Part shown: piece after piece, positions 1 to 64,000 of the stretch | How the letters are laid out: each line of letters starts with the position of its first letter | Numbering within the stretch: position 1 is the stretch's first letter | From: Actinomycetota bacterium | GTDB lineage: Bacteria > Actinomycetota > Actinomycetes > Nanopelagicales > Nanopelagicaceae | Length of the DNA stretch: 64,000 nt | NCBI GenBank assembly: GCA_041169865.1 | Contig: JBEEIL010000056.1 | Coordinates: 1,141 to 65,140 of the forward strand | Reading direction: 5' to 3' | Program-made: the position numbers and the translations under genes | The notes under the pieces: generated by a model | Database searches by the model: none | Seen by the model: only the letters and a program-made list of their open reading frames with translations | What the model was told of the DNA's origin: nothing

Positions 1-1219
1 CAATAATTGCCTTCAGTAGGCCATCTACGAGAGAAAGCCTGTCTTCAGCCTTTGCCTTGCGGAATTCAGAGCGACGACGCACAACTTCGATACGGTGATC
101 AATAAATACCTGAAGGAGCTCCTTTAATCCAAGTGTTTGTGGCTTTCCTTTAACGAGCGCTACAGCATTAATGGCGAAGGCATCTTCCATCGGAGTGAGT
201 TTGAAGAGCTTTTCTAGAACATCTTCTGGCTCAAAGCCATTCTTAAGTTCAATCACGACGTTGGTACCAGTTTGGCCATCCGTTAAATCAACGATATCCG
301 AGATACCTTGAATCTTCTTTGATTTCACAAGATCGGCGATACGTTCAACAACTTTCTCAGGACCGATGTTAAACGGAAGTTCTTTGATGACGATTCCCAT
401 CTTGCGAGAAGTCACCTTGCTAATTTCCACTGTTGCACGAACCTTGAAAGAGCCCTTACCTGTTGCATACGCTTCACGTACACCATCGAGTCCGACGATT
501 TCTCCACCTGTTGGAAAATCCGGGGCAGGTAAGTGCTTCATCAATTGATTGAGCGTGGCCTTTGGATTTTCGATCAGGAACTTCGTAGCTGCAATAACTT
601 CACCTAAATTATGTGGCGCCATATTTGTCGCCATGCCCACTGCGATTCCAGAACCGCCGTTGACTAAGAGATTAGGGAAGGCCGCAGGCAAGACAAGTGG
701 CTCGGCTAATTGGCCATCGTAGTTTGGTCCAAAATCAACGGTGTTCTCATCTGCTTCTGCAACCATCGACATGGCAGCTGGTGCAAGACGTGCTTCGGTG
801 TAACGCATCGCGGCAGGACCGGCATCGAGTGAACCAAAGTTTCCGTGGCCATCGATGAGAGGTAATTGCATAGAGAAGTTCTGTGCCATGCGCACAAGCG
901 CGTCGTAGATTGCAGAGTCACCGTGCGGGTGCAACTTACCCATCACTTCACCGACTACACGTGCGCTCTTTACATGTCCTCGTTCTGGACGAAGACCCAT
1001 ATCGCTCATCTGATGAAGAATGCGTCGGTGAACTGGCTTAAGACCATCGCGGGCATCAGGAAGAGCTCGTGAATAAATTACTGAGTAGGCATACTCGAGG
1101 AAAGATTCTGACATTTCAGAAGAGACATCGATATCAACAATCTTTCCTGGAAATTCACCAGGCTTTGGTCCTATAGCCTTTGTTGATTTCTTTGGAGCTG
1201 CTGTCTTCTTCGTTGCCAT
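1..1219 (-). CDS. parC: Type II topoisomerase subunit A (probably topoisomerase IV ParC), 5' part; runs off the window start
   Basis: Not in the ORF track. Manual translation from ATG at 1219 gives MATKK...[30 protein letters not shown]...[11 protein letters not shown]...AAMRYTE (catalytic Tyr). parC rather than gyrA is inferred from context (near sepH, no gyrB immediately upstream). Confidence 0.85.
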
Positions 1220-1245
1220 GGCGGGTATTCTGCCAAGTCAAAGCG

Positions 1246-2151
1246 TTAAATCTTGGTACCTACACGCGGTCTTGCCCCAACGATTGCAACACAATGGGCC
1301 GCAACCTCAGCCCCAGCCATCAGAGCACGTGCCAAATCCTTCTTTGTTGCAAAATATGAAATAAATCCTGCAGCAAATGAATCTCCTGCCCCAGTGGTGT
1401 CAACAACTTCTGTCGCTATTGCCGGCACAGAAACGGATTCACCGCCACGACTTTTTCCGATGGCGCCATGTGCTCCGCGTTTAATGACGACAGTAGATGC
1501 TGCTTGTAAGAGTTGATCTAGCGCCGCTTCGGCGTCGTTCATCCCGGTCAGATATTCAGCTTCCTCTTCATTAAGTAGGAGCACATCCATCAGCGGCAGC
1601 CAACTCTTTACTTCATCAATATCTACCTCTTTCATTCCACCAACAGAGGCAGGATCAAAGTAAATCGATAAACCAGCAGCTTTAATCTTGGAAATCATCG
1701 CTTTTATACCTTCGCGTGAGAAAGGATCTAGCGGTGAGTAACCAGAAATATAAACGGCATTGAAACCATCGAGCTCCGGTAGATCACTCAGCTTGAGACC
1801 AGAGTTGGCGCCGTTATCAGGGAACATCGTGCGTTCACCTGTCGGATCCACGAGTACAACAACTACGCCAGAGTGGCCGTTATCGACAACTAAGTTGTGA
1901 TGGCGAACGCCGAGTGCATCAAACTCATTGACTAGGGCAGCTCCCGCCGAATCATTACCAACATGTCCCACGATGGTGGCTCGCGCATCTGTGCGAGTGA
2001 GCCAAGCGGCGACATTTCCAGCAGCCCCACCACCATGTGTAGAAATCTGGGCGGGGGTGTCGCTTCCGTAATTGATATCAGAGGGCATCACGGCAATCTT
2101 GGTCACGACATCGAGCATGACGTCACCAATACACAAAACCTTTGCGGTCAT
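1246..2151 (-). CDS. PfkB/ribokinase-family kinase, probable pseudouridine kinase
   Basis: GGAAGNVA and DTTGAGDSF PfkB signatures; 4-bp overlap with psuG. Confidence 0.85.
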   Translation of the reverse strand: MTAKVLCIGDVMLDVVTKIAVMPSDINYGSDTPAQISTHGGGAAGNVAAWLTRTDARATIVGHVGNDSAGAALVNEFDALGVRHHNLVVDNGHSGVVVVLVDPTGERTMFPDNGANSGLKLSDLPELDGFNAVYISGYSPLDPFSREGIKAMISKIKAAGLSIYFDPASVGGMKEVDIDEVKSWLPLMDVLLLNEEEAEYLTGMNDAEAALDQLLQAASTVVIKRGAHGAIGKSRGGESVSVPAIATEVVDTTGAGDSFAAGFISYFATKKDLARALMAGAEVAAHCVAIVGARPRVGTKI

Positions 2152-3059
2152 GAGTTATGTGCTGCTACTGCGATATCAGCGGCTAGGGCCGAGTTAGATT
2201 TGATGATTTCAATATTTACCTGCAGAGATTCGCCATGAGATGCGGTATGAAAATGTTCAAGTAAGAATGGTGTAACTGCCTTACCGGTAATTCCGTTTTT
2301 AGCCGCCCCATCAAGACCGCTCTGCAAGATTGCATCGTGACGAGCTCGATCCATCTCCTTAGCAACTGGATTTGCAACGATAAGAGCGTGCTTATCTGTC
2401 TTAAGTCCATGGCGCGCCTTGATGATTGCTGCGATCTCTTCTGCTGAATTAACTTGGTGCTCAATAGAAAATCCTGAATCGGTAAGGTAGAAACCAGGAA
2501 AGGCCGTTGTTTTATAGCCGACAACTCCGATTGCAAGGGTCTCTAATCTTTCTAAGGTTGCTGCCACATCGAGAATTGATTTCACGCCAGCGCACACGAC
2601 AGTGATGTCGAGGTCGGCAAGGGCAGTCAGATCGGCAGATTCATCAAATGACTCATTAGCGCCGCGGTGGACGCCACCCAAGCCACCTGTGGCAAAGGTG
2701 TGAATGCCAGCCAAAACAGCTAGATGTGCGGTTGCAGCCACAGTGGTTGCCGCGCTTTTTCCGGTGGCAGCGATAATTGCTAGATCACGACTTGATGCTT
2801 TTGCAATGTCATCACGGTTTGCGATTTCAACAAGTTGATCATCAGTTAAACCTATGAGAACTTTTCCATCAAGGATTGCAATAGTTGCTGGCGTTGCGCC
2901 ATGCGAACGCACGATTTCTTCAACCTCACGCGCTACCTGAAGATTTGATGGACGTGGAAGCCCATGGCTGATGATGGTCGATTCCAGTGCAACAATCGGT
3001 TGACCTGCAGCAAGCGCCTTCGCTACTTCTGGAGATGGTGTAAATGCCAGCGATTTCAT
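2148..3059 (-). CDS. psuG: Pseudouridine-5'-phosphate glycosidase
   Basis: VALESTIISHGLP, ATGGLGGVHRG, DESADL, GVKSILD and TPFLL motifs. Confidence 0.93.
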   Translation of the reverse strand: MKSLAFTPSPEVAKALAAGQPIVALESTIISHGLPRPSNLQVAREVEEIVRSHGATPATIAILDGKVLIGLTDDQLVEIANRDDIAKASSRDLAIIAATGKSAATTVAATAHLAVLAGIHTFATGGLGGVHRGANESFDESADLTALADLDITVVCAGVKSILDVAATLERLETLAIGVVGYKTTAFPGFYLTDSGFSIEHQVNSAEEIAAIIKARHGLKTDKHALIVANPVAKEMDRARHDAILQSGLDGAAKNGITGKAVTPFLLEHFHTASHGESLQVNIEIIKSNSALAADIAVAAHNS

Positions 3060-3091
3060 AGCGTGAACAATACTCGTGAGAGGATAGCGCC

Positions 3092-4189
3092 GTGCACTTG
3101 TCGCAGATATTGCCTTCCGTATTTGCCGGACTAGGTTTATCTAATGCGCATGATTACCTAGGATGTGGCGCAAGTCCTAGCGGTCGCGAAATCCTCTTTC
3201 TTATTGATGGTTTAGGTGCAGATGCAATTGCAACGTATCAAGATCAGATTCCAGTTCTTGCGGCTGCTGTAAATAAAGGTGTAGTCGCGACTTCTTTTCC
3301 TACGACAACTGCAACAAGTCTGGCCACTCTGACAACTGGTGCCATGCCGGGGACGCATGGAATGTTGGGTTACACAGTGCGTGTTCCGCGAAGCGGGGGA
3401 CGCGTGCTCAACTCTTTGAAATGGGATGAACGAGTTGATCCGCAGATATGGCAGCCCATGCCGACTCTCTTTGAGCAAGCAGCTGCTGCGGGCATCACAA
3501 CAAGTCATGTTGCGGCAAAACGTTATGAAGGTTCTGGCTTCACGCGTGCAGTCTTTCGTGGAGCCCAATATAAAGGCGCCAATATCGTCTCTGATTTGGT
3601 CGCTGAAACTGTACGGGCGCTTGCGCAAAGCCCATCGTTTGTCTACCTCTATGTCAACGATTTAGATTCGGCTGGACATTCAGATGGCGTTGGTTCTGAA
3701 AAATGGTTGGTAGCGCTACGTGGAATAGATCAATTGGTAGCACAACTACTCGAAAGCGTGCCAAAGGGAACCCGAATTTGGATAACTGCCGATCACGGCA
3801 TGATCAATGTGCAGGAAAAAATCATCATGGGTCGAGATAACTCACTCCTGGCAGATGTCGCAACAATTGCGGGCGAGCCCAGGATGCGCCATCTCTATCT
3901 CACGACCGAATCTGCAAGCGCTGCACAGGAATTAATCTCTCGATGGGAGAGCGAGCTCGGCAACAAAGTCTCTTTATTTACGCGACAGCGCGCGATTGCT
4001 ACAGGGTTATTTGGCGAATTGGTGAGCCCTGATGCTGCTGACCGTATTGGTGATGTGATTGCAATCGCCAGAGATAATCTAGTTCTGTTGGACCCAGAAC
4101 GTGCCGATAAAGAGGGCGAAATGATTGGCCATCACGGCGGCGATAGCTTGATTGAGAGCTCAGTGCCGCTTCTACTTGCGCAACGTTAA
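3092..4189 (+). CDS. Alkaline phosphatase superfamily / nucleotide pyrophosphatase-phosphodiesterase
   Basis: LIDGLG, FPTTTATSL, DSAGH, TADHG and GHHG metal-binding motifs. Confidence 0.85.
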   Translation: MHLSQILPSVFAGLGLSNAHDYLGCGASPSGREILFLIDGLGADAIATYQDQIPVLAAAVNKGVVATSFPTTTATSLATLTTGAMPGTHGMLGYTVRVPRSGGRVLNSLKWDERVDPQIWQPMPTLFEQAAAAGITTSHVAAKRYEGSGFTRAVFRGAQYKGANIVSDLVAETVRALAQSPSFVYLYVNDLDSAGHSDGVGSEKWLVALRGIDQLVAQLLESVPKGTRIWITADHGMINVQEKIIMGRDNSLLADVATIAGEPRMRHLYLTTESASAAQELISRWESELGNKVSLFTRQRAIATGLFGELVSPDAADRIGDVIAIARDNLVLLDPERADKEGEMIGHHGGDSLIESSVPLLLAQR

Positions 4190-4194
4190 AGAAT

Positions 4195-5028
4195 TTAGTT
4201 TTCTTCTTCAGGAGTTGTTTCGGATTTCTTCCCAAACATGATTTCATCCCACGATGGAACTTTTGCTCGCGCAGTGATTCCGTCTTGCGCGTCGGCAACT
4301 GATGGAGTTTCACGAATCACAGCCAAGCGAGGTGTTTCAGTTTTCTCTTCTGGTGTTTCAAAGATATCTGCAATCCGAGGAGCAGGGCGTGCTGGTTCTT
4401 CAATGCGAGATGGGTGGGTCGGTTCAGAGTGAATCAGCGCAGTTGCCACTGGACGAGTTGGCGCTTCTTCATCGAGTAACCAGGCACCGTTGTTATCGGT
4501 TGCTTCAAGTGCGCGACGCGCCATATCAAAGTTCCATGTCGCGATTCCGGATCCATCACGATTAGGGAAATTGAGTTCAATATGCCAAACACCATCTGGT
4601 AATCGCCAGGTATTCCAAGAAATTTGATCTGCTTCGACTCCACGGGGAGTGAGTTTTGCAAGTACTACATCTACCAAAGTTAAATCGGCTCGATAGGCAT
4701 CTTTTCGAATTACGAGTTCACGAGCGCGATCCAAAATGTATTCGCGCTCTTGCATGATTGGGCCAGAAAAACGTTGTACCTTCTCAACAGTGATCTGACC
4801 TTCACGTGCGATTTGTTCAAAACTTTCACCCGCACGTAGGCGCCGCTGAATCTCTTTTACAGGCATTGTTTCAACTGCATCAACAGCTGGTACTGATGTA
4901 AGTCGCGGTTGATTAACGGTTGCGCGCAAAGTGTCGCTGATGCGAACTGAATATTGATTTCCGTCGTTATCAACGAGCGCAAGATGGCTGCCATCTTCGG
5001 TCTTTCCAGTTAGACGGAGTTCGCTCAT
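4195..5028 (-). CDS. sepH: Septation protein SepH (DUF3071)
   Basis: N-terminal EIQRRLRAGES HTH region; C-terminal VPSWDEIMFG motif. Confidence 0.85.
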   Translation of the reverse strand: MSELRLTGKTEDGSHLALVDNDGNQYSVRISDTLRATVNQPRLTSVPAVDAVETMPVKEIQRRLRAGESFEQIAREGQITVEKVQRFSGPIMQEREYILDRARELVIRKDAYRADLTLVDVVLAKLTPRGVEADQISWNTWRLPDGVWHIELNFPNRDGSGIATWNFDMARRALEATDNNGAWLLDEEAPTRPVATALIHSEPTHPSRIEEPARPAPRIADIFETPEEKTETPRLAVIRETPSVADAQDGITARAKVPSWDEIMFGKKSETTPEEEN

Positions 5029-5090
5029 AGGGGTGAGAATAACTGATGAGGCGGTAAATTTTCGAGAGGAAGAGCCTCTAGACTTGCTCT

Positions 5091-5858
5091 ATGTACGCCG
5101 AACTCCTGGAATTAGCGCAGAAAGTAGGCCATGACGCCGGCGCCCTCCTAATGCAGCGCCCACCTGCATTCGAGATTGAATCTAAATCCACAGCCATTGA
5201 TATTGCGACACAGATGGATAAGAAAGCTGAGAAGTTTATTGTGGAGTCGCTTCTTGCTGCCCGCCCTGATGACGGGATTATCGGTGAAGAGGGTTCTGCA
5301 ATCGATAGTAAATCTGGAATTACTTGGGTTATCGATCCACTCGATGGGACTGTAAATTATTTCTACGGATTACCAGGATGGAATGTCTCCATTGCAGCCA
5401 AAGATAAAGATGGCTCTATCGTGGGGGTTGTCACGGCACCAACGATCAATTCAACATGGTGGGCAACTCGTGGTGGAGGCGCTTTCTATAACGGACACCA
5501 GATTCATTGCAACGATCCCATCGAATTAGATCGCGCTCTGATTGCAACGGGTTTTCAATATGATGTTGCACATCGCACATCGCAGTTGGCAGATTTGGCT
5601 AAATTGGTTCCACATGCCCGCGATGTCAGACGAAATGGAGCGGCGGCAGTAGATCTCTGTCATGTCGCAATGGGCGCCCTCGATGGCTATTACGAAGCTG
5701 GACTTAAAGAATGGGATTGGGCAGCGGGTGGTTTAGTAGCCACTGAGGCAGGCGCGCACTTTGCACAATACGGTCACGAGCCGCTTCGCACCACGGTCGT
5801 AGCCGGTCCAGCGCTCCATCGCCAGCTCACCGCGCTCTTGGGAATGAGCGCTTCCTAA
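5091..5858 (+). CDS. Inositol monophosphatase family protein
   Basis: GEEG, WVIDPLDGTVN and WDWAAG motifs. Confidence 0.9.
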   Translation: MYAELLELAQKVGHDAGALLMQRPPAFEIESKSTAIDIATQMDKKAEKFIVESLLAARPDDGIIGEEGSAIDSKSGITWVIDPLDGTVNYFYGLPGWNVSIAAKDKDGSIVGVVTAPTINSTWWATRGGGAFYNGHQIHCNDPIELDRALIATGFQYDVAHRTSQLADLAKLVPHARDVRRNGAAAVDLCHVAMGALDGYYEAGLKEWDWAAGGLVATEAGAHFAQYGHEPLRTTVVAGPALHRQLTALLGMSAS

Positions 5859-5963
5859 GCGGGGTTCGAGGGCGATTTACGCTCAAGGCCCCTTTTGTGG
5901 CAAGATACGCAGTCTGCGCGGTCAGATCCGTGCTCAATAGAATCGTCACGAACAGGAATCACC

Positions 5964-6515
5964 ATGAACATTCTCGACGTAGTAGATGCTGCCTCACTCC
6001 GCAAGGACATCCCACAGTTCCGCGCAGGCGATGAGCTCAAGATTCATGTTCGCGTTATCGAAGGAAACAAGTCTCGTCTTCAGGTCTTTCAGGGAATCGT
6101 AATCGGACGTCAGGGCGATGGCGTTCGCGAAACTTTCACAATCCGTAAGGTCTCGTACGGCGTTGGCGTAGAGCGCACCTTCCCAGTTCACACACCAGTG
6201 ATCGAAAAGATTGAACTCGTTAAGAAGGGCGATGTCCGTCGCGCCAAGTTGTACTACCTCCGCGATCTCCGCGGTAAGGCTGCCAAGATTCGCGAAAAGC
6301 GTGATGGCGTCGAAGGTTACGGAGATGGAATTCTCTCTACTCCGGTTGCTCCTGTTGTTGAAGAAAAAGCTGTTGCCTCTGAGCCAGAAGCTGTTGCAGT
6401 TGTGGCAGAAGCTCCAGCAGTTGCCGAAACAGTTGCAGAGCCAGTTGCTGAGGCAGCGGTTGAAGAGGTCGCAGTAGCTGAAACCACTTCAGACACCGAA
6501 GCCGAGACTAAGTAA
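5964..6515 (+). CDS. rplS: 50S ribosomal protein L19 with long acidic C-terminal extension
   Basis: FRAGD...[19 protein letters not shown]...[10 protein letters not shown]. Start moved to ATG 5964, preceded by AGGA. Confidence 0.95.
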
Positions 6516-6527
6516 CTAGCTCACTTC

Positions 6528-7175
6528 ATGTCACGCAAGGGCTCAGTCCTTCGTGAGTTCCCGATTCTTGTAATCGTCGCGCTCGCCGTTTCTCTTGTCA
6601 TCAAATCTTTCTTGGTGCAGTTCTTCTATATTCCTTCTGGGTCTATGGAGAACACACTTCAAATTAATGATCGAGTGGCTGTCAATAAGCTTCCCTTTAT
6701 CTCTAAAAATATCGATCGCGGCGATGTAGTGGTTTTTCGAGATCCATCCAATTGGTTACCTGAGCCATATGCCAATACGCAGAATCAGGTCATTGAAAAA
6801 ATTAAAGAAGGTTTAGTGATAGTTGGAGTTCTTCCCAATCCAGCTAAGCAGTACTTGGTAAAGCGCGTCATTGGCGTAGCCGGCGATACCATCGTTGCTA
6901 AAAATGGCGTGGTCACGATTAATGGGAAGCAGACTGACGAGCCCTATATCTTCGCCGGAAACAAGGCGAGCGAAGTTGATTTCAATGTAACTGTTCCAGC
7001 AGGAAAGCTCTGGGTGATGGGCGATCATCGTGGTGCATCTGCTGACTCTCGCTATCACCAGGATGATGTCAATAACGGATTTGTTCCAGTCTCTAAGGTT
7101 ACTGGGCGAGTAGTTGCGATTATCTGGCCCTTTAAAAATGCCGGAACCGTTCCATCGCAGAACCCCATCAAATAG
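6528..7175 (+). CDS. lepB: Signal peptidase I
   Basis: IPSGSMENTL (Ser), VKRVIG (Lys), MGDHRGASADSR; rplS-lepB-rnhB synteny. Confidence 0.95.
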   Translation: MSRKGSVLREFPILVIVALAVSLVIKSFLVQFFYIPSGSMENTLQINDRVAVNKLPFISKNIDRGDVVVFRDPSNWLPEPYANTQNQVIEKIKEGLVIVGVLPNPAKQYLVKRVIGVAGDTIVAKNGVVTINGKQTDEPYIFAGNKASEVDFNVTVPAGKLWVMGDHRGASADSRYHQDDVNNGFVPVSKVTGRVVAIIWPFKNAGTVPSQNPIK

Positions 7176-7187
7176 CTTTTCTAGATT

Positions 7188-7793
7188 ATGAAAGCAATCG
7201 AAGAACTTCTTCGTAACGCTGGAATCTCTCCCGTAGCTGGCGTTGATGAAGCCGGACGTGGACCATGTGCTGGGCCACTTGTTGTTGCGGCAGTTATTCT
7301 GAAAGATCCTTTTGCTCCCGAACTAGAGCAGGTGCGCGATTCCAAAGAGGTTCCAGAAACGCAACGTGAAGCGCTCTTTGAATTAATTATGAATATTGCA
7401 GATTCTGTCTCTGTCATCACTGTTTCTGCTAGCGAGATCGATGAACGTGGCGTTCACGCTGCAAATTTAGATGGTATGCGCAGAGCGGTGAAAGGTTTGA
7501 ATCTCGAACCAGCTTACGTACTCACCGATGGCTACGCCATTGAAGGGCTAGCAGTTCCAAACGTCGCAGTCTGGAAAGGTGATCAAGTTGTGACTGCAAT
7601 CAGTGCAGCATCAATCATCGCTAAGGTCACGAGGGATCGAATTATGGTTGAACTTGATGGCGTTTATCCAGAATACGGATTTGCCAAACACAAGGGCTAT
7701 ATCACTGCAGCCCACACCGCGGCTCTTGCTCAATACGGACCGTGTGCAGAACATCGAAAATCTTTCTCCAATATCGCAGCCCTCTTGCGATAG
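7188..7793 (+). CDS. rnhB: Ribonuclease HII
   Basis: GVDEAGRG, DSK and AASIIAKVTRD motifs. Confidence 0.95.
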   Translation: MKAIEELLRNAGISPVAGVDEAGRGPCAGPLVVAAVILKDPFAPELEQVRDSKEVPETQREALFELIMNIADSVSVITVSASEIDERGVHAANLDGMRRAVKGLNLEPAYVLTDGYAIEGLAVPNVAVWKGDQVVTAISAASIIAKVTRDRIMVELDGVYPEYGFAKHKGYITAAHTAALAQYGPCAEHRKSFSNIAALLR

Positions 7794-7854
7794 TTATGCA
7801 CACTCCTTAATTTCTTAATCGCACATCTATCGGCGCCTCTTTACTCTGCCGCCC

Positions 7855-8241
7855 ATGGCGACAAGCACTCGTAAGAAGATACCTGGAAAGAAGCAGCGTC
7901 TCGGCGCCTTTGGCGAAGAAGCGACAGCGCGATACCTGCAACAACGGGGAGATGAAATTCTGGAACGCAATTGGCGTATCCGAGAAGGAGAAATTGATCT
8001 GGTTTCGCTGAGCGCTGATGGTTTATTTCATTTTGTTGAAGTCAAGACTCGCAGTTCACTGGCCTTCGGACATCCATTCGAAGCCATCGATCGCGAAAAA
8101 GCAGATCGCCTACAACGGCTTGCGCTGGCGTGGCTAGCAACTCATGGTTGCCTCGGATGCGAGTACAGCATTGATGTCGCCGCTGTACTGATTGCGGTAG
8201 ATGGTTCACATAGCCTTGAGTATCGATCTGGAATTCTATGA
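7855..8241 (+). CDS. yraN: YraN family nuclease (UPF0102)
   Basis: G.FGE, RNWR..EGEIDLV and FVEVKTR motifs. Confidence 0.9.
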   Translation: MATSTRKKIPGKKQRLGAFGEEATARYLQQRGDEILERNWRIREGEIDLVSLSADGLFHFVEVKTRSSLAFGHPFEAIDREKADRLQRLALAWLATHGCLGCEYSIDVAAVLIAVDGSHSLEYRSGIL

Positions 8242-9758
8242 GCCTTGGTCGAACTGAATCTGTATCACTCTTGGGTCTTGCTGGAAGCGTTGTTGACATT
8301 GAGGTAGATATTGCAGACGGACTACCAGGATTTACACTTCTAGGTCTTCCTGATGCTGCCTTATCTGAATCCCGTGATCGCATCCGTGCAGCTTTGGTTA
8401 ATTCTCATGAGGTGTGGCCAAATAAGAAAGTAACTGTCTCGCTTTCGCCGGCGTGGTTGCCAAAGAGTGGTTCAGGTTTTGATCTCTCAATTGCTTTAGC
8501 TCTCCTTATTGCGCAGAGCGCACTTCCACAAGCGCCATTTACGCAGACAACTATCTTGGGTGAACTCGCCCTTGATGGAAAGATTCGACCAGTTCAAGGA
8601 GTACTGCCATCACTTATCGCCGCCTATAAGTCAGGCATCCGTCGTGCCATCGTTCCAACTGCAAATAGAGCTGAAGCGCTGCTCATGAGCAACATGGAAG
8701 TCCTCACTTTCTCCACAATCCATGAAGTTCTCACTTGGGCGCGTACGGGAGTCGCCCCTCAATTACAGGAACTCGAACTTGCCCACACCGATACAGAATC
8801 CTTATTGGATTTTTCGGATGTAGCGGGGCAGAAGAGAGCGCGAGAAGCTGCTGAAATCGCAGCAAGCGGTGGGCATCATCTATTACTTATCGGACCTCCT
8901 GGTGCTGGAAAGACAATGATCGCTTCTCGAATTCCCACAATTTTGCCCCAGCTAGATTTGGATCAAGCGTTAGAAGTTGCTGCAGTGCATTCCATTTCAG
9001 GTGGATTAGGAGATCGTTCGCCGATGTCGCGGCTTGCTCCGATTATTTCTCCGCATCACACTGCATCGCGAGTTGCCATAGTTGGAGGCGGCTCACACAT
9101 CATCAAACCCGGCGCTTGCAGCTTGGCGCATCACGGCGTTCTCTTTATTGATGAAGCGCCAGAATGTGCAATCGGAGTATTGGATTCTCTCCGCCAACCC
9201 CTTGAATCAGGAACTATCACGATTACGCGCAGCGTTGGCAACGTTACATTTCCTGCGCATTTTCTCTTGGTGCTCGCTGCTAATCCTTGTCCATGTGGCA
9301 AATTCATCGGGAAAGGTCGGGCCTGCACGTGTACTTCACTCCAAGTTCGTCGCTACTTAGGAAAATTGTCAGGCCCACTAATGGATCGAATAGATATGCG
9401 TGTCATTGTTGAACCAGTAGGAAGAGTCGAGATGGCTGATACAGAACTAGGGGAGGCGAGCTCGGTTATCCGTCAGCGAGTCATCGCAGCGCGTCAAGCA
9501 GCCGCTCATCGCTTCGCTGATCAGAGTTGGAAACTCAACGCACAAATACCAGCACGTGAACTTCGCAGTACATACAAACCTGAGAGAGCTGCCATGAATT
9601 TCCTCCACGACGAGCTAGATCGCGAACGGATAACTGCTCGCGGACTCCATAAGGTAATTCGATTGTCCTGGACACTCGCCGATCTGCGCGGAAGTTCTAT
9701 CCCTACGCTCTCGCATGTGCAGCGCGCTTATGCGCTCCGCGAAGGATCTGAAATATGA
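8238..9758 (+). CDS. comM: YifB/ComM Mg-chelatase-like AAA+ ATPase
   Basis: Lon-like N-terminus; GPPGAGKT, SLAHHGVLFIDE, NPCPCG and SGPLMDRID. Confidence 0.9.
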   Translation: MSLGRTESVSLLGLAGSVVDIEVDIADGLPGFTLLGLPDAALSESRDRIRAALVNSHEVWPNKKVTVSLSPAWLPKSGSGFDLSIALALLIAQSALPQAPFTQTTILGELALDGKIRPVQGVLPSLIAAYKSGIRRAIVPTANRAEALLMSNMEVLTFSTIHEVLTWARTGVAPQLQELELAHTDTESLLDFSDVAGQKRAREAAEIAASGGHHLLLIGPPGAGKTMIASRIPTILPQLDLDQALEVAAVHSISGGLGDRSPMSRLAPIISPHHTASRVAIVGGGSHIIKPGACSLAHHGVLFIDEAPECAIGVLDSLRQPLESGTITITRSVGNVTFPAHFLLVLAANPCPCGKFIGKGRACTCTSLQVRRYLGKLSGPLMDRIDMRVIVEPVGRVEMADTELGEASSVIRQRVIAARQAAAHRFADQSWKLNAQIPARELRSTYKPERAAMNFLHDELDRERITARGLHKVIRLSWTLADLRGSSIPTLSHVQRAYALREGSEI

Positions 9759-10612
9759 AGAGAGAACACATCAGGCTCGCACTTCTGACAGCGCTTGAAC
9801 CCGGAACCGATTACTGGGCTCGCGAAATTGAAAAGTTTGGTGTTGAAGAAGTGCATGCAGGGTTACTTGCTGGCAGATATGACCCCATTAAATTTTGCCG
9901 CGCTGTTGAAAAGTTACAGAGCTTCAATATTGATACCGAACTACAGAAAATCTCATCAGCAGGCGCATATCTTCTGACTCCGGAAGACCAGGCTTGGCCT
10001 CATCAATTGGATGAACTTGAAGCTCCACCGATTGCGCTCTTTATCAAGGGAAAGCTAGGAGATTTTTCAACACCTTCTCTTGCCATAGTTGGAACACGCA
10101 ATCCCACACCGTACGGAATTCGCATTGCGGGTGACTTTGCAGCAGGTTTTGTTGATCGCGAATGGGACATCGTCAGTGGGGGAGCTTACGGAATTGATTC
10201 TGCAGCACATCGTGGCGCCTTGGTTGCAGAAGGCAGAACCATTGCTGTTATCGCTTCAGGAATAGATTCTCCTTACCCTTCTGGAAATTCTCGCCTCTTC
10301 GATGAAATCTGCGAAGACGGCGCCATCATCAGCGAAGTTGCACCTGGCGTTCCAGCTCTTCCACACAGATTTCTCACGCGCAATCGCATCATCGCAGCGC
10401 TCTCACAGTGCACTCTGGTGGTGGAAGCTGCTTTTCGTAGCGGCTCGCTTCGTACTGCGCGCGATGCTGCGCAATTGCTACGTCCGGTAATGGCAATTCC
10501 AGGTCCAATCAATTCGCCTTCTTCAGAAGGCTGTCATCGCCTCATTGGTGAAAGAGCAGCAGAGATTGTCACCTCAATCGCTGATGCACATGAACTGATT
10601 TCTGCTCTTTAG
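9755..10612 (+). CDS. dprA: DNA-processing protein DprA (short form)
   Basis: AIVGTR, VSGGAYGIDSAAH, RNRIIAALS and VVEAAFRSGSL. Confidence 0.92.
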   Translation: MKREHIRLALLTALEPGTDYWAREIEKFGVEEVHAGLLAGRYDPIKFCRAVEKLQSFNIDTELQKISSAGAYLLTPEDQAWPHQLDELEAPPIALFIKGKLGDFSTPSLAIVGTRNPTPYGIRIAGDFAAGFVDREWDIVSGGAYGIDSAAHRGALVAEGRTIAVIASGIDSPYPSGNSRLFDEICEDGAIISEVAPGVPALPHRFLTRNRIIAALSQCTLVVEAAFRSGSLRTARDAAQLLRPVMAIPGPINSPSSEGCHRLIGERAAEIVTSIADAHELISAL

Positions 10613-10645
10613 GTACTTTAACTCTTGTAATGAGAGAATAGGAGT

Positions 10646-11563
10646 ATGAGTGATTTCCGTTCTGGGTTTGTTGCCATTGTCGGCCGCCCAAATACTGGAA
10701 AATCAACTCTGATCAATGCCCTCGTCGGTAGCAAAATTGCCATAACATCACCGCACCCCAATACGACTCGACATGCCATTCGGGGCATCGTCAACACTGA
10801 ACATTTTCAAGCTGTATTGGTTGATACGCCTGGTACCCATAAGCCAAAAACTCTCTTGGGATATCGCCTTAATTCTGTAGTCAACGAAAGTTTAGATTCG
10901 GTCGATATTGTCATGATGTGCCTACCCGCCGATGAGGTATCTGGAGCGGGGGATACTTTTCTAGCCGCAGAGATTGCAAAGTATCCTCGCGCGAAAAAAT
11001 TTGCGCTCGTTACCAAGACTGATTTAGTTTCAAAGAAGAATTTGGCAGCCCGACTACTTGGTGTCAACGAATTGGCGCAAGGTTTCACATGGGATGAAAT
11101 TGTTCCGATTTCAGCTGCCATCCACGATCAAATTGACCTGCTCGAAGGACTTATCGGCCAGGCTCTACCTGTTGGACCAGCTTTCTATCCGACGGATATG
11201 AGGAGCGATCAAAGCGTTGAACAACTTATCTGCGAATTAATCCGTGAAGCAGCGCTGCGCGATGCTCGCGAAGAACTTCCACACTCAATCATGGTCACAA
11301 TTGACGAAATGTCTGAACGTGACGAAAAGGGAAGTCGTCCATTCTTTGATATCCATGCCACAATCCATGTTGAACGTGACTCACAAACTGGAATCTTATT
11401 GGGACATAAAGGGGAGCGCTTGAAAGATATTGGCACTCGCGCCCGCAAAGATATTGAACGAGAACTTGGAGCTCGAATTTTCTTAGGACTTCACGTAAAA
11501 GTTTCCAAAGAATGGCAACGTGACCCTAAGTTGCTCGAACGTCTTGGTTTTACTGAGCGCTAA
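10646..11563 (+). CDS. era: GTPase Era
   Basis: GRPNTGKST, DTPG and TKTD; C-terminal KH domain (ELPHS, GHKGERLK). Confidence 0.95.
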   Translation: MSDFRSGFVAIVGRPNTGKSTLINALVGSKIAITSPHPNTTRHAIRGIVNTEHFQAVLVDTPGTHKPKTLLGYRLNSVVNESLDSVDIVMMCLPADEVSGAGDTFLAAEIAKYPRAKKFALVTKTDLVSKKNLAARLLGVNELAQGFTWDEIVPISAAIHDQIDLLEGLIGQALPVGPAFYPTDMRSDQSVEQLICELIREAALRDAREELPHSIMVTIDEMSERDEKGSRPFFDIHATIHVERDSQTGILLGHKGERLKDIGTRARKDIERELGARIFLGLHVKVSKEWQRDPKLLERLGFTER

Positions 11564-12359
11564 TCGCGCCGGTTGCCAGTGCAATTAAAAGCGCAGTTCC
11601 CAAGATAACCCGATAAATCACAAACGGCGCGAAGCTCTTTGTGGCGATAAATTTCATGAGCCAAGCGATTACTGCATAGCCCACGAAGAACGCCGTCACC
11701 GTTGCTACAAAAATCTCAGGAAGCGAGTAAACCGAAGAGGCGTTCTCAGTTATCGCAGCTTGTAATTGGAAGAGGCCGCTTCCGAAGACAGCCGGCAGCG
11801 CCAATAAAAATGAGTAACGAAGAGCGGCTTCTCGTTTGTAACCGAGGAGTCGACCGAGAGCAATAGTTGCACCTGAGCGTGAAACGCCAGGAATAAGAGC
11901 AAGTGATTGCGCCAAGCCGTAGGCAATTCCATCGCGAGCGCTGAGTTGGTTGAGCAGCTTTTCATTTCGTCCAATGCGATCTGCTAAGCCAAGAATGAGT
12001 CCAAAGAGAATGAGGGTGGTAGCGACCAACCAGAGCGATCTAAAGTTGTTGGTGATGTAATCCTCACCAAAGTAACCAAGAATTACAATTGGAAGAGATC
12101 CAATAATGATGAGATTACCGAGTCGAGCTTCAGCAGACCCATCTCGTGTGAGCCACGCTTTTGCAATTGCCACAATATCTCGCCGGAAGTAAATCAATAC
12201 CGCCAGCTCAGTGCCAATTTGCGATATTGCAGTGAAAGCTGCCCCGGGATCTTTTGCTCCTGGAAGGAACTCGCCTGCAATACGAATATGTGCGCTTGAA
12301 GATATTGGCAAAAATTCTGTGAGTCCCTGGATTAGACCAAGGAAGATGGCTTCAAGCAT
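11550..12359 (-). CDS. uppP: Undecaprenyl-diphosphatase
   Basis: QGLTEFLPISSSAH and PGVSRSG motifs. Confidence 0.95.
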   Translation of the reverse strand: MLEAIFLGLIQGLTEFLPISSSAHIRIAGEFLPGAKDPGAAFTAISQIGTELAVLIYFRRDIVAIAKAWLTRDGSAEARLGNLIIIGSLPIVILGYFGEDYITNNFRSLWLVATTLILFGLILGLADRIGRNEKLLNQLSARDGIAYGLAQSLALIPGVSRSGATIALGRLLGYKREAALRYSFLLALPAVFGSGLFQLQAAITENASSVYSLPEIFVATVTAFFVGYAVIAWLMKFIATKSFAPFVIYRVILGTALLIALATGAISAQ

Positions 12360-12371
12360 GGGTGAAGTATC

Positions 12372-13253
12372 TCAACTTTGCACAGTAGTGGGCTTTCGGC
12401 TCGCAAGATACGAACCAATTAATACAAGCGGTAGCCCAATAATTATTCCAAAGGTAAGTGGTTCATTTAAAATGATGATTCCCAAAACCACGGCAAAAGC
12501 AGTGTTGAGATAGGTAACCAAAGATCCGCGCGCAACACCAATAATCGAGGCAAGCGCAAAGAATGCAACGAAGGCCGCACCAGTTGAAAGAACCCCTAAG
12601 CCGATAACGGCCCCAATTGCCTCCTGCGAAATCTCGTGCGTTGGCCATTGAATTACGGTAAATGGCAGATAGAAGAGCGCAGTCATCGCCATAGCAACAG
12701 CGTTAATGGCAATCCCAGAAACATGTGGAAGTGCTCCTTGCACCATCATTACCGCGTAGGAATATCCAATTGAGGCGACTAAGACCATGGCAATTGAAAG
12801 CGGATCAGCAGATCCAGTGATGCTCTCAATACCAACAACGGCAATTAATCCAATAAATCCAAGAACCATTCCGATTAAACGAGTGTGATGCCATACGGTT
12901 TTATCCCCGCGCATAGAGGCAAAAATAGTTGCCCAGATTGGAACTGAAGCAACTAGTAATCCTGCTAAACCAGATGAGATCTTCTGTTCGGCTGTTCCAA
13001 TCAGAATCCATGGACCTATCATTTCTAAGAGCGCATAAAGTGCAACATACTTGATCCCCTTTATTGAAGGTATCAACTGTCTCTGTTTGATTGCTAGTGG
13101 CAGAAGTATTGCGGCGCCGATTGCAGTGCGAAGGAATACGACCGTGGCAGGGGAGAATCCATTTTCTGGATCAACTGCAACTTTAATGAAGAGATATGGA
13201 ATACCCCAAAGGAATCCGACGAGAATAAAGAGGAACCAACCACGACGTGACAT
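12372..13253 (-). CDS. EamA/DMT family transporter
   Basis: About 10 hydrophobic segments; LWGIPYLFIK; two EamA-like halves. Confidence 0.85.
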   Translation of the reverse strand: MSRRGWFLFILVGFLWGIPYLFIKVAVDPENGFSPATVVFLRTAIGAAILLPLAIKQRQLIPSIKGIKYVALYALLEMIGPWILIGTAEQKISSGLAGLLVASVPIWATIFASMRGDKTVWHHTRLIGMVLGFIGLIAVVGIESITGSADPLSIAMVLVASIGYSYAVMMVQGALPHVSGIAINAVAMAMTALFYLPFTVIQWPTHEISQEAIGAVIGLGVLSTGAAFVAFFALASIIGVARGSLVTYLNTAFAVVLGIIILNEPLTFGIIIGLPLVLIGSYLASRKPTTVQS

Positions 13254-14417
13254 TTAGGCGATGACGCTCCTATACAAATTAACAGTCTGTGCAGCAACTG
13301 CGTCCCAACCGAATTGGCTCTGAGCTCGAGCGCGCCCTGCTTTTCCATACTGTTCAAGTAGAGCAGGATTTGCCATCAACTCTGAAATCGCCTGACCCAA
13401 TGAAGATTCAAAGCTTGCGTGATCTTCTGTGTAATCAACCAGCACACCAGTCTCGCGATCTGCGACTACTTCTGGAATTCCTCCTACACGTGATGCCAAA
13501 ACTGCGGTCTCGCATCCCATTGCTTCCAAATTCACGATTCCCAGTGGTTCATAAATGGAAGGACATAAGAAGAGATCAGCTTGCGTGAGAGCTGCCGTTA
13601 ACTTGTGATGGGGAAGCATCTCTTTAATCCACCAAACGTTGGGACGCGTTGCCTGAAGTTCGGCGATAAGTGCTGCAACTTCATTTCCAATAGTCTCTTC
13701 ATCAGGACTGCCGGCTGCAAGGACTAAGCCATATTCTGCTGGAACCTTTTTCCAAGCACGAAGCAGGTGAGCCAATCCCTTCTGACGAGTAATTCGCCCA
13801 ACAAACATGGCATATCGTCCTGTGATACCAAACTCTTCCAACACTGCAGCGTCATAATTTGGCGCGAACTTAGCGGTGTCCACGCCATTGCGAATTGTGA
13901 CAACTTTTCTAGGATCTACTTCTGGATATGCTTTCAAAACATCACTGCGCATACCATCGCTGACTGCAATGATTGCCGCTGCTGCTTCATATGCAGTTTT
14001 CTCAGCCCACGAAGAAATTTGGTAACCACCACCGAGCTGCTCAGCTTTCCAGGGACGTAGTGGCTCAAGGGAATGAGCGCTGACGATGTGTGGCTTTCCG
14101 TAAAGCAACGATGCAGTATGGCCTGCCATGTTGGCATACCAAGTGTGCGTATGAATGACATCGACGTTCTGTAGATTGTGGGCGATCAGCAAATCGGTTG
14201 CAATCGCTTGTAACGCTGGGTTGGCATCTAAAAATTCTGTAGGAGTGTCGTAACCAAATGCTCCATCTGTGCGAGTACCGCCAAAGCAGTGAACCTCAAC
14301 ATCGATACCTGAAATTTGGCGAAGCGCGTGGGTTAACTGAACTACGTGAACTCCGGCGCCACCATAGACTGCTGGAGGCCACTCTTTGGTGACGATTCCA
14401 ATACGAGTAGCGCTCAC
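13254..14417 (-). CDS. glgA: GT4 glycogen synthase / alpha-maltose-1-phosphate synthase (GlgA/GlgM type)
   Basis: EWPPAVYGGAGVHV, HTHTWYA and YEPLGIVNLEAM; divergent from glgC. Start re-assigned to GTG 14417. Confidence 0.9.
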   Translation of the reverse strand: MSATRIGIVTKEWPPAVYGGAGVHVVQLTHALRQISGIDVEVHCFGGTRTDGAFGYDTPTEFLDANPALQAIATDLLIAHNLQNVDVIHTHTWYANMAGHTASLLYGKPHIVSAHSLEPLRPWKAEQLGGGYQISSWAEKTAYEAAAAIIAVSDGMRSDVLKAYPEVDPRKVVTIRNGVDTAKFAPNYDAAVLEEFGITGRYAMFVGRITRQKGLAHLLRAWKKVPAEYGLVLAAGSPDEETIGNEVAALIAELQATRPNVWWIKEMLPHHKLTAALTQADLFLCPSIYEPLGIVNLEAMGCETAVLASRVGGIPEVVADRETGVLVDYTEDHASFESSLGQAISELMANPALLEQYGKAGRARAQSQFGWDAVAAQTVNLYRSVIA

Positions 14418-14475
14418 ATGCCAAGAGTATCGCTTGGCTCTAGTGAGAAAGTTCCATCTTAGGTAGCCTTCTTCC

Positions 14476-15699
14476 ATGGCCCGCTATGAAACTCCACTTG
14501 GAATTGTTCTTGCGGGCGGAGAAGGTAAGCGATTAATGCCACTAACGGCAGATCGCGCAAAACCGGCGGTTCCATTTGGTGGTTCTTATCGCCTGATTGA
14601 TTTCGTGCTCTCCAATTTGGTCAATGGTGGAATGCGAAAGGTCGCAGTTCTCACGCAGTACAAATCTCATTCGCTAGACCGCCACATCACCACAACGTGG
14701 CGCATGTCGACCTTGCTCTCGAATTACATCACGCCCGTGCCTGCACAACAGCGCCTCGGTCCTCGTTGGTACACCGGCTCAGCAGATGCGATATTGCAGA
14801 ACTTCAATTTAATTCAAGATGAGAATCCAAAACATGTCTTGGTCTTTGGCGCAGATCACGTTTATCGCATGGATCCCAGCCAAATGTTCGAGCAACATCT
14901 CGAGACTGGAGCAGGAATCACAATTGCGGCAATTCGCATGCCGCGATCTGAGGCGCATGAATTCGGTGTTATCGAATTAGCAGATGATGGAATCACCATT
15001 AAAGCTTTTCATGAAAAGCCTTCTAACCCGCCTGCTATGCCAGGACACCCCGATCTCTGCCTTGTATCTATGGGCAATTACATTTTCAAGCGCGATGTAA
15101 TGGAAGAAGCTCTCATACTTGATTCAGAAGATGTAGAGTCGCGTCACGATCTTGGCGGAAATATTATTCCGATGCTGACCAACGCAGGACAGGCAAAAGT
15201 TTATGACTTTGCAAATAACGTCGTCCCAGGGGCAACAGATCGAGATAAAGGCTACTGGCGCGACGTAGGTTCTATTGATGCTTACTACGACGCTCATATG
15301 GATTTGGTTTCGATTCATCCGATTTTTAATCTCTACAACCGTGAATGGCCGCTGCTTACCAATCCACCTTCGCTTCCACCAGCTAAATTCAGCGCGAATG
15401 GAATCGCTCAGGATTCCATCGTGGGGGCCGGTTCAATTATTGCGGGTGGACATGTAAATCACACCGTGACTTCATACGACGTACACGTGGGCGCTGGCGC
15501 TTTTGTAGACGGTGCAGTCTTAATGCCGGGCGTGAAAATTGGTGATCGCGCAGTCATTCGTAAGGCAATCATCGATAAGAGCGTCATTGTTGAACCTGGC
15601 GCTCAGATTGGTGTTGATCTAGAACGAGATCGCCAACGATTTACTGTTACCGATAGCGGCATTGTTGTAGTCGGTAAAGGCGCAATCGTTACTGCGTAA
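14476..15699 (+). CDS. glgC: Glucose-1-phosphate adenylyltransferase
   Basis: [32 protein letters not shown] and YWRDVG. Confidence 0.96.
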
Positions 15700-16612
15700 T
15701 CCTCACAACTTCTTCAGCTACAAAATCTATAGCACGAGCCGCGGTAGGCGTGAGCGCTACATTGGAAAAGAAGCCGTGAATCATTCCTTCAAAGCAACGA
15801 TAGCTCGTGGTTACTCCGTCGCGGCTTAACAGCTCTACATATTTCTCGCCATCACTTAAGAGCGGGTCATACTCGGCCGTGATAACGATTGCGGGAGCTA
15901 CTTTGGAAAAGGATTGTGCTCTGGCTGGAACCGCATATGGATTTTCGTGATGTTCGTTCTGTTGCAGATATTGCTCCCAAAACCATTGCATCGCTCTAGT
16001 CGATAGTCCATATCCTGTTGCATTCTCTCGATAGGAGACTGTCTCGAAATCTAAGTCATTGCAGGGATAGATAAGAATCTGAAAAGCTAGCGTTATTTCG
16101 TTATCACGAGCTTTGAGCGCGACTGCAGCAGCCAAATTTCCGCCGGCGCTATCGCCAGCAACTCCTAACTTTTCTGTATTCACACCAAGTAGCTCTGCAT
16201 TTGAAATTATCCAGAGAAGAGTGGCATAGCAATCATCAAAGGGCACGGGGAACGGGTGCTCGGGAGCTTTCTGATAGTTGACGCTAATAATTGTGGAGTT
16301 GCTCTGATTTGCTAATCGAGAAAGTGATGCATCATAAATATCTAGAAAGTTGAGCACCCAACCGCCGCCATGAAAATAGATGATGGTGCGTTCGGTATCT
16401 GCGCTAGGTCGATATATGCGAATAGGTAGATCTGCAGTTGGTCCAGGAATAAATCTGTTGCTGACTTCAAAGAGTGGTTCTGCAGGCCCTGCTAGCGCTG
16501 GTCTGGTCTGAGTATTTCGCCGCAATATTTCAACCGGCGCTTCCCACACTTGAGGTAGACCTGCTGCGGCGCTAGCTTCAAGAAATGCTTGAATCTCTGG
16601 AGCAAGAGGCAT
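15689..16612 (-). CDS. Alpha/beta hydrolase (HSL-family esterase)
   Basis: HGGGW oxyanion motif, GDSAGG nucleophile elbow, D and HGF catalytic residues. Confidence 0.9.
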
Positions 16613-16624
16613 AGCAATATTGAA

Positions 16625-18133
16625 TCAGAGTTCTCCGCGAGAGAGAAGGTCGAGAACTTCTTGCGCACGCTCTTTCGTCTCTGCTAAATCGCTTAGGCGA
16701 TTGATTCCAGCTAGTTGCTGAGCCATACGATGGTTCTTGGCAAACCGATCTCGATTACGAGATAAGAAATCCCAATACAGAGTTGTAAATGGGCAGGCAT
16801 CTTCTCCAACTCGCTTTTTTGGATCGAAAGCGCAGCTCTTGCAGTAGTTACTCATTTTCGAGATGTATGCGCCACCAGAGGCATATGGTTTAGTCGCTAA
16901 CTTTCCACCATCGGCGTGCAAACTCATTCCGATGACATTTGGGACCATAACCCAGTCAGCTGCATCAATAAATGCTCGTCGCATCCAGTCCAGAAACTCT
17001 TGCGGAGAAGTCCCAGTAATCAAGGCTAAGTTGCTTAGAACCATCAGACGTGGAATGTGATGTACCCAGGCGCGTGAGTGAATATCTTCAACGGTGGTAG
17101 CTACGCACTTCATCTCCGTTTTACTCGAATCTTCAAAGAGCGGCAGTAAGGGGCGGTTAGCTGCTAAAGAATTTTCATGGCGGTATAGATCACCGAAAAA
17201 CCAATAAAGGCCATTGATATATTCGCGCCAACCAATAATCTGTCGGATAAATCCTTCGGCACCAGCTAAAGGAATGTCACCGCCCTTAAATCTTTTAAGA
17301 GCAGCTTCGATGACTTCTTCTGCATGCAAGAGCCCTACATTGAGATAAGGGCTCAGTAATGAGTGATTGACAGCCCAACTTTCCGTCGTCATGGCATCTT
17401 CGTATGCACCAAATTCATCGAAGCAGTGCGTTAAGAAGTGATCTAACTGTTGGAGTGCGGCCTGGCGAGTGGTGCCCCATGTGCTGTCGGGAAGTTTCCC
17501 AAAGACTGGAAGCTTGCGATCTTTTATCTCTTGCAATACCCGCTCATCAATCGCATCACGAGAATGTTGAAGATAGGCAGGCCATCTGTGTTCGCCTTTA
17601 GGAGGCGGCAAGCGATTGTCCGCGTCGTAATTCCATTTTCCACCGATTGGCTCGGCCCCTTCCATCAAGATGTTGAGTCTTAATCTCTGAGCGCGATAGA
17701 AATTCTCCATCACCAATGTCTTTTGCGCGCTTGCCCATTGAGAAAAGAGTGGTCGGGGAGTAAGAAAGAAATCGTTGGGATGAAGGGTTATGCCAAGTTC
17801 TTGAAATTGTTTGAGCTGGCGATGCGATGATGGTTCGGTAGCGACAATATGGCTATCTGGATTTGCGAGGCGATACTGAGCTATTCCGGCAGGAGTATCG
17901 GGACTGCGAATGAGCTCCACTTCAAATCCTTCAGCAACGAGGTCTTGCAAGAAGTGATCACGGGCTGAAATCAAAAAGAAGAGTCTTTGGACATGCCAAC
18001 TTCGAGTCGTGAGCATCCGCTCACTTTCGACAACGAGAACTCGGTGAGTAGCAGGAGTTGCATTCTTGAGGGCGCCGTAATGGCGATGCAAATGATCGTT
18101 AAGAAGAAGAATTGTTTCTTTGGGAGCTACCAA
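16625..18133 (-). CDS. FeS-BCP cryptochrome / (6-4) photolyase (PhrB/CryB type)
   Basis: MENFYR, GGKWNYDADNR, HSLLSPYLN, EGFIRQIIGWRE and HHIPRLMV; four Cys (MKC, YCKSC, ACPF) for a 4Fe-4S cluster. Confidence 0.9.
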   Translation of the reverse strand: MVAPKETILLLNDHLHRHYGALKNATPATHRVLVVESERMLTTRSWHVQRLFFLISARDHFLQDLVAEGFEVELIRSPDTPAGIAQYRLANPDSHIVATEPSSHRQLKQFQELGITLHPNDFFLTPRPLFSQWASAQKTLVMENFYRAQRLRLNILMEGAEPIGGKWNYDADNRLPPPKGEHRWPAYLQHSRDAIDERVLQEIKDRKLPVFGKLPDSTWGTTRQAALQQLDHFLTHCFDEFGAYEDAMTTESWAVNHSLLSPYLNVGLLHAEEVIEAALKRFKGGDIPLAGAEGFIRQIIGWREYINGLYWFFGDLYRHENSLAANRPLLPLFEDSSKTEMKCVATTVEDIHSRAWVHHIPRLMVLSNLALITGTSPQEFLDWMRRAFIDAADWVMVPNVIGMSLHADGGKLATKPYASGGAYISKMSNYCKSCAFDPKKRVGEDACPFTTLYWDFLSRNRDRFAKNHRMAQQLAGINRLSDLAETKERAQEVLDLLSRGEL

Positions 18134-19551
18134 GATTGCGTTCTATCTCGCAGTGAACGATATTGCGCAACCACTTCAGGGGTTGCCGCGGCATTTGCAG
18201 AGTGAACCGGACCTAAATTCCATTGCGGAGCTTTCTCTGTTCCAAGGAGAGCCCACGCTGCTTGGCGCGCTGCACCATCTGCAACATATTCACCAGGTTC
18301 TGGCACGAGAACTTCACGGCCAAAGAGCGCTGAAGCAATCGATGAAATCGCCGGATTCTTTGCCGCCCCGCCTATAAGCAGTACGCGTTTTACATCAACA
18401 CCCAACTGCACTAGTGCATCTACGGCATCAACTAGCCCACACAACATTCCTTCAATCATGGCGCGTGCAATATTTTCGGGGTTGGAATTACTCAAATTCA
18501 TCCCCGCAAAGACTCCCTTTGCATGTGGACGATTTGGTGTTCGTTCTCCTTCAAAATATGGAAGCAGGGTTAAGCCTTGCGCTCCAGGTTGCGCAGTCAG
18601 TGCCAATTGGCCGACTTCATCATGGTTCTTACCCAGTATGCGAGTTGCTGCATCAAGAATTCGTGCGGCGTTCAGTGTGCATACGAGTGGCAGATAGCGC
18701 CCAGTTGCATCAGCGAAACCAGCGACTGCGCCACTTGGATCATGTGTTGGCGTATCTGAGATCGCAAAAGCTGTACCGCTTGTGCCAAGTGAAACAACAA
18801 CATCGCCAGGTTCTGCTTGCACTCCCAGGGCTGCTGCTGCATTGTCGCCAGCGCCAGCTGCAATCGGAAGCCCTTTCAAAGTTTCACCACCAAATTGTGC
18901 AGGAGCCACGATACGTGGAGTGATGATTGAGCGCTCTGTACGAAGGGCAGAACTTAAGATGTCATCGCGATAGGTTGAAGTTACTGGATTGAAATATCCA
19001 GTACCAGAAGCATCGGATCTATCGGTAAAGAGAAGGTCAAAGTTTTTTCCACCTTGTAATTGCCACGATAACCAGTCATGAGGAAGGGCAACTGCAGCAA
19101 CGCGCGCAGCGCTTTCTTTTTCGTGATCTGCAAGCCATCGCAACTTAGATGCTGTGAATGCTGCAACTAACACAGAGCCGACTTCTTCAGCAGTTTTTGC
19201 CGGACCACCTAATTCTTGGTTGAGATCATCGGCTGCGGTAGCAGAACGCGTGTCATTCCATAAGAGCGCCGGCCTAATAACGTTACCTGATTCATCCAGC
19301 GTTACCATTCCGTGTTGCTGGCCACCGATTGAAATTGCACTGACATCATCCAATCCGCCTGCTGCGGAAATTGCGCTATCGAGCGCTGTCATCCAATGTG
19401 CTGGATCGACCTCGGTGCCGTCTGGGTGAGGGGCGCGACCTTGGCGAATTAACTCACCAGTATCTGCGTGACGAATCACAACTTTGACTGATTGCGTAGA
19501 AGAATCTACGCCCGCCACTAATTTTCCCGTTTGGTGGTCATGATTAGCCAT
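18127..19551 (-). CDS. xylB: Xylulokinase (FGGY family)
   Basis: GVDSSTQSVK, GQQHGMV, LWNDTR, DASGTG, GDNAAAALG, SLGTSG and GERTP. Confidence 0.87.
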   Translation of the reverse strand: MANHDHQTGKLVAGVDSSTQSVKVVIRHADTGELIRQGRAPHPDGTEVDPAHWMTALDSAISAAGGLDDVSAISIGGQQHGMVTLDESGNVIRPALLWNDTRSATAADDLNQELGGPAKTAEEVGSVLVAAFTASKLRWLADHEKESAARVAAVALPHDWLSWQLQGGKNFDLLFTDRSDASGTGYFNPVTSTYRDDILSSALRTERSIITPRIVAPAQFGGETLKGLPIAAGAGDNAAAALGVQAEPGDVVVSLGTSGTAFAISDTPTHDPSGAVAGFADATGRYLPLVCTLNAARILDAATRILGKNHDEVGQLALTAQPGAQGLTLLPYFEGERTPNRPHAKGVFAGMNLSNSNPENIARAMIEGMLCGLVDAVDALVQLGVDVKRVLLIGGAAKNPAISSIASALFGREVLVPEPGEYVADGAARQAAWALLGTEKAPQWNLGPVHSANAAATPEVVAQYRSLRDRTQSW

Positions 19552-19635
19552 GGGCAAAGGCTAGACTGTGCCAGTCAGTGTTGACCACAGCAGGCTTAAT
19601 TACAGCCAAAACTCACTTTATTTTGGAGCGTTGCA

Positions 19636-20661
19636 ATGCGTATTGGAATTCTTACTGGTGGCGGAGACTGCCCAGGACTCAACGGCGTAATTCGCGGAGT
19701 AGTCACAAAGGGAATCAAAGAGTACGGCTATGAATTCGTTGGATTCCGTGATGGCTGGAAGGGTCCACTTGAAGCGCTCACCATGCCACTAGACCTTGCA
19801 ACGGTGAAGCCAATTCTGGCTAAGGGTGGAACCATCCTTGGTTCATCACGTACCAATCCATTTAAGATTGAAAACGGCGTCGAAAAAATCAAGCAGAATC
19901 TTGCTGATCAGGGGATAGATGTTCTGATTGCAATTGGCGGCGAAGATACTCTGGGAGTTGCTACCAAACTGGATGCGCTAGGCGTCAAAGTCGTGGGAGT
20001 TCCTAAGACAATCGATAACGATCTCAATAACACCGACTTTACCTTTGGCTTTGACACATCAGTAAATATTGCTATGGAGGCAATTGATCGTCTTCATACA
20101 ACTGCAGAATCGCATCACCGACCACTCATCGTTGAAGTTATGGGTCGCCATGCTGGGTGGATTGCACTGCATTCAGGACTTGCTGGAGATGCCGCCTGCA
20201 TCTTGATTCCGGAAGTTAAGTTCTCGGTCGACAAGGTCTGCGAATATGTGAATTCTCGCTTTAAGACAGGAACAGCTCCCATCATTGTGATTGCAGAAGG
20301 TGCGATTCCACAAGATGGCGACATGGTCATAAAAGATCAGCCACTCGATGCTTTCGGACACGTCCAACTATCCGGAATCGGTGACTGGCTTGCCAAAGAG
20401 ATTGAGGCAAAGACAGGCCATCAAACACGTTGCACAGTGCTTGGGCATATTCAGCGTGGTGGAACTCCATCAGCCTTTGATCGCGTTTTGAGCTCCCGCT
20501 TTGGATTGGAAGCAATTACTGCAGTCCACGAAGGTGATTTCGGCAAGATGATGGCGCTACATGGAACCAAGATCGCTCGAGTGCCTCTTGCATCAGCGAC
20601 CGATGTTCTTAAGACCGTCCCAATCGAGCGCTACGAGGAGATCACTTCGTTCTTTGGTTAA
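19636..20661 (+). CDS. pfkA: 6-phosphofructokinase
   Basis: TGGGDCPGLN, GGTILGSSR, GGEDT, PKTIDND and EVMGR. Confidence 0.95.
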   Translation: MRIGILTGGGDCPGLNGVIRGVVTKGIKEYGYEFVGFRDGWKGPLEALTMPLDLATVKPILAKGGTILGSSRTNPFKIENGVEKIKQNLADQGIDVLIAIGGEDTLGVATKLDALGVKVVGVPKTIDNDLNNTDFTFGFDTSVNIAMEAIDRLHTTAESHHRPLIVEVMGRHAGWIALHSGLAGDAACILIPEVKFSVDKVCEYVNSRFKTGTAPIIVIAEGAIPQDGDMVIKDQPLDAFGHVQLSGIGDWLAKEIEAKTGHQTRCTVLGHIQRGGTPSAFDRVLSSRFGLEAITAVHEGDFGKMMALHGTKIARVPLASATDVLKTVPIERYEEITSFFG

Positions 20662-20703
20662 TCTCGTCGCGAGATTGCTGCCAAATTGCCTAGTCTTATG
20701 ACC

Positions 20704-22059
20704 ATGAGCGCTCACATCCCACAGCTGGATAACCTCTTTAACCCATCCTTAGTTGCTGCGCAACAGCCCAACTGGCCAGGTGGAAAAGATGGCGAGCCAC
20801 TTGCTAAAGCGGTTGCAGATCTTCGCGCTCTTCCTCCGCTTGTCTTTGCAGGAGAGTGTGATGATCTCAAGGCAAAGATTGCCGAAGCTGCAGCGGGGCG
20901 AGCATTCTGGTTACAAGGTGGAGATTGCGCCGAAACTTTTGCTTCAGCAACTGCAGATTCAATTCGCAATCGAATCAAAACCATTCTGCAGATGGCAGCA
21001 GTTTTACAGTATTACTCAAGCTTGCCCGTGATCAAAGTTGGCCGCATGGCTGGGCAATTCGCCAAGCCGCGTTCAAATGATCTTGAAACACGTGGGGATG
21101 TCACGCTTCCGGCATATCGTGGAGATGCAGTTAACGATATTGAATTTACCGAAAGTGCGCGCACGCCAGACCCACAGCGGTTGGTGCGCGTTTACAACAC
21201 TTCGGCGGCAACTCTTAACTTGGTGCGTGCTTTTACGCGAGGTGGGTTTGCCGATCTGCGCCAGGTTCACGAATGGAATAAAGGTTTTATTCGAGATTCA
21301 CAGTTTGGCGAAAAATACGAGCAGATGGCCAATGAAATTGGTCGCGCACTTTCATTTATGCAATCTGCTGGCGTAGACCCCGAACAATTTAAGGCAGTTG
21401 ATTTCTACGCAAGTCACGAGGCGCTCATCATTGAGTATGAGAAGGCCCTGACTCGTATCGATTCTCGTACCCAACTTCCTTATGATGTCTCAGGCCATTT
21501 CATCTGGATTGGCGAACGCACCAGACAGCTCGATGGCGCCCATGTTGATTTTGCATCCAAGGTGCGCAATCCAATCGGTGTAAAGCTCGGCCCTAAGTCG
21601 ACAGTAGAGGATGCGCTAGCCCTCATCGCAAAACTCAATCCAGATAATGAACCGGGAAGAATTACATTTATTACCCGTATGGGTGCTGGCAAAATTCGCG
21701 AAGCACTTCCTGCTCTTGTCGAAGGCGTAACTAAATCAGGCGCTCAAGTACTGTGGGTTTGCGATCCGATGCACGGCAACACCTTTGAATCAAAGAACGG
21801 TTACAAAACCCGTAATTTCGAGGATGTACTTGATGAAGTACGCGGCTTCTTTGAAGTACACAAGAAGCTAGGCACGCACCCAGGTGGCATACATATTGAA
21901 CTTACCGGGGATGATGTCACCGAATGCCTCGGCGGTGGCGACCAAATTTCTGAGAAGGATTTGGAATCACGCTATGAAACAGCCTGCGATCCACGTCTAA
22001 ATCACTCACAATCACTCGAGCTCTCATTTTTAGTTGCTGAAATGTTGCGCGACCGCTAA
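20704..22059 (+). CDS. Class II DAHP synthase (3-deoxy-7-phosphoheptulonate synthase)
   Basis: LQGGDCAE, GRMAGQFAKPRS, WIGERTR, DPMHGNT and CDPRLN; start probably ATG 20704. Confidence 0.93.
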   Translation: MSAHIPQLDNLFNPSLVAAQQPNWPGGKDGEPLAKAVADLRALPPLVFAGECDDLKAKIAEAAAGRAFWLQGGDCAETFASATADSIRNRIKTILQMAAVLQYYSSLPVIKVGRMAGQFAKPRSNDLETRGDVTLPAYRGDAVNDIEFTESARTPDPQRLVRVYNTSAATLNLVRAFTRGGFADLRQVHEWNKGFIRDSQFGEKYEQMANEIGRALSFMQSAGVDPEQFKAVDFYASHEALIIEYEKALTRIDSRTQLPYDVSGHFIWIGERTRQLDGAHVDFASKVRNPIGVKLGPKSTVEDALALIAKLNPDNEPGRITFITRMGAGKIREALPALVEGVTKSGAQVLWVCDPMHGNTFESKNGYKTRNFEDVLDEVRGFFEVHKKLGTHPGGIHIELTGDDVTECLGGGDQISEKDLESRYETACDPRLNHSQSLELSFLVAEMLRDR

Positions 22060-22069
22060 CTTTGCGAGC

Positions 22070-22564
22070 GTGGCGCTTCTTCTCTCAACTATTTCAACGC
22101 CAATCGGAAATCTCAATTTGATAGCCGATGAACACGTTCTGCTCGCCGCAAATCTCTCCTCCATAAAGTCTTTGAAAGAGAGCCTTGATAGCGAAGATCT
22201 GATGAAAGAATTTAAGAGCGTCTCTAGGATTCCGATCATTACAGATTTAATTGGGGACTACTTTGATGGAGATATCCAAGCTATCAACTCAATAAGTGTG
22301 CGTCAGCCCGGAGCGCCCTTTTCGCAGGCTGCCTGGAAAGCAATGCGAAAAGTGAAGGCGGGCAAAGTGATTTCATACAGTGAACTTGCCGATCGCGCCG
22401 GAAGCCCTACCGCGGTTCGCGCTGCTGGAAGTGCATGCGCAAAAAATGCGATTGTTTTAGTAGTGCCTTGTCATCGAATTGTGAAAACCGGTGGAGCGCT
22501 AGGAAATTATGCTTACGGATTATCGAAAAAAGAGTGGCTACTTCGCCACGAGGGAGCGCTTTAG
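22070..22564 (+). CDS. ogt: Methylated-DNA--protein-cysteine methyltransferase
   Basis: SYSELA...AVRAAG...VPCHRIV active site; probable GTG start at 22070. Confidence 0.9.
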   Translation: MALLLSTISTPIGNLNLIADEHVLLAANLSSIKSLKESLDSEDLMKEFKSVSRIPIITDLIGDYFDGDIQAINSISVRQPGAPFSQAAWKAMRKVKAGKVISYSELADRAGSPTAVRAAGSACAKNAIVLVVPCHRIVKTGGALGNYAYGLSKKEWLLRHEGAL

Positions 22565-23575
22565 AATTTCAATCGCTTCATCGCATTGCGCATCATCAAA
22601 ATCTAGGTGTGTTACTAGGCGGGCATAGTAAGGACCCAGAGCGCTGATCCAAAGCCCAGCAGCCTTACAGCGTTCGCTTAACTCTGTAGCTGATATTCCG
22701 AGTCTAGAAAGTTCCAATCCGACGATGTTGGTAACGACCTTGTCAGGGTTTACCAAAGTAGGTTCTATAGCTGCAATTGCTTTTGCAATTTTCTGCGCGC
22801 GCGCATGGTCATCCGCCAATCGCGCGATGTTGTTATCGAGGGCGTAGTGGCCGGCAGCAGCAATGATTCCAACCTGTCGCATTCCAGCGCCGTAGCGCTT
22901 ACGCCAGATTCGCGCTTCGTTGACCCGCTCTCTTGTTGAGAGCATGACTGAGCCAATTGGGGCTCCTAAGCCTTTTGATAAGCAGACGCTAATTGTGTCG
23001 AAGTGCTTGCCATAATCTACAAAGCTGACGCCAGAGGCAATATGTGCATTCCAAATGCGAGCTCCATCAAGATGCATTGCGATTCCACGAGCGTGAGCGG
23101 CGCTTGCCAACTTTTCGATTTCCGAGATTGGCTGAACTGTTCCGCCGCCAAAGTTGTGGGTATTTTCAACAGCTATTGCTTTAGTGGAAACTAGGTAAGG
23201 TCCAGCGCTTTCATGTGCGATAGCGAGCGGATCTTCTGCACGTAGTAGCCCATCTTCAGCGGGCCACGTGCGAGTAGTAATTCCACTAAAAGTGGCTGCC
23301 GCGCCTAATTCGGCGCGCACAATATGTGAACGAGTCTCAACAATTAATTCTTCGCCAGGCTTTACCAAAGTGCGAATCGCTAATTGATTTGCAAGAGAAC
23401 CAGTCGGACAGAACAGACCTGCCTCTTGCCCAAAGAGATCTGCTACTCGCTCTTCTAGAGAGTTAACGGTGGGATCGTCACCATAGACATCATCGCCAAC
23501 AGCAGCTTTAGCCATCGCCTCGCGCATGGCAGGGCTAGGTTGAGTAACCGTGTCTGATCTGAGATCGATTGCCAT
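22538..23575 (-). CDS. ltaE: Low-specificity L-threonine aldolase
   Basis: IDLRSDTVT, GDDVYG, ENTHN, HLDGAR and CLSKGLGAP. Confidence 0.92.
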   Translation of the reverse strand: MAIDLRSDTVTQPSPAMREAMAKAAVGDDVYGDDPTVNSLEERVADLFGQEAGLFCPTGSLANQLAIRTLVKPGEELIVETRSHIVRAELGAAATFSGITTRTWPAEDGLLRAEDPLAIAHESAGPYLVSTKAIAVENTHNFGGGTVQPISEIEKLASAAHARGIAMHLDGARIWNAHIASGVSFVDYGKHFDTISVCLSKGLGAPIGSVMLSTRERVNEARIWRKRYGAGMRQVGIIAAAGHYALDNNIARLADDHARAQKIAKAIAAIEPTLVNPDKVVTNIVGLELSRLGISATELSERCKAAGLWISALGPYYARLVTHLDFDDAQCDEAIEILKRSLVAK

Positions 23576-23576
23576 C

Positions 23577-24437
23577 TTAAGACTCCTTGAGGACAATCAT
23601 AAACATAGCGGTCAAGACCATAATTCCACCAAAGAGCGCCTTTATTGTGAGTGATTCTCCTCCAAAGAGCACTGCAAAAATTGCAGCAAAGACAACTTCC
23701 ATCGTAAGAATGACTGCAACCTTAGTCGCGCTCATATGCGCTTGCGACCAAGTCTGTACAATAAAAGCCAGTGCGGTACAGATTATCGCTGTGTAAAAAA
23801 CTACTAACCAACCGCTGGTATTAACAGGCAAGTCATATCCTTGAGCAAACGACAGTACGCCAGTCATAAATGCACACGTTGCTAATTGCACAATGGTGAG
23901 CGCATACACATCAAGACCATTACTCCATTGCCCCAGAGTCACAATATGAGCGGCAAATGCAATCGCGCAGAGAAATACCAGAAATTCACCGAACCCTACG
24001 CTCCAACCTCTGAGTGATAAAAGGGCGAGGCCGCAGGTAGCAAGTGCAACGCATCCCCATGTGAAGGGGCTAATCCGCGCCTTCAATATCAATGCAGCTA
24101 TCAAGGGAGTTGCAACAACATAAAGTCCGGTGATAAATCCAGTGATAGCAGCACCGGCTATAGCTAAGCCCAAAGTTTGAAGAACATAGCCTGCGCCAAG
24201 GAATAGACCAGCAATAAATCCTTTACGCAAAATCTCAGGAGTTATCTCTTGAATGATTGAAGGTCGGAGAGCAAGCATCGCAAGGACGGCGACTAAGAAA
24301 CGAGTAAAGAGAAAGCTATTCACCCCTTGCTTTTCGATGGGATCTTTCATCACCACAAAGGCCATTCCCCACGAAGCAGAAACAGCAAGAAGCGCCCAGG
24401 GGGCGACCTTCATCTTAAGTGCGTGTTGTGAACTCAT
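23577..24437 (-). CDS. EamA/DMT family transporter
   Basis: About 10 TM segments; WG.AFVVMK; FITGLYVV. Confidence 0.85.
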   Translation of the reverse strand: MSSQHALKMKVAPWALLAVSASWGMAFVVMKDPIEKQGVNSFLFTRFLVAVLAMLALRPSIIQEITPEILRKGFIAGLFLGAGYVLQTLGLAIAGAAITGFITGLYVVATPLIAALILKARISPFTWGCVALATCGLALLSLRGWSVGFGEFLVFLCAIAFAAHIVTLGQWSNGLDVYALTIVQLATCAFMTGVLSFAQGYDLPVNTSGWLVVFYTAIICTALAFIVQTWSQAHMSATKVAVILTMEVVFAAIFAVLFGGESLTIKALFGGIMVLTAMFMIVLKES

Positions 24438-25294
24438 CCACGCAACTTCTTGAGGAGAGCAACTTCCTTGCCGTGTTCTGGCTCCATGCCAGGAGTTTCG
24501 AGAATAAGGGGGGCGTTGACTACCGCAGGATGCTTGAGTAACTCTGCAAAGGGATCGACTCCAATAAAACCATCACCAATATTTTGGTGGCGATCCTTGA
24601 GCGCACCACACACATCCATCGAATCATTCGCATGGATCAACTGAATACGTTCAATGCCGGCAACCGCTACGAGCAAATCGAGAGTCTCTTTCATGCCACC
24701 TTTTTTAGCAATGTCGTGGCCAGCAGCAAAGACGTGGCAGGTATCCAAGCAGATTCCTACCTTTGGGTGATATTCAAGGGCCTTTAAGTAATTCTCAAGA
24801 TCTTCGAGTCTCTTTACTAGCGACTGACCTTGGCCAGCAGTCGGTTCAAGCAACAGCATCGGAGCATCGTCATTGAGAGCTTCAAGAATAGGCATTACAC
24901 CTTTTTTAATCTGCTTCCAAGCTTTTTCAACAAAATCTTCTTTCACAGCAGAACCCGTATGAACAACAACGCCCAGCGCACCGATTTCCTGCCCGCGCTT
25001 GAGCGAATACTCAGTAGAGGCGAGCGAGTTTTTATACGTTTCCTCTGTCGGAGAACCAAGATTAATTAAGAAAGGCGCGTGCACGTAAGTTTCAATATCG
25101 AGAGCGAGCGCCTTTTCACGAAAGAGGGCGTCAGCATCGTGATTGGTTTCTGGCATTGCCCATCCACGAGGGTTAGATGTAAATACTTGGATTGCTTCCG
25201 CTCCAATGGTCTCGGCATACGCGATGGAACGCTTGGCCATGCCTCCGGATGTAGGGGTGTGGGCGCCGATTCGCGGCTTCTTTGTTGCGGGCAT
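24434..25294 (-). CDS. nfo: Endonuclease IV
   Basis: IGAH, HAPFLINL, HTGS, CLDTCH, HANDS, DRHQNIG and ILETP. Confidence 0.93.
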   Translation of the reverse strand: MPATKKPRIGAHTPTSGGMAKRSIAYAETIGAEAIQVFTSNPRGWAMPETNHDADALFREKALALDIETYVHAPFLINLGSPTEETYKNSLASTEYSLKRGQEIGALGVVVHTGSAVKEDFVEKAWKQIKKGVMPILEALNDDAPMLLLEPTAGQGQSLVKRLEDLENYLKALEYHPKVGICLDTCHVFAAGHDIAKKGGMKETLDLLVAVAGIERIQLIHANDSMDVCGALKDRHQNIGDGFIGVDPFAELLKHPAVVNAPLILETPGMEPEHGKEVALLKKLRG

Positions 25295-25298
25295 CTGC

Positions 25299-27197
25299 TT
25301 AGCCTACTGTGATGGTCACAGTACTGCCACGCTTTACCTTCGTGCCTACCTTTGGTGAAATGTTGGTGACCTTCTTCACCGTCTTTTTACCAATCTTTTT
25401 CACAACTACTTTCAGGTCAAGATCTTTCAGAGCTTGTACCGCTTTCACCTCTTCCAGCGAGAAGATATTTGGGATGTAGGCATATTGGGTGCCCTTAGAA
25501 ATAATAAGCGCAACTTTGGAGCCTTTATCTGCTGTGCCGCCACCAGGCGGAGTTTGTGCAACTACTTCTCCAGGAAGTTGTGTCTCACTAAATGCATAGG
25601 TTGAGTCAACGACGAATCCTGATTCTTGAAGTTCGTTGAGCGCCTGATCGGAACTCTTTCCAACGTAATTTGCTAGAGCAACTTGCTCTAGCCCTTTTGA
25701 AATTCGCAGAACAACCAAAGCATTTCGCTTTACTTTTTCTCCAGAAGGTGGGTTTGAATCAATCACATAACCTTTAGGAATTGTGTTGCTAAATTCCTCA
25801 GAATTTGGTTGAAGAGATAGCGGCATTTCACCTAAGAGGCGACGCGCAACAATAGGCGTGAGTCCTTTGACCATGGGTAGAACGAAACGCTCAGGGCCTT
25901 TTGAGAGAATCAATTTAACCGCAGCGTTTTGATCTACCCGTCCGCCTGCTTCGGGAATAGTTTGAATGACGCGACCTTCCGGAATATCTTCACTGAATTT
26001 GCGCTCCACAACCACAGAAGTAAGTCCAAGAGGCGACAAGGCAGCTGAAGCTTCGGCCTCAGTGGCTCCAACGGTTGAAGGAACGACAACGCGAGAACCT
26101 GGACCAATGAGTACATACCAGCCCGTTATGCCCACTGCTATCGCCATCAATAGCGCAATCTTGCGATTTCGCCTGACTCGCTTGCTCGCCTTCTTCCGCT
26201 TTCTCACCTCTTCTGTCGTCTCACGAGGAGTTGGAACTGGAATCGCCTCAGTTATTTCGCGTATCTTTTTGCGAAGAGATTTTGGCGCCTTTTTTGGTCG
26301 CATCGGTTCGATCGGAATATCAAGTTCCAAACTTAACTGATTCTCTTTTGGATTTAGATTGTGGCTGATGCGAACAAGTTGGTCATGAAAGACAGTCGCA
26401 TCCTTCGGGCGTTCATCAGGATTAGAACTCGTTGCTGCATAAATCAATTGATCGAGTTCAGCCGGGATACCCTCTATCAAGCTACTGATTTTTGGCACGC
26501 GATTATTGACGTGCATATAGGCAATCTGAATTGGTTCAGCGCCTTCAAAAGGCTTCTGACCAGTTAAAATCTCAAATGCGGTAATTCCGATTGAGTAGAC
26601 ATCGCTGCGAGCATCTGCAATTCCACGCTGAACCTGTTCAGGTGATAAGTAGGAGACTGATCCCATAATGACGCTCGACTCTGCAGTCATGGTTGCGCCC
26701 AAGAGAGGTCCTTTAGCAAGACCGAAGTCAGCAATCTTGATTCGACCTTCTTTAGAGATCAGAATATTTTCAGGCTTGATATCTCTATGCACTATTCCTA
26801 ATTTGTGTGCGGCCGCGAGAGCGCTTAAAACAGGCAGGAGGAATTTAATTCCATCTTGAACCGAGAGCCTTCCTTGCTCATTGAGATATTCACGAAGCGT
26901 GTGTCCCTCAATTAACTCCATCACCAAAAAAATGGCAGGAGTACCATTTTGATTCCACCCTTGGTCCTGAACGGCCACAATATTCGGATGCGAAAGGGCA
27001 GCAGCAGCCTTCGCCTCACGGATAAATCGCTCAACGAACTGTTCATCTTGGGCAAGATGCGAGTGCATAATTTTGACAGCAACTTTTCTGTCAAGGCGAG
27101 TGTCTAGCGCTTCATAAATACTGGCCATACCCCCTGTGGCCATCTGACGAATGAGCTGATAGCGCCCATCAATAAGTTCGCCAGTAAGGTCAGACAT
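25299..27197 (-). CDS. PASTA-domain Ser/Thr protein kinase (PknL-like)
   Basis: GGMASIY, VAVKIM, HRDIKPEN and DFG; TM segment; PASTA repeats. Start at ATG 27197. Confidence 0.92.
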   Translation of the reverse strand: MSDLTGELIDGRYQLIRQMATGGMASIYEALDTRLDRKVAVKIMHSHLAQDEQFVERFIREAKAAAALSHPNIVAVQDQGWNQNGTPAIFLVMELIEGHTLREYLNEQGRLSVQDGIKFLLPVLSALAAAHKLGIVHRDIKPENILISKEGRIKIADFGLAKGPLLGATMTAESSVIMGSVSYLSPEQVQRGIADARSDVYSIGITAFEILTGQKPFEGAEPIQIAYMHVNNRVPKISSLIEGIPAELDQLIYAATSSNPDERPKDATVFHDQLVRISHNLNPKENQLSLELDIPIEPMRPKKAPKSLRKKIREITEAIPVPTPRETTEEVRKRKKASKRVRRNRKIALLMAIAVGITGWYVLIGPGSRVVVPSTVGATEAEASAALSPLGLTSVVVERKFSEDIPEGRVIQTIPEAGGRVDQNAAVKLILSKGPERFVLPMVKGLTPIVARRLLGEMPLSLQPNSEEFSNTIPKGYVIDSNPPSGEKVKRNALVVLRISKGLEQVALANYVGKSSDQALNELQESGFVVDSTYAFSETQLPGEVVAQTPPGGGTADKGSKVALIISKGTQYAYIPNIFSLEEVKAVQALKDLDLKVVVKKIGKKTVKKVTNISPKVGTKVKRGSTVTITVG

Positions 27198-27207
27198 AAA
27201 CCCAATT

Positions 27208-27744
27208 CTAGGTAGTGAGTACGAAATCCGCCGCGTTATCTGTCTTTTCGATAGCGAAATGTTGCTCTTGTGTGACAAGCCACTTTTGCATTGGATCTTT
27301 TATTACATTTCCATCTCGCTCTAAAACGCGGGTGAGGCCACTAGCTCTGTCGATATCAATCCAGATTAATGCTGTCAGGTATTCGCGAATGGCACGTTGG
27401 CCGCTCCCTACGCCTTCAAGAATTAAGAGTTGAGCAGGTGGAATCACCTCTGCTGGTAAAAATGTTGAGCGAAGCCAGTCGTATTTCGAGATTGATATCT
27501 GCTTATTTTGTTGATGTGAAATTGCAATCGATATGAGTGTCTTGGATAACTCTGGGGTGAGGGCGTTATCCCAGCCATCATAGAGATCATCCATATGAAT
27601 TATTGTGGAAGTGAAATTTGGGTATAGAGCCAGGTGCAGGTTAGTTGCCAGCGTTGTCTTACCTGCTCCTGCTGGCCCATCAATTGCAATGATGGGCCGC
27701 TGTGCTGCTTTACAAAGATCTAAGAGCGCGTCTATGAGATCCAT
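27208..27744 (-). CDS. Uridine/nucleoside kinase-like P-loop kinase
   Basis: IAIDGPAGAGKTT, HMDDLY and LILEGVG; overlaps the pnuC 3' end by 35 bp. Confidence 0.75.
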   Translation of the reverse strand: MDLIDALLDLCKAAQRPIIAIDGPAGAGKTTLATNLHLALYPNFTSTIIHMDDLYDGWDNALTPELSKTLISIAISHQQNKQISISKYDWLRSTFLPAEVIPPAQLLILEGVGSGQRAIREYLTALIWIDIDRASGLTRVLERDGNVIKDPMQKWLVTQEQHFAIEKTDNAADFVLTT

Positions 27745-28300
27745 ACCAAGTACTCCATCCCAGCGCTGCCATTATGGTAAATGCCACATAGAGCAGGGTT
27801 GTGAAGAGTAGACCCTGCGTTGCATAAAGCAGAACGTAACCAAGATCCACAATTAACCACAGTGGCCAACTGTCATATTTTTCGTAGACCATCAAAATCT
27901 GCGCAGTCAGACTTCCAAAGAAAAGAATGGCATCGACATATGTTGATGCAGCGCCAACCTCTTTGAGCACAGGCCCGAGCGCCAGAGTCGCCACGATTAT
28001 TGCGGCACATGTGTAGAGTCGATATTTTGTCTTAAAGGGACCAGGTTTAGCACCAGTTGGTTCCCAACCAAACCAACCAACGACCGCTGCGGCAATAAAG
28101 ACAAGTTGTAGAGCCGCACTGGCATATAACTCATACTGAAGAAAGAAGATGCCATAAAGGGCGCTACTGATCGCCCACCATGGCCATGTGATTCGTTTTC
28201 CAGTGATACCTAGACCTACTCCAATAAAAGATGCGATGGAGGCAACGAATTCGAGATACGAAACTTCATATCCCCAAGCGGTAAAGAAAGTTGAGAACAT
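27710..28300 (-). CDS. PnuC-family vitamin transporter (probably thiamine-related, PnuT-like)
   Basis: Membrane protein with the PnuC-type YDSWPLWLIVD motif; TPP-like riboswitch upstream; start ATG 28300 preceded by GAGG. Confidence 0.85.
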   Translation of the reverse strand: MFSTFFTAWGYEVSYLEFVASIASFIGVGLGITGKRITWPWWAISSALYGIFFLQYELYASAALQLVFIAAAVVGWFGWEPTGAKPGPFKTKYRLYTCAAIIVATLALGPVLKEVGAASTYVDAILFFGSLTAQILMVYEKYDSWPLWLIVDLGYVLLYATQGLLFTTLLYVAFTIMAALGWSTWYGSHRRALRSL

Positions 28301-28304
28301 TGCT

Positions 28305-28396
28305 AACCTCATTTCTAGATCCGCATTACCGGACCAGTCAGACGGTCGACATCATGAAGATGATGTCCTCTCAGCCAAGGTGGCTCCCGTGAGTTA
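28305..28396 (-). ncRNA. TPP (THI-box) riboswitch, variant
   Basis: Minus strand reads AACUC-ACGG-GA-GCCA-CCU-UGGC-UGAGAG-GACAUCAU-CUUC-AUGAUGUC-GA-CCGU-CUGA-CUGGUCCG-GUAAUG-CGGAUCUAG-AAAU-GAGGUU. It has the conserved CUGAGA, P2 ACGG/CCGU and the L5 UAAUG loop; the P1 3' strand covers the SD. Confidence 0.8.
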
Positions 28397-28401
28397 TTAC
28401 T

Positions 28402-29280
28402 TTAGCGAACTCGCGCCAAAATTGCTTGTATATAGGCAGCGCCAGCAACTCGCGCCCGACGCCCAGTCGAGGTCTTTGCTCGCTTATTGAAGATGTCATA
28501 TCCAATTGCCTCTACTTCATCAACAATTCCGCAGTAGAGCTCACTAGCAGCGCGAATACAAGGACGAGAGACTTTATCGAGATATTGAATTCCTATTTCT
28601 GCTTCGGCTTGTAACGAGCGCACTCGGTCTATTTGAAATTTAAGAGCCGCAATAATTTCTGGAGTCAGAGTACGGCGCTCTAGGGTTGCGCGGTCTACAC
28701 CAAACTCAGCCAACTCTTGTAGCGGTAAATAGACTCGCCCGCGATCAAGATCTTCCCCAACATCGCGGATGAAGTTAGCGAGTTGAAAGGCTATCCCCAA
28801 TTTCTGGGCTGCCTCAAAAGCTCGATCGTCGGAGTAACCCAAGATGGGAACCATCTCTAGACCGATAACTGCGGCAGAGCCATAAACATATTCATAGAGA
28901 TCTTCATACCTTTGATATTCCGTCACTGTTAGATCCATCTCCATACTGTGCAGAAAGTCCACAAAATGTTGATAAGGAATATTGAAGGTTTGAACTGTAT
29001 CGACAAGAGCTCGTCCGATATGGTCGGAACTAGTGCCCGCTTTAAGATCGGCAAGCACACCGCTGCTCCAACTTCGTAACGCATCTGCTTTTTCTTGCGG
29101 AGATAGAGTAGATGCTAAGTCATCAACGATTTCATCGGCATAGCGCGCAAAACCATATAGTGCATGGACATACGGGCGCTTATGCGCAGGAAGTAGAAGC
29201 GTTGCTAAGTAATAAGTTTTTCCATGAAGCGAATTAAGCCGCTTACATTCTTCATAAGAAGCTTTGAGCGCTGCATCCAT
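28402..29280 (-). CDS. crtB: Phytoene synthase
   Basis: HGKTYY, ADEIVD, FQLANFIRDVGED and GRVYLP. Confidence 0.95.
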   Translation of the reverse strand: MDAALKASYEECKRLNSLHGKTYYLATLLLPAHKRPYVHALYGFARYADEIVDDLASTLSPQEKADALRSWSSGVLADLKAGTSSDHIGRALVDTVQTFNIPYQHFVDFLHSMEMDLTVTEYQRYEDLYEYVYGSAAVIGLEMVPILGYSDDRAFEAAQKLGIAFQLANFIRDVGEDLDRGRVYLPLQELAEFGVDRATLERRTLTPEIIAALKFQIDRVRSLQAEAEIGIQYLDKVSRPCIRAASELYCGIVDEVEAIGYDIFNKRAKTSTGRRARVAGAAYIQAILARVR

Positions 29281-30765
29281 TTACTTAACCGGACCCACAA
29301 TTCGCTCTGCAGCAAGGCGACCTGAAATCAACACCATCGGAACTCCAACTCCTGGCTGGGTTCCACTTCCAGCAAAGACAACATTCTCAAAACCAGCGGC
29401 CATATTGCGAGGTCTAAATGGTCCAGTTTGGAAGAAGGTGTGAGCGCTAGCAAAGGGAGCGCCACGTTCCATTCCCTGCGCTTGCCAATCGAGGGGAGTA
29501 GTAAGAACCTCGGTCTCAATTGCATCTTCAAATCCCGTGTAACCGCGTTCTTCAAGGGTTGCAATCATCTGGTCGCGATAAGGCTTTGCCTGTTTGGTCC
29601 AATCAATATCGGCATCCAAGTTAGGGGTTGGATAGAGAATGTAATAGGACTGTTTTCCAGCAGGCGCAAGAGAAGGATCATCATGAGTTGGCACTGTGAC
29701 CAACACGGATGGATCGCTCATCAGAGTCTTCTTATTGATGAGTTCGTCAAAGACTCCATCCCAGGATTCGCCGAAGTGGATATTGTGATGAGCGATATGG
29801 TCATACTTCTTAGAAGAACCAACCAGCAAAGTTGCACACGATGGCGAATAATTTAGGCGCTTAATGTTGAGCGGAGTCCTACCTAGCAATTCGCGCCAGA
29901 CCACAGGTAGATCAGGGTTCATGACGACAACATCACACGCGATTCTTTCGCCTGTGTGAGTAAGTACCGCTTTTACACGACCGTTCTCTTTTTCCAGTCC
30001 TGTGACTGTTGTGTTGTATTTAAATTCAACGCCATGTTTCTGCGCTGCCGCTGCTAGCGCCCGAGGAACCGCATGCATACCGCCCTTTGGAAAAAAGACT
30101 CCATTGACCGAATCCATGTAGGCGATTACTGCATAAATCGCTAGCGCTTGCTGTGGGCTTACGCCTGCGTACATAGCTTGGAATGAATAAACCTTTTGCA
30201 GACGTGGATCCTTCAAATACTGATTTACCTTGGGCTGCAAGTGCCTAAACCCGCCCAAGGCTATCAAGCGCGCCAAGTTGGGAGTCAAAAGATTGAGTGG
30301 TGAGTCAATATTCTTATCAATGAAGTCATTCATTTCATACTTATAGAGCTTGGTGACAAAGTCAACGTACTTGCGATAACCAAGCGCTTCTTCGGCAGAG
30401 ACATGCGTGCGAATCTCTTCTTCCATCTGCGCTGTATTTGCATGAACATCAATCTGCGAGCCATCCGCATAGAAGGCACGATATAGAGGAGAAAGTGGCA
30501 TGAGTTCTAGCCAATCTTTCAAATCTTCGCCGACACAGCTAAATGCATCTTGAATCAGCGATGGCATAGTGAGCACAGTTGGACCAGTATCAAATGCATA
30601 GCCATCTTTGTTGAGTAGACCGTTACGTCCACCAGGAACAGATTCACGCTCCACGATTGTTACTTTGCGACCCGCACCCGCCAGCCGGAGCGCTGCGCTG
30701 AGCCCACCAAGTCCTGCGCCAACTACAACGACATGATCTGTTGGACCTTTAACTCTTCTTACCAT
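29281..30765 (-). CDS. crtI: Phytoene desaturase
   Basis: VVGAGLGGL, FDTGPT, PKGG and C-terminal QPGVGVPMVLISG; lies between crtE and crtB. Confidence 0.93.
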   Translation of the reverse strand: MVRRVKGPTDHVVVVGAGLGGLSAALRLAGAGRKVTIVERESVPGGRNGLLNKDGYAFDTGPTVLTMPSLIQDAFSCVGEDLKDWLELMPLSPLYRAFYADGSQIDVHANTAQMEEEIRTHVSAEEALGYRKYVDFVTKLYKYEMNDFIDKNIDSPLNLLTPNLARLIALGGFRHLQPKVNQYLKDPRLQKVYSFQAMYAGVSPQQALAIYAVIAYMDSVNGVFFPKGGMHAVPRALAAAAQKHGVEFKYNTTVTGLEKENGRVKAVLTHTGERIACDVVVMNPDLPVVWRELLGRTPLNIKRLNYSPSCATLLVGSSKKYDHIAHHNIHFGESWDGVFDELINKKTLMSDPSVLVTVPTHDDPSLAPAGKQSYYILYPTPNLDADIDWTKQAKPYRDQMIATLEERGYTGFEDAIETEVLTTPLDWQAQGMERGAPFASAHTFFQTGPFRPRNMAAGFENVVFAGSGTQPGVGVPMVLISGRLAAERIVGPVK

Positions 30766-31850
30766 TAGTAACTCCTACGGATTGCGGTCTCAGCAAGAGC
30801 CAAGAGAAATGGACGTGCCTGGTCATGAATTGCTGCGCTTGCTGCAGCTGATTGGGATTCTTGCGCAAGACGGTCGATTAACTGCTCCACATCCGCTACC
30901 GCGCCAGTTTCAATGATCAGCGAACGGAGTGAATCTATCTTTTCAGGTGAGAGCGCAGGATTGCCAAGATTATTTTCTAACTCAGCGCGGGCGCTTTCCT
31001 GCGCTTTCTCGAGGGTCATCGCTATTAGCACTGTGCGCTTTCCTTCACGCAAATCATCTCCAGCTGGTTTTCCAGTTGTCTCTGGATCTCCAAAGACTCC
31101 TAACAAGTCATCGCGTAACTGAAATGCTTCGCCTAGTGGAAGGCCGTACGCTGATAGGACGCTGAGGAGTTCGGAATTTTCTGACGAATCTGGTCGTGCA
31201 ATTACGGCTCCTAGATGTAGTGGTCGCTCAATTGTGTACTTTCCAGATTTATATCGCGCGATACGCAATGAACGTTCCACGCTATATTCGCGTTCACCAG
31301 CTTCGCGAACATCAAGGTATTGACCAGCCATTAATTCGATACGCATCTCATCATGTATGCGTAACGCAGCTGAAAGTGATGATGGGGTGATACCAGAGTT
31401 GTGCAACATGTGATCAGACCAGACCAGCGCCAAATCTCCCAAGAGAACCGCTGCTGCCTCACCAAATTGTTCTGCGCTTCCAGCCATGCTGCCTTTGCGA
31501 TGTAGATTTTCAAAGTGGCGATGAATTGCTGGCTTGCCGCGACGGGTATCAGATCCATCCATTAAATCATCGTGTATGAGTGCGCAAGCTTGTAAAAGTT
31601 CAAGGCTTGCCATGGCGCGAATTTCAGATTTACCCGGTGTAAGTCCAGCTGCAATGTATCCGGCATATGCAAAGAGTGGGCGAAGTCGCTTACCGCCTTC
31701 GAGCAAGTAATCTTCTAGAGCATCACAGACAGGAACCATCTCAGATGCGATATTGGTCAGATAGGTGCGCTGGTCTTGCAGATAATGGCGTAGCTCTTCT
31801 TTGACAGCATCGCGCACCGCTGTTGCGCTATTGGAGAGCTCTTTATCCAC
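30765..31850 (-). CDS. crtE: Geranylgeranyl diphosphate synthase
   Basis: GGKRLRP, LIHDDLMD (FARM), GQYLD, FQLRDD (SARM) and DLREGKRT. Confidence 0.92.
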   Translation of the reverse strand: MDKELSNSATAVRDAVKEELRHYLQDQRTYLTNIASEMVPVCDALEDYLLEGGKRLRPLFAYAGYIAAGLTPGKSEIRAMASLELLQACALIHDDLMDGSDTRRGKPAIHRHFENLHRKGSMAGSAEQFGEAAAVLLGDLALVWSDHMLHNSGITPSSLSAALRIHDEMRIELMAGQYLDVREAGEREYSVERSLRIARYKSGKYTIERPLHLGAVIARPDSSENSELLSVLSAYGLPLGEAFQLRDDLLGVFGDPETTGKPAGDDLREGKRTVLIAMTLEKAQESARAELENNLGNPALSPEKIDSLRSLIIETGAVADVEQLIDRLAQESQSAAASAAIHDQARPFLLALAETAIRRSY

Positions 31851-31872
31851 GGAGAAAAGGTACCCTGACGCA

Positions 31873-32742
31873 GTGGAGATGCGCAGTCTGAAGAATCAAC
31901 TGACCTACTCCTTTGAGTTTTTCCCTCCTAAAGATGTAGAGGGTGAAGAACGTCTCTGGACTGCGATGTCACAACTTGAATCAATTGCCCCTGATTTCAT
32001 ATCTGTGACCTATGGCGCAGGTGGTTCCACGAGAGATCGCACAATTCGCATTACCTCCGAAATTACTGCTCGTACGAGCATTCCAACAGTTGCACATTTG
32101 ACCTGTATCGGTTCTACTCGTGATGAATTGTTGGAAATACTTTCAAAGTATCGTGAAGCTGGAATTAAAAGCATCTTGGCGTTGCGCGGAGATCCAACCG
32201 GTGGACCACGAGCTCCATGGGTGGCAACGCCGGGGGGCCTCAGCCATGCTGACGAATTAGTAACGCTCGCAGCTGAATTTGGGGGATTCACAATCGGAGT
32301 AGCTGCTTTTCCAGATGGTCATCCCGCATCTGGCGATGATTTTTCACGTGATGTCGATGTACTCATTGAGAAAGAACGCAGGGGTGCGACTTTTGCAACA
32401 ACCCAATTCTTTTTTGAAGCCGAAAAATGGAAATCTTTAGTGGATAAATTGTCCGCTAAAGGTTCATCTCTGCCAATCATTCCAGGAATTTTGCCCGTCA
32501 CTAATGTCAAACAACTTAATCGTATGGCCGAGTTAAGTGGCACTCCAATTCCCGCACATGTTTCAGCAGCCTTTGCAAAGTACGAAAACAGCCCCGAAGA
32601 TGTTCGTAAGTTGGGTGTTGAAATTGCCACCAAACTCTGCCAAGAATTGCTTGAAGCTGGCGCACCAGGACTTCACTTCTACACAATGAATACCTCGACG
32701 GCGACCCGCGAGATTTACTCCCAGCTCAAAGACCTGCGGTAA
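31873..32742 (+). CDS. metF: 5,10-methylenetetrahydrofolate reductase
   Basis: SFEFFPPK, SVTYGAGGS, HLTC, ALRGD, TQFFF and HFYTMN; start GTG 31873 or ATG 31879. Confidence 0.93.
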   Translation: MEMRSLKNQLTYSFEFFPPKDVEGEERLWTAMSQLESIAPDFISVTYGAGGSTRDRTIRITSEITARTSIPTVAHLTCIGSTRDELLEILSKYREAGIKSILALRGDPTGGPRAPWVATPGGLSHADELVTLAAEFGGFTIGVAAFPDGHPASGDDFSRDVDVLIEKERRGATFATTQFFFEAEKWKSLVDKLSAKGSSLPIIPGILPVTNVKQLNRMAELSGTPIPAHVSAAFAKYENSPEDVRKLGVEIATKLCQELLEAGAPGLHFYTMNTSTATREIYSQLKDLR

Positions 32743-32747
32743 ATCAG

Positions 32748-33371
32748 ATGGCGCTGACCGAGAAAGAATTTAGAGAGAGATGGAGCATTCTCCATGGGGG
32801 CGCTGAAATCAAAGGCGTTGTTGCAGGGTGGCTTTCGCTTTCATATCAGGCAGCGCGTGTGTGCACTGCACTTCGCATAACCCCAAATTTTCTGACATTA
32901 CTGGGATTGCTGACAGCGTTCGCCATGGCTTTCTCAACCTATGCTGCGATTGCACTGCTTTTACTCGTTGTTTCACTCTTCTTTGACGGAATAGATGGAA
33001 GTGTTGCAATAATTCAAGAACGAGACAGTCAGTGGGGTGAACTTCTTGATTCACTCGCCGATCGCGTCTCTGAAGCGCTGTGGCTCTATATGGGTTGGAG
33101 AATTGGAATCCCTGCCTGGTTGGCAATCACAATGTGGATGGTGGCTTCAGTTCAAGAATATGCACGAGCTCGCATGGCTTCTCTTGGCCATCACGAAGTT
33201 GGAGTGGTCACAATTACTGAAAGGCCAGTCCGTGCAATCTTTATGGCTTTTGCTCTGATCTTCTATATCTTTGATATTCCTGGATTGCTAGTGCTGTCAT
33301 ACGGCTTCTTAGCGATGTTGCTCTGGAGTTTTGGGCAACTGATGAAGGTTATCTTTCTAAAATTGCGTTAG
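32748..33371 (+). CDS. CDP-alcohol phosphatidyltransferase family protein
   Basis: TPNFLT; DGIDGSVA...WGELLDSLADR signature. Confidence 0.88.
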   Translation: MALTEKEFRERWSILHGGAEIKGVVAGWLSLSYQAARVCTALRITPNFLTLLGLLTAFAMAFSTYAAIALLLLVVSLFFDGIDGSVAIIQERDSQWGELLDSLADRVSEALWLYMGWRIGIPAWLAITMWMVASVQEYARARMASLGHHEVGVVTITERPVRAIFMAFALIFYIFDIPGLLVLSYGFLAMLLWSFGQLMKVIFLKLR

Positions 33372-34860
33372 CCACAATTTCTGCACTAAGTCCTACAAGC
33401 GGAAGTCCGCCGCCGGGATGGGCAGAACCACCAACGAGATAGAGCCCCTGTATTGGAGAGCGATTCTTTGCTCGTGAGAATGCCGAACGAGCGCCATTGC
33501 TAGAAGTTCCATAAATCGAACCGCCAGGTGCGTGGACTGAATTCTGTAGATCAAGAGGTGTGCGAACCTCCAAAACTTCTAAACGTTCACGAATAGAAAT
33601 TCCACGCTCTTCAATCTGATCAATGATGCTATTGGCATATTGCTGTACAAAATCTTTATCGCTCCAATTGAAACCATCACCTTGAGCACTGTGGCGAGGA
33701 GCATTGACGAGAACAAACCATGCTTCGTGGCCGGAATCTTTAACCATCAAAGGATCTTGAGGAGCGCAAATATAGATAGTGGGCTTTTCTACAGGGGTCT
33801 TTGTTGTAAAGATTGACTCAAACTCAGCATCGTAGTTTTCTGGAAATAAAATAGTGTGGTGCGATAGTGCTGGCGCTGAGCTGGGTTTAAGCCCTAATAG
33901 CAGTGAAAAACCGGCAAGAGAAGGTTCAGATTTTGCAAGCGCGCGAGCCAACTTTTTGGCAGTGCGATTTCCAGGTAGCAATTCTTTGTAGAGGATTTGG
34001 GCATCGATATTTGCGACTACTCGATCGAAGCGGCGTTTCTGCCCATCGACGATGATGCCGTTGATGCGATTACCATCGTAGGTAATCTCTGAAACGTAGG
34101 CGTTGAGATTGATTGTGACACCCAATTTTTCGCAGCGCTCAGTTATTTTCTCCGCTAATGTCCCAATACCACCCTTGATATGCCAAGCGCCAAAGGCCTC
34201 TTCGACAAAGGCAATTGTAGAAAGTACTGCTGGTGCGAATCGGGGATCAGAACCACTGTATGTTGCGTAGCGATCCATGATCTTTGCAAGATACGGACTG
34301 TGCAGATTGAGATCGCGTAGTGATTTCCATGGTGCGATAGTAAGTAGATCACGAAGAACTCGTGGGCGTCGCAAGAGCGAGAGCGGAGATTTCAACTCCG
34401 ATTCAACAAAGGGTTCACGCGAAACATCCCACATTGACTCGGCGCGCAACATGGCGCGCTCCCATTCTGCAGCGCTGGTATCACCAAATGACTGCGCGAT
34501 TGCTGCCAAAGTTTTCTTCCGTGACAAGTTGGCAAATTTAACCGACTTGCCATCGTGGAATCGATAATCGAAGGAAGGGTTTACTTCTTCAATCTCCAGA
34601 ATTCTCCCCATTACATCGCCAGTGCGTTGGAAAAAATCTCGATATACAGCAGGCAGGGTCAAGAGTGATGGGCCGGTATCAAATGCGTATCGACCAATCC
34701 ACTCGGTACGGCATTTTCCACCGGTTCGATTGGATGCCTCAAATATTGTGACGCGATGACCAGCTTTTGCTAACCGTGCAGCGGTGCAGAGTCCGCCGAT
34801 TCCTGCACCAATTACCGCAATCTCTTCTGGGTGAGCCACTTTCCCTACATGGCCAGTCAT
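33349..34860 (-). CDS. CrtI/CrtD-family carotenoid desaturase (second paralog)
   Basis: VIGAGIGGL, FDTGPSL, RYATYSGSDP and HPGGGLP. Confidence 0.85.
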   Translation of the reverse strand: MTGHVGKVAHPEEIAVIGAGIGGLCTAARLAKAGHRVTIFEASNRTGGKCRTEWIGRYAFDTGPSLLTLPAVYRDFFQRTGDVMGRILEIEEVNPSFDYRFHDGKSVKFANLSRKKTLAAIAQSFGDTSAAEWERAMLRAESMWDVSREPFVESELKSPLSLLRRPRVLRDLLTIAPWKSLRDLNLHSPYLAKIMDRYATYSGSDPRFAPAVLSTIAFVEEAFGAWHIKGGIGTLAEKITERCEKLGVTINLNAYVSEITYDGNRINGIIVDGQKRRFDRVVANIDAQILYKELLPGNRTAKKLARALAKSEPSLAGFSLLLGLKPSSAPALSHHTILFPENYDAEFESIFTTKTPVEKPTIYICAPQDPLMVKDSGHEAWFVLVNAPRHSAQGDGFNWSDKDFVQQYANSIIDQIEERGISIRERLEVLEVRTPLDLQNSVHAPGGSIYGTSSNGARSAFSRAKNRSPIQGLYLVGGSAHPGGGLPLVGLSAEIVANAILER

Positions 34861-35930
34861 ACAGTGCGACCCTTCCACTGGACTTTTCCACGCTTGCTCC
34901 ATGAATAAATAATGAGATAGATCAACAGAGCGGAAGAAAGTGGGTGCAAAAAGGCGTAGAGCGGATTACTGCGAGAACGGAGCGCACTTAATTCACGGGT
35001 AAAAACTGATAGCAGGTAAGTAACAATGCCAACAACATATCCATTGAGGGCAAGAATGAGAGGGTAGATGCCAATTGCAAAGATAATGGCGATTGCAATC
35101 AATGAACCAATTGGTCCTCCAAATGCTTTCCACAGAGATTTGCTATAGCCATTTCGAAGTTCGCTCAATGATGAGTACATACGAGTTTGAGCAATCGCCG
35201 AGCCCTCGGTCACAACCCCGCGGAATCCATGACCAACCAAGGTTCGAGCAATTTCAATATCATCGAGAATTTTCTTTGACACTGAAGTGAATCCATCAAC
35301 GATATCAAGAGCTTCTTTGCGCACCACAAAGAATTGTCCATTTGCAATTGCAGTGGATCGAACTGGAAACCTTTCAACCAGTCTCAGGACCACGGTGCTC
35401 ATCCATGACCAATGTAAGAGTGGCTGCACGAGCTTCTCGCCAAAGGTCCCAGCAACCTGTTTGGGATACGGCGAGACAAAATCTAAAGAGAGGTCTTTCA
35501 ACTGGTTGATTGCTCGCGCCAAGGCTCTGGGCTTGAGGCGAACATCGGCATCAATATTTACCAAGATTTCAGAGTCCGCTGCTTCATAACCAGCCTGAAG
35601 CGCAGAGACCTTTCCTAACCAACCCGAATGGAGCGCAGGGGAGTCGATGATGTGGAAGCGAGAGTCTCCGGATGTAGAACGCTTGAGAAGCTCAAGGGTT
35701 GAATCGGTTGAAGAATCATTGACGATGATAAAGCGCAAGCGCTCAATGCCTATCTGTTCCCTTAAGGATGCAATACAGTCCGCAACGTTTTCAGCTTCAT
35801 TACGCATGGGAACAATGACGGTTACTGACTCATTAATGACATCATCATTTTCTGGTCTGCGAATGGTGACAAAATTAACGACGCAGATAAGAAAGGTGAC
35901 AAATACCAGCAGAATAGCTATTGAGGACAT
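34857..35930 (-). CDS. GT2 carotenoid glycosyltransferase (CruG/CrtQ-like)
   Basis: VPMRNE, GWLGK, DAD, ANGQF and RMY motifs; carotenoid gene context. Confidence 0.82.
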   Translation of the reverse strand: MSSIAILLVFVTFLICVVNFVTIRRPENDDVINESVTVIVPMRNEAENVADCIASLREQIGIERLRFIIVNDSSTDSTLELLKRSTSGDSRFHIIDSPALHSGWLGKVSALQAGYEAADSEILVNIDADVRLKPRALARAINQLKDLSLDFVSPYPKQVAGTFGEKLVQPLLHWSWMSTVVLRLVERFPVRSTAIANGQFFVVRKEALDIVDGFTSVSKKILDDIEIARTLVGHGFRGVVTEGSAIAQTRMYSSLSELRNGYSKSLWKAFGGPIGSLIAIAIIFAIGIYPLILALNGYVVGIVTYLLSVFTRELSALRSRSNPLYAFLHPLSSALLIYLIIYSWSKRGKVQWKGRTV

Positions 35931-35933
35931 CAA

Positions 35934-36740
35934 CTATTCTTTACTGCCTAACCAACTTGAGAAAAAGTAAGGCGTCAAAAGCGATCCCATAATTACGCCA
36001 GCGAATATCGCGAGCCCGGGGCGATCAAAGAAGAATAAATTACCAACGACCCCTCCGAAGAGAGTCCACAGTAAAAGCGCATCCACCGCGCGCAGCGATG
36101 CGCCTTCTTTGCGACGTTCGCGGGGAAGCACTCTATTTAAGAGGCCGGAAATGAAAACTCCAGCTAAGAGCCAACCAAATGGATTGGATAGTGGAATGTC
36201 AGGAGTAAATGGTGCATGAGCCCCCGTTACTTCCCATGTCCAACGTCCAGCCGCAACCATCTGAGGATCAAGAAAAAGATCCCACGCCATGAGTAGCGCA
36301 CCACCATAAAGAAATACCCAATTTCCTGCGATGCGGCGAGCAGCGCAGAGACATGGGTGAACCATCATGACCCACGCGCATGGAACAACAAGAGGCACTC
36401 CAAAAAGTTGCGGACCCAACGATGCGTCGTATTCATAAACGCCAAATGGCCAACCGGTATGAACGCCCAGCGCTTCAACTCCAAGTCCAAATGCGTAGGT
36501 AATAGGCAGATAGCGTGACGAGTATTTGAATCCGTAACTGAAATGTCCATGAAGAACCATTGCTATTGCACAGACAATTACAGTCGCAATTGTGACCAAT
36601 CGAAGCGGTTCACCATCAATCAGTGGATAAGAAATCTGGAGAAGAATCGTCACGCCTACAAAAGTTGCTAAGAGATTGCGAGCTTTAGGGGAGATGCCAC
36701 TGCGACGCCTGCGACGCGGGTTGTAGTGGCGAATTGACAT
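35934..36740 (-). CDS. cruF: CruF-like carotenoid 1',2'-hydratase (carotenoid biosynthesis membrane protein)
   Basis: EALGVHTGWPFG.Y.Y, VPL.V..AW, WDLFLDP and PLSNPFGW motifs. Confidence 0.82.
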   Translation of the reverse strand: MSIRHYNPRRRRRSGISPKARNLLATFVGVTILLQISYPLIDGEPLRLVTIATVIVCAIAMVLHGHFSYGFKYSSRYLPITYAFGLGVEALGVHTGWPFGVYEYDASLGPQLFGVPLVVPCAWVMMVHPCLCAARRIAGNWVFLYGGALLMAWDLFLDPQMVAAGRWTWEVTGAHAPFTPDIPLSNPFGWLLAGVFISGLLNRVLPRERRKEGASLRAVDALLLWTLFGGVVGNLFFFDRPGLAIFAGVIMGSLLTPYFFSSWLGSKE

Positions 36741-36754
36741 GGGCTAAGTCTGCC

Positions 36755-37453
36755 CTAATTCGCTACTTTCTTAATAATTGAGCCTCGCGTCTCGAGGATT
36801 TCAAAGCGTGCAAATAACTCTTCGCTATACCAACCGATCTCGGTGGTTTGTCTGATTGCTTCTTGATGAGCCTGCCCTTTGTAGGCAAAGTCGCGGATCG
36901 CCTTTGATGATTCCCAGATTGAAAAAGTTCCTTGCAATCCAATTGGCGCTTCGCCGATTCCGATAGCTGTGATTAATCCTGGAGCAGAGTGCAAATCAGA
37001 AACAACCGGAGGTACAGCCTTCCAAAAACGAACATTATGGTTCCATTTAATTCGCGCACGAGTGATTGCCGCAATCTGTGCATCGGGGCTACTCAAAGTA
37101 TTAGTAGGGGAGAAAGGTTCGCGCTTTGACCATTGGCCGTGAGATGAAATTGGCGACATAACGGCGCGAAACTCTGATGTCGACCGCTTACGCCAAGACT
37201 TGATAATGGAAGATTCATCGAAGGCAGCTAGACGATTTTTATCAATCACTACCACCATGCCCCATTGCAGCACGTCTGCATCGCTGGGAGTGAAGGTTGC
37301 ACCGGTGCCCGTGCCAAGTAACTTGGAAAATGAAATCCCGGTGAACTTTCGGCTACGCAAGCGATCTATTGCCATACTCCAGAAGGCGAAGGGAATATTC
37401 TTGCGTTGAATCGAGAAAAAGTAGGCGACGGTGATGTTGGCGGCGCTTTCCAT
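36755..37453 (-). CDS. crtA: CrtA-like (spheroidene monooxygenase family) carotenoid oxygenase
   Basis: FSKLLGTG.G.TF, HGQW, ITRARI, GIGEAP..LQGTFSIW and ELFARF; start at ATG 37453. Confidence 0.8.
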   Translation of the reverse strand: MESAANITVAYFFSIQRKNIPFAFWSMAIDRLRSRKFTGISFSKLLGTGTGATFTPSDADVLQWGMVVVIDKNRLAAFDESSIIKSWRKRSTSEFRAVMSPISSHGQWSKREPFSPTNTLSSPDAQIAAITRARIKWNHNVRFWKAVPPVVSDLHSAPGLITAIGIGEAPIGLQGTFSIWESSKAIRDFAYKGQAHQEAIRQTTEIGWYSEELFARFEILETRGSIIKKVAN

Positions 37454-37468
37454 AGTTAAAGGATACCC

Positions 37469-38125
37469 ATGCTGAAGAAGAAGTTGTTTGCAGAGTTTCT
37501 CGGGACAGGGACTCTTGTAGCCACAGTTGTGGGTTCTGGAATCATGGCTGCCAACATCAGTACAGATATCGGGATTCAACTAGTTATCAACACCATTGCT
37601 ACAGTTTTTGTACTCTACATTCTAATTACTCTGCTTTCGCCAATAAGCGGCGCCCATTTCAACCCACTTGTCAGTGGAATTTCGTTCTTCCGCAAAGAAC
37701 TCACTCTGTCGCAAACCTTGTGGTTTTTCTGTGCCCAAATTATTGGTGGATTTTCTGGAACAGTTTTGGCTAATCTCATGTTTGAGCTGCCAGCACTTGA
37801 TCCATCGCAGAAAGTCAGAGACGGGAACCATCTACTTCTCGGAGAAGTTATCGCATCTGCAGGTCTCATTTTCATTATTTTTCTAGCTGTGAAGCAGGGA
37901 ATAGACAAGAAGATTCCACGCCTAGTCGCAGCCTGGATTGGCGCCGCATACTTCTTTACCTCTTCAACTTCTTTTGCCAACCCTGCAGTGACAATTGCGA
38001 GAAGTTTTTCTAATTCATTCTCTGGCATTGATATTCAATCCGTCCCAGCATTTATTGCTGCGCAAATTATTGGAGCGACTCTTGGTTATATTTCTTTCAA
38101 ATTTCTCACATCAAAATCTAGGTAA
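37469..38125 (+). CDS. MIP/aquaporin family channel (AqpS-like arsenite channel)
   Basis: AEFLGT, SGAHFNPL and SFANPAVT; adjacent to arsC. Confidence 0.85.
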   Translation: MLKKKLFAEFLGTGTLVATVVGSGIMAANISTDIGIQLVINTIATVFVLYILITLLSPISGAHFNPLVSGISFFRKELTLSQTLWFFCAQIIGGFSGTVLANLMFELPALDPSQKVRDGNHLLLGEVIASAGLIFIIFLAVKQGIDKKIPRLVAAWIGAAYFFTSSTSFANPAVTIARSFSNSFSGIDIQSVPAFIAAQIIGATLGYISFKFLTSKSR

Positions 38126-38134
38126 GGACAATAA

Positions 38135-38533
38135 ATGAGCAAGCCAACCGTTCTCTTCGTATGTGTTCACAATGCGGGTCGTTCGCAGATGGCAGCAGGT
38201 TTCATGCGCGAGCTTGGTAAGGGGCGCGTTGAGGTTCTCTCTGCAGGTTCTGCGCCGAAAGATTCCATCAATCCTGTTGCAGTTGAAGCTATGGCTGAAA
38301 TCGGCATAGATATTGCCAACAACACTCCCAAGGTATTAACACCAGAGGCGGTACAACAATCAGATGCGGTGATCACTATGGGTTGCGGCGATGCCTGCCC
38401 GTTCTATCCAGGAAAGCGATATGAAGATTGGGTTCTTGAAGATCCTGCGGGACAGGGAATTGAATCAGTTCGCGTAATTCGCGATGAGATCAAAGGTCGC
38501 GTTGAAAAGCTTCTCGCTGAGTTGCTTGCTTAG
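38135..38533 (+). CDS. arsC: Arsenate reductase (LMW-PTP fold)
   Basis: FVCVHNAGRSQMA P-loop, MGCGDACP and DPAG. Confidence 0.9.
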   Translation: MSKPTVLFVCVHNAGRSQMAAGFMRELGKGRVEVLSAGSAPKDSINPVAVEAMAEIGIDIANNTPKVLTPEAVQQSDAVITMGCGDACPFYPGKRYEDWVLEDPAGQGIESVRVIRDEIKGRVEKLLAELLA

Positions 38534-39018
38534 TCACCCACAACCATAGGCGTTGCGCCTGTACACGATTTGAGTTCTTCAAAACTTGTTGGATACACCG
38601 CATGCGGGTGTCCGGATGCAGCCCAGACAATTTCGTAGTCGTTGAGCGCCTCGTCTATTAGCGTTATCTCTGGTTTTGATATCCATCCAATAGGAGATAC
38701 GCCACCTACAGAATATCCAGAAACCTCTTTTACATAGTTGGCATCTGCACGGCCAAGTTCTGCAATTCCTAAATTCTTAGCCACAAGATCAGTATCTACG
38801 CGATGGCGACCGCTGGTGATGATAAGCAGCGGATTTCCTGATGGAAGCCTGAAGATGAGTGATGATGCGATCTGACCAACTTCAATCCCAAGCCCGTTAG
38901 CGGCATCAACGGCCGTGCGTGCTGTGTCTGCAAGAATGTTGATTTCACCCTTTACTCCAAGAGCAGTGGCAGCCTCTTGAAAACGTCTGACTGCTGCCTT
39001 CTCCAGAATTCCATCCAT
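38530..39018 (-). CDS. YbaK/EbsC aminoacyl-tRNA editing protein
   Basis: TA.DAA..LG...GQIA; GY.VGGVSP; WAASG. Confidence 0.85.
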   Translation of the reverse strand: MDGILEKAAVRRFQEAATALGVKGEINILADTARTAVDAANGLGIEVGQIASSLIFRLPSGNPLLIITSGRHRVDTDLVAKNLGIAELGRADANYVKEVSGYSVGGVSPIGWISKPEITLIDEALNDYEIVWAASGHPHAVYPTSFEELKSCTGATPMVVGD

Positions 39019-39047
39019 ATGCGAACTTTATGAGATAGCGTCGCTCC

Positions 39048-40277
39048 ATGTCTTTGAGTGGGCTTACCAATTATGAAAGAGGTATCCGCGCTCGGAACGC
39101 TGTCTGGGCTGGGTTCTTCTTGCTGGGAATAACTGGCATGGCGTGGATTCCTAGAATTCCTGAAATTAAAACTTCTTTGGGCTTAAGTGATGGCCAATTT
39201 GGACTGGTACTTCTGGCAAGCACGCTAGGCGCAGTACCAGGTGCGCAACTTTCCGGACGTATCGTGCATATGTACTCCTCAAAGATTGTTGTACAAATTT
39301 CAGGAGTCACCTTGCCGTTAGGCGTAGGGATCATGGGCATTTCAGACTCAGTTCTCGCGCTATGTATTGGACTATTCATCTGCGGCTTTAGCGTTGCATT
39401 TATGGATGTGGCGCTCAATGGTCAAGCAGTTGCAATTGAAGAGCACACAAAAGGCCGCTGGATGTCGAGCTTTCATGGACTTTGGAGCGTTGGCGCTTTT
39501 TCAGCGGCTCTCTTAGGCGGTTTAGTTGCAAATCTAGTTTCGCCCAAAGTTAATCTGCTGGCGATTTCTAGCATCGCATTTCTTTCTTACTTTTGGGTCA
39601 CATACAACTTACTTCCGCCTCATCTTGATGGACACCTGGGTGATGAAGGTGAAGAGCTTGAGTCAAAAGTGCCGCTGATCGGCAAAGAAGCAATGATTTT
39701 ATGGGGCCTTGGTTTTGGTTTGATGTGCGCGCTCATTCCGGAAGGTGGTTCATTCGACTGGAGTGGAATTCTTTTACAAGATCATATGGATATTGGTAAA
39801 GGCCTAAATGCAGCAGCTGCGACAGTATTTTCACTAGCCATGATTGCTAGCAGATTGTTAGGCGATAGATTCTTCGAGATGTGGGGCCATGTAAAGACTG
39901 TGCAATACGGTGGAATTTTTGGTGGAGGAATCTGGGGACTTTCTCTCATCATCGGAATCCCACTTGCCGATTCTCATCAGATGGCGAGCTTGGTCATAGT
40001 GTGTATCGGTTTTGGTGCAGCAGGTTTTGGGATGGGCCCATTCTTTCCTGCTTTTAACTTAGCGGCAGCATCCATTCCTGGAGTTGCGCCATCGGTGGGG
40101 CTGGCCCGAATTGGAATTATCGCTATCGGCTCTTACTTTGCAGGCCCAACCATTATTGGTGGAATCGCTGAACTGACATCACTGCCAATCGCTTTTGCAT
40201 TCCCGGTATTGCTGATGTTTGGTGCGGCATACCAATCACGTTTTATTAAGGTAAAGAAGCTCAGCCACGAAAATTAG
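39048..40277 (+). CDS. MFS transporter
   Basis: About 12 TM segments; WIPRIPEIK, DVALN, MSSFHGLWSVG and RLLGDR. Confidence 0.85.
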   Translation: MSLSGLTNYERGIRARNAVWAGFFLLGITGMAWIPRIPEIKTSLGLSDGQFGLVLLASTLGAVPGAQLSGRIVHMYSSKIVVQISGVTLPLGVGIMGISDSVLALCIGLFICGFSVAFMDVALNGQAVAIEEHTKGRWMSSFHGLWSVGAFSAALLGGLVANLVSPKVNLLAISSIAFLSYFWVTYNLLPPHLDGHLGDEGEELESKVPLIGKEAMILWGLGFGLMCALIPEGGSFDWSGILLQDHMDIGKGLNAAAATVFSLAMIASRLLGDRFFEMWGHVKTVQYGGIFGGGIWGLSLIIGIPLADSHQMASLVIVCIGFGAAGFGMGPFFPAFNLAAASIPGVAPSVGLARIGIIAIGSYFAGPTIIGGIAELTSLPIAFAFPVLLMFGAAYQSRFIKVKKLSHEN

Positions 40278-40287
40278 AGTTAGGTTT

Positions 40288-41028
40288 TTACACCCAAGTC
40301 TGGGCAATCGTGAATATTGAGATGGCAAGCAAGAGATAAGCAAAGGCTTTGCGGAGCTTATCTTGCGGAGTTTTTGATGAATAGTGAGATGCAAATTGCG
40401 CAATTACTACAGCCGAGGCACCGATAAAAATTGGTATATGCCATTCAACGCTATCCCAAAGCGCGTGATGTCCTAGAAATGAAATGAATGAATTAAGCGC
40501 AATGATTAAGAGCGAAGTTCCAGCAGCGATTGCCGGGGGAGTTCCAAAGAAAAGTACGAGAACTGGGATTGCTAAGAAACCCCCACCGATACCAAAGAGC
40601 CCAGTGATGGAGCCGATTACCAGCGAAATCACAATCAGTACAGAGATAGGCATTCGCGTATGTTCGCTAAATTTCGGACTACGCAGCATTGATAGTCCGG
40701 CGAGGATCAGAACTGCGGCAAAGCCAGTCGAGATAAAGGAATCAGGCAAATCATCAGCGATTGTTGCAAAACCAATATTAGTTATTAGTCCCAGACCCAC
40801 TATTACTAAGGCATCACGATAAAGAATCTGACCTTTGCGAGCTTTGGGAATGGCACCAGATGCCGCGGCGAGAAAGACGATGGCGAGGGCGGCAGTAGTT
40901 GCGCTCTTTGCGCCAAATCCAAATCCATACATCAGAATCGGCACAGAGAGCATTGCTCCACCTGCACCGACAAAACCAAGAACTGCGCCGATAGCGCTAC
41001 CTGCAATAAGTGCGCCGAGTATTTCCAT
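40288..41028 (-). CDS. Sulfite exporter TauE/SafE family protein
   Basis: Duplicated G..G.GG...VP motifs; AAGTSL. Confidence 0.85.
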   Translation of the reverse strand: MEILGALIAGSAIGAVLGFVGAGGAMLSVPILMYGFGFGAKSATTAALAIVFLAAASGAIPKARKGQILYRDALVIVGLGLITNIGFATIADDLPDSFISTGFAAVLILAGLSMLRSPKFSEHTRMPISVLIVISLVIGSITGLFGIGGGFLAIPVLVLFFGTPPAIAAGTSLLIIALNSFISFLGHHALWDSVEWHIPIFIGASAVVIAQFASHYSSKTPQDKLRKAFAYLLLAISIFTIAQTWV

Positions 41029-41050
41029 TACAGAATTGTGACAGTAGAAA

Positions 41051-41105
41051 TAGGAAAGCCCCCCGATATCTCTACGTTTTGTAGAGAATCAAGAGGCTTT
41101 ACCTA
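41051..41105 (-). terminator. Probable intrinsic terminator after doxX
   Basis: Nested stems TAGG-AAAGCC...TCTCTAC/GTAGAGA...GGCTTT-A-CCTA, followed on the minus strand by TTTCT. Confidence 0.5.
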
Positions 41106-41125
41106 CTATTTACTAAAAAGTTGCG

Positions 41126-41548
41126 TTAGATGTTAAAGAAGTTGAGCGTTCCAACGCTTGGTCCGAAGTCAGTAAGTGTTCCGGTTGCAATAAGTGCAAA
41201 GAGGATTAGCGAAGCTCCAGCAAGAGCGAGATCCTTATTGAAGGCAATCTGCTCATTCATCTTGGCAGTTGCATCTGTCTCTTTCCAGAAGTTGTGGAAG
41301 ATAAATGCGGCAAGGATCAGAGTTACTGCAAGGAAGAGCGCTCCGAGATCAACCCAGAAACCAGCGATGATGTAGACGCCGCCAAGAAGGAAGAGGAGCC
41401 CTGAGATGAGTACGCCGAACTTTGCGGCTGGGAGCTTCTTGTACTTGGCATAGCCAGTCATTGCTTCAAGCTTGGCAAAGTGAGCGATACCTGATGTGAC
41501 GAAGAGCGCTCCGAAGAGGATGCGTCCGATGATAAGAATTGCGTCCAA
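41126..41548 (-). CDS. DoxX family membrane protein
   Basis: GRILFG..F..SG..HF; HNFWK; FNKDLALAG. Confidence 0.82.
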   Translation of the reverse strand: MDAILIIGRILFGALFVTSGIAHFAKLEAMTGYAKYKKLPAAKFGVLISGLLFLLGGVYIIAGFWVDLGALFLAVTLILAAFIFHNFWKETDATAKMNEQIAFNKDLALAGASLILFALIATGTLTDFGPSVGTLNFFNI

Positions 41549-41600
41549 GTGTTTCTCCTATGGGTAGGGGTTTTCGTACGTGGGCGAGAATAGGAGAAAG

Positions 41601-41618
41601 TAGTTGAAATTTCAACTA
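41601..41618. promoter_or_regulatory. Perfect 18-bp palindromic operator (MarR/RosR-like) upstream of doxX
   Basis: TAGTTGAAATTTCAACTA is a perfect inverted repeat about 55 bp upstream of doxX. Confidence 0.6.
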
Positions 41619-41670
41619 TCTACGCTCGCAACACGCGGGAGTTGCCCTTGTCAGCCCTCTGGCGTACTTT

Positions 41671-41686
41671 TCGAACATCTGTTCGA
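41671..41686. promoter_or_regulatory. Actinobacterial LexA SOS box
   Basis: TCGAAC-ATCT-GTTCGA is an exact match to the TCGAAC-N4-GTTCGA consensus, 32 bp upstream of the DUF6504-dnaE2-dinB operon. Confidence 0.9.
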
Positions 41687-41718
41687 ATATCCACACCTGC
41701 TCAGGGGAAGAGTAAAAA

Positions 41719-42027
41719 ATGTCAGTCGAAAGAGCGTCAGTAAAGCCAGCAACACCTCACGTCATACCAGCCCACGATGTTCTTGCCGATGGAGGTCTTA
41801 CCCCCATCGAATTCACCTTTCGCGGTAAACGTTTTCGTATCCATACAGTGCTTTCGCGATGGTGCGAGGCAGGTGGATGGTGGAATCGCATCAGCGATGG
41901 CAAGTTCCGCCCTGACGATCAAGCTCGTGCGCTCTGGAAAGTTGAGGCGGCCCCTATCGGTGCCCTGACAACATTTGAACTCGAACGCGATGAAGCAACA
42001 GGGCAGTGGATTATCAGGTCGTTGTAA
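41719..42027 (+). CDS. DUF6504-like small protein (resembles the ImuB C-terminal domain)
   Basis: P..F.FRG.R.RI..VLSRW.E.GGWW...WKVEA...FELERD...W pattern; 3 bp upstream of dnaE2. Confidence 0.7.
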   Translation: MSVERASVKPATPHVIPAHDVLADGGLTPIEFTFRGKRFRIHTVLSRWCEAGGWWNRISDGKFRPDDQARALWKVEAAPIGALTTFELERDEATGQWIIRSL

Positions 42028-42030
42028 AAG

Positions 42031-45000
42031 ATGAGCTTTATCCATCTGCGAGTAGCAAGCGCCTACTCATTTAAATACGGAACCACACAACCACGCGATC
42101 TTGTAGCGCGCGCTGCAGAATGTGAGATGCCTGCGCTCGCACTTACTGATCGCGATGGTTTAGCTGGTGCAATCCGTTTTACTAAAGCAGCGGTAGCTCA
42201 CGGTATCGCACCCATCATCGGCGTTAACCTAGCAATTCGTATTGGCGATACATCAGGTACTTTGCCACGCGTTACAGTCTTAGCACATAGCGATGGCGGT
42301 TGGCGCTCGCTGGTGCGATTAATGACTGGGCTGCAGATGAATAGCCCAGATCGCACACCTATCCTTACTCCAGAACTTCTTGAAAAGTTCAGCAGTTACA
42401 CCACGCACTTGCATCTACTTCATGGACCCGAATCACCAATCTCGCAAGCGCTGACATCGCATCGCTTTGATGCTGCTCTAGAAATCTTTAATCAGACGCG
42501 AGATTTCTTTGCAGACCATGCCATCGAATGCGTTTCGCACTTAGCTCCTGGCAATGGACCGCGTTCTACCGCCCATGCTGCGCGCTCTCTTATCTTTGCG
42601 CGTGATAACGATATTGATGCTGTTCTCACCAATGCAGTACGTATGTGTTATCGGGATGATGGACCAGTAGCTGATGTTCTTGATTGTGCACGTCAATTAG
42701 TGCCGCTACATCCACGCCATGTCGAACGTCGCAACGCTGAAGCCTATTTAAAGAGTAGCGATGAGATGATCTCTTTAGCTGGTGAAATTGCACGTGCAGC
42801 TGGCGAACGCACACCACGCGCGCTTCTTGCGACAACGCGACAATGGGCCGAACGTGCAGTCTTATCTCCACAACGTGATATTGGTTTAGGAGGAATTCAC
42901 TTACCTGAACCACATGTGGTGGGCGCTGATTCACCTGCTGGCATGCGCACTTTGCTACGGGCTCGCTCTGAGGCAGGTATTAATTGGCGCTACAACGACA
43001 GCGCCACAATCACACAAGCGCGTGCCCGACTCGATGACGAACTCGCCATTGTTGCAACCCTTGGCTACGAATCATATTTTTTAACAGTTGCAGATATCAC
43101 TGATATGGCGCGCGCTGCGAATATTCGCGTTGCTGCACGTGGTAGTGGTGCTGGATCTTTAATCTGCCATCTTCTCGGAATCTCTGGCGTTGATCCAATG
43201 CAGCATGGCCTTCTCATGGAACGTTTCTGCTCGCCGCTACGACGAGCACTTCCTGATATTGATATCGATGTTGAATCTGCCAGGCGCCTTGAAATCTACG
43301 AGATGGTCTTTAAGAGATATGGTGCCCGTGATTGGAGCCAAGCTGGTTTGATATCGCGCTGCGCCACTGTTGCGATGGTTGATACCTACAGAGCGCGCCA
43401 TGCCATCCGTGATGCTGGCGCTGCACTAGGTATGCCAGCGCTAGAGATTGATCTCCTTGCTAAATCAATGCCTCACATTCGTGCTGGCAATATTGAAGCG
43501 GCGCTGAACTCACTTCCTGAACTCAAGAATCTCAACACCTCTGCTCCCTTAACCCGAGCCACAATTGCACTTGCTGCTCGCCTGGATGGTCTACCTCGCC
43601 ATTTAGCGATGCATCCCTGCGCGATGGTCTTATCCGATGCAGCATTTCTAGATCGCGCACCTGTCCAATTCAACGCCGGAGGATTTCCGATGGTTGAATT
43701 TGATAAAGATGACGTTGAAGATATTGGTTTACTGAAACTCGATATCTTAGGTGTGCGCATGCAATCGACTATCGCCCATGCTGTTCAAGAAATTAAACGC
43801 GTTGAGGGCGAGGAAGTTGATATTGATGCGCTTCCGCTTGATGATGCTGACACCTATGCTCTTATCCAATCAACAAAAACTTTAGGTATCTTTCAAGTAG
43901 AAAGCCCTGGGCAGCGCGAGCTTGTAGGCAAGTTAGAGCCACGTACTTTTAACGACCTCATCATCGATATCTCGCTCTTTCGGCCAGGGCCCGTAAAGAG
44001 CGACATGATTCGCCCCTTTCTTAATGCGCGCCACGGTTGGAATCTGGCACAAATCATTCATCCTGATTTAGCGCCGATCTTGTCTGAAACCGAAGGCGTT
44101 GTGGTCTTTCACGAGCAAGTAATTTCGATTATTTCGGTGATGACAGGTATCTCACTTGCTGCAGCTGATGAGAAACGCAGAGCTCTCGGAGATAAAGCAG
44201 GTCAGCAAGAAGTCTGTGATTGGTTCTTTCCTGCTGCTACCGAACGCGGCTATGAGTTAAAAGTTATTACTGAAATCTGGGATGTACTACGCGCCTTTGC
44301 ATCCTTTGGATTCTGCAAGGCGCATGCTGCTGCCTTTGCGCTACCTACCTATCAATCAGCGTGGCTGAAAACTCATCACCCAGCAGCCTTTATGGCAGGA
44401 GTTCTCACACATGATCCAGGCATGTATCCAAAGCGACTCATGCTCGATGAGGTTCGCCAAATGGGGGTTGCGATAGCGCCTCTCGATATCAATAAATCCA
44501 CAGCGGAATATCGGGTTGAACGCACACTTGATGGTGATGCTCTTCGACTAGCGCTTTCCTGTGTCGCTGGCATCTCTGAAAAAGAGATTGCATCTATTGT
44601 TCACGGCCAGCCTTATATAGACCTCGCTGATTTTTATCGCAGATCAGGAGCGTCAGTGCCGGTAACTGAGAACCTGATTATGACTGGCGCCTTTGATTCA
44701 ATCCATGCACACCAACGCGATCTCTTGCTTCATTTGGCAGATTTACAGAAATCACCCGTAGCGCATCTTCCTGGATCGCAACTTAGCCTTGGGTTTGCAC
44801 CCCCTGTATTAGAAAGTAGCGGTCTGCAACCACTCAACGTGGCCGAAAAGGTATCGAGCGAAATTACTCGTTTAGGAATGGATGTCACGCAACATATGCT
44901 CACTTTTTATGCGCCATTTCTCAACGCTATTGGAGCCGTGAAATCTTCTGATTTACTTTCATTACGATCTAATTCGACGGTACTTGTAGCTGGAGTCAAA

Positions 45001-45303
45001 GTTGCGCTACAGACCCCGCCAGTGCGTTCTGGGCGTCGCGTTATCTTCTTAACGCTCGATGATGGCTATGGATGTAGCGATTCAACGTTCTTTCCTGATG
45101 CGCAAGTTGATCACGCATCAACTCTCTATTCGACATCGCTACTTTTAGTACGTGGGCAGACCAGACGCACTGGCGCCCGCGGTATCTCTATCCGCGCAAC
45201 CGCAGTATGGGATCTGCGCCTTGCCTACGAAAAATGGCGCAGCGTCCAAGAACAAGGAGTCCAAGGAGTCCAAGGAGACGAAAGAGGTAGTGTGGCGATA
45301 TGA
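42031..45303 (+). CDS. dnaE2: Error-prone DNA polymerase III alpha, DnaE2
   Basis: Degenerate PHP (HLRVASAYS, ALTDRD), RGSGAGS, PDIDIDV, KLDILG and FGFCKAHA; OB fold; SOS box upstream. Confidence 0.92.
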   Translation: MSFIHLRVASAYSFKYGTTQPRDLVARAAECEMPALALTDRDGLAGAIRFTKAAVAHGIAPIIGVNLAIRIGDTSGTLPRVTVLAHSDGGWRSLVRLMTGLQMNSPDRTPILTPELLEKFSSYTTHLHLLHGPESPISQALTSHRFDAALEIFNQTRDFFADHAIECVSHLAPGNGPRSTAHAARSLIFARDNDIDAVLTNAVRMCYRDDGPVADVLDCARQLVPLHPRHVERRNAEAYLKSSDEMISLAGEIARAAGERTPRALLATTRQWAERAVLSPQRDIGLGGIHLPEPHVVGADSPAGMRTLLRARSEAGINWRYNDSATITQARARLDDELAIVATLGYESYFLTVADITDMARAANIRVAARGSGAGSLICHLLGISGVDPMQHGLLMERFCSPLRRALPDIDIDVESARRLEIYEMVFKRYGARDWSQAGLISRCATVAMVDTYRARHAIRDAGAALGMPALEIDLLAKSMPHIRAGNIEAALNSLPELKNLNTSAPLTRATIALAARLDGLPRHLAMHPCAMVLSDAAFLDRAPVQFNAGGFPMVEFDKDDVEDIGLLKLDILGVRMQSTIAHAVQEIKRVEGEEVDIDALPLDDADTYALIQSTKTLGIFQVESPGQRELVGKLEPRTFNDLIIDISLFRPGPVKSDMIRPFLNARHGWNLAQIIHPDLAPILSETEGVVVFHEQVISIISVMTGISLAAADEKRRALGDKAGQQEVCDWFFPAATERGYELKVITEIWDVLRAFASFGFCKAHAAAFALPTYQSAWLKTHHPAAFMAGVLTHDPGMYPKRLMLDEVRQMGVAIAPLDINKSTAEYRVERTLDGDALRLALSCVAGISEKEIASIVHGQPYIDLADFYRRSGASVPVTENLIMTGAFDSIHAHQRDLLLHLADLQKSPVAHLPGSQLSLGFAPPVLESSGLQPLNVAEKVSSEITRLGMDVTQHMLTFYAPFLNAIGAVKSSDLLSLRSNSTVLVAGVKVALQTPPVRSGRRVIFLTLDDGYGCSDSTFFPDAQVDHASTLYSTSLLLVRGQTRRTGARGISIRATAVWDLRLAYEKWRSVQEQGVQGVQGDERGSVAI
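45253..45279 (+). repeat. 3 x 9-bp tandem repeat (CAAGGAGTC x2, CAAGGAGAC)
   Basis: Seen directly; encodes QGVQGVQGD at the DnaE2 C-terminus. Confidence 0.8.
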
Positions 45304-46472
45304 CGGTCATCCTCCATGTAGATATGGATGCCTTCTACGCATCAGTTGCCGAGCTCGATCATCCAGAATACAAAGGTAAAGCTCTCGTTGTTGGCGCCGG
45401 AACACGTGGAGTAGTGCTCTCTGCAAATTACGAAGCGCGTAAATTTGGAATACGTGCAGCGATGCCAGTTGGTCGCGCAAAGAGAATAGCGCCACATGCC
45501 ATCTTTATCGCACCCGAACATCATCGTTACTCTGAAATTTCAGAGCGAGTTATGGCGATATTTCAATCGTATACGCCACTTGTAGAACCCATTTCGTTGG
45601 ATGAAGCCTTCCTGGATGTCACCGGATCACAGAAACTATTTGGATCAGGTCGCGAAATTGCCACAAAAATTCGTGCTCAAGTTGAAAAAGAAGAAGGCAT
45701 TACCTGTTCTGTAGGAATTGCACAATCTAAGTTCATTGCAAAATTAGCATCTCAACATTGCAAACCAAATGGCATGTTGGAAATCAAGCCGGATCGCATC
45801 TTGGAATTTCTCCATCCACTGCCAGTGCGCGCCATCTGGGGAGTAGGTCCCAAAACGGCAGAATCTCTGGAGCGACTTGGGCTGCACACCGTTGCAGATA
45901 TTGCGCATACTCCACGTGCCACATTGGTTCGCGCTCTTGGTGATGCGACAGGTGAATCGCTCTACGAATTGGCATGGGGGCGCGACTATCGCAATGTGAT
46001 TCCAGATGAACCCGAAAAGAGCATTGGGAACGAAGAAACCTTTAGCGAAGATCTCGATAATCCAGAAGAAATCCTGCGCGAGTTTTTACGTATGACCGAA
46101 AAAGCTACAGCGCGACTGCGAGAACGCTCTCTCTTTGCTAAGACAATTAGTATCAAAATAAAATTTGCCGATTTCTCGTCTCTTACGAGAGCCAAGACAG
46201 TTCCGATTGCAATTGATAACACCCACGACACATATGAAATTGTGAAGTCGCTCTACCTTGCGCTTAAAAATGAGGGCGCACGAATTCGACTCGTTGGCGT
46301 TTCGCTCTCGAACTTACAAGAGGGCGCACCCGTTCAACTTGAACTCGGAGCACGTGAACGCGGCTGGCGAGAAGCCGATAGCGCGATAGACCGCGCAAAA
46401 GCGCGCTTTGGCAGGGGGAGCGTTCGTCCAGGCAGGCTTATTCGCGCCGAGAACGAGGATGAAGATGAATAA
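45300..46472 (+). CDS. dinB: DNA polymerase IV (DinB)
   Basis: HVDMDAFYASV, SANYEAR, SLDEAFLD, KPNG and WGVG; C-terminal QLEL. Confidence 0.95.
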   Translation: MTVILHVDMDAFYASVAELDHPEYKGKALVVGAGTRGVVLSANYEARKFGIRAAMPVGRAKRIAPHAIFIAPEHHRYSEISERVMAIFQSYTPLVEPISLDEAFLDVTGSQKLFGSGREIATKIRAQVEKEEGITCSVGIAQSKFIAKLASQHCKPNGMLEIKPDRILEFLHPLPVRAIWGVGPKTAESLERLGLHTVADIAHTPRATLVRALGDATGESLYELAWGRDYRNVIPDEPEKSIGNEETFSEDLDNPEEILREFLRMTEKATARLRERSLFAKTISIKIKFADFSSLTRAKTVPIAIDNTHDTYEIVKSLYLALKNEGARIRLVGVSLSNLQEGAPVQLELGARERGWREADSAIDRAKARFGRGSVRPGRLIRAENEDEDE

Positions 46473-46540
46473 CGTCCACCGATGTGCCTCTAAAAACCCA
46501 TAAAGTGGCGCGCCAAGAAGTTCTGTTCTATTGTGTGAAT

Positions 46541-46894
46541 ATGCCACTTTCCGACCGTGAACGTCGCCTCTTAGCTGAGATGGAAGCCGCCTTAGCTACC
46601 GATGATCCACGCCTGGAATCACGACTAGCTGGCAATACGCTCACCCCGACAAAGCCACGCCTACCTCTTGGAATTGTCTCGATCCTTGCCGGAATCGCCA
46701 TTCTCTTTACCGGCCTAGTCACCAAGACAACTCCACTTGGCGTTGCCGGCTTCCTTGTTGCCCTTGTAGGAGTCATCATCGTGGCTCGCTCTATCTCCTC
46801 CTTGGCTCAGCGCGCTCCACGCCAAAAGAGCGCTCGCACATCTCTCTCGGCCCGCTTGGAAGAGCGTTGGAATCGCCGCGACTTTGAACAGTAA
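46541..46894 (+). CDS. DUF3040 membrane protein
   Basis: MPLSDRERRLLAEMEAALATDDP, two TM segments and LEERW; typical position upstream of mraZ. Confidence 0.85.
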   Translation: MPLSDRERRLLAEMEAALATDDPRLESRLAGNTLTPTKPRLPLGIVSILAGIAILFTGLVTKTTPLGVAGFLVALVGVIIVARSISSLAQRAPRQKSARTSLSARLEERWNRRDFEQ

Positions 46895-46917
46895 TCAGTA
46901 GCCCTTAGGCCTTTGTG

Positions 46918-46947
46918 AGCCCTGACCGATCTGGTCGGGGCTTTTTT
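46918..46947 (+). terminator. Rho-independent terminator
   Basis: AGCCCTGACC-GATCT-GGTCGGGGCT followed by a T-tract. Confidence 0.85.
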
Positions 46948-46964
46948 CATTCCCGCCTACATCT

Positions 46965-47056
46965 GTGGGCAGAGGTGGGGCTACAAAGGGAGGGCTAGGG
47001 AAAAATATGGGGCAGGGTGGTGTAAAAAGGAGGAAAGTGGTGTAAAGTGGGGAATT
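46965..47056 (+). promoter_or_regulatory. MraZ-binding direct repeats (GTGG at 10-bp period) in the dcw promoter
   Basis: GTGGGCAGAG-GTGGGGCTAC at 46965; GTGGTGTAAA-AAGGAGGAAA-GTGGTGTAAA-GTGGGGAATT at 47017-47056. Confidence 0.75.
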
Positions 47057-47103
47057 GAGCGGGAAATTCACGCTCACGACCTTGGGGAAGGCGGTGGATT
47101 GAG

Positions 47104-47535
47104 ATGTTTCTCGGTACTCATGAACCGCGCCTTGATGAGAAAGGTCGCCTAATCCTTCCCGCGAAATTCCGCGATGAACTCTCAGCTGGCCTAGTGATCA
47201 CCAAAGGCCAAGAGCGTTGCCTCTATGTATTCCCTTCCTCTGAATTTGCAACGATCACCGAAACGTTGCGACAAGCGCCAGTTACAGCAAAGAGCGCTCG
47301 CGATTACCAGCGCGTGATGTTCGCTGGAGCGCACGATGAAATTCCTGACCGTCAAGGTCGCGTCACGATTCCACAAGGGCTGCGCACTTATGCGGGCCTT
47401 GAAAAAGAGTGCGTAGTTATTGGCGCAAATACTCGCGTGGAAATTTGGGATAGCGCGGCATGGAGGGAGTACCTCGCTGACCGTGAAAAGAGTTTTGCTG
47501 ATGTCTCTGAGGAGGTTTTTCCGGGACTTTTTTAG
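47104..47535 (+). CDS. mraZ: Division/cell wall cluster repressor MraZ
   Basis: [23 protein letters not shown]; DRQGRVTIP; VEIWD. Confidence 0.97.
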
Positions 47536-47583
47536 AACATCAGCAAAAAATTTTTACAGATACAACTAAATAAAAATTACATA

Positions 47584-47704
47584 GAGCGCTCATTTGTGGC
47601 CACCGCCGACCTTTCCTTACTTGTTAGGCCGGCAACGACGTCCCTTCCCCGGCGTCGTTTTCGAAAAAGATCCGTCGGCCGGCGGTGACCAGAGATGAGC
47701 GCTC
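47584..47704 (+). ncRNA. mraW RNA motif (actinobacterial structured RNA)
   Basis: Long hairpin GAGCGCTCAT...ATGAGCGCTC with inner CACCGCCG/CGGCGGTG and AACGACG/CGTCGTT stems; apical CCUUCCCC; lies between mraZ and rsmH. Confidence 0.8.
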
Positions 47705-47746
47705 AGTCAATCGAATCTAGAAAAGAAATGCAGTAAAGAGTTAGAA

Positions 47747-48700
47747 ATGGGGGAGAAGATGCAGCACATATCAGTCATGCGCGATCGTTGCGTCGAACTG
47801 CTTGCCCCTTCAATTTCTTCATCAGAAAAACCAGTCGTTGTTGACGCAACTCTCGGCTTAGGTGGACATTCTGAAGCGCTACTTTCTCGCTTCGAAAATC
47901 TTACTGTTATTGGCATAGATAGAGATCAGAGTGCGCTAGAAAAAGCAGCAGTACGTTTAACTCCATTCGGTAATCGCTTCAAAACAGCACATTGTGTCTT
48001 TGACCAAATTACAGAAGTAGTGCAGAGCTTTGGATATTCACACATTAATGGCGCCCTCTTTGATCTTGGTGTCTCATCAATGCAACTTGATGAAACAGAA
48101 CGAGGATTTTCCTACTCTCAGGATGCACCTCTTGATATGCGCATGGATCGCAGCACTGGAATTACCGCATATGAAATTGTAAATACGTATGAACCTGGAA
48201 AATTAGTTCAGATTCTGCGCAATTATGGTGAAGAAAAATTTGCCACAAGGATTGTTGAAAATATCGTGAAGGCTCGGGCTAAAGCGCCACTTAATTCAAC
48301 TATCGAACTTGCAACTTTGGTGAAAGAAAGTATTCCTGCTGCCACGCGTCGTACCGGTGGTAACCCAGCAAAGAGAACTTTTCAAGCACTTCGCATTGAA
48401 GCCAATGATGAACTTGGTGCAATAAGAAGGGCGCTACCTCAAGCTCTCAATCTTCTAACAATCCATGGCCGCTTGGTTGTTATGTCATTTCAATCACTGG
48501 AAGATCGCATAGTTAAAGAAATTTTCATGGAGGCATCTACTTCAAAGAGCCCACGAAACCTTCCAATTGAACTACCTGAATTCGCCGCAAAGTACTCCCT
48601 GGTCTTCCGCTCTAGCGAAACGCCAACACAGGCTGAACTAGATGCGAACCCACGTTCTGCTTCGGTGCGATTGCGAGCAATCGAAAGGGTGGCTGCGTAA
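47747..48700 (+). CDS. rsmH: 16S rRNA m4C1402 methyltransferase RsmH
   Basis: DATLGLGGHS, DLGVSSMQLD, FQALRI and NPRSAS. Confidence 0.96.
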   Translation: MGEKMQHISVMRDRCVELLAPSISSSEKPVVVDATLGLGGHSEALLSRFENLTVIGIDRDQSALEKAAVRLTPFGNRFKTAHCVFDQITEVVQSFGYSHINGALFDLGVSSMQLDETERGFSYSQDAPLDMRMDRSTGITAYEIVNTYEPGKLVQILRNYGEEKFATRIVENIVKARAKAPLNSTIELATLVKESIPAATRRTGGNPAKRTFQALRIEANDELGAIRRALPQALNLLTIHGRLVVMSFQSLEDRIVKEIFMEASTSKSPRNLPIELPEFAAKYSLVFRSSETPTQAELDANPRSASVRLRAIERVAA

Positions 48701-49110
48701 TGGCCAACATGACAGCTCGCTCAATTCACAGTGCGCCGCAGTTAACGAGTGCGCGAAAAGTCGTTTCTAATCGCACAGCGGAAATTATCTCTGGCATCTT
48801 TCCTGATATTAGTTCTGGCGCAAGAGCCACTCATAAATACTTTGCCACATTCCTTACAGTTGTGAGCGCACTTGGTTTTCTTGTGCTGCTTGGAATAAAT
48901 ACCCTCTTAGCCAAAGATGCATTCACTCTTTCGGAGCTTAGAGTTGAAGCTAAGCAAGTAGCTGATCAACGTGATGCTATCAATCGAGCAATCGATAACT
49001 TTGAGGCTCCTGAAAATCTAGCAGCAGCTGCTGCTGCATTAGGAATGCGCCCATCAGAGACCCCGGTATTTCTTAATCTTGCACCTGCAGCGGATGTGAC
49101 AAATGGGTAA
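48700..49110 (+). CDS. ftsL: Probable cell division protein FtsL
   Basis: Single TM plus coiled coil plus A..LGM; lies between rsmH and ftsI. Confidence 0.7.
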   Translation: MANMTARSIHSAPQLTSARKVVSNRTAEIISGIFPDISSGARATHKYFATFLTVVSALGFLVLLGINTLLAKDAFTLSELRVEAKQVADQRDAINRAIDNFEAPENLAAAAAALGMRPSETPVFLNLAPAADVTNG

Positions 49111-50923
49111 TCTGCTGCTTTCAAAGTCTCGCATCAAAGTACTTATCCTCTTTGCTGTCTTTCTCTTTGCACTTCTTGCAGCGCAGCTTGTGAGAGTTCA
49201 AGTAATTCAAGCAGCCGAGTATCAGAGTAAAGCCTCTAATGAGATGCAACTGACGAGGACTATCCCTGCTCCACGTGGAGACATTACTGATATCAATGGA
49301 ATTACCTTTGCCCGCAGCGTATCTGCAATCACAATCGTTGTGGATCAAACGCTGATTTCTGATCCAGTAAGAACCGCTAATTTTGTGGCCCCAATCTTGG
49401 GATTACCTGTAGAAGATGTTCAGGAGAACATCACTGGAACGCGTCGCTACTCAATTGTGCTCAAGAATGGTCGCCCTGCTCTCTGGGATCGTCTCACCAA
49501 AGAAATTTACGAACATAACAAGGCGCTGCGCAAAGAGGAGCTAGATAAGCGAATCATTGGATTCTTCCCAGAACGTTCCTATATTCGTGAATATCCATCA
49601 GGTTCGCTTATCTCATCACTCGTCGGATTTGTGCGTGCTGATGGCGTTGGTGCGACTGGTTTGGAATCTAGTCTCAACTCCGTGATCACAGGCGTCGACG
49701 GCCGATACTCATTTGCAAATGGTTATGGGGCTGAGATTCCAGGTTCACAGCGCGAGATTGTTGCCGCCAAAGCTGGAACGAGCGTGCGATTGACTATTGA
49801 TCGCGATGTTCAGTGGGTGGCTTCAGAGGCAATCGCTGAAGCTGTCAAAAGCTCTAAAGCGGCTAGCGGTACGGTCATTGTGATGGATCCTCGCACAGGA
49901 GAAATAGTTGCCCATGCAACGGCTCCAACTTTTAATCCGAATAACACAAAAGATGTTGACTTAAATTTAATGCGCAATCCGTCTGTGCAAGATGTTTACG
50001 AACCAGGTTCGACCGGAAAAGTTATGACTTTGGCAGCAGCTCTTGAGGAGAAAACTGTTTCTCCAACTACGGTTTTCTCTGTTCCGTATGCGCTAAAGCG
50101 GGGCGGTTCGGTATTTCACGACCATGATAAGCATCCAGTTCAGCGCTTGACGACATCTGGAATTTTGGCTGTTTCCAGCAACACCGGAACAATTAAAGTT
50201 GGCGAAACGATTAGTAATGACACTCTCTATTCTTACTTAACAAAATTTGGAATAGGTTCTAAGACCGGTTCTGGACTTCCTGGTGAATCTGCGGGTATTT
50301 TGCCAAAGGTTGAAAATTGGTCAGGAACCACCGCCCCAACAGTTGCCTTCGGTCAGGGATATTCATTAACTGCGATGCAAGCGACTAGTGTTTTTGCCAC
50401 TATTGCAAATAATGGAATCCGCGTCTCTCCAACAGTTATCGCTGGCACCCGCGATGTGTCAGGTCATTTCACGCCAAGTGGTAATAGAACGACCACCCGA
50501 GTCATCAGCGAAGATACAGCTCGCAAATTGAGATTAATGATGGAAAGCGTTGTAACTCCAACAGGAACTGCACCGTCAGCAGCAATTCCGGGTTATCGAG
50601 TTGCAGGAAAGACTGGAACCGCCTGGCGCTATAACGATAAGACAGGGGGATATAACGGCTACACCGCATCATTTATTGGTTTTGCCCCCGCTGATTCACC
50701 TCGATATGTCATCAGCGTAACCATCCAAGATCCGCGCAATGGTTATTACGGTGGAGTATTAGGTGGGCCTGTTTTCAAAAAGGTAATGACTTTTGTGCTT
50801 CAGAGTAAACACGTTGCACCAACTGGCACCAAAGTGATGCCGGTCGCCCTCAATCAAAAAGATTTGACTCGCCTCAAGGCGACCCAAGTGAGTGCCGAAA
50901 AATCTAAGGCGAAGTCACAATGA
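49103..50923 (+). CDS. ftsI: Division-specific class B PBP (FtsI)
   Basis: RGDITD, EPGSTGK (SxxK), SSN and KTGT. Confidence 0.93.
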   Translation: MGNLLLSKSRIKVLILFAVFLFALLAAQLVRVQVIQAAEYQSKASNEMQLTRTIPAPRGDITDINGITFARSVSAITIVVDQTLISDPVRTANFVAPILGLPVEDVQENITGTRRYSIVLKNGRPALWDRLTKEIYEHNKALRKEELDKRIIGFFPERSYIREYPSGSLISSLVGFVRADGVGATGLESSLNSVITGVDGRYSFANGYGAEIPGSQREIVAAKAGTSVRLTIDRDVQWVASEAIAEAVKSSKAASGTVIVMDPRTGEIVAHATAPTFNPNNTKDVDLNLMRNPSVQDVYEPGSTGKVMTLAAALEEKTVSPTTVFSVPYALKRGGSVFHDHDKHPVQRLTTSGILAVSSNTGTIKVGETISNDTLYSYLTKFGIGSKTGSGLPGESAGILPKVENWSGTTAPTVAFGQGYSLTAMQATSVFATIANNGIRVSPTVIAGTRDVSGHFTPSGNRTTTRVISEDTARKLRLMMESVVTPTGTAPSAAIPGYRVAGKTGTAWRYNDKTGGYNGYTASFIGFAPADSPRYVISVTIQDPRNGYYGGVLGGPVFKKVMTFVLQSKHVAPTGTKVMPVALNQKDLTRLKATQVSAEKSKAKSQ

Positions 50924-52401
50924 TCCGCCCAATTGCAGAATTCACAGCACGATTGCAAGATGCGGCGCAACTGCTTGGAGCAACACCTGCAGATTTAGAC
51001 GTTACCTTTAGCGGGGTTGCTCACAGTGATAACGATGTTGAACCAGGTGATCTCTTTCTTGCAATTCCAGGTGCGAAATTTCATGGCGCCGAATTCATTC
51101 AGAAAGCAAAGGCCAAAGGGGCAGTTGCAGTAATTACTGATGCAGCGGGCAAAAAACTAGATTCATCTCTTCCAACCTTAGTTGTCAGTGATGTTCGTAT
51201 CGCTGGCGCACTCGTAGCCGCATCTTTGTATAGATATCCAACACGCGATTTAGTAAGCGTGGGAATCACTGGGACAAATGGAAAGACAACAGTTTCTACC
51301 TTGCTATACCAAATCTTTCAAACCATCGGACGAGAAACAGGCTTGATTGGAACTGTGGATACTCGAATTGGTGCAGAGCGTTTAGATAGCAAGAGAACGA
51401 CTCCCGAGGCACCTGAGCTGCAAGCACTGGCTGCAGTTATGCGCGAGCGACATGTAAGAAATTTGGTAATGGAAGTATCTAGCCACGCGTTGAGCATGGG
51501 ACGAATGAAGGGCTCCCATTTCTCAATCGCAGCGTTTACCAATCTCAGCCAAGATCACTTAGATTTCCATAAGGATATGGAGTCCTATTTTCAAGCAAAA
51601 GCATCACTCTTCACTAATGAATATGCAGATTCAGCGTTCATCAATATTGATACGCCATATGGCGTTCGATTAGCAGAAGAATCAACGCTCCCAAGAACTT
51701 CACTCTCACGCTTTAATACAGATGCAGATTGGCACTTTGCAGCTCTCGAACCTACTCATCGGGGGATAGATTTTTCAATTAGGGGTGCAGGTGGAATCTT
51801 GATTGAATCTCACTCACAATTGCACGGTAACTACAACGCAGATAATTTGTTATTAGCTCTGGCATTGGCTTTTGAATGCGGCGTAGACCCTCTCGAATTA
51901 GCAGCAATCGCTCCACAGTTAACTGGCGCTGTAGGTCGTCTAGATTCTGTGCTCCTTGGTCAGCCATTTAAAGCCTTCGTTGACTACGCACACACTCCGG
52001 ATGCAGTCACAAATGTCCTACAAGCCGCTCGAGATTTCACACAAGGAAAAATCATTGCCGTACTCGGTTGCGGCGGAGATCGAGATGCTGCAAAACGCCC
52101 ACTCATGGGCGCAGCTCTTACAGCTGGTGCAGATGTTGCGATTTTTACAAGCGATAATCCACGCTCGGAAAAACCTGTGAAGATATTAAATGAGATGACT
52201 GCTGGAATTGAAATAGCAAGCCCATCATGCATCGTTGAAGATCGGGCGGAAGCAATTGCCCACGCCGTTGCCTTGGCAGCTGAAAATGACACAATATTGG
52301 TACTCGGAAAAGGACACGAGCAGGGGCAGGAGATAGCTGGTACAACGTATCCATTTGACGATCGACGTGTCTTGGCAAAAGCAATTGAGGGGCGAGCATG
52401 A
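50920..52401 (+). CDS. murE: UDP-MurNAc-tripeptide synthetase (meso-DAP type)
   Basis: TGTNGKTT, MEVSSH, DHLDFH, DYAHTPD and the DNPR specificity motif. Confidence 0.95.
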   Translation: MIRPIAEFTARLQDAAQLLGATPADLDVTFSGVAHSDNDVEPGDLFLAIPGAKFHGAEFIQKAKAKGAVAVITDAAGKKLDSSLPTLVVSDVRIAGALVAASLYRYPTRDLVSVGITGTNGKTTVSTLLYQIFQTIGRETGLIGTVDTRIGAERLDSKRTTPEAPELQALAAVMRERHVRNLVMEVSSHALSMGRMKGSHFSIAAFTNLSQDHLDFHKDMESYFQAKASLFTNEYADSAFINIDTPYGVRLAEESTLPRTSLSRFNTDADWHFAALEPTHRGIDFSIRGAGGILIESHSQLHGNYNADNLLLALALAFECGVDPLELAAIAPQLTGAVGRLDSVLLGQPFKAFVDYAHTPDAVTNVLQAARDFTQGKIIAVLGCGGDRDAAKRPLMGAALTAGADVAIFTSDNPRSEKPVKILNEMTAGIEIASPSCIVEDRAEAIAHAVALAAENDTILVLGKGHEQGQEIAGTTYPFDDRRVLAKAIEGRA

Positions 52402-53789
52402 TTGCGTTACCAGCATCCACAATCGCCAAAATTGTTGGCGGAAAACTTGTTGGAGAAGATGTAACGGTCATTGCTAATCCAGTCATTGATTCAAAATCTG
52501 CAACTTCTGGTTCGCTTTTCATCGCCATCAAGGGAGAACGAGTAGATGGCCACGATTTTGTATCTGATGCCAATTCTCGTGGCGCAGTAGCTACAATCGC
52601 CGAACGTTCGGTGCCTGGTACTCATATATTGGTGACAAATTCAATTGTCGCCCTTGGGTTATTGGCCCAAGAGATCCGTAACCGTTTAAATAATTTGACT
52701 GTTATTGGCATAACTGGTTCGCAAGGAAAAACGACCACAAAAGAGTTGCTTTCATCAGTGTTGTCCAGCGTTGCTCCGACGGTTGCACCGCAAGGAAATT
52801 ACAACAATGAAATTGGTGCGCCGTTATCAATCCTGCAATGTGATGAGAAGACTCGTTACTGCATTGTGGAGATGGGTGCTCGCCACAAAGGGGATATTGC
52901 ACATCTTTGTAAGATCGCCCAACCTGATGTGGGAGTTGTGTTAAAGGTAGGGACCGCCCACTTAGGTGAATTTGGATCACGGGCCGCAATTGCTGAAACC
53001 AAATCTGAACTCATTTCTTCACTTCGCCCAACAGCCGTCGCGATTCTTGGGCAATACGATGAATTCACTCCGCAGATGTCGCGTCTTCACCAAGGACGTG
53101 TCGTAACTTTTGGTGAAAAGAGTGGATGTGAAGTACGCGCAACAGATGTAGAAGTTCGCGAAGGTCGTGCCCATTTTGATTTGGTAACACCTGAAGGTCG
53201 AACCACTGTAGGTTTACGGATTGTCGGTCTCCATCAAGTTGCTAATGCGCTAGCTGTAGCCGCAATAGCGTCTGTACTTGGCTTGACCTTGGATCAGATT
53301 GCGGGTGGGCTATCTACAGCTGAATCCAAGGCGAAATGGCGTATGGAAATCCATGAGATCGATTCACTTGTTCTCATCAATGATTCTTACAATGCCAGCC
53401 CTGAGGCAATGTCAGCTGCGCTCTCAACTCTTGTCCACTTTGCGCAAGAACGCGGTGGTGAGGCATGGGCATTTCTCGGAAAAATGCATGAACTCGGCGA
53501 GTCATCCGCACAAGATCACGCGGCTATTGGCACCCTTGCCTCAGAACTTGGAATTGATCACCTTGTCTGCGTTGGTGCGCCGGAGTACGCCCAATTGGTA
53601 CCAGCAGATAGCGCAACTCTGGTGCATCTTTTCGCAAGTAAGGAGCAAGCAGCCACCATGGTGGCGAATATGAATAAGGGAGATGTCGTGTTGGTCAAGG
53701 CATCTCGTTCTGAAAAATTTGAAGATTTGGCAGAAATGATTACCAAGTCATGGATCCAACGTAGTAACGAGATTGCCGATAGCGAATGA
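52398..53789 (+). CDS. murF: UDP-MurNAc-tripeptide--D-Ala-D-Ala ligase
   Basis: [26 protein letters not shown] and KASRS. Confidence 0.95.
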
Positions 53790-54844
53790 AACTTATATTG
53801 ATCGCTGGGGCGCTTGCGCTGTTCTTCTCATTGTTTGGCACTCCGGCGCTTATTAAGGCTCTCGCACGACGTGGCTATGGTCAATTTATTCGAGATGATG
53901 GACCCTCTACTCACCACACAAAACGTGGCACACCAACTATGGGTGGAATCATTATCATTTTTGCAACTATTGGAGCATATTTATTAGCGCATTTAATTAC
54001 CCAAAAGGCAGTGACGGTTTCAGCAATTCTCATCATTGGCTTGGTTCTGGGACTTGGATTTGTCGGTTTCTTAGATGACTATCTCAAAGTTTCGCGCCAG
54101 AATTCCCGTGGAATTAGCGGTAAGCAGAAGATTTTTGGTCAAGTTTTCTTCGCCTCAGTATTCGGGTATCTCGGTTTGCAATTTCCGGACTCTGATGGCT
54201 TAACTCCAATTTCCCAAAACCTATCAACTGTACGCGACACAGGAATTTCGCTGGGTGTAGTTCTTGTCATTATCTGGATTGCATTTATGGTGACGGCAAC
54301 AAGCAACGGCGTAAATCTCACTGATGGTTTGGATGGTTTAGCAACTGGTGCCTCCGTCATGACCTTCCTAGCCTTCGTTCTCATTGGTGTTTGGGAATTT
54401 GGTCAGAGCTGTGCTGTGAACGCTTCTCCCAACTGTTATAACGTGCGAGATCCGCTTGATTTAGCAGTTTTGGCGGCAGCATTTGCCGGATCGTGTACCG
54501 GATTCTTATGGTGGAACGCATCACCAGCAAAGATTTTCATGGGCGATACAGGTTCGCTTGCTCTGGGTGGCGCACTTGCGGGATTGGCAGCTTCATTGCG
54601 CGTAGAACTGCTCTTAATTCCTCTTGGCGGATTATTTGTCATCATCACACTTTCAGTTGCTCTCCAAGTTATCTTCTTTAGAGTTACCGGCGGCAAACGA
54701 CTCTTTAAGATGGCGCCATTGCAACATCACTTTGAACTGATGGGTTGGGGAGAAGTAACCATTGTTCTGCGCTTCTGGATTATCGCTGGATTATGCGTTG
54801 CTCTTGGTTTGGGCCTGTTCTATACCGATTGGGTAGCAAGTTAG
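53786..54844 (+). CDS. mraY: Phospho-MurNAc-pentapeptide transferase
   Basis: [25 protein letters not shown] and HHFE. Confidence 0.96.
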
Positions 54845-54851
54845 AGCCCTC

Positions 54852-56249
54852 ATGGCACAAGATCTATATAAGAATCTCAGCGGTCTAAAAATTTGTGTTG
54901 CCGGAGCCGGTGTCACAGGAATTGCAGTGGCGCGAAGCCTTTCGAAACGTGGAGTAGAAGTAGTCTTATTAGACGAAGCCAAGATTACCCATGAGGAATT
55001 TCCGATAGTCCACCCGAATTCAATTTCTATTTCAGATTTCGATCGGCTGTTGGTCTCACCCGGCTGGAAAGAGAGCCATCCAATTGTTATGGCGGCCCGT
55101 GCGGCCGATGTTCCGATTATTAATGAAATTGACTATGCCTGGAGCATTAAGAAGCCACATCAAAAGTGGATCAGTTTGACGGGAACAAATGGAAAAACAT
55201 CAACTGTTGAATTGACAGCCAAAATGCTACAAGCTGGTGGCCTCAGTGCTATTGCTTGCGGAAATGTCGGAACGACAGTTATAGATTCAGTTGAATCCCA
55301 AGAAGATTATCAATACTTAGTTTTGGAACTGTCGTCATTTCAATTGCATTGGATGGAAGACGCTTCCTTTATTGCGGCGGCAATACTCAATATTGCCCAG
55401 GACCACATCGATTGGCACGGCAGTTTCGACCAGTACGCTGCCGATAAAGTGTCAATTCTCGATCGAGCAACGACGGCAATTCTCAATGGAGAGGATGGAG
55501 AAATTGTTACTCGTGTTGCGCACTGGCAGGGACAGAAAGTTTTTTTCTCACTTGATACGCCAGGCCCTGGTGAGATTGGAATTGTTGAAGAACTCTTAGT
55601 AGATAGGGCATTTGTTCCCAATCCTCAGGAAGCGGCCATGATTGCAGAGTTGACCGAAGTGAAACCCACGGTTCCACATAGCGTTGCAAATACCCTTGCT
55701 GCATCGGGTCTTGCGCTATCTGTGGGTGTATCTCATGAAGCCCTGCGATCAGCAATCATTGAATTTACCCCTGGTCGCCATCGCATTGAAAAGATTTTAG
55801 AGAGAGATGGAATCTCTTGGATCGATGACTCCAAGGCTACTAACCCACATGCCGCATCTGCCTCAATCATGTCGGCACTTTCTGTGATCTGGATTGCCGG
55901 TGGCTTGGCAAAGGGTGCCGCGATGGGTGATCTCATTGAAAATATCAAGGCAAGGGTCCGTGTTGCAATTCTGATTGGCGAAGATCGCGAACTTATTGCC
56001 AAAGAGCTGCAAGAACGTGCACCTCATATCACTGTAGAGATAGTTGAAGCGCCAAGCGATTATCACAAAGGTGGAGATAGTAATTCTTTAATGGAACAGG
56101 TGGTCCGTGTTGCCAAAGCAAAGGCGGTCTCAGGTGACACAGTATTGCTCGCTCCCGCTTGCGCTTCAATGGATCAATTTCTTTCTTATGCAGATCGCGG
56201 AGATAGATTTAAGAAAGCTGTAGAGAAAGTAGTCGAAAATGGCAACTAA
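54852..56249 (+). CDS. murD: UDP-MurNAc-L-Ala--D-Glu ligase
   Basis: TGTNGKTST, ELSSFQL, DDSKATN and APACASMD. Confidence 0.95.
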   Translation: MAQDLYKNLSGLKICVAGAGVTGIAVARSLSKRGVEVVLLDEAKITHEEFPIVHPNSISISDFDRLLVSPGWKESHPIVMAARAADVPIINEIDYAWSIKKPHQKWISLTGTNGKTSTVELTAKMLQAGGLSAIACGNVGTTVIDSVESQEDYQYLVLELSSFQLHWMEDASFIAAAILNIAQDHIDWHGSFDQYAADKVSILDRATTAILNGEDGEIVTRVAHWQGQKVFFSLDTPGPGEIGIVEELLVDRAFVPNPQEAAMIAELTEVKPTVPHSVANTLAASGLALSVGVSHEALRSAIIEFTPGRHRIEKILERDGISWIDDSKATNPHAASASIMSALSVIWIAGGLAKGAAMGDLIENIKARVRVAILIGEDRELIAKELQERAPHITVEIVEAPSDYHKGGDSNSLMEQVVRVAKAKAVSGDTVLLAPACASMDQFLSYADRGDRFKKAVEKVVENGN

Positions 56250-57402
56250 AATCCAAAAAAGCTTTCTTTCTCAACCAGTAAATCATTTCTACATGTTGAT
56301 TGTGAGCACGATTGCTCTTACCTTATTGGGAATCATCATGGTTTTTTCTGCTTCAACAATCCACGCAATTGATACCAAAGGCAGTGCGACTTCGATTGTT
56401 ATCAGACAGATTCTCTTCGCTTTACTTTCATTTCCAATTGCCGCCTATCTCACTCGTTTAACCGTCGCACAATGGAATTTATTGGCGCGCTTTGGACTTT
56501 CATTATCAATTCTAATTCTCGGAATCTTGCTTATTCCTGGTGTAGGTAAAACTGTCAATGGAAACACTAACTGGATAGATCTCAAGATTTTCGACATCCA
56601 GCCAAGCGAATTTGCAAAGTTTATGATGATTCTGTGGGCTAGTCGTCTCTTGGCCCGCAAGGAATCTGCGGGAAGATTTGATGCCAATGTTCTTGCGCTT
56701 CTAGGGCCGGGTTTTCTCATTGTCATGGGGCTCGTAATGGTTGGGCGCGATTTGGGTACCACATCAGTGATAGCCGCAATTTTGGCAGGAATGCTCTTTG
56801 TGTCGGGTATTCAACTTCGTATCTTGGGATGGGCAACTGTTGTTGCTGCGCTATTTCTGGCATTTTTCATCGCAACTTCAGATTATCGAGCTCAAAGATT
56901 TCTGGTCTTTCTAGATCCTTTTGCGCCCGAAGATTACAGATTTGCTGGCTGGCAACCCGCACATAGTTTGTTGGGATTGGCTTCCGGAGGAATTTTTGGC
57001 GTGGGGTTAGGTGGCAGCCGACAGAAATGGGGAAATCTTTCTCAGGCTCATACTGATTTCATCTTATCTGTCATCGGTGAAGAGCTTGGTCTTGTTGGAA
57101 CTGTCACGGTACTCATTCTGCTAGTAACTCTCATTTATTCAATCTTTAGAATTGCCTTGCGAGCCAAAGAGCCGATGATTCGTTATGCATGTTCTGGAAT
57201 TGCTTGCTGGTTTTTAATTCAATCATTTCTCAATATTGGTTCAACTACGAGCGCTCTACCCGTTGTAGGCGTCACGCTTCCTCTTGTTTCTTACGGAGGT
57301 TCGGCGTTAGTTGCAACTTTATGCGCTATTGGATTCGTCGCCGGTGCTGCGCTGAGAGATCCAGAAGTTCGCACGGAAATCATGAAGCGAAAAAGAAAAT
57401 GA
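56239..57402 (+). CDS. ftsW: SEDS peptidoglycan polymerase FtsW
   Basis: QPSEFAK, DLGT, HTDFI..VIGEELG and PLVSYGGS. Confidence 0.95.
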   Translation: MATKIQKSFLSQPVNHFYMLIVSTIALTLLGIIMVFSASTIHAIDTKGSATSIVIRQILFALLSFPIAAYLTRLTVAQWNLLARFGLSLSILILGILLIPGVGKTVNGNTNWIDLKIFDIQPSEFAKFMMILWASRLLARKESAGRFDANVLALLGPGFLIVMGLVMVGRDLGTTSVIAAILAGMLFVSGIQLRILGWATVVAALFLAFFIATSDYRAQRFLVFLDPFAPEDYRFAGWQPAHSLLGLASGGIFGVGLGGSRQKWGNLSQAHTDFILSVIGEELGLVGTVTVLILLVTLIYSIFRIALRAKEPMIRYACSGIACWFLIQSFLNIGSTTSALPVVGVTLPLVSYGGSALVATLCAIGFVAGAALRDPEVRTEIMKRKRK

Positions 57403-58481
57403 CTCGCGTTATCTTTGCTGGAGGTGGAACTGCAGGACATGTCGAGCCAGCTCTAGCTGTTGCACGTGCGTGGCAAAAAGCTCACCCTGACTCAGAGATT
57501 GGCTTTCTTGGAACTCACTCTGGGTTAGAGGCGACGCTGATTCCTGCAGCAGGTTTCCAAATTTCCTACATTCCTAAAGTCGCAGTTCCACGACGAATCT
57601 CACCAAAGCTTTTGGTGCTGCCTTACTCCTTAATCAAATCAATAAGAGAGTCAATGAAAGCGCTATCTGGATCGGATTTAGTCGTTGGATTTGGGGGATA
57701 TGTCTCAGCGCCTGCCTATTTAGCGGCCGCATTGTTGCGGATTCCCTTTGTTATTCATGAAGCAAACGCAAGACCAGGCATAGCAAATCGGTTGGGAGCG
57801 TTATTGACGCCATATTGCGCTGTATCGCATCACATCACGAGTGGAACACTCAAGAAATCGCGATTGACTGGATTGCCGCTGAAAGAGAACATTGTGCAAT
57901 CCTTTTTTTCTGCGCAAAAGGATTGGAATTCAGCGCGAGCACAGGCCAAGCGCTCCTTAGGTTTTTCCGACAGTAGTCCATTGATTTTTATCTTTGGAGG
58001 ATCCCAGGGATCTGAGGCCATCAATAGAGTCATAGCCCAGGTTCAGGGTTCACTGACACAACGGGGAATTAACATCTTGCACGGGGTGGGAGCGCACAAC
58101 GTGACACCGCAATCAAGTGAACGATATAAGGCGCTTAATTACATCTCAGATATGGCCACCGCTTACTTGGCCGCGGATCTCGTCATCTCGAGAAGTGGTG
58201 CTGTTACTTGTGCCGAGGTGAATTCACTAGGTCGATATGCCCTCTTCATTCCACTGCCTATAGGAAATGGAGAGCAGCAGCTCAATGCCAGTTCGCTCAT
58301 TGCACAAGGTCGAGCGGAAACTCTCTCTCAGCCAAACTTCAATCAAAATTGGTTACTAGAGAATATAGAACGGCTCCTGTTAAAGAGTAGTGAAGCGCCC
58401 GTTTCAGGGTCACCACTTGATATTGAGGCTGCAGCTAAGATTGTAGAAATTATGCACACTGCTCTCTCTGGAGGTAGGTAA
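57399..58481 (+). CDS. murG: MurG glycosyltransferase
   Basis: GGGTAGHV, GFGGYVS, HEAN, GGSQG and RSGA; start at ATG 57399. Confidence 0.95.
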   Translation: MTRVIFAGGGTAGHVEPALAVARAWQKAHPDSEIGFLGTHSGLEATLIPAAGFQISYIPKVAVPRRISPKLLVLPYSLIKSIRESMKALSGSDLVVGFGGYVSAPAYLAAALLRIPFVIHEANARPGIANRLGALLTPYCAVSHHITSGTLKKSRLTGLPLKENIVQSFFSAQKDWNSARAQAKRSLGFSDSSPLIFIFGGSQGSEAINRVIAQVQGSLTQRGINILHGVGAHNVTPQSSERYKALNYISDMATAYLAADLVISRSGAVTCAEVNSLGRYALFIPLPIGNGEQQLNASSLIAQGRAETLSQPNFNQNWLLENIERLLLKSSEAPVSGSPLDIEAAAKIVEIMHTALSGGR

Positions 58482-59855
58482 GTGGAATCGCTGCAAGGCA
58501 AGAAGATCCACTTTATTGGAATCGGTGGTTCCGGTATGAGCGGTCTTGCTCGGATAGCCCTCTCCGATGGAATCACTGTCAGTGGCTCTGATTCCAAAGA
58601 TTCATCAGTTCTCTCCGCTCTCATTGCACTTGGGGCAACCGTTTACACATCTCACGAAGCTGCGAATGTTGACGGCGCAGATGTCGTTATCTATTCGACT
58701 GCGATTCCAGCGTCCAATCCAGAAATGGCATATGCGATTGAACGTTCCATCCCGATCCTTACTCGCGCGCAAGCGCTAGCTTTGCTAATGAAGGGATCTC
58801 GCAGTATCGCTGTCGCTGGAACTCATGGGAAAACAACGACTTCATCAATGTTGACAGTCGCTCTACAGGCTTGTGGAGCGGATCCCTCTTTTGCAATTGG
58901 CGGAACGTTGATGGCTTCAGGAAGTAATGCTCATCGAGGTACGGGAGATTTCTTCGTTGCAGAAGCTGACGAATCTGATGGTTCTTTCGTGGAGTACAAG
59001 CCCCTTGCTGCAATCGTGACCAATATCGAACATGATCACGTGGATTTCTTTCACACGCCTGAGGCAGTGACTGAGGTATTCGATTCCTTTGCAGCCACCA
59101 TTTCACCAGAAGGTTTTCTTGTTTATTGCGCAGATGATGCAGGCGCTAGACGCCTCGGTGAGTCCAATCTCGCTTGTAAGACAATTTCTTATGGAACATC
59201 TGAAGGTGTTGACTTAGCTCTCGATCAGATTTCTCTGCAGGCGATGGGCGCTTCTGCCCGTGTTATGTGGAAAGGTCGCGCCGTTGGTTCGCTGGAATTG
59301 AAGGTGCCAGGTAAACATAATCTTCTGAATGCCGCAGCCTGTTTAGCCATGGGTATGGCTCTGCAACTACCAATACATCAGCTCCTCGAAGGCCTCCACC
59401 ACTTTAGAGGGGCAGGGCGTAGGTTCGAACTTAAAGCTACAGTGCATGGAATTCGAATCATTGATGACTACGGCCATCACCCTACAGAAATTCGCGTGAC
59501 GCTAGAAGCCGCACGTCGTTATGCAGGCGATGGAAGAGTGCTTGTCATTTTTCAACCACACCGTTACTCACGTACTCAAGCCTTCCTGGATGAATTTGCT
59601 ACAGCGCTGGATTCAGCAGATGACGTGACCTTGCTAGAAATCTACGCAGCAAGTGAGAAACCAATTCACGGAATCACATCCGAACTTATAGCTGCAAAAA
59701 TGGAACGAGGTTGCTATCTGCCGAATTTCGTCCAAGCAGCAGATCGAGTCATTGAGTTAGCGCGTCCTGGTGATGTTGTCATAACTCTCGGCGCTGGGGA
59801 TGTTAATTCTCTCGCACCGATAATTGCCGAAGGGTTGAGCCGACGCTTTGGCTAA
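58482..59855 (+). CDS. murC: UDP-MurNAc--L-Ala ligase
   Basis: GIGGSGMS, GTHGKTTT, EADESD, DDYGHHP and QPHRYSR. Confidence 0.96.
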   Translation: MESLQGKKIHFIGIGGSGMSGLARIALSDGITVSGSDSKDSSVLSALIALGATVYTSHEAANVDGADVVIYSTAIPASNPEMAYAIERSIPILTRAQALALLMKGSRSIAVAGTHGKTTTSSMLTVALQACGADPSFAIGGTLMASGSNAHRGTGDFFVAEADESDGSFVEYKPLAAIVTNIEHDHVDFFHTPEAVTEVFDSFAATISPEGFLVYCADDAGARRLGESNLACKTISYGTSEGVDLALDQISLQAMGASARVMWKGRAVGSLELKVPGKHNLLNAAACLAMGMALQLPIHQLLEGLHHFRGAGRRFELKATVHGIRIIDDYGHHPTEIRVTLEAARRYAGDGRVLVIFQPHRYSRTQAFLDEFATALDSADDVTLLEIYAASEKPIHGITSELIAAKMERGCYLPNFVQAADRVIELARPGDVVITLGAGDVNSLAPIIAEGLSRRFG

Positions 59856-60519
59856 GAAATCAACTTTTCCAATTGTAGTTTCATTTGCAATAGCTGGGTT
59901 TGGTGCACTCGCATATATATTGGCATGGTCATCCTTCTTTACAGTCTCTACCGTCTCTATCAGCGGTGCTCCTACTAGTGCAAGCAAAGCGAGTATTTCT
60001 AAAGTTGTCGATGTGCAGATTGGAGATAAGTTAGCCAGAGTCGAACCTAGAGCGATATCGTTGCGAGTCTCCGATATCGAGTGGGTAGAAGATGTGGAGA
60101 TTTCACGCAGGTGGTTCTCCGGTGAAGTTCAAGTGGCCGTCACCCCCCGAACACCAACTGCCTTCTTCAATAATCAAGTTCTTGATGCATCAGGAAAAGT
60201 CTTCTCACTCCCTGGCTTTCAAGGTAAGAATTTGCCTCGAGTGAGCGCATCAAGCCCACAATTGGGGTTGGTGGCAATTGATCTCTTTCAGAGCCTGCCC
60301 AATTCAATCAAGTCTGATGTGCTCAACTTTGCGGCCTACAACGAATCTAATTTTTCGCTGAGAATATTTCGACAGGAGCGCGAAATTCAGATTCTGTGGG
60401 GCGCAAATGACCAAAACGAGTTGAAAGCTCAGGTAATTGACGCACTTCTTGCATTGCCAGAAAATAAAAAAGTCCGGCGCATCGATGTAAGTGCTCCACA
60501 CGCACCTATCGTTAAATAG
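59848..60519 (+). CDS. ftsQ: Cell division protein FtsQ/DivIB
   Basis: TM plus POTRA plus IDVSAP.AP C-terminus; lies between murC and ftsZ. Confidence 0.85.
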   Translation: MAKKSTFPIVVSFAIAGFGALAYILAWSSFFTVSTVSISGAPTSASKASISKVVDVQIGDKLARVEPRAISLRVSDIEWVEDVEISRRWFSGEVQVAVTPRTPTAFFNNQVLDASGKVFSLPGFQGKNLPRVSASSPQLGLVAIDLFQSLPNSIKSDVLNFAAYNESNFSLRIFRQEREIQILWGANDQNELKAQVIDALLALPENKKVRRIDVSAPHAPIVK

Positions 60520-60624
60520 TTCGCCTCATTGCACTCTGTTCAAGAATTAAGAAGTAAAAAATTAGTTCGTGGCGGTCTTTGATTACAAGGACCATTGCGC
60601 ATAAGTTGCCGCAATCAAAGAGAG

Positions 60625-60661
60625 TAGAAATGTAATTCTCAAGTTGAGGTTTACAGTTCTA
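60625..60661. promoter_or_regulatory. 37-bp imperfect inverted repeat upstream of ftsZ (candidate regulator site)
   Basis: TAGAA-A-TGTAA-TT-CTCAA-G-TTGAG-GT-TTACA-G-TTCTA, ending just before the ftsZ RBS. Confidence 0.55.
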
Positions 60662-60674
60662 AAGGGGGACTCAC

Positions 60675-61805
60675 GTGGCTGCACCACAGAATTACTTAGC
60701 TGTCATCAAGGTTGTTGGAATTGGCGGCGGCGGAGTAAACGCAATCAATCGCATGATTGATGTTGGATTAAAAGGCGTTGAGTTCATTGCAATCAATACA
60801 GATGCGCAACATTTGTTAATGAGTGATGCAGATGTCAAATTAGATATCGGACGCGCATCTACAAAAGGTTTGGGCGCAGGTGCTGCTCCCGAAAAAGGTC
60901 GTCAAGCAGCAATTGATCACACTGAAGAGATTGAAGAAATCTTACGTGGCGCAGATATGGTTTTTGTTACTGCTGGCGAAGGTGGCGGTACAGGTACTGG
61001 CGGTGCACCAATCGTTGCAAAAATTGCACGTGATCTCGGTGCGCTCACGATTGGTGTTGTTACAAAGCCATTCTCTTTCGAAGGAAAAATCCGTACGCGT
61101 CAGGCAGAAGAGGGAATTGAACTTCTCCGCGAACAAGTAGACACACTCATTGTGATTCCAAATGATCGACTTCTTGCAATTTCAGATCGTGCAATTACAG
61201 CAGTTGATGCCTTTAAGAGCGCCGATCAAGTTCTCCTCTCTGGTGTTCAAGGAATTACAGAAATCATTACTCAACCTGGTTTGATTAACCTCGACTTCGC
61301 AGATGTGAAGACAGTAATGACTGATGCCGGATCGGCTCTTATGGGAATCGGATCTGCACGCGGTGAAAATAGAGCAACTCGCGCAGCGGAACTGGCAATT
61401 TCTAGCCCGCTATTGGAAGCTTCGATTGACGGGGCTATGGGTGTTCTACTCTCGGTTGCAGGCGGTTCAGACTTGGGACTCTTTGAAATCAATGAGGCGT
61501 GCGAGCTCGTTCAAGCAGCTGCTCATCCTGATGCTCGGATTATCTTTGGTACCACCATTGATGATGCCCTTGGCGACGAAGTTCGCATCACTGTGATTGC
61601 CGCTGGTTTTGCTGGCGGTGAGCCAAAGAAAGTCGAGATGCCGGTAATCAACGCTAGCACTTTGGGTGGCGTCGCTGATCCTATTCCGGCAAATGATCCG
61701 CTCTCGGTAGCGCTTGATCTTGAAAGCACTACACCTCGTAAGAGGATTACATTTGAAGAATTGGTTTCAGAAGACGAAATTGATGTACCAGACTTTATGA
61801 AATAA
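60675..61805 (+). CDS. ftsZ: Cell division protein FtsZ
   Basis: GGGTGTG tubulin motif; NLDFAD; C-terminal DVPDFMK. Confidence 0.98.
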
Positions 61806-62468
61806 ATGGGGTATCGATTTACCAATCGCACCGGTGGAGTAAGCACCGGTGCGTTTTCTTCTCTCAATTTAGCTCTGCACGTTGGAGATGACCCAAAAGA
61901 TGTCAATCAGAATCGTGCCCTGCTTGCACGTGAGATGGGCGAGCATCAATACATGAATCAAGTTCATGGCAATCGCACGATGATCATTGAGACCGTATCC
62001 GAAGAGGCTCCCACTGCTGATGCGCTTGTGACTGGAATTCCTGGAGTACCTATTGCAGTGATGGTGGCGGATTGCATTCCGCTTCTACTCTCATCTGATG
62101 TTGCAGTTGCTGCTGTGCATGTTGGGCGAAGAGGGCTGATGAATTCGGTGGCGCTCAATGCGCTGGTTGCCATGCGTGAGATTGGCGCTCAAAAAGTCTC
62201 GGCGATTATCGGCCCCTCTATCTGTGGCCGCTGCTATGAAGTATCTGAAGAGATATTTCAAGAAGTTTCCACGGCATTTCCTCTAGCTGCTTCGATAACA
62301 GAAACAGGTTCTCGCGCTCTGGATTTACCCAGAGCGCTGAGCGCAGTTCTCATCGCTGAAGGTGTTGAGGTCATTGATGAGCATTCATGCACAGCAGAAG
62401 ATGAGGATCTATTTTCATACCGTCGTGATGGAGTGACCGGTCGACAGGCAGGGATAATCTGGTTATGA
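61806..62468 (+). CDS. pgeF: PgeF/YfiH purine nucleoside phosphorylase-like protein
   Basis: MNQVHG, ADCIP, H.G, GPSIC..CYEV and FSYRR. Confidence 0.92.
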   Translation: MGYRFTNRTGGVSTGAFSSLNLALHVGDDPKDVNQNRALLAREMGEHQYMNQVHGNRTMIIETVSEEAPTADALVTGIPGVPIAVMVADCIPLLLSSDVAVAAVHVGRRGLMNSVALNALVAMREIGAQKVSAIIGPSICGRCYEVSEEIFQEVSTAFPLAASITETGSRALDLPRALSAVLIAEGVEVIDEHSCTAEDEDLFSYRRDGVTGRQAGIIWL

Positions 62469-63106
62469 GCCGCAGCGAAGAGTTGGCTGAGAATCTTCGG
62501 GCCGTACAGAGCCGGATTCCTTCACATGTAACCCTGATTGTTGTCACAAAAACTTATCCCGTCAGCGATGTTCTTATTCTTAAAGAGCTAGGGGTTGAGA
62601 ACTTCGGTGAGAATCGCACCGAAGAAGGTGAAGAAAAAGCTGCGGCCGTGCCTGCAATCTGGCATTTCCAAGGAGGCATACAGAGCCGCAAAATTAAAGA
62701 TATTGTGAAATGGGCTGATGTCATTCATTCACTAGATAGCGCTGATCATGCTCAGAAATTAGGGCAGCGTGCGCTACGGCCGTTAGAAGTATTTGCGCAA
62801 CTATCTCTTGATGGAGACCCAGATAGAGGGGGAGTTGTTGAATCAGAATTGTCTGCACTTGCGGCGGCGATTTCTTCTGAACCCCAGCTTATTTTGAAGG
62901 GGTTGATGTGCGTTCCACCGGTACATTCTGATCCCATCGAATCCTTTGCAAAGATACAGAAGGTTCACCAGAGATTTTTACAGGAATTTCCTAAGGCGCA
63001 ATCACTCTCTGCGGGGATGTCGGGGGACTTTGAAGTGGCTATCGACCATGGTGCGACACATATCCGGGTAGGTAGTTCAATCCTCGGCTCTCGCACCTAC
63101 CGCTAG
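62465..63106 (+). CDS. yggS: PLP homeostasis protein YggS
   Basis: VTKT, FGEN, WHFQG, GLM, SAGMSGD and RVGS. Confidence 0.93.
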   Translation: MSRSEELAENLRAVQSRIPSHVTLIVVTKTYPVSDVLILKELGVENFGENRTEEGEEKAAAVPAIWHFQGGIQSRKIKDIVKWADVIHSLDSADHAQKLGQRALRPLEVFAQLSLDGDPDRGGVVESELSALAAAISSEPQLILKGLMCVPPVHSDPIESFAKIQKVHQRFLQEFPKAQSLSAGMSGDFEVAIDHGATHIRVGSSILGSRTYR

Positions 63107-63119
63107 TAATCTAGGACTT

Positions 63120-63590
63120 ATGTCAGCACTCAATAAAATGATGGGCTTCCTTGGTCTCGTCGATACCGATGAAGAGGCCGCCGTTGCACAGACACCTGCG
63201 CGCACTCCAGCAACTCGCGCAACTCGTGATCGCAGCGGAGTGACAGTTCTAGGTTCACACTCAACACCAGCTGTTGCAGCTCCCACACAACCTGCACTTC
63301 TTGAGGATTCATCTTCATACAACATCATCACTTTGCAGCCTCGTTCTTATTCTGAAGCGCGCAAGGTCGGTGAGTACTACCGTGAAGGAAATCCAGTCAT
63401 TATCAACCTTGATGACATGGAAGAAGGAGAACGTAAGCGTTTAGTGGACTTCGCCAGCGGTTTGGTCTTTGGTCTACATGGCCGAATTGAAAGAATTAGC
63501 TTAAAGGTGTTCTTACTTTCGCCAGCAAATGTCAATGTAAGTAATGAAGATAAGACCGCCGCACAGGCTTCATTCTTCAACCAGAGTTGA
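63120..63590 (+). CDS. sepF: Cell division protein SepF
   Basis: PRSYSEA, PVIINL, RLVDFASGL and VFLLSP. Confidence 0.93.
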   Translation: MSALNKMMGFLGLVDTDEEAAVAQTPARTPATRATRDRSGVTVLGSHSTPAVAAPTQPALLEDSSSYNIITLQPRSYSEARKVGEYYREGNPVIINLDDMEEGERKRLVDFASGLVFGLHGRIERISLKVFLLSPANVNVSNEDKTAAQASFFNQS

Positions 63591-63598
63591 TTAACTAG

Positions 63599-63880
63599 AT
63601 GCTCGAATCAGTCCTCGTCCAACTCATCGGACTCTTTAAGTTAGCTCTCTTCGCGCGAATCATTATCGATTATGTACGGATGTTTGCGCGAAACTGGCGC
63701 CCAAATTCTTTCTTACTGGCAGTCTTTGAAATTGTTTATTCAATTACTGATAGACCAATGAGATATGTCCAGCGCTTTGTTCCACCACTTCGCATTGGTG
63801 GGGTTGCGCTAGATCTCTCATTCATCGTTCTGCTCATTGCAGCCAATATTGCTCAGGCCGCTATTCGCATTATTCTCTAG
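63599..63880 (+). CDS. YggT family membrane protein (YlmG/SepG)
   Basis: ITDRP...PPLRIGG.ALDLS; follows sepF. Confidence 0.9.
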   Translation: MLESVLVQLIGLFKLALFARIIIDYVRMFARNWRPNSFLLAVFEIVYSITDRPMRYVQRFVPPLRIGGVALDLSFIVLLIAANIAQAAIRIIL

Positions 63881-64000
63881 CTACTTTTCTCTAGAGATAC
63901 TCCAACGCCCAACTCATTTTCTTCTGCGCCAACATTGGCATCGTATTCAAACGAGATAGCCAGCACTTCCTCTGAAATATGAGTTGTTGCGCCGCGGATC
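63877..64000 (-). CDS. ileS: C-terminal end of a gene entering from the right, probably isoleucine--tRNA ligase
   Basis: Manual translation ...IRGATTHISEEVLAISFEYDANVGAEENELGVGVSLEKSS* resembles the type-2 IleRS C-terminus (H I xxEVLA). ileS commonly lies near the dcw end. Only 40 aa are visible. Confidence 0.55.
   Translation of the reverse strand, partial: IRGATTHISEEVLAISFEYDANVGAEENELGVGVSLEKSS

What the first reader, a model, noticed from the sequence alone, without database searches (positions are those of the whole stretch)
28305..28396. TPP-riboswitch variant with an altered pyrophosphate-sensing arm: possible thiamine or precursor sensor
Seen: the pyrimidine-binding half is canonical (P2 ACGG/CCGU, P3 GCCA/UGGC, J3/2 CUGAGA, a perfect 8-bp P3a hairpin) and L5 has UAAUG. 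The P4/P5 arm, however, reads CUGGUCCG-GUAAUG-CGGAUCUAG instead of the canonical CCUGAUCUGG-AUAAUG-CCAGCGUAGG. Established: the J4/5 (GA) and J5/4 (CG) internal loop binds the pyrophosphate via Mg2+ in E. coli thiM. Here GAU becomes GGU and CGU becomes AUCU, so the arm can pair almost continuously with one bulged U. The P1 3' strand (GAGGUU) contains the pnuC SD, implying translational OFF control. Inference: ligand specificity may have shifted to unphosphorylated thiamine, TMP or an HMP-type precursor. This would fit a likely vitamin-auxotrophic organism and would be a variant riboswitch class. I cannot confirm whether it has been described.
Basis: partly seen in the sequence, partly recalled or inferred. 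Interest (0 to 1): 0.8.

Follow-up and report, generated by a model that had tools for sequence, protein, structure and literature searches.

The report
TPP riboswitch variant lacking pyrophosphate pocket
The leader of a vitamin-B1 uptake operon in abundant freshwater acI actinobacteria is a conserved TPP-riboswitch derivative whose pyrophosphate-binding loop has become a plain helix, so it probably reads thiamine without checking its phosphates; such variants were mentioned in 2017 but never described.

Summary
On the minus strand (about 28310-28392) lies a TPP-type aptamer with intact P2, P3, CUGAGA pocket and GUAAUG loop. Its P4/P5 arm is a continuous 8-bp helix with one bulged U, so C77 and G78, which bind the pyrophosphate in E. 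coli thiM, are gone. Rfam TPP scores it 33.7 bits (cut-off 54.3).

It is not decay. The same form precedes a pnuC-like gene plus a P-loop kinase in 133 related Nanopelagicaceae loci, and the arm pairs covary. Family genomes with thiE carry canonical aptamers before thiO, thiC or cytX and no variant. Variant carriers have thiL; thiE was not found in them, and TPK and ThiK were not found in the five checked. The operon therefore most likely salvages intact thiamine, and the ligand is most likely the thiamine moiety, not an HMP precursor.

A conserved -10-like box 7-9 nt upstream leaves almost no 5' strand, and P1 shows no covariation.

Kang 2017 reported this element as a "THI element". McCown 2017 mentions unpublished P4-P5 variants that bind thiamin. 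An earlier agent of this scan reached the same reading on another acI genome. Verdict: new variant of a known kind; ligand untested.

The parts
28399..28404 (-). -10-like hexamer TAAAGT (TAnnnT, preceded by GC). It overlaps the crtB stop codon TAA (28404-28402). The predicted transcription start is about 28392-28394.
   Evidence: A TAnnnT hexamer lies 4-9 nt (116 of 128 at 7-9 nt) upstream of the aptamer in 128 of 128 distinct related loci. It is there whatever gene lies upstream. The generic sigma-70 scan found no full promoter. The start site is inferred, not measured.
28310..28392 (-). Variant TPP-type aptamer. P2 28390-28387/28345-28342; P3 28384-28381/28377-28374; pocket CUGAGA 28374-28369; P3a 28367-28348; J2/4 28341-28338; P4/P5 arm 28337-28330 with 28323-28315 (bulged U at 28317 or 28319); L5 GUAAUG 28329-28324.
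   Evidence: Rfam TPP 33.7 bits, below the cut-off of 54.3. Family-specific model R1 64.2 bits. Pair counts and covariation. Arm variants.
28315..28337 (-). The altered 'pyrophosphate sensor' arm: a continuous 8-bp helix (6 bp, a 1-nt 3' bulge, 2 bp) capped by GUAAUG. It has no J4/5-J5/4 internal loop and no equivalents of thiM C77/G78.
   Evidence: Direct reading. The same design is in 133 loci. Pair 3 occurs as A-U, G-C or C-G; pair 4 as G.U, G-C or A-U; pair 6 as U-A or C-G. The bulge is absent, C, U, A or 3 nt.
28307..28310 (-). Shine-Dalgarno GAGG of pnuT. It lies 4 nt after the end of the arm and 6 nt before the ATG at 28300.
   Evidence: Direct reading. The aptamer end lies 13 nt from the start codon on average in 127 loci. 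No terminator was found.
27710..28300 (-). pnuC-family transporter, probable thiamine facilitator PnuT (196 aa from the ATG at 28300; the ORF listing starts it at 28312).
   Evidence: PF04973 E 7e-38 and TIGR01528. Distant match to PnuC structure 4QTN. Homologues start MSTFFTAWGYEVS. A pnuC-like gene follows the variant in every locus examined.
27208..27744 (-). P-loop kinase of the uridine-kinase/PRK family (178 aa). It overlaps the pnuT end by 35 nt. Candidate thiamine kinase that traps imported thiamine as TMP.
   Evidence: PF00485 E 8e-8; PRK06547 'hypothetical' 89 bits, below its cut-off. A homologue (39-71% identity) lies directly after pnuT in all variant loci with enough downstream sequence to test. 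Databases name it 'uridine kinase' or nothing. Best solved relative is 1rz3, a hypothetical protein. The function is inferred from context: thiL is present, and thiK, TPK and thiE were not found.

Best explanation
This is the regulatory leader of a two-gene thiamine salvage operon in a 'Candidatus Planktophila'-like acI actinobacterium. The operon encodes the PnuT facilitator and a trapping P-loop kinase.

The RNA descends from the TPP riboswitch. It keeps the pyrimidine-binding half (P2, P3, CUGAGA) and the L5 loop that docks the two arms. The internal loop that holds the Mg2+-pyrophosphate in canonical aptamers is replaced by an uninterrupted helix. It therefore most likely recognises the thiamine (aminopyrimidine-thiazole) moiety with little or no discrimination between thiamine, TMP and TPP. 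In effect it would report the cell's total vitamin B1 pool.

Ligand binding most likely lowers translation of pnuT and the coupled kinase. The Shine-Dalgarno sequence starts only 3-5 nt after the aptamer and there is no terminator.

Shown here: the anatomy, its conservation and covariation, the gene linkage, and the pathway context.
Inferred: the ligand, the direction of control (OFF), and how the SD is occluded (a very short P1 or steric blocking at the junction).
For: 1. Anatomy: the canonical half is intact and the arm is continuous.
2. Conservation: 54 family loci and 80 further Planktophila/Nanopelagicaceae loci score 61-102 bits with the variant model R1 (one locus, cut at a contig end, scores 49.5). 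The canonical TPP aptamers of the same family score 47.5 bits or less. Rfam TPP ranks the two groups the other way round.
3. Covariation: 97.8% of cells are paired. 10 of 20 pairs show double changes, including arm pairs: AU 44/GC 7; GU 40/GC 8/AU 2; UA 33/CG 18. More arm variants appear. The G60 and U79 equivalents vary, and C77/G78 are absent.
4. Linkage: every variant is followed by a pnuC-like gene. The kinase homologue follows wherever enough downstream sequence is held.
5. Pathway: thiL is present in five of five genomes checked, including the window's own. TPK, ThiE and ThiK were not found. ThiD gave only one weak hit above the cut-off.
6. Partition across 101 family genomes: ThiE is in 10, and these are the genomes with canonical aptamers before thiO, thiC or cytX and no variant. 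The roughly 70 variant carriers all lack it.
7. Literature: acI strains are thiamine auxotrophs with a 'THI element' before a putative PnuT (PMC5301498). One of those strains, IMCC26103, carries this variant (L149). McCown et al. [quoted passage not shown]
8. Platform: no terminator, and the aptamer end is 13 nt from the start codon on average.
Against: - No binding data exist for this RNA. The 2017 remark is unpublished, gives no sequences, and may concern other variants.
- No secondary-structure switch was found. P1 is not supported by the cognate versus non-cognate duplex test (p = 0.85) or by complementarity matrices.
- Forcing the aptamer fold does not change predicted SD accessibility (0.42 against 0.46).
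- The direction of control is assumed by analogy.
- The minimum-free-energy fold is not unusual (z = -1.15).
- The transcription start is predicted from a motif, not measured.
- The genomes are related, so the counts overstate independence.
Confidence: 0.55

Rival explanations
1. It is still a TPP-selective riboswitch. The pyrophosphate would be read in a new way, for example through Mg2+ bound in the major groove at the conserved G.U pair of the arm or at the bulge. The logic would be ordinary end-product feedback.
For: TPP is the usual feedback signal for thiamine transporters. A G.U pair occupies arm position 4 in 40 of 51 distinct family sequences, and G.U pairs often bind metals (general knowledge). 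One other actinobacterial family has a canonical aptamer before a PnuC-like gene (L191).
Against: The G.U is replaced by G-C or A-U in many lineages. A-U is the commonest form in one large Planktophila group. The bulge is absent in 33 of 54 loci and is C, U, A or 3 nt elsewhere. No position in the arm other than paired ones is conserved, so nothing is left to build a specific phosphate site.
Confidence: 0.2
2. It is a thiamine-specific sensor that rejects phosphorylated forms and acts as an ON switch. It would induce the facilitator and the trapping kinase only when free thiamine has entered the cell, for instance by stabilising the 5'-terminal P2 and thereby the mRNA or its translation.
For: The RNA probably starts at P2, so ligand binding would tuck in the 5' end. 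No SD-sequestering helix forms in the bound state. Loss of the phosphate pocket would be adaptive if the substrate rather than the product were sensed.
Against: An auxotroph that shuts off its only predicted thiamine route when starved seems maladaptive. No alternative pairing conserved across genera was found. All characterised TPP-class switches on transporters are OFF switches (general knowledge). McCown 2017 speaks of similar affinities, not rejection of TPP.
Confidence: 0.12
3. It senses, and the operon imports, a thiamine precursor or breakdown product (HMP, AmMP, FAMP), or even a different pyridinium or pyrimidine compound such as nicotinamide riboside, with the kinase acting on that compound.
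For: Only the pyrimidine-binding half is conserved. PnuC-family proteins carry several vitamins. The kinase belongs to the family that includes nucleoside kinases.
Against: ThiE was not found in any variant carrier among 101 family genomes, and ThiD gave no convincing hit, so HMP-type precursors could not be used. ThiL is retained and needs a source of TMP. The J3/2 pocket is identical to canonical TPP aptamers. The L5 loop and the second arm are retained, which a pyrimidine-only ligand would hardly need. Rfam found no NAD+-II or other family here.
Confidence: 0.08
4. It is a decayed, non-functional remnant of a TPP riboswitch, or only a structured 5' end with no ligand.
For: The Rfam score is below the cut-off. 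No thermodynamic signal. No expression platform found.
Against: 31 invariant columns across 53 sequences from 18 genera. Compensatory changes occur in every helix. The element is in about 70% of family genomes sampled and in 80 of 80 further PnuT loci.
Confidence: 0.03

Closest known systems
TPP riboswitch / THI element (Rfam RF00059; E. coli thiM aptamer)
   Same: Three-way junction; P2-P3 arm with the CUGAGA pyrimidine pocket; optional P3a; second arm capped by the (G/A)UAAUG loop; location before a thiamine transport gene.
   Different: The J4/5-J5/4 internal loop that holds the pyrophosphate through Mg2+ (G60, C77, G78 in thiM numbering; residue roles from my own knowledge of the 2006 structures) is replaced by Watson-Crick pairs, and the arm is two layers shorter. 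The score is 20 bits below the Rfam cut-off. There is no demonstrable P1, and a -10 box lies 7-9 nt upstream.
P4-P5 variant TPP aptamers mentioned by McCown et al. 2017 (RNA 23:995, PMC5473149; 'Roth, McCown, Zhang, Lee, Breaker, in prep.')
   Same: [quoted passage not shown] That is the kind of change seen here.
   Different: No sequences, taxa or gene contexts are given. No later paper was found, and a 2022 ligand review lists only TPP and HMP-PP. Whether the acI form was among them is unknown.
THI element before putative pnuC/PnuT in acI genomes (Kang et al. 2017, PMC5301498)
   Same: The same locus in the same lineage. Strain IMCC26103 (CP015604) carries the variant at this place (L149).
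   Different: The paper calls it a TPP riboswitch and does not note the missing pyrophosphate pocket, the linked kinase or the promoter-proximal position.
Bacteroides thiamine uptake operon with pnuT and tnr3 behind a TPP riboswitch (Costliow & Degnan 2017, PMC5613172; listed, details from my own knowledge)
   Same: A riboswitch-controlled PnuT facilitator coupled to a kinase that traps thiamine.
   Different: There the aptamer is canonical, the kinase is a thiamine pyrophosphokinase, and an outer-membrane receptor is included. Here the aptamer is the variant, and the kinase is a uridine-kinase-like P-loop protein that would need ThiL for the second step.
HMP-PP riboswitch (thiS motif; Atilho et al. 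2019, PMC6478431)
   Same: A thiamine-pathway riboswitch whose ligand is not TPP.
   Different: It is an unrelated small aptamer embedded in a terminator, before thiazole synthesis genes. Nothing of that design is present here.

Membership tests
TPP riboswitch (RF00059) | Score at or above the Rfam gathering threshold (54.3 bits) | tested here: not met
   33.7 bits in the window. Relatives score 30-46 bits.
TPP riboswitch (RF00059) | Pyrimidine-sensor half: P2, P3 and J3/2 CUGAGA | tested here: met
   Invariant CGGGAG...GCUGAGAGG...GACCG in 53 sequences. P2 and P3 pairs are 94-100% paired with covariation.
TPP riboswitch (RF00059) | L5 loop (UAAUG) closing the second arm | tested here: met
   (G/A)UAAUG in all loci. 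The tertiary docking itself cannot be tested.
TPP riboswitch (RF00059) | J4/5-J5/4 internal loop forming the pyrophosphate/Mg2+ pocket (thiM G60, C77, G78) | tested here: not met
   The arm is a continuous helix. The CG of J5/4 is absent, and the G60/U79 equivalents vary as G.U, G-C or A-U.
TPP riboswitch (RF00059) | Closing helix P1 that links the aptamer to the expression platform | tested here: inconclusive
   The window can form ACUCA/UGAG(G)U. However, a conserved -10-like box leaves only 1-3 nt of leader, and no P1 signal appears across loci.
TPP riboswitch (RF00059) | Selective binding of TPP over thiamine and TMP | not testable with these tools
   Needs in-line probing or ITC.
P4-P5 variant TPP aptamers (McCown 2017 remark) | Mutated pyrophosphate-binding core in an otherwise TPP-like aptamer | tested here: met
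P4-P5 variant TPP aptamers (McCown 2017 remark) | Thiamin bound about as well as TMP and TPP | not testable with these tools
   Only the statement in PMC5473149.
NAD+-II riboswitch (pnuC motif) | Match to the pnuC-motif model before a pnuC gene | tested here: not met
   With E up to 10 over 28150-28550, cmscan lists only TPP and three chance lncRNA or snoRNA hits.
HMP-PP riboswitch (thiS motif) | Small hairpin aptamer embedded in an intrinsic terminator, before thiS or thiazole genes | tested here: not met
   No terminator, no Rfam match, and the downstream gene is pnuC-like.
PnuT (thiamine-specific PnuC-family facilitator) | PnuC-family fold (PF04973) under a thiamine-type riboswitch | tested here: met
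   PF04973 E 7e-38. The variant aptamer lies directly upstream in all loci examined.
PnuT (thiamine-specific PnuC-family facilitator) | Thiamine transport | not testable with these tools
   Inferred from context only.

The most novel reading that the evidence does not exclude
The acI element is a natural riboswitch for unphosphorylated vitamin B1. It would either be blind to the phosphates or actively prefer thiamine. It would be built as a P1-less aptamer that begins at the transcription start and controls the adjacent SD without any secondary-structure platform. Its partner P-loop 'uridine kinase' would be a so far unrecognised thiamine kinase that, together with ThiL, forms the only route to TPP in the most abundant freshwater bacteria.
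Probability: 0.35. Interest if true: 0.75.

Novelty: new variant of a known kind. Interest (0 to 1): 0.6.

Why it matters
- TPP is the most widespread riboswitch class and a textbook case of phosphate recognition by RNA. A conserved natural derivative that has deleted the phosphate pocket but kept the rest offers a clean system. It can show how ligand specificity evolves and how the two-arm fold closes without the Mg2+-pyrophosphate bridge.
- It occurs in acI/Nanopelagicaceae, which are dominant, vitamin-dependent freshwater bacterioplankton. It bears on how these cells sense and ration vitamin B1.
- Rfam-threshold annotation misses it, so B1 regulation is under-called in these genomes and in freshwater metagenomes.
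- The linked kinase is a concrete candidate for a missing thiamine kinase.

Tried and rejected
- **P1/SD sequestration.**
  - Cognate 5' flanks do not pair better with their own tails than with tails of other loci or than shuffled flanks (means -3.7, -3.9 and -4.2 kcal/mol; p = 0.85 and 0.96).
  - Complementarity matrices show at most a 2-3 bp signal in the window's lineage and none in two other groups.
  - Partition-function SD accessibility is the same with and without the aptamer enforced (0.42 and 0.46; less accessible in 19 of 127 loci, more in 37, unchanged in 71).
- **Thermodynamic stability.** z = -1.15, not significant.
- **Generic sigma-70 promoter and terminator scan.** Nothing found. 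The -10 evidence comes from comparative analysis instead.
- **Expression data.** Only assembled contigs were available. One metatranscriptome contig from a relative spans 28173-28416, and another covers 28311-28350. These cannot show a start site, a strand or true transcription.
- **Spread beyond the family.**
  - The genome-contig scan with a PnuT alignment returned only close Planktophila/Nanopelagicaceae relatives.
  - Class-wide and phylum-wide samples (150 genomes each) gave no acI-type hit outside the family. Absence elsewhere is not shown.
- **NAD+-II, HMP-PP and other Rfam families.** No match.
- **Kinase function.** Sequence searches give only 'uridine kinase' or hypothetical labels. 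No structure prediction was run.

Full report
**What is there.**
The minus strand between crtB (28402-29280) and a pnuC-family gene holds a TPP-like aptamer.
- The arm reads CUGGUCCG / CGGAUCUAG. It pairs over 8 bp with one bulged U.
- Rfam TPP matches 28294-28400 at 33.7 bits against a gathering score of 54.3. The unmatched and deleted positions lie in P4, J4/5 and J5/4.
- Nothing in the window reaches any Rfam gathering score.

**Context.**
- On the same strand lie crtE, crtI and crtB. They are followed by the element, the pnuC-like gene (PF04973), a 178-aa P-loop kinase of the uridine-kinase/PRK family that overlaps it by 35 nt, and then pknB.
- The likely pnuT start is the ATG at 28300, not the one at 28312. 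Homologues begin MSTFFTAWGYEVS, and GAGG lies 6 nt upstream.
- The closest PnuT loci in public genomes (84-94% identity) are titled Candidatus Planktophila or Nanopelagicaceae, that is acI.

**It is conserved, not decayed.**
- In 101 genomes of the family, 83 have a TPP-like hit but only 12 reach the cut-off. About 70 have a single hit of 30-46 bits.
- I fetched 54 of these. All are followed by a pnuC-like gene of 183-204 aa. Where the contig allows, the kinase homologue follows as well.
- A covariance model built from 32 of them (R1) scores variants at 63-102 bits. The family's canonical aptamers score 47.5 bits or less.
- Eighty further PnuT loci from public genomes all carry the variant at 61-87 bits, apart from one cut at a contig end. 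Among them is strain IMCC26103 of Kang et al. 2017 (L149).
- On the model-fitted alignment 97.8% of cells pair and 10 of 20 pairs show double changes. Slid and shuffled controls score far lower. The alignment is fitted to the model, which favours the structure.

**The arm.**
- The commonest form is CCAGUUCG-GUAAUG-CGAAUUGG, a perfect 8-bp helix.
- Other lineages have 6 bp, a 1-3 nt bulge on the 3' strand (C, U or A), then 2 bp.
- Pair 3 is A-U, G-C or C-G. Pair 4 is G.U, G-C or A-U. Pair 6 is U-A or C-G.
- The window's own form differs from the consensus by two compensatory pair changes.
- Canonical members of the same family keep CCUG-AU-CCGG / CCGG-CG-UAGG.
- Thus the CG of J5/4 is gone, and the G.U that corresponds to G60.U79 is not conserved. 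In E. coli thiM, C77 and G78 contact the pyrophosphate and its Mg2+ (established structural knowledge, from memory).

**What the operon does.**
- In the window's genome and four complete relatives, thiL is present.
- In the same genomes thiamine pyrophosphokinase, ThiE and ThiK are not found. ThiD gives only one weak hit above the cut-off.
- Across 101 family genomes ThiE occurs in 10. These are the genomes whose canonical aptamers precede thiO, thiC or a cytX-like permease. None of them has the variant, and no variant carrier has ThiE.
- The genomes are related (four genera carry ThiE), so this is a pattern, not a statistic.
- A retained ThiL without any TMP synthase requires a thiamine kinase. 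The P-loop kinase welded to pnuT is the obvious candidate.
- This matches Kang et al. 2017, who found acI strains to be thiamine auxotrophs with a THI element before a putative PnuT.
- It argues against HMP-type precursors as substrate or signal.

**Ligand.**
- It cannot be tested here.
- The pyrimidine pocket is unchanged, the second arm and its docking loop are kept, and the phosphate site is erased without any new conserved unpaired position.
- The most economical reading is recognition of the thiamine moiety with little regard to phosphorylation.
- McCown et al. [quoted passage not shown]
- I found no later description. A 2022 review of riboswitch ligands lists only TPP and HMP-PP.

**Expression platform.**
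- All 128 distinct upstream sequences have a TAnnnT hexamer, mostly preceded by GC. Its last T lies 4-9 nt before the A of ACGGGAG, and 7-9 nt in 116 of them.
- In Planktophila the hexamer often overlaps the crtB stop codon. It is equally present in genera where no gene ends there. It therefore behaves as a -10 box.
- The RNA should then start 1-3 nt before P2, leaving room for a P1 of at most about 3 bp.
- Consistent with this, I found no P1 signal and no change in predicted SD accessibility.
- There is no terminator.
- The SD begins 3-5 nt after the arm, and the start codon follows 13 nt after the arm on average.
- I therefore propose translational repression by occlusion of the SD at the closed three-way junction. 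In the window's lineage a short UCA/UGA-type P1 could help. This step is inference, and an ON switch is not excluded.

**Related forms.**
- In genus g4 of the family, a ThiB-like binding-protein gene is preceded by a third form with AG/AAU in place of AU/CG (L026, L052).
- In another actinobacterial family, PnuC-like genes followed by a different P-loop protein are preceded by continuous arms with one bulged A or G. Binding-protein genes there keep canonical aptamers, and one PnuC-like gene has a canonical one.
- Loss of the pocket thus recurs and is mostly tied to PnuT.
- Samples of 150 genomes each from the class and the phylum gave no acI-type element outside the family.

**Earlier work of this scan.**
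A previous agent reached the same reading on another acI genome (e1-5458328). Another proposed the P-loop kinase next to PnuC as a thiamine salvage kinase (e1-3332222). I re-derived both from this window's data.

**Verdict.**
The finding is real and conserved, and it is a variant of a known class. The altered-ligand idea is reasonable and partly anticipated in the literature, but it remains unproven. The HMP reading and the P1/SD detail are not supported.

Noticed in passing
window 28399-28404 (minus strand): A conserved TAnnnT hexamer (here TAAAGT, overlapping the crtB stop codon) lies 7-9 nt before the aptamer in 128 of 128 related loci. The family's canonical TPP leaders listed mostly show the same spacing (read by eye). 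This suggests riboswitches that begin at the transcription start, without P1.
   Followed up: yes
window 27208-27744 (minus strand): The P-loop 'uridine kinase'-like gene overlaps pnuT by 35 nt and is conserved after pnuT in all variant loci. With thiL present and thiK, TPK and thiE not found, it is a candidate new type of thiamine kinase.
   Followed up: partly
window 28298-28312 (minus strand): the ORF listing starts pnuT at the ATG at 28312, which lies inside the leader. Homologues and the GAGG at 28310-28307 point to the ATG at 28300 as the real start.
   Followed up: yes
L026:1511-1595 (+) and L052:847-931 (-): A third P4-P5 form (CCUG-AG-UGG / CCA-AAU-CAGG) lies before a ThiB-like ABC binding-protein gene in genus g4 of the family. 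Rfam scores are 42 and 38.5 bits. Genome G049 holds both this form and the PnuT form.
   Followed up: partly
L077:1501-1584 (-), L197, L204-L207, L210: Another actinobacterial family has different pocket-less arms (continuous helix with one bulged A or G) before PnuC-like genes. In L077 the next gene encodes a different P-loop protein (Walker A GGECSGKTT). The taxon name is not known to me.
   Followed up: partly
L009, L011, L012, L014, L015, L026 (about 90-110 nt after the aptamer start): Leaders of the ThiB-like genes hold CCCGUG (CCGUG in L011) downstream. This is complementary to the 5'-terminal CACGGG (the P2 5' strand). It looks like an expression platform that competes with P2 rather than P1.
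   Followed up: no
window 25299-27278 and 28402-31850 (minus strand): A PknB-type PASTA kinase lies downstream. A crtE-crtI-crtB carotenoid gene row lies upstream of the operon, which is typical of rhodopsin-bearing acI genomes.
   Followed up: no
G000:C44:3728-4537: thiL of the window's own genome (202 bits). It is the only thiamine-pathway enzyme found apart from the candidate kinase.
   Followed up: partly
window 28283-28396: In a freshwater metagenome (run X1) summed contig depth over the aptamer is 20-60 times that of the flanks. Many related strains share this stretch nearly unchanged.
   Followed up: no

What the first reader, a model, noticed from the sequence alone, without database searches (positions are those of the whole stretch)
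41671..46472. SOS mutagenesis cassette without ImuA/ImuB: stand-alone ImuB-C-like protein, DnaE2 and active DinB
Seen: a LexA box, then a 102-aa Trp-rich protein, dnaE2 (3-bp gap) and dinB (ATGA overlap). DinB keeps its catalytic residues (DMDAF, SLDE) and a clamp-like QLEL motif. Established: the canonical mutasome is ImuA-ImuB-DnaE2, in which ImuB is an inactive Y-family polymerase whose C-terminal region binds DnaE2. dnaE2-dinB linkage also occurs in streptomycetes. Inference: the small protein (W.E..WW...W.V...L...W pattern like the ImuB C-terminus) is a split-off DnaE2 adaptor, giving a two-active-polymerase mutasome. Its retention in a streamlined genome suggests importance under surface-water UV.
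Basis: partly seen in the sequence, partly recalled or inferred. Interest (0 to 1): 0.65.

Follow-up and report, generated by a model that had tools for sequence, protein, structure and literature searches.

The report
SOS-controlled ImuB-C–DnaE2–DinB mutagenesis cassette
A freshwater acI actinobacterium keeps a compact, LexA-controlled three-gene operon (small ImuB-C-like protein, second DNA polymerase III alpha, active Pol IV) that is a real but already published type of actinobacterial error-prone polymerase module, here in its most reduced form.

Summary
A perfect actinobacterial LexA box (41671-41686) precedes a 102-aa protein, a 1090-aa DnaE2-type polymerase (3-bp gap) and a 390-aa DinB (ATGA overlap).

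The small protein is Pfam DUF6504. Sequence, profile and predicted fold link it to the C-terminal domain of ImuB. The polymerase is a second C-family copy; a true DnaE1 lies on the same contig. It groups with Streptomyces DnaE2, not with canonical ImuC. DinB has intact catalytic residues, a clamp motif and a RecA-N-terminus-like motif.

Five complete genomes of the same genus each carry the same cassette, one Y-family gene, no ImuA or ImuB, and perfect LexA boxes at only two sites, one before the cassette (the other before lexA in four of five).

Standalone ImuB-C was described in 2013. The "DnaE2-[ImuB-C]-PolY-RecA" module, specific to Actinobacteria, was described in 2019 and 2026 (PMC6511836, PMC12926913).

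What is particular here is the reduction. In 77 of 77 other actinobacterial loci the cassette also carries a SAV_6107-like HEPN gene, and in 55 of 58 a methyltransferase. This genus lacks the HEPN gene genome-wide and has no room for the methyltransferase in the cassette. Binding of the small protein to DnaE2 got only weak in-silico support.

The parts
41671..41686 (.). LexA (SOS) box TCGAACATCTGTTCGA, 33 bp upstream of the first start codon
   Evidence: Read. It is the only perfect copy in the assembly. It is conserved before the cassette in 5 complete genomes of the genus. Each of those has exactly one other perfect copy, which lies just upstream of lexA in four of the five. One-mismatch copies precede recA. 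A perfect box is present upstream in 77 of 81 homologous loci.
41719..42027 (+). imuB-C-like gene: 102-aa standalone DUF6504 protein (P0001), predicted all-beta domain
   Evidence: PF20114, E 3e-9, 37.5 bits against a cut-off of 24.2. Invariant P29, F32, V44, W48, W54, W55, V75, L88, W97 across 68 homologues. AlphaFold2 mean pLDDT 82.4, six strands and one short helix. Atlas TM 0.76 to a DUF6504 cluster and 0.73 to a 503-aa Y-family cluster. No PDB match.
42031..45303 (+). dnaE2 (DnaE2B-type second Pol III alpha, P0002, 1090 aa); PHP, palm/fingers, HhH and OB domains
   Evidence: Pfam domains. It falls below both the NCBIfam DnaE1 cut-off (665.6 < 1002) and the error-prone cut-off (645.7 < 939), as does a Streptomyces homologue. 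Identity is 45-47% to Streptomyces copies, 28-31% to proteobacterial DnaE2 and 29% to the genome's own DnaE1. Catalytic PDIDID (408-413) and KLDILG (569-574) are conserved. In the PHP domain the first H-x-H reads H-L-R.
44779..44796 (+). QLSLGF, clamp-binding-like hexapeptide inside DnaE2 (residues 917-922)
   Evidence: It aligns with the QFDLF motif of the genome's own DnaE1. It is conserved as Q[LM]x[LFI][GA]F in the genus and as QLxLDL in other actinobacterial homologues. Clamp binding itself was not tested.
45300..46472 (+). dinB / PolY (P0003, 390 aa), catalytically intact Pol IV; ATGA overlap with dnaE2
   Evidence: NCBIfam PRK03858, 383 bits against a cut-off of 367; Pfam IMS, IMS_C and IMS_HHH. 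DMDAF[YF] and [SA]LDEAF are invariant in 22 cassette PolYs. It is the only Y-family gene in the MAG and in each of the 5 complete genomes of the genus.
46335..46349 (+). QLELG clamp-binding-like motif of DinB (residues 346-350)
   Evidence: Conserved as Q[LM]x[LF]G in 21 of 22 cassette PolYs aligned.
46374..46439 (+). RecA-NT-like motif of DinB (ADSAIDRAKARFGRGSVRPGRL, residues 359-380)
   Evidence: It resembles the N-terminus of the genome's own RecA (ALDTALAQIERQFGKGSVIKM). The pattern A.D.A..RFG...[VL]RP..L is conserved in all 22 aligned cassette PolYs. The motif class is defined in PMC6511836.
46484..46894 (+). DUF3040 membrane protein gene, 11 bp after dinB; possibly the last gene of the transcript
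   Evidence: PF11239, E 2.7e-20. No terminator-like site lies between dinB and this gene. It follows dinB in 5 of 5 genomes of the genus and in 4 other loci. Co-transcription is inferred, not shown.
46917..46943 (+). Intrinsic-terminator-like hairpin (12-bp stem, T-run) before mraZ
   Evidence: mraZ starts at 47104.

Best explanation
This is a LexA-repressed operon for a damage-inducible translesion/mutagenic polymerase module of the published actinobacterial type DnaE2-[ImuB-C]-PolY-RecA.

Proposed steps:
1. After DNA damage, RecA filaments trigger LexA cleavage and the box at 41671-41686 is freed. This is inferred from the conserved box. lexA itself is missing from this 71%-complete MAG but present in all genomes of the genus that were checked.
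2. Three translationally coupled genes are then made.
3. The 102-aa beta-domain protein, homologous to the ImuB C-terminal domain, is proposed to dock on the PHP domain of DnaE2. In the canonical mutasome the fused ImuB-C does this.
4. The active Pol IV supplies a clamp-binding motif and a RecA-NT motif that recruits RecA in place of ImuA.
5. DnaE2 also carries its own clamp-type hexapeptide.

The result would be a clamp-tethered assembly with two active polymerases: a Y-family inserter and a C-family extender lacking PHP proofreading residues.

Shown: gene content, homology, motifs, conserved synteny and conserved LexA box. Inferred: the physical complex, the division of labour and the mutagenic outcome.

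Compared with other actinobacteria, this genus carries a reduced cassette without the SAV_6107-like HEPN and methyltransferase genes.
For: Identity of the parts:
- DUF6504 scores above the cut-off.
- The DUF6504 model hits residues 427-500 of a canonical Agrobacterium ImuB that sits in an imuA-imuB-dnaE2 cassette (E 0.0019, sub-threshold). It is pre-annotated on ImuBs P0339 and P0379.
- hhalign of a 150-sequence standalone profile against 110 ImuB C-termini gives probability 70%, E 4e-5, over 54 columns.
- The predicted fold gives TM 0.73 over 89 residues to a 503-aa Y-family cluster.
- DinB is above the Pol IV cut-off with intact catalytic, clamp and RecA-NT motifs.
- DnaE2 has catalytic Asp motifs and a clamp-like motif. 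A separate DnaE1 scores 1516.9 bits, well above its cut-off.

No ImuA or ImuB:
- There is one IMS and one DUF6504 hit in the MAG and in each of 5 complete genomes of the genus.
- The ImuA model hits only recA there.

Regulation:
- See the LexA-box results.

Conservation:
- DUF6504 is found in 32 of 36 genomes of the genus; the 4 misses are 60-84% complete.
- DUF6504 is followed by dnaE2 in 77 of 80 fetched loci; the other three loci end too soon after it to show one. PolY follows in 55 of 57 loci with enough sequence.

Binding:
- ESMFold2 complex of P0001 with DnaE2 residues 1-320 gave a verdict of 'weak support'. The median score was 0.36 and the best of 3 controls 0.02.
- The pass mark was reached by 58 of 80 solved complexes and 2 of 110 mismatched pairs. 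At scores of 0.60 or under, only 7 of those 80 solved complexes reached it, as did both of the mismatches that passed.
- Runs agree in at least 67% of contacts; partner pLDDT is at least 69. My own alignments were used, so the calibration counts hold only roughly.

Literature:
[quoted passage not shown] It also models ImuB-C on the DnaE2 PHP domain.
- PMC6511836 and PMC3765255 are consistent with this.
Against:
- The complex prediction is only a weak pass, of a kind the tool describes as more often wrong than right without a strong prior.
- The sequence link to ImuB-C is sub-threshold for single ImuBs (18.9 bits against a cut-off of 24.2). The word-based search for longer fused forms found none.
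- PF20114 hit none of the probable actinobacterial ImuB frames in G037, G055, G056 and G058.
- lexA was not found in this MAG, which is 71% complete.
- No sigma-70-like promoter was picked up by the scan just upstream of the box.
- In other actinobacteria the cassette carries two more genes, so the three proteins may not be the whole machine.
Confidence: 0.8

Rival explanations
1. The genes are co-regulated but independent. The operon merely co-expresses two separate translesion polymerases under LexA. Pol IV would work alone on the clamp and DnaE2 alone through its own QLSLGF motif. The DUF6504 protein would have a separate role and there would be no joint mutasome.
For: Both polymerases carry their own clamp-type motif. 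The complex test gave only weak support. In genomes with a canonical ImuB, DinB genes stand apart from dnaE2.
Against: The order DUF6504-dnaE2-PolY is kept in 55 of 57 diverse loci and with translational coupling here. Standalone DUF6504 and ImuB-like frames are mutually exclusive in the genomes sampled. The RecA-NT motif on this PolY is conserved. Published AlphaFold models treat the module as a complex.
Confidence: 0.12
2. The DUF6504 protein is a DNA-damage sensor or DNA-binding factor, as proposed for ImuB-C in 2013. It would guide repair enzymes to lesions rather than act as a protein adaptor for DnaE2.
For: PMC3765255 proposes this and notes that standalone ImuB-C also sits beside Ku/ligase, SplB photolyase and SRAP genes without DnaE2. 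The family has conserved Arg/Trp residues: W34, G36 and R37 are nearly invariant, and R74 likewise.
Against: In the 80 actinobacterial loci fetched, a dnaE2 gene lies downstream of the DUF6504 gene wherever enough sequence was fetched to show it. Published models place ImuB-C on the DnaE2 PHP domain. The weak complex pass points the same way. The two roles are not exclusive.
Confidence: 0.06
3. The polymerase is not an error-prone DnaE2 but a second replicative-type or repair-synthesis Pol III alpha. It could serve gap filling or end-related synthesis, as reported for Streptomyces telomeres. On this reading the cassette is not mutagenic.
For: It fails the NCBIfam 'error-prone DNA polymerase' cut-off and scores slightly higher on the DnaE1 model. 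RefSeq annotates the Streptomyces homologues simply as DNA polymerase III subunit alpha. PMC6511836 cites the Streptomyces telomere work.
Against: A bona fide DnaE1 is present. The gene is under a LexA box with a Y-family polymerase. A PHP metal-binding histidine is replaced. The protein lacks the C-terminal ~90 residues of DnaE1.
Confidence: 0.05

Closest known systems
DnaE2-[ImuB-C]-PolY-RecA module ('fourth DnaE2B group', e.g. Tessaracoccus lapidicaptus; PMC12926913, building on PMC6511836)
   Same: [quoted passage not shown] All of these were checked here.
   Different: It occurs in a genome-streamlined freshwater lineage (Nanopelagicaceae), which is not mentioned in that paper's main text. 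The cassette is compacted to three coupled genes. It lacks the SAV_6107-like HEPN gene and the methyltransferase gene that accompany the cassette in 77 of 77 and 55 of 58 other loci. The long disordered insert before the DnaE2 clamp motif is absent, and the PHP domain reads H-L-R instead of H-L-H.
Canonical ImuA(')-ImuB-DnaE2 (ImuC) mutasome of Mycobacterium, Caulobacter and Pseudomonas
   Same: Both are SOS-controlled. Both use a C-family polymerase together with a Y-family-fold protein, an ImuB-C beta domain, a RecA-NT motif and a clamp motif. Both are presumed to perform induced mutagenesis or translesion synthesis.
   Different: Here there is no ImuA. ImuB-C is a separate 102-aa protein. 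The Y-family partner is catalytically intact. DnaE2 is only 28-31% identical to canonical DnaE2, falls below the NCBIfam cut-off and carries its own clamp-like motif.
Streptomyces dnaE2-dinB2 pair (DnaE2B-iPolY-RecA)
   Same: These are the closest DnaE2 relatives found (45-47% identity). They show dnaE2-polY linkage in an actinobacterium without ImuA or ImuB.
   Different: According to PMC6511836, Streptomyces DinB2 is catalytically inactive and no ImuB-C is present. Here the PolY is intact and ImuB-C is present.
Geobacter lexA-imuB-C-polY operon (PolY-[ImuB-C]-RecA)
   Same: It also has a standalone ImuB-C with an active PolY under SOS control. It is transcribed as a unit and is damage-induced, according to the reference cited in PMC6511836.
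   Different: It has no DnaE2 and lexA lies inside the operon. Here DnaE2 lies between the two genes and lexA is elsewhere.

Membership tests
DnaE2-[ImuB-C]-PolY-RecA module (PMC12926913) | Standalone ImuB-C-family protein encoded next to dnaE2 | tested here: met
   PF20114 37.5 bits against a cut-off of 24.2. Link to the ImuB C-terminus. A 3-bp gap separates it from dnaE2.
DnaE2-[ImuB-C]-PolY-RecA module (PMC12926913) | DnaE2 of the group found in genomes lacking imuA and imuB (DnaE2B) | tested here: met
   Its nearest relatives are Streptomyces DnaE2-type copies (45-47% identity), against 28-31% to canonical DnaE2. No ImuA or ImuB was found in the MAG or in 5 complete genomes of the genus. 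No tree against the paper's own groups was built.
DnaE2-[ImuB-C]-PolY-RecA module (PMC12926913) | Catalytically intact Y-family polymerase with a RecA-NT motif and a clamp motif | tested here: met
   DMDAF, SLDE, QLELG and the ...RFGRGSVRP... motif are present and conserved in 22 cassette PolYs.
DnaE2-[ImuB-C]-PolY-RecA module (PMC12926913) | RecA present in the genome | tested here: met
   recA on contig C23, 476 bits.
DnaE2-[ImuB-C]-PolY-RecA module (PMC12926913) | The proteins form a physical complex | tested here: inconclusive
   P0001 with the DnaE2 PHP region (residues 1-320) gave 'weak support': score 0.36 against a best control of 0.02 (calibration counts are given under the best explanation). 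PolY and RecA contacts were not tested.
Canonical ImuA-ImuB-DnaE2 mutasome | ImuA / ImuA' (inactive RecA-like protein) encoded in the genome | tested here: not met
   NF033429 hits only recA in the MAG and in all genomes of the genus; none is over the cut-off. PF00154 finds only RecA and a 458-464-aa weak hit, probably RadA. The model is weak for actinobacterial ImuA'; it detected the probable G055 copy at only E 3.3e-4.
Canonical ImuA-ImuB-DnaE2 mutasome | ImuB: catalytically dead Y-family protein with a fused ImuB-C domain | tested here: not met
   There is a single IMS hit per genome and it is the intact DinB. The single DUF6504 hit lies in a ~100-aa frame.
Canonical ImuA-ImuB-DnaE2 mutasome | DnaE2 matching the 'error-prone DNA polymerase' family (NF004225) | tested here: not met
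   645.7 bits against a cut-off of 939. A canonical Agrobacterium DnaE2 scores 1384.
Pfam DUF6504 (PF20114) | Score over the gathering threshold across the domain | tested here: met
   37.5 bits against 24.2, residues 25-98 on profile positions 23-97 of 103.
DNA polymerase IV (DinB) | NCBIfam Pol IV model over its cut-off, with catalytic D8, D101 and E102 equivalents | tested here: met
   NF003015, 383 bits against 367. DMDAF and SLDE are present.
Actinobacterial LexA (SOS) regulon | TCGAAC-N4-GTTCGA palindrome in the promoter region, shared with lexA and recA | tested here: met
   A perfect box lies 33 bp before the start codon. In 5 complete genomes of the genus, perfect boxes occur at only two sites: one before the cassette, and the other just upstream of lexA in four of the five. 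One-mismatch boxes precede recA.
Actinobacterial LexA (SOS) regulon | LexA binds the box and the operon is damage-induced | not testable with these tools
   lexA was not found in this 71%-complete MAG.

The most novel reading that the evidence does not exclude
The acI (Nanopelagicaceae) cassette may be the natural minimal core of the actinobacterial DnaE2B mutasome: ImuB-C, DnaE2, active PolY and host RecA. If so, the SAV_6107-like HEPN protein and the SAM methyltransferase are dispensable accessory subunits. These two genes sit inside the cassette in essentially all other actinobacteria sampled and are not mentioned in the main text of the polymerase survey I read. The loss would have occurred during genome streamlining in this genus, and G045, another 1.4-Mb genome from a different family, shows the same compact form; whether that loss was independent was not tested. 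This would give a defined three-protein system for reconstitution and would flag two unstudied candidate mutasome components elsewhere.
Probability: 0.35. Interest if true: 0.45.

Novelty: new member of a known kind. Interest (0 to 1): 0.3.

Why it matters
The module type has been predicted from comparative genomics and AlphaFold modelling, but no representative has been studied experimentally.

acI actinobacteria are among the most abundant freshwater bacteria and have genomes of 1.3-1.5 Mb. This 4.8-kb cassette holds their only Y-family polymerase and their only translesion system. It is present in every complete genome of the genus examined. A perfect LexA box occurs at only two sites in each of those genomes, and one of them precedes this cassette. 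Damage tolerance by this module is therefore evidently under selection in sunlit surface water.

The three-gene form is the simplest natural version of the cassette. That makes it a convenient candidate for biochemical reconstitution. It is also a useful contrast for asking what the HEPN and methyltransferase genes add in other actinobacteria.

It does not change the current understanding of SOS mutagenesis.

Tried and rejected
- Search for fused (longer) relatives of the small protein with the search for homologous proteins, lengths 'longer', found none. This is weak evidence because the method is word-based.
- The exhaustive profile search returned 1310 hits. The 150 listed were all 92-256 aa standalone proteins, so it could not itself show the ImuB link.
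- hhalign of the 16-sequence profile against a single ImuB gave only 7% probability. It became usable only with larger profiles on both sides.
- Sequence search of PDB chains gave nothing meaningful (E about 0.9). Foldseek against the PDB gave no match at E <= 0.001. This agrees with the published statement that ImuB-C has no close solved relative.
- The search for related loci with the mixed alignment A1 failed for lack of a conserved stretch. It was repeated with A2, which biases the 80 loci towards non-acI actinomycetes.
- The sigma-70 scan found no promoter-like site on the + strand just before the LexA box. By eye, TTGCCC-17 nt-TACTTT ends at the box, but I do not rely on it.
- One-mismatch LexA boxes elsewhere in the MAG (C49, C62, C68) were no more frequent than the reversed-pattern control. 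Two lie inside genes. The C62 copy overlaps the annotated start of a DUF328/YaaA-like ORF about 300 bp from the contig end. I give them no weight.
- I considered whether the polymerase could be the replicative DnaE. This is rejected because a 1177-aa DnaE1 scoring 1516.9 bits lies 25 kb downstream on the same contig.
Full report
**What is in the window**

The window is part of contig C56 of a 1.02-Mb, 75-contig MAG that is 71% complete. Close homologues of its proteins are labelled Candidatus Nanopelagicaceae, the freshwater acI lineage. GC content is 45-51%.

At 41671-41686 lies TCGAACATCTGTTCGA, a perfect actinobacterial LexA palindrome. Three ORFs follow:
- 41719-42027 (102 aa, P0001)
- 42031-45303 (1090 aa, P0002)
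- 45300-46472 (390 aa, P0003)

**Identity of the three proteins**

*P0001.* It is Pfam DUF6504 (PF20114, E 3e-9, 37.5 bits against a cut-off of 24.2) and has no NCBIfam model. About 200 close relatives exist in freshwater metagenomes, all 88-157 aa and all annotated as hypothetical or DUF6504. An exhaustive profile search found 1310 relatives, and the 150 listed were all small standalone proteins.

*P0002.* It has the full Pol III alpha architecture: PHP, palm/NTPase, fingers, HhH and OB. It falls below both the DnaE1 equivalog cut-off (665.6 < 1002) and the 'error-prone DNA polymerase' cut-off (645.7 < 939). A Streptomyces plasmid homologue behaves the same way, whereas an Agrobacterium DnaE2 scores 1384 on the error-prone model.

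P0002 is 45-47% identical to Streptomyces copies, 28-31% to proteobacterial DnaE2 and 29% to the genome's own DnaE1. That DnaE1 is 1177 aa, scores 1516.9 bits and lies on the same contig. P0002 is therefore a second, non-replicative C-family polymerase of the Streptomyces-like (DnaE2B) kind.

Its catalytic PDIDID and KLDILG motifs are conserved. The first PHP H-x-H reads H-L-R in this genus.

*P0003.* It passes the Pol IV model (383 bits against 367) and keeps DMDAF and SLDE.

**Is the small protein ImuB-C-like?**

Four lines of evidence agree.
1. The DUF6504 model matches residues 427-500 of a canonical 503-aa Agrobacterium ImuB that sits between an annotated ImuA and an error-prone polymerase. 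The match is sub-threshold (E 0.0019). Among 14 control genomes the model rings only in Caulobacter, which I know to carry imuA-imuB-dnaE2. PF20114 is pre-annotated on ImuBs P0339 and P0379.
2. hhalign of 150 standalone sequences against 110 ImuB C-termini gives probability 70% and E 4e-5 over 54 columns. It aligns the P..F.WRG+...V core and the WW pair.
3. An AlphaFold2 model of P0001 (pLDDT 82.4) is an all-beta domain. It matches a DUF6504 cluster (TM 0.76) and a 1595-member cluster of 503-aa Y-family proteins (TM 0.73 by the query, 89 residues, 2.1 Å) in the ESM Atlas. It has no PDB match. The 2026 survey likewise describes ImuB-C as a beta-barrel without close solved relatives.
4. In the genomes sampled, standalone DUF6504 and ImuB-like frames exclude one another. 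Four of the six class-level genomes without DUF6504 (G037, G055, G056, G058) instead have a weak IMS hit in a 600-870-aa frame. In G055 this is preceded by a weak ImuA hit.

**No ImuA or ImuB**

The MAG has one IMS hit, one DUF6504 hit and two Pol III alpha hits. Because it is incomplete, I checked five complete single-contig genomes of the same genus. Each has exactly one IMS gene, one DUF6504, DnaE1 plus DnaE2, one RecA and one LexA, with the same gene order. The ImuA model hits only recA in the genus.

**Regulation**

The perfect box is unique in the MAG. In each complete genome of the genus, perfect boxes occur at only two sites. One lies before the cassette. In four of the five genomes the other lies just upstream of lexA. 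One-mismatch boxes lie about 200 bp upstream of recA in all five.

Across 81 homologous loci from diverse Actinomycetota, 77 have a perfect box within 600 bp upstream. SOS control is thus strongly supported by conservation, although lexA is missing from this assembly.

An 11-bp gap separates dinB from a DUF3040 gene. A strong terminator-like hairpin follows at 46917-46943, before mraZ. The transcript may therefore include DUF3040.

**Motifs relevant to mechanism**

The DinB C-terminus carries QLELG (residues 346-350) and ADSAIDRAKARFGRGSVRPGRL (359-380). The second resembles the genome's own RecA N-terminus, ALDTALAQIERQFGKGSVIKM. Both motifs are conserved in 22 cassette PolYs. This is the RecA-NT motif of PMC6511836.

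DnaE2 carries QLSLGF (917-922), which aligns with QFDLF of DnaE1. It is conserved as Q[LM]x[LFI][GA]F in the genus and as QLxLDL elsewhere. Another first-stage note had flagged this motif. I confirm its conservation, but clamp binding is untested.

**Binding test**

I folded P0001 with DnaE2 residues 1-320, the PHP region that contacts ImuB-C in published models, using 68-row alignments in matching order.

The verdict was 'weak support': median score 0.36, best of 3 controls 0.02. The mark was reached by 58 of 80 solved complexes and 2 of 110 mismatched pairs. At 0.60 or under, only 7 of those 80 solved complexes reached it, as did both of the mismatches that passed. Runs agree in at least 67% of contacts and partner pLDDT is at least 69. 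I used my own alignments, so the counts hold only roughly.

This is compatible with the adaptor idea but does not establish it.

**Comparison with the literature**

- Standalone ImuB-C proteins linked to DinB and DnaE2 were described in 2013 (PMC3765255).
- ImuA-less variants with an active or inactive PolY, standalone ImuB-C and/or DnaE2 were described in 2019 (PMC6511836).
[quoted passage not shown] It gives Tessaracoccus lapidicaptus as an example and says that DnaE2-[ImuB-C]-PolY-RecA occurs only in Actinobacteria (PMC12926913).

The cassette here meets every sequence-level criterion of that module. No paper in the library mentions Nanopelagic* together with DnaE2, and none mentions DUF6504.

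**What is particular here**

In 77 of 77 other actinobacterial loci with DUF6504 followed by dnaE2, a SAV_6107-like HEPN gene lies between the two (PF18726, E 2.7e-36 in L063). In 55 of 58, a class-I SAM methyltransferase lies between dnaE2 and polY.

PF18726 is found in 21 of 24 other-family genomes of the class but in none of the 37 genomes of this genus, including the five complete ones. Three of those 24 genomes (G042, G050, G059) are unpublished, so these class-level tallies include them. None of their sequences was used in alignments.

Another 1.4-Mb genome of a different family (G045) also has the compact form. The acI cassette is thus a reduced three-gene version. It also has shorter loops in ImuB-C and lacks the long insert before the DnaE2 clamp motif.

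The words HEPN and methyltransferase do not occur in the main text of the 2026 survey. The 2013 HEPN survey lists SAV_6107 only as an actinobacterial family without the catalytic motif and gives no context for it.

The 80 loci were retrieved with peptide patterns from non-acI sequences, so they are not an unbiased sample.

**Verdict**

The feature is real, strongly conserved and correctly interpreted, but it is a new member of a published kind. Retention in every complete genome of a streamlined genus, as the sole translesion system and one of the very few sites with a perfect LexA box, supports functional importance. The link to UV remains an inference.

Noticed in passing
L063:6755-7282 and L063:11080-11916 (Acidothermaceae bacterium B102); likewise L037-L116: In other actinobacteria the cassette has five genes: imuB-C, a SAV_6107-like HEPN gene (PF18726), dnaE2, a SAM methyltransferase and polY. 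The HEPN gene is present in 77 of 77 loci and the methyltransferase in 55 of 58. PF18726 is absent from all 37 genomes of the window's genus. In ImuB-type genomes it sits directly upstream of a PolY gene. I found no mention of this link in the papers read.
   Followed up: partly
window 44779-44796: DnaE2 carries QLSLGF at the position of the DnaE1 internal clamp motif QFDLF. It is conserved across the DnaE2B homologues examined, so this DnaE2 may reach the clamp without ImuB.
   Followed up: partly
window 46484-47535: dinB is followed after 11 bp by a DUF3040 membrane protein gene, then a strong terminator-like hairpin and mraZ-rsmH (start of the dcw cluster). The order polY-DUF3040 is also seen in 5 genomes of the genus and 4 distant loci, so the cassette's position next to the division cluster is old.
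   Followed up: partly
window 42040-42054 (DnaE2 residues 4-8): The first PHP metal-binding H-x-H is H-L-R (H-L-N in one genome of the genus), whereas other actinobacterial homologues keep H-L-H. This suggests loss of any PHP exonuclease activity in the acI lineage.
   Followed up: no
L118 (G045:C87:1001-4480): In a second small-genome actinobacterium the compact cassette has its dnaE2 in two frames (470 + 674 aa). This is either a frameshift or pseudogene, or an assembly error.
   Followed up: no
G029:C1:857090-857164: In one complete genome of the genus, the tandem perfect plus one-mismatch LexA boxes lie 7 kb from the LexA_DNA_bind hit rather than directly upstream of it. A single one-mismatch box precedes that gene. 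The neighbouring gene was not examined.
   Followed up: no
G000:C62:22618-22633: A one-mismatch LexA box (TCGAACAAATGTTCGG) overlaps the start of a DUF328/YaaA-like ORF about 300 bp from a contig end. The missing lexA or another SOS gene might lie just beyond the contig end.
   Followed up: no
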